Of a stretch of DNA of 5,329 nucleotides, positions 1-5,329 are shown in pieces; the stretch's first letter is position 1; the number at the start of each line of letters is the position of its first letter. Position numbers and translations under genes: made by a program. Below the pieces are notes generated by a model, which saw only the letters and a list, made by a program, of their open reading frames with translations, had not been told where the DNA came from and searched no databases. The stretch is taken from contig DAOOON010000025.1 of assembly GCA_035387745.1 (NCBI GenBank), positions 1 through 5,329 of the forward strand, given 5' to 3'. This DNA comes from an archaeon (GTDB taxonomy: Archaea > Iainarchaeota > Iainarchaeia > Iainarchaeales > CSSED10-239).

Positions 1-1394
1 TCTTTGTGCTTTGGGTCTTTAGCATACTTGTGAATATCTATCTTTTTCTTGTATGCCTCACAAGCTTGGACTAGAGCCCTTGCTCCTGCTTCTGTGCCAT
101 CAGGATGAGCGTGAACTCCTGCGCCCATGGTTGTTATAAAATCAACTCCTCCCATAATTTCTATAAATGGTTTTAATAGAGTTGGATTTAAACCACCAGA
201 AATTATTGGAGCACATTTCTTTAGACCTCTCCAGGAGTCGTCTTCTAATATTCTTTTCTTGTTTTTGTCTTTCTTATTTAATTTTATAATATCTATATCC
301 TTCTGTGGTATTGTTGACCAAGACTGCTCAAAGAAATGTCCTTTTGCTGTAAAATTTAAAATATTATGTGCAGCAACAACATCTTCTTCTGGCGTTCCTG
401 CCATCTTTCCAACACCTGCAGTTCCTGTATGTATTCCGCTTGCCCCTGCAAGTCTTGCAAACTTAGAAAGCACTAATACTGAAAAACCAAAGACATTTTC
501 TGGTCTAGTATATGCACCATGTGATGCCCTATGGAAGTGAATAAACACATCAGGGTATTTTCTTCTTAGAGTCTGAACTGCCATCCAACCTGCAGTTATT
601 CCATCTATTAAGAATGCATAAGAACCTTTTTCAAAGCCTGCGCTTCTTATTAGCTCACATCTTTTTATCATGGTGTCAAAGTCAGAAGCAGAGACATTAA
701 AAGAATGGACCTTCTTATGGCCTGTTTTTTTAACTGCTTTATCCATTGCTTCTTTAACGTGTTTTACCATCTTGTCGTAAGGGCAGAAATCCTGGTCAGC
801 CTGTGGCTCATCATTCTTAACAAAGTCTCCTCCGCCTACCCAGAAGTCATAACACACTTCTGCATATTCTGCTGAGGTTAAGCCAATCTTTGGTTTAATA
901 ATTGTTCCAAGAATTGGTCTGTCATAAACTCCCAGATATTTTCTCATGTCATCAATTGTGTAGCTTGGGCCATCATATTGTTCAAGCATACTTGGTGGAA
1001 ACCACATGTCTAATAGCTTTAAAGCAGAAACTTCTTTCATGCCTAGAACATTACCCACAACATAAGTTAGAATATTTTGAACGTTTCCTCTTCTATCAAA
1101 TAGTCTCCAAGGATATGCAATCCATACTAGTTCGTTTTTAATATCCATCTTATAGACTAAAGCATTCATCTGTCTAGAAAATGGAGTTTCTGTTGTTACT
1201 GGAAAATTAGTTCCAGAAGAAGATTCTGCAGCAATCTCTGCTGCTGCTTGAAGAGTGTTTAGATTTTTTCCTGGTTTAAAATGGAAAACAGTTAGCATAT
1301 ACTCTCCATTATGTAATTGGCTATCTGTCATTTTAAGATTGACATAAGTCTTTTGTTTTTCATTTAAAGTTTTATATAAATCTCTTGAATTCAT
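1..1394 (-). CDS. rbcL: Ribulose-1,5-bisphosphate carboxylase/oxygenase large subunit, form II/III-like; partial, with the C-terminus running off the left window edge (464 codons visible)
   Basis: Absent from the ORF track because there is no stop codon in the window. My reverse-complement translation from the ATG at 1394 stays open to position 3: [64 protein letters not shown]...[13 protein letters not shown]... Catalytic motifs are all present. These are [10 protein letters not shown] (aa163-172), [11 protein letters not shown] (aa188-198; K193 at 816..818 is the carbamylated Lys position, D195/E196 the Mg ligands), HFHRASHGA (aa286-294), [17 protein letters not shown] (loop-6 Lys K330), [10 protein letters not shown] and [12 protein letters not shown]. 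It is collinear with Rhodospirillum rubrum form II CbbM as I recall it (RYVNL, [61 protein letters not shown]). An AGGGAGGGAG Shine-Dalgarno sequence at 1401..1410 lies 6-9 nt upstream of the ATG at 1394. An in-frame ATG at 1400 abuts the SD and is less likely to be the start. Confidence 0.93.
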   Translation of the reverse strand, partial: [464 protein letters not shown]

Positions 1395-1470
1395 AAACAT
1401 CTCCCTCCCTAAATATAATAATAAAATAGATTATAAACTAGTTTAAAAAGATTGTGGTTTTAAAATATTT
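1395..1470. promoter_or_regulatory. Divergent intergenic/promoter region between RuBisCO (-) and the tandem-Nudix gene (+)
   Basis: 76-bp spacer that is almost pure A/T apart from the SD. Plus strand: TATAAT at 1414..1419, and TTTAAAAA at 1442..1449 centred about 25 nt upstream of the Nudix ATG. That spacing fits an archaeal TATA box driving a leaderless mRNA, and there is no SD before 1471. Minus strand: TTTATAAT (reverse complement of 1430..1437), which contains a perfect bacterial -10 TATAAT at 1435..1430 with a poor -35 (ACCACA). Transcription must start here for both genes, but the exact elements are unresolved. Confidence 0.4.
1401..1410 (-). promoter_or_regulatory. Shine-Dalgarno site of the RuBisCO gene
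   Basis: The minus strand reads AGGGAGGGAG ATG TTT ATG. The GGAGG core at 1404..1408 is 9 nt, and GGGAG at 1401..1405 is 6 nt, from the ATG at 1394. Confidence 0.7.
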
Positions 1471-2367
1471 ATGAGAACGAAGATTCTTTCTTTTATATAT
1501 TCAAGAAAAAATAATAACTGGCTTCTTCTAAAGAATAATGGTGCAGACCCAATACATGGCGGAGAGAAATGGTTTACTGTTACTGGGTCTGTTGAATCTG
1601 AAGACAAGTCTTTGGAAGACGCCGTAGCCAGAGAATTACTTGAAGAAATAAATCAAGCACCAATAAAGATAATTAATCTAAACACTAAAAGTGAATACTA
1701 CAGCGAATATGATAAAGAAGACTGTTTAGAATATAATTTCATTTCTGTGGTTAACTCTGATAAAGTAACACTAGACACTATAGAAAACACAGATTATCTT
1801 TGGGTAGATCTTGAGGAGTACATTGAAAAGATTTGGTGGTTAGAGGATAAAAACAAATTAAAAGAACAATTAGAAAATGAAATAAAAAACCTAAATATTA
1901 CTGCTGAAAACATAGACAATACTTATCTCCCTTATGGTTCTTATGTTGAAGTATATATTCTAAATGAAAATAAAGAATTCATTGTTGTCTTTTCTGCTTT
2001 AAAAGGAAATTTCTGTAAAGTACTTGGTGGAGGAGTTGAAAAAGGAGAAAGCTTTGAAGAAGCCGCAATAAGAGAAGCAAAGGAAGAATTAAATGCGGAT
2101 ATTAAAATTATTGGTGTATCGAAACATCCTTCTGATTTTGAAATATCAAAAAAAAGTTTATTCAATAATTATTTTAAATCTCGTGGCGGAAGAGGAAAAA
2201 TAATTATTGCTAAACTAGATCCTCCTTATCAGCGTCTTAAGATACAAGCAGACGAGATATCTGGATATAAATGGATAAATAAAGATCAAATATATAATAA
2301 CCTTGAAATACTTGATCAATGGATATCTGCAGAAAAGATTTTTAAGGAATTTGCGGATTATTTTTGA
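1471..2367 (+). CDS. Tandem (two-domain) Nudix hydrolase, substrate unknown
   Basis: 298-aa ORF. The C-terminal domain has a near-canonical Nudix box GX5EX7REUXEEXGU: G187-GVEKG-E193-SFEEAAI-R201E202-A-K-E205E206-L-N-A (2029..2097), with only the last Gly replaced by Asn. The N-terminal domain has a NudB-like segment, WFTVTGSVESEDKSLEDAVARELLEEINQ (box about 1585..1656; compare E. coli NudB WQSVTGSVEEGETAPQAAMREVKEE). It keeps RELLEE but has a one-residue insertion and Asp/Lys at the first conserved Glu position. Both halves end with the typical aromatic-W-hydrophobic strand (YLWVDLEEY and YKWINKDQI). Confidence 0.82.
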   Translation: MRTKILSFIYSRKNNNWLLLKNNGADPIHGGEKWFTVTGSVESEDKSLEDAVARELLEEINQAPIKIINLNTKSEYYSEYDKEDCLEYNFISVVNSDKVTLDTIENTDYLWVDLEEYIEKIWWLEDKNKLKEQLENEIKNLNITAENIDNTYLPYGSYVEVYILNENKEFIVVFSALKGNFCKVLGGGVEKGESFEEAAIREAKEELNADIKIIGVSKHPSDFEISKKSLFNNYFKSRGGRGKIIIAKLDPPYQRLKIQADEISGYKWINKDQIYNNLEILDQWISAEKIFKEFADYF

Positions 2368-2374
2368 TTTTAAA

Positions 2375-3097
2375 TCATTTAATTAAAATTGGATTAAATA
2401 GTCTTATCTTTTTTGTCTTTGGATCATAAAATGCATTATCTACATCTATGTCTGTGATTCTGGTTTCTGGGCTTAAGCCGTATCTTTCTGAATTTTGCTT
2501 TAAATAGTCGTTTACTTTGTCTTCTAATATTCTTAGTCTTCTACTAATATCTGTATATTCTTTAATCTTTATCTGGCCTTTCTGTAAAAGGGTCTTTGGA
2601 TGGTGCCCATATTGGTAATTATAGCATATAACACTGGTGTTCTTCTCTTTATCCTGAAATGCAAACTTAAGAGTTACTGTTGCTATATTTGCTGAAGCGT
2701 GTTGTTTTAAATAATCAGAAACTACGTTTAATGCCTTGGCTTCAGTTATTGAATCTTCCCAAGTATAAGAAGGAATAATGCTTTCTTTTTCTAATCCTGG
2801 CACTAATTTTTCTTCTTTTATGAAATATTTCTTTATTTTTCCGTTTTTATCTTTAATATCTAGAACATAATTTCTTTGAATATGCTCTCCATCAGACTTA
2901 AAGCTCATTTGCTTAGAGATTGCAAATCTACCTTGTGGATCTTTAATATTTGTTAAAGTTTGTTTTTTAGAAAGCTCAGACAGCGCTGTAATTATGTCTG
3001 CTTGACTTAAAATTTTATTTCCGCCTCTTGAACGAACCACAGATTTAGTTCCTTTTTTTATAATTCTAAAAGGTTTCATTCTTGCTGCAGCTGCCAT
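2375..3097 (-). CDS. Hypothetical protein, 240 aa, basic, mixed alpha/beta; no family recognised
   Basis: Long uninterrupted ORF in an AT-rich (stop-rich) background. Its start is 6 nt after the stop of the upstream 134-aa ORF (TGA TAA ATA ATG), and its codon and amino-acid usage (K/I/N/E rich) resemble the neighbours. There is no SD. The alternative start is Met7 (ATG at 3079), so the MAAAAR leader is uncertain. I can assert no catalytic motif. Confidence 0.6.
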   Translation of the reverse strand: MAAAARMKPFRIIKKGTKSVVRSRGGNKILSQADIITALSELSKKQTLTNIKDPQGRFAISKQMSFKSDGEHIQRNYVLDIKDKNGKIKKYFIKEEKLVPGLEKESIIPSYTWEDSITEAKALNVVSDYLKQHASANIATVTLKFAFQDKEKNTSVICYNYQYGHHPKTLLQKGQIKIKEYTDISRRLRILEDKVNDYLKQNSERYGLSPETRITDIDVDNAFYDPKTKKIRLFNPILIK

Positions 3098-3103
3098 TAT
3101 TTA

Positions 3104-3508
3104 TCACTTTTGTGTTTTAATGTGCACTTCTTTAATTAATTTAAATAATTCTTTATAATCTTTTTCCATAATTCTTAAACCAGCTTTTTCTGCAGAATCT
3201 AAATACTTATAAACTATTGGATCTCTATAAGAATTCACTATATCTGCAATTTCTATAGCCTGAAATAATTTTTCATTTAATCTATTAGAACTATTTTTGG
3301 ATTTAGAATTTAATTGATAATTTATTTCTGTAATTAATTCTTTTATATTGCTATGAAGTCTATAAATAGTAGTTACTGGTTTTCTAGCTTTTGAATTTGC
3401 TCTTTCTATATTTTCTAATTTTAATGCTATTTCTTTTGGCAATCTTTCCTGTTTAATTTTTTGTGGAGATTTAATATTCGTTCTCCTTGCAGTTCTTAAT
3501 TTTAGCAT
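3104..3508 (-). CDS. Hypothetical protein, 134 aa, basic N-terminus, predicted all-helical; no family recognised
   Basis: ORF preceded by a good SD (AAGGAG at 3515..3520, 6 nt before the ATG at 3508). It ends in tandem stops TGA TAA. The sequence MLKLRTARRTNIKSPQKIKQERLPKE... has a Lys/Arg-rich N-terminal tail followed by helix-like heptad-rich sequence. Confidence 0.62.
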   Translation of the reverse strand: MLKLRTARRTNIKSPQKIKQERLPKEIALKLENIERANSKARKPVTTIYRLHSNIKELITEINYQLNSKSKNSSNRLNEKLFQAIEIADIVNSYRDPIVYKYLDSAEKAGLRIMEKDYKELFKLIKEVHIKTQK

Positions 3509-3514
3509 AGTTTA

Positions 3515-3520
3515 CTCCTT
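3515..3520 (-). promoter_or_regulatory. Shine-Dalgarno site of the 134-aa ORF
   Basis: The minus strand reads TTAAGGAGTAAACT ATG. The 64-bp gap (3509..3572) upstream also holds TATA-like elements (TTATAAAT at 3549..3556 and TATATA near 3535..3540 on the minus strand), so the cassette may have its own promoter. Confidence 0.55.
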
Positions 3521-3572
3521 AAAAGTAAAATATGTATATAACTATATGATTTATAAGCCATTATGTTTTTTG

Positions 3573-4130
3573 TTATCCTTTCAATTGACTAACTAAATAT
3601 TCTTTAAACTTAAGAATTGCAAGACGCCTCATGCTTATTTTGTTTTTTTCTTCTATAGGCATCTCTGCATAAGTCTTATCGTAACCATCTGGCATAAATA
3701 TCAAATCCCAAGCAAACCTATCGTCTCCTCTTGGAGAAACAATCTTTCCTGTTACCTTTCCTTCAAAGAAATAAGTGTCTTTTCCATCATAAAAACCAAT
3801 AGAAACTATTGCTGTTGCCTTGTTATTTGGTTTTAACATCTCACTTATCTTTTGTGGGCCTGCTGTTGTGTATAGCCACTTGATTAAAGGGCCAGGAAAA
3901 CCATTAAAATAATCAAAGCAAAGAGAAGTGTCTTCAACAAATATGTTTTTTAAGGACTTGTCAAGTTTAGCAACTTCTATCTTTTCAAAAATTACTTTTT
4001 TAGAATCAAGTTCTTGTATTTCTGGAAGATCAAGTTTTAAGTTTTCAATCTCAATTTCTGGAATATCAGAGAAAAGACTTTTGATTTCCTCAAGTTTGTT
4101 TTTATTTCCTGTAATAAAATATATTTTCAT
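3573..4130 (-). CDS. Non-canonical purine NTP pyrophosphatase (ITP/dITP/XTP pyrophosphatase), HAM1/ITPA family
   Basis: 185 aa. It has the family motifs FITGNKNKLEE (TGNxxKxxE), VEDTSLCFDYFNGFPGPLIKW, GKIVSPRGDDRFAWDLIF and TYAEMPIEEKNKISMRRLA. It is strongly collinear with human ITPA as I recall it ([65 protein letters not shown]) and has the same length class as M. jannaschii Mj0226. An SD-like AGGGGG (4138..4143) overlaps the stop of the upstream permease, 7 nt from the ATG. Confidence 0.9.
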   Translation of the reverse strand: MKIYFITGNKNKLEEIKSLFSDIPEIEIENLKLDLPEIQELDSKKVIFEKIEVAKLDKSLKNIFVEDTSLCFDYFNGFPGPLIKWLYTTAGPQKISEMLKPNNKATAIVSIGFYDGKDTYFFEGKVTGKIVSPRGDDRFAWDLIFMPDGYDKTYAEMPIEEKNKISMRRLAILKFKEYLVSQLKG

Positions 4131-4141
4131 TTTTTTGCCCC

Positions 4142-4888
4142 CTATACTTGCATCTTTGAGAAAAGCTTAGAACCTATGACAAGCATTATTATTGCTAAAA
4201 CTCCAAGAAGTATTAGATTAAAGAACATATTACCAGTTGCTGTTCCTGCTAGTGCCGACCTAAGCCCAGAAACCCCGTAACTTAAAGGATTAATAGTTGA
4301 TAAAACCTTGATTGCTTTAGGAACGCCTTCTAAAGGAAAGAGCGCGCCAGATAAAAAGAAGATTGGCATGATTAAGAAATTCATGATTAGCTGAAAGCCC
4401 TGCATATCATTAAGAAGACTAGCAATTGCTGTTCCAAGAGCTGCAAAGAAAAGGGCAATTAATATCATAAACAAAATTGCGATTGGCAATAGTGTCCAAG
4501 AAATAATGCGAAATCCAAAAAGCATTGATAAAAATAGAAATAAAAGACCTTGAGCAAAAGCAACTGTCGCTCCGCCAAGTGTTCTTCCAATCATTATCTC
4601 TAAACGTGGAACTGGTGCTACAAGTGTTTCTTTTAAGAAACCAAATTGCCTATCCCAGATTATCTCTATTCCTGACATCACTGACGCAAACAATATTGAC
4701 ATTGAAATCATTCCTGGAACAAGAAACTGTAAATAATTTCCTTGCCCTGCTTGAGCAAATACTGGACCAAATCCAAAACCAAATGCTAAAAGAAACAATA
4801 AAGGCATAGCAAGAGAACCAATCATTCTTGATTTTGATCTATATTGCCTTTTAATCTGTCTTAACCATAATATTCCAATTGTGTTCAT
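4142..4888 (-). CDS. ABC-2 family transporter permease (exporter-type, about 6 TM segments)
   Basis: 248 aa and very hydrophobic, with about six spaced hydrophobic stretches. It has an N-terminal cytoplasmic basic segment (LRQIKRQYRSKSRM), the typical ABC-2 layout, and lies directly downstream (15 nt) of an ABC ATPase. SD AAGGAAG (4896..4902) is 7 nt before the ATG. Confidence 0.8.
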   Translation of the reverse strand: MNTIGILWLRQIKRQYRSKSRMIGSLAMPLLFLLAFGFGFGPVFAQAGQGNYLQFLVPGMISMSILFASVMSGIEIIWDRQFGFLKETLVAPVPRLEIMIGRTLGGATVAFAQGLLFLFLSMLFGFRIISWTLLPIAILFMILIALFFAALGTAIASLLNDMQGFQLIMNFLIMPIFFLSGALFPLEGVPKAIKVLSTINPLSYGVSGLRSALAGTATGNMFFNLILLGVLAIIMLVIGSKLFSKMQV

Positions 4889-4903
4889 GTCTTTTCTTCC
4901 TTT

Positions 4904-5329
4904 TTATTTGTGATGCATCTTCCTATTCTGCCTCATTCTGTCTATTGTGCTAACTTCTTCGTCTCTTATACTATATCCTGTGATTTTAATAAATGCTTCT
5001 TCTAAAGTATTTGTTTTTGTTTTCTTAATCAATTCTTTACTTGTTCCAATATCTATTATCTTTCCGTAATCTATTATTGCAATACTGTCTGCATACCTTT
5101 CTGCTTCATCCATATAATGTGTTGTAAAGAATATTGTTGTGCCTTCTCTTTTGTTTACTTTCTTAATATAATCCCAAATGTGGTTTCTAGTCTGGGGGTC
5201 AAGACCAACTGTTGGCTCATCAAGGAACAAAACTTTTGGATAATGTAATAAACCTCTTGCAATTTCTAGTCTTCTTTTCATCCCACCAGAGAAGTTCTTA
5301 ACAAGTTCGTTTTTTCTATCCCAAAGCTC
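4904..5329 (-). CDS. ABC transporter ATP-binding protein (ABC-2/DrrA-like), C-terminal 141 aa; the N-terminus lies beyond the right window edge
   Basis: The frame is open to the window edge: ELWDRKNELVKNFSGGMKRRLEIARGLLHYPKVLFLDEPTVGLDPQTR...FFTTHYMDEAERYAD. It contains the signature motif (FSGGMKRR), Walker B (VLFLDEPT), D-loop (GLD) and H-loop (TTHYMDE). The Met at 5281 listed in the ORF track is internal, not the start. Confidence 0.9.
   Translation of the reverse strand, partial: ELWDRKNELVKNFSGGMKRRLEIARGLLHYPKVLFLDEPTVGLDPQTRNHIWDYIKKVNKREGTTIFFTTHYMDEAERYADSIAIIDYGKIIDIGTSKELIKKTKTNTLEEAFIKITGYSIRDEEVSTIDRMRQNRKMHHK

Follow-up and report, generated by a model that had tools for sequence, protein, structure and literature searches.

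A tandem-Nudix gene paired head-to-head with form II/III RuBisCO in a DPANN-type archaeal clade and its possible link to nucleotide salvage

The RuBisCO-Nudix gene pair

We describe an archaeal gene coding for a protein with two Nudix domains, which is transcribed divergently from the gene for a form II/III RuBisCO large subunit (rbcL) across a short, conserved spacer. Within one DPANN-type archaeal clade, the two genes stay together in 11 lineages distinguished at the protein level; this conserved gene pair is real, and a role for the Nudix protein as a feeder of RuBisCO is possible. The reading that we favor, with roughly even confidence, is that of a Nudix fusion with a general function in nucleotide house-cleaning or salvage and a loose link to the RuBisCO route. 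The window, i.e., the whole 5,329-nucleotide stretch that was analyzed, includes the following features of the pair and its spacer:

1..1394, minus strand: form II/III RuBisCO large-subunit gene, first 464 codons (Pfam and NCBIfam matches, translation)
1395..1470, unstranded: divergent intergenic control region (predicted), 76 bp, common to rbcL and the Nudix gene (sequence; alignment of 9 related loci)
1401..1410, minus strand: Shine-Dalgarno-like run GGGAGGGAG (AGGGAGGGAG), 7-16 nt upstream of the rbcL ATG (from sequence)
1431..1449, unstranded: imperfect palindrome TTATAAACTAGTTTAAAAA (inverted repeats I4 and I15) with two back-to-back TATA-like boxes
1471..2367, plus strand: tandem-Nudix gene, 298 aa and stop (ORF; Pfam NUDIX, two stretches)

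The left edge of the window cuts rbcL, which is complete at 488 codons on the longer contig L155; the gene starts with an ATG at 1392-1394 (reverse complement). The product matches the Pfam models RuBisCO_large (1.1e-86) and RuBisCO_large_N (1.9e-28), and we assign it to form II/III because of its match to the form II-type NCBIfam model PRK13475 (621 bits, cut-off 489), read in this context. Like the DPANN/CPR form II/III enzymes, it has the long insertion described for those groups. The Shine-Dalgarno-like run probably serves in ribosome binding, and the spacer alignment shows a GGAGG-type run before rbcL to be kept in related loci. The two genes are head-to-head, with a gap of exactly 76 bp (1395-1470), and since the start codons and the spacer recur in related contigs, this arrangement can be put down neither to ORF calling nor to chance. 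Thus, the divergent pair with a common 76-bp control region, as described in an earlier sequence-only reading of this DNA, is borne out by the ORFs, the Pfam matches, and the sequence.

Constraint on the divergent spacer

Across the 9 related loci aligned, the whole spacer shows 57-89% identity, and its core (1418-1460) reaches 84-98% in most of the RuBisCO-bearing lineages (seven aligned), despite a dS of ~0.9-1.4 in the flanking gene, at which synonymous sites are near saturation. The palindrome within this core is a predicted promoter pair, in which a TATA-like TTTATAA on the minus strand points to rbcL and TTTAAAAA, at 1442-1449, points to the Nudix gene. The latter is invariant in 9/9 aligned loci, the rbcL-less locus included, and its position only 22-29 nt ahead of the ATG suggests that the Nudix mRNA is leaderless or nearly so. 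A sigma-70 scan of 1200-2600, with a model that is wrong for an archaeon, was uninformative, as it returned 9 promoter-like sites where 6.9 ± 2.5 would be expected; a scan of the same region detected no intrinsic terminators, and an Rfam scan of the whole window detected no RNA family.

In bacterial cbbR-cbbL pairs, a regulator gene and a RuBisCO gene diverge from a short common control region. The present pair is likewise head-to-head across such a region; however, the partner is a Nudix protein without a DNA-binding domain, and the promoter elements look archaeal (TATA-like boxes) rather than of the sigma-70 type.

Phyletic spread and separate losses within the pair

The head-to-head lineages comprise window/L155, L166, L006, L001, L165, L163, L007, L147, L152, L149, and L012/L068. 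The absence of adjacency in related genomes, which the sequence-only reading had named as grounds for abandoning its proposal, is thus not what we find, and the pairing is inherited within this one clade. On its other flank the Nudix gene has changing neighbors (p240, HD, ABC2, glycosyltransferase, or small ORFs); this lesser stability of the other junction and the constraint on the spacer could reflect selection for co-expression of the pair. No RuBisCO gene was found within 8-10 kb of the stand-alone relatives of both domains (L013-15, including a complete Forterrea genome, and P0220, which is encoded among MCM/eIF genes). The adjacency is absent for C-type homologs with 45-48% identity and for an N-type homolog with 62% identity. 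Functional coupling would be expected to show as adjacency beyond close relatives together with co-loss or co-retention, but the pair is confined to one clade, rbcL has been lost without the Nudix gene, and the catalytic box has been lost without rbcL.

These losses run in both directions. The L004/L005 lineage has deleted rbcL codons 1-416, c5, and His_Phos_1, and retains the 298-aa Nudix protein with an intact C box along with the predicted promoter, including TTTAAAAA. Conversely, in three RuBisCO-bearing lineages (L149/L012, L152, and L147), rbcL stands beside a single-domain Nudix gene whose sole box has lost its catalytic Glu (RE to RI, RL, or RQ), reading RIAKEE, RLAKEE, or RQAKEK. The Glu-less genes are under purifying selection (dN/dS ~0.15; range 0.14-0.15), and several RuBisCO-adjacent lineages with the Glu replaced also lack a 15-aa loop; the EISGYKWI.K motif and the C-terminal helix stay invariant. 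In several lineages the N domain has been removed in frame, leaving METKILS... and a remnant of the linker (NITAENIDNTYLPYG region), and its box reads RK/KE in P0007 and P0014. Because such natural gene losses and Glu-less variants exist, coupling between RuBisCO and the Nudix protein is not obligatory, and neither gene appears strictly to need the other.

Domain architecture of the tandem-Nudix protein

The protein is identical to HOZ36020.1, from an 'archaeon' MAG, and its features are as follows:

1471..1890, plus strand: N-terminal Nudix domain, aa 1-140 (NudB model, PDB matches 5cfi/3son, structure model)
1585-1656, plus strand: box 1 GSVESEDKSLEDAVARELLEEINQ, aa 39-62 (sequence)
1894..1938, plus strand: inter-domain linker NITAENIDNTYLPYG (alignments A1, A3)
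1918..2364, plus strand: C-terminal Nudix domain, aa ~150-298 (Pfam stretch 159-279, structure model, Foldseek)
2029-2097, plus strand: box 2 GGVEKGESFEEAAIREAKEELNA, aa 187-209 (sequence)
2254-2283, plus strand: family-specific EISGYKWINK motif of the C domain (invariant alignment columns)
2329-2364, plus strand: conserved C-terminal helix AEKIFKEFADYF (invariant alignment columns)

Pfam NUDIX (PF00293) matches the protein in two separate stretches (6.1e-25; 88 bits against a cut-off of 21), and Pfam and NCBIfam detect no DNA-binding or other partner domain in it. Both halves adopt the Nudix fold in confident AlphaFold models, with a pLDDT of ~90 for the N domain and 91 for the C domain; the latter had a pLDDT of 30-60 in the first full-length model and reached this value once its alignment was deepened. 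At E<1e-3, Foldseek matches these models to hundreds of Nudix structures. Exhaustive HMMER searches recovered only 3 representatives at E<1e-30 and separate relatives for the two halves, namely ~140-155-aa proteins for residues 1-150 (P0072-76, 40-46% identity) and P0071 for residues 150-298 (46% identity); the stand-alone N-domain family spans 40-62% identity to the N domain. The protein is hence probably a fusion of two different stand-alone archaeal Nudix families.

The window protein displays the Nudix box GX5EX7REUXEEXGU with its catalytic Glu. Box 2 has the canonical GX5EX7REUXEE spacing with R201, E202, E205, and E206 present and N for the final G, and box 1 keeps RELLEE (R54, E55, E58, E59) with one additional residue between the G and RE. 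The orthologs P0024-29, L012, and P0023 depart from this signature (RI/RL/RM/RQ).

Subfamily affinities of the two domains

Neither domain reaches any curated subfamily cut-off in NCBIfam, and for this reason the specificity for ADP-ribose, PRPP, or ApnA considered in the sequence-only reading finds no support. The top model for the N domain (residues 5-131) is NudB (NF006961), with 47.6 bits against a cut-off of 103. A PDB sequence search gave for each domain only marginal matches (E ~1e-3) to assorted Nudix proteins, for the N domain 5cfi (a putative Ap4A hydrolase) and 3son (a hypothetical Nudix protein), and was rejected as a means of subfamily assignment since it conveys no specificity. 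Foldseek with the full-length model, which gave generic Nudix fold matches for the N domain, was likewise rejected as a guide to specificity, its list of Nudix enzymes being undifferentiated. The N domain is like the NudB/Ap4A hydrolases in that its WFTVTGSVE resembles their loop before the box; it is unlike them in the additional residue of box 1, in the final N instead of G, and in the degeneration of the box (RK, KE, EK) in several orthologs.

The best fold match of the C domain is E. coli RppH (Foldseek TM 0.74-0.77, rmsd ~2.5 Å), which in its RNA-, NTP-, and Ap4A-bound forms makes up most of the 16 best-scoring matches, followed by DR1025, NudB, and Ap6A and Ap4A hydrolases. With a sequence identity to RppH of 18-19%, and with RppH models (PRK00714) scoring 34.6 bits/118 and 32.2 bits/116, i.e., below their cut-offs, these TM values would denote resemblance and not RppH membership; moreover, the structure cannot separate RppH from an ApnA hydrolase because both share one fold class. 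Compared to this group as a whole (RppH [NudH]; the C. elegans, human, and lupin Ap4A hydrolases; T. thermophilus Ndx1; and D. radiodurans DR1025), the C domain has the same canonical box with all three catalytic Glu at an identity of 13-20%, and differs in the EISGYKWI.K motif and C-terminal helix, which are absent from the descriptions of those enzymes.

The ADP-ribose pyrophosphatase model TIGR00052 (YffH/AdpP) scores 18.4 bits against 79.55, and the best C-domain fold matches include no such enzyme. As to the Pro indicative of them, expected 16 positions after the box, no Pro occupies the canonical offset, and P220, which P0002 does not share, follows box 2 by 11 residues as counted by eye; the numbering of this rule differs between sources, and we give it no weight. 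DIPP structures do not feature among the 50 best fold matches of either domain. NudC is among the fold matches of the full-length model, and like NudC/NUDT12 the protein combines two Nudix folds in one chain, with an N-terminal fold that is dispensable for catalysis in some lineages. However, the SQPWPFPxS motif and zinc-binding cysteines of NudC are both missing from the 298 aa, the score with the NAD(+) diphosphatase model NF001299 is 27.7 bits for a cut-off of 158, and both window domains derive from catalytic stand-alone families.

Nudix and other neighbors of RuBisCO

A Nudix gene occurs within 1.5 kb in 8/50 dereplicated form II/III RuBisCO lineages, all traced to two synteny blocks. Among Pfam families within ±2 genes in 49 dereplicated RuBisCO lineages, NUDIX (7) ties with cysteinyl-tRNA synthetase (7) for the most frequent neighbor, ahead of IF-2B/R15P isomerase (4). 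As the equal frequency of cysteinyl-tRNA synthetase indicates that synteny alone yields such counts, we rejected the Nudix count as a formal enrichment. With respect to the neighbor census proposed in the sequence-only reading, these counts are thus inseparable from inherited synteny.

Six further lineages, of another clade (group B), encode a second, unrelated Nudix family 0-2 genes downstream of rbcL, and in four lineages the immediate neighbor of rbcL is a gene for a HIT nucleotide hydrolase. The group-B Nudix was rejected as an ortholog of either window domain, being 26-29% identical to both, and about half of the loci of its block have rbcL, NFACT-R, and CRM without a Nudix gene. In all, five unrelated Nudix families lie within 6 kb of RuBisCO, over ~245-410 kb of dereplicated flank. 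Because several small archaeal genomes are reported to carry 1-4 Nudix genes each, a far lower density, there may be some real Nudix enrichment near RuBisCO.

Separately, the His_Phos_1 protein encoded downstream of rbcL was considered as a possible phosphoglycerate mutase; its best matches are short PspA/PhoE/CobC-type phosphatases, all below cut-offs.

Functional interpretation

Because both Nudix boxes of the window protein look competent, it most likely cleaves nucleoside-polyphosphate-type compounds to NMPs. In the reading that we favor, a NudB/Ap4A-hydrolase-like N domain and an RppH/ApnA-hydrolase-like C domain would be fused in one pyrophosphohydrolase, transcribed divergently from form II/III rbcL across the compact conserved spacer with its two back-to-back TATA-like boxes. 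Its substrates might include NTP/NDP-X, ApnA, and 5'-triphosphate or capped RNA ends, and the NMPs released could flow into the route from NMP via ribose-1,5-bisphosphate and RuBP to 3-PGA. The link to RuBisCO would be loose and facultative, not that of a dedicated or required feeder.

A dedicated feeder, which we regard as unlikely, would be co-regulated with RuBisCO and would supply R15P from PRPP, or AMP/NMP from ADP-ribose, ApnA, NAD(H), or NTPs. The retention of the pair in 11 lineages with a highly constrained spacer speaks for it, as do the second Nudix family and the HIT hydrolases beside rbcL in another clade, and a NUDIX count above that of the bona fide partner IF-2B/R15P isomerase (7 vs 4). 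The PRPP pyrophosphatase activity of some Nudix enzymes invoked by the sequence-only reading is on record, and both window domains resemble ApnA-hydrolase-type Nudix enzymes, a group for which it is reported. Against this, PRPP is a weak and debated substrate even of the DIPP enzymes (Km 380 µM for human DIPP1), and the protein has no DIPP or ADP-ribose pyrophosphatase signature and reaches no curated cut-off. The genomic evidence also tells against an obligatory role and against the feeder step proposed in the sequence-only reading: rbcL was deleted and the Nudix gene retained in L004/L005, RuBisCO is kept beside a Glu-less Nudix in three lineages, loss or decay of the N domain has recurred, and the nearest stand-alone homologs lie away from RuBisCO. 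Further, cysteinyl-tRNA synthetase is as frequent a neighbor, only two synteny blocks account for all eight proximal cases, and about half of the group-B loci dispense with the Nudix gene.

The feeder idea is not new. A Nudix bypass from PRPP to R15P has been proposed for heterotrophic marine Thaumarchaeota (bioRxiv 10.1101/2019.12.22.886556; PMC7300363), building on Fisher et al. 2002; the argument there is that AMP phosphorylase is absent and that the genome has a Nudix gene somewhere. The idea is the same, in that a Nudix enzyme would feed R15P to R15P isomerase and RuBisCO; however, the basis here is gene adjacency. The RuBisCO nucleotide-salvage (AMP) pathway as described has no Nudix gene, unlike this locus, and Nudix is not mentioned in the RuBisCO genomic-context literature compared; hence, the view that a Nudix entry lies outside the canonical description holds for that description, but the Thaumarchaeota proposal precedes it. 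Adjacency of rbcL to the R15P isomerase gene is published (PMC6389311), and this isomerase (IF-2B family, e2b2) is encoded directly beside rbcL in other sampled lineages. For the window's organism, a search of the 15-kb contig L155 revealed neither deoA nor e2b2, and the same holds for the surrounding ±8-10 kb in L007, L147, and L149.

It is quite unlikely that the protein is instead an RppH-like RNA 5'-end pyrophosphohydrolase or decapping enzyme (acting on pyrophosphate or Np4/NAD-type caps) whose proximity to rbcL is metabolically meaningless. The confident C-domain model does superpose best on E. coli RppH, RppH is the commonest family among the weak NCBIfam matches of this domain, and roles in RNA decapping are on record for Nudix enzymes of archaea; yet, the RppH scores of 32-35 bits against cut-offs of 116-118, the low identity, and the fold class shared with ApnA hydrolases tell against it, and the constrained common spacer would be left unexplained.

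Very unlikely is a non-catalytic Nudix-fold partner, the C domain of which would bind a nucleotide or sugar-phosphate and sense or regulate RuBisCO expression or activity, with hydrolysis being dispensable: the box Glu is replaced (RI/RL/RM/RQ) and the 15-aa loop lost in several RuBisCO-adjacent lineages despite low dN/dS and an invariant motif and C-terminal helix, divergent genes with a strongly constrained spacer are typical of regulator-target pairs, and there are Nudix domains that bind ligands without catalysis (as in NrtR, a fold match by its Nudix domain), but the searches show no partner domain, DNA-binding or other, a RuBisCO-less lineage retains the gene, and both boxes are intact in the window protein.

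Implications for RuBisCO-based nucleotide salvage

More broadly, one might speculate, though we think it unlikely, that Nudix and HIT hydrolases form a recurrent, facultative front end of RuBisCO-based salvage in DPANN/CPR, co-transcribed or divergently co-regulated with rbcL and converting NDP-X, ApnA, or PRPP-type compounds to AMP or ribose-1,5-bisphosphate, with the Glu-less forms having turned into ligand-sensing partners of RuBisCO; there are hints that Nudix and HIT hydrolases cluster near rbcL. The natural loss variants can serve as controls, namely the RuBisCO-less P0014, the Glu-less P0023, P0025, and P0029, and the N-domain-less P0016. On the prevailing view, the RuBisCO of DPANN/CPR enables very reduced cells to burn nucleotides that they scavenge. 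A conserved Nudix partner, if true, would be a concrete and testable enzyme for the entry of substrates into this route, also in genomes without AMP phosphorylase.

Divergent pairing of RuBisCO with a tandem-Nudix gene

The sequence-only reading had described a double-Nudix gene lying head-to-head with RuBisCO across a 76-bp gap, and Pfam and NCBIfam searches together with the start-codon positions confirm this organization of the window:

1–1394, minus strand: RuBisCO large chain (rbcL), first 464 codons (translation; Pfam RuBisCO_large, 1.1e-86; RuBisCO_large_N, 1.9e-28)
1395–1470: spacer between the rbcL and Nudix start codons, exactly 76 bp
1431–1449: imperfect palindrome TTATAAACTAGTTTAAAAA (inverted-repeat search)
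1471–2367, plus strand: Nudix gene, 298 aa, with two Pfam NUDIX stretches
2375–3097, minus strand: 240-aa protein without a family match in Pfam or NCBIfam
3104–3508, minus strand: 134-aa protein without a family match in Pfam or NCBIfam
3573–4130, minus strand: Ham1/RdgB non-canonical NTP pyrophosphatase (XTP/dITP diphosphatase; Pfam/NCBIfam)
beyond Ham1/RdgB, minus strand: ABC-2 permease and ABC ATPase (Pfam/NCBIfam)

The RuBisCO scores 621 bits against the NCBIfam model PRK13475 (cut-off 489), falls below the cut-off of the NCBIfam form III model, and contains the long lysine-rich insertion known from form II/III RuBisCOs in DPANN and CPR organisms. The window corresponds to contig ERZ761564 NODE_18893, and the Nudix product is identical to the database protein HOZ36020.1 of an archaeal MAG. 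The 240- and 134-aa proteins are clade-specific and are kept beside the Nudix gene in loci L007, L152, and L155 (a longer contig of the window lineage), and partly in L001 and L006. Ham1/RdgB, another NMP-producing house-cleaning enzyme, is three genes off the Nudix gene; it is found at this position in the window lineage and L006 but not in L007, L149, or L152.

The divergent pair is real and well conserved within one clade: in the contexts gathered via the Nudix protein and its homologs, the two genes are head-to-head in 11 lineages, with a gap of 53–80 bp in most loci. These are the window lineage (L155–L158, L067), L012/L068, and the lineages represented by the Nudix homologs P0002 (L166), P0004 (L006), P0007 (L001, L002, L010), P0009 (L165), P0012 (L163, L164), P0016 (L007–L009), P0023 (L147), P0025 (L152, L153), and P0029 (L149–L151). 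Across them the C-terminal Nudix domain diverges down to ~55% identity, with a between-lineage dS of ~0.9–1.4. The far-side neighbor of the Nudix gene is variable (the 240-aa protein, an HD protein, an ABC-2 permease, a glycosyltransferase, or small ORFs); at the opposite end, a gene termed c5 usually comes next after rbcL, and c5 in turn precedes a His_Phos_1 phosphatase or a methyltransferase. Two close homologs of this archaeal family carry bacterial labels (P0015, Izemoplasmatales bacterium; L013, Patescibacteria group bacterium), which are most simply binning errors on short contigs, gene transfer being the alternative. In L007 and L008, the UvrB gene is additionally split by an intein that includes a LAGLIDADG homing endonuclease (1–2013, plus strand, in both; Pfam Intein_splicing, LAGLIDADG_3).

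Conservation of the spacer is striking: of seven RuBisCO-bearing lineages aligned, six match the window at 84–98% identity over the core (1418–1460). We interpret the palindrome TTATAAACTAGTTTAAAAA as two back-to-back TATA-like boxes, for which a promoter function is predicted. One box faces rbcL, whose start is preceded by the Shine-Dalgarno-like run GGGAGGGAG; the other, TTTAAAAA, faces the Nudix gene and is positioned 22–29 nt ahead of the Nudix ATG, a distance suggesting that the Nudix mRNA is leaderless.

Fusion of two distinct Nudix families

Sequence comparisons show that the Nudix gene product is an unusual tandem fusion of two different archaeal Nudix families. Among 5.8 billion proteins covered by a word-indexed search, only ~17 are close full-length relatives (65–99% identical). 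HMMER, run exhaustively over 1.84 billion representatives, gave 297 matches at E≤1e-3, only three of them at E≤1e-30. Residues 1–150 and 150–298 each have separate stand-alone relatives of ~140–155 aa: the N half is 40–46% identical to P0072–P0076 and 62% to P0220, and the C half 46% to P0071. The halves are hardly alike, sharing a single 36-residue match around the Nudix box. Neither half reaches a curated NCBIfam subfamily threshold: NudB is the top model for the N half (47.6 bits, cut-off 103), for which a PDB sequence search adds marginal matches to 5cfi, a putative Ap4A hydrolase, and to a hypothetical Nudix protein, and the C half scores weakly with the RppH, NudI, and MutT models, all far under their cut-offs. 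Box 2, in the C domain (aa 187–209), is canonical; box 1, in the N domain (aa 39–62), keeps RELLEE with one additional residue ahead of RE.

In the full-length AlphaFold prediction, high confidence was confined to the N domain, and the Foldseek matches were generic. A C-domain model from a deeper alignment (pLDDT 91) has E. coli RppH as its closest structural match (TM 0.74–0.77, rmsd ~2.5 Å), followed by DR1025, NudB, the Ap6A hydrolase Ndx1, and Ap4A hydrolases; as modeled, the C domain is thus closest in fold to the RppH/ApnA hydrolases. The inactive-mutant RppH structure 2kdw is among these matches.

Natural variants of the gene pair

In the P0014 lineage (L004, L005), pyrB/pyrI, which normally lie beyond rbcL, directly abut the Nudix gene. 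Only ~125 bp of frameshifted rbcL (codons 417–462) remain, and c5 and His_Phos_1 are absent; what persists is the TTTAAAAA element and a complete Nudix ORF of 298 aa, its C box intact. This structure implies that the RuBisCO-side genes were lost jointly and the Nudix gene retained.

Conversely, several RuBisCO-adjacent Nudix proteins have lost the catalytic Glu. The single-domain P0024, P0025, P0026, P0028, P0029, and L012 versions have R-[M/L/I]-AKEE in place of REAKEE and additionally lack a 15-residue loop, and the single-domain P0023 has RQAKEK. In E. coli RppH the equivalent change is E53A, which is routinely used as the inactive enzyme. The Glu-less genes are nevertheless not decaying: dN/dS between L012/L149 and L152 is 0.14–0.15 at dS ~0.9, similar to the 0.17 between two canonical-box lineages. 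P0016, P0023, and P0025 begin with M-[E/R]-T-K-[I/T]-[L/F], as do the two-domain proteins, followed by a linker remnant, a structure indicating that their N domain was deleted in frame. The N box of P0007, P0014, P0004, and P0017 is reduced to RK, KE, EK, or worse. The N domain is thus dispensable.

Among more distant relatives, no RuBisCO lies within 8 kb of the C-type proteins (45–48% identical; L013–L015, the complete Forterrea genome among them) or within 10 kb of the N-type P0220, whose neighbors are MCM, eIF, and RIO1 genes. Together with the loss variants, these exclude a strict dependence of either gene on the other.

Nudix genes in a RuBisCO-centered census

Searching metagenome contigs with the window RuBisCO gave 80 form II/III loci (75–99% identical), forming 50 lineages at 90% RuBisCO identity, and a generic Nudix HMM was applied to every ORF. 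Eight loci have a Nudix gene at ≤1.5 kb from rbcL (8/50 lineages; 133 kb of dereplicated flank) and four more at 1.5–6 kb (275 kb). The proximal cases belong to the window clade (L067, L068) and to a group B (L077, L090, L091, L094, L127, L146), whose ~150-aa Nudix protein is of a different NudB/RppH-like family, 26–29% identical to either window domain, in a conserved block c7–CysRS–rbcL–(0–2 genes)–Nudix–NFACT-R–CRM. Related loci with rbcL, NFACT-R, and CRM but no Nudix exist. The four distal cases represent three additional unrelated families.

Pfam families were also counted among the two closest ORFs (≥100 aa) on either side of rbcL, taking a single locus for each lineage (149 ORFs from 49 lineages):

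Pfam families neighboring form II/III rbcL
CysRS: 7
NUDIX: 7
HAD: 7 (three are P-type ATPases)
IF-2B/R15P isomerase: 4
HIT: 4
NFACT-R: 4

Nudix genes are hence at least as frequent as a bona fide pathway partner (IF-2B), yet no more so than CysRS, whose count can only be attributed to inherited synteny. Several small archaeal genomes are reported to have only 1–4 Nudix genes, so that finding five unrelated families ≤6 kb from rbcL, when the dereplicated flanks total only a few hundred kb, looks high; with so few independent events, this apparent excess counts as a lead, short of a result.

Other genes linked to RuBisCO

Four of the HAD neighbors are HAD_2-type hydrolases; in autotrophs, CbbY and phosphoglycolate phosphatase are examples of HAD phosphatases that occur with RuBisCO. 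HIT nucleotide hydrolase genes directly flank rbcL, 80–117 bp off, in four dereplicated lineages (L071:463–858, L099:5463–5921, L127:7454–7882, L146:4224–4670), in L127 and L146 between rbcL and the group-B Nudix gene. IF-2B-family genes of the R15P isomerase type adjoin rbcL in several other lineages (L079:4507–5319, L080, L084, L097, L116:5165–5983, and an alternative-code cluster, e.g., L135), in agreement with the published AMP-pathway clustering.

The conserved c5 gene (134–161 aa, no Pfam/NCBIfam match) lies immediately 3′ of rbcL in most clade lineages where this side is visible (L155:1431–1838, minus strand; L149:6041–6448; L001:249–653; L007:7960–8445; L068:7477–7884), was not found downstream of rbcL in L163, and disappeared together with rbcL from the L004 lineage. 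We regard its product as a candidate RuBisCO-associated protein. The short His_Phos_1 (histidine phosphatase/PGM-superfamily) gene follows rbcL–c5, or rbcL directly in L163 (L149:5424–6038, minus strand; L147:5391–5996; L001:1–246; L163:2861–3469), and was likewise part of the L004 deletion that removed rbcL. The product most resembles PspA/PhoE/CobC-type phosphatases, with scores under the cut-offs, and is not clearly a phosphoglycerate mutase; 3-PGA or RuBisCO-related sugar phosphates are possible substrates. L147 also encodes, ~6 kb from rbcL (13885–14466, minus strand), a 193-aa PRK/uridine-kinase family protein (PF00485), too short to be called a phosphoribulokinase.

Twenty RuBisCO loci, all within a single 90%-identity cluster, have in-frame stops under table 11 and none under table 4, and hence probably derive from UGA-recoding organisms (L101, L102, L104, L106, L108–L110, L112, L114, L117, L118, L122, L123, L126, L133–L135, L137, L139, L141).

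Functional implications

The sequence-only reading saw the Nudix enzyme as a candidate feeder of the nucleotide-to-RuBP route, supplying NMPs or, from PRPP, R15P. The latter activity does exist in DIPP/ApnA-type Nudix enzymes (Fisher et al., 2002), but it is weak (Km 380 µM for human DIPP1) and of debated physiological relevance (PMC13573052). Nor is such an entry to RuBisCO new, having been proposed for heterotrophic marine Thaumarchaeota without AMP phosphorylase (bioRxiv 10.1101/2019.12.22.886556; PMC7300363). The rbcL/Nudix adjacency itself appears undescribed within the papers searched, since a Nudix neighbor is mentioned neither in the main CPR/DPANN RuBisCO survey (PMC6389311) nor in a 2026 preprint on complete Nanobdellota genomes.

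A dedicated feeder step is possible but unlikely, being weakened by the natural loss variants. A role at RNA 5′ ends, considered alongside the RppH-like fold, seems somewhat less probable still, and that of a non-catalytic partner, considered alongside the Glu-less genes, is the most doubtful. As the leading interpretation, to which we give an even chance, we propose a general pyrophosphohydrolase that would cleave a range of nucleotide derivatives and might thereby release NMPs into the salvage route. Its association with rbcL would be a facultative one, passed on by inheritance and perhaps involving co-regulation.
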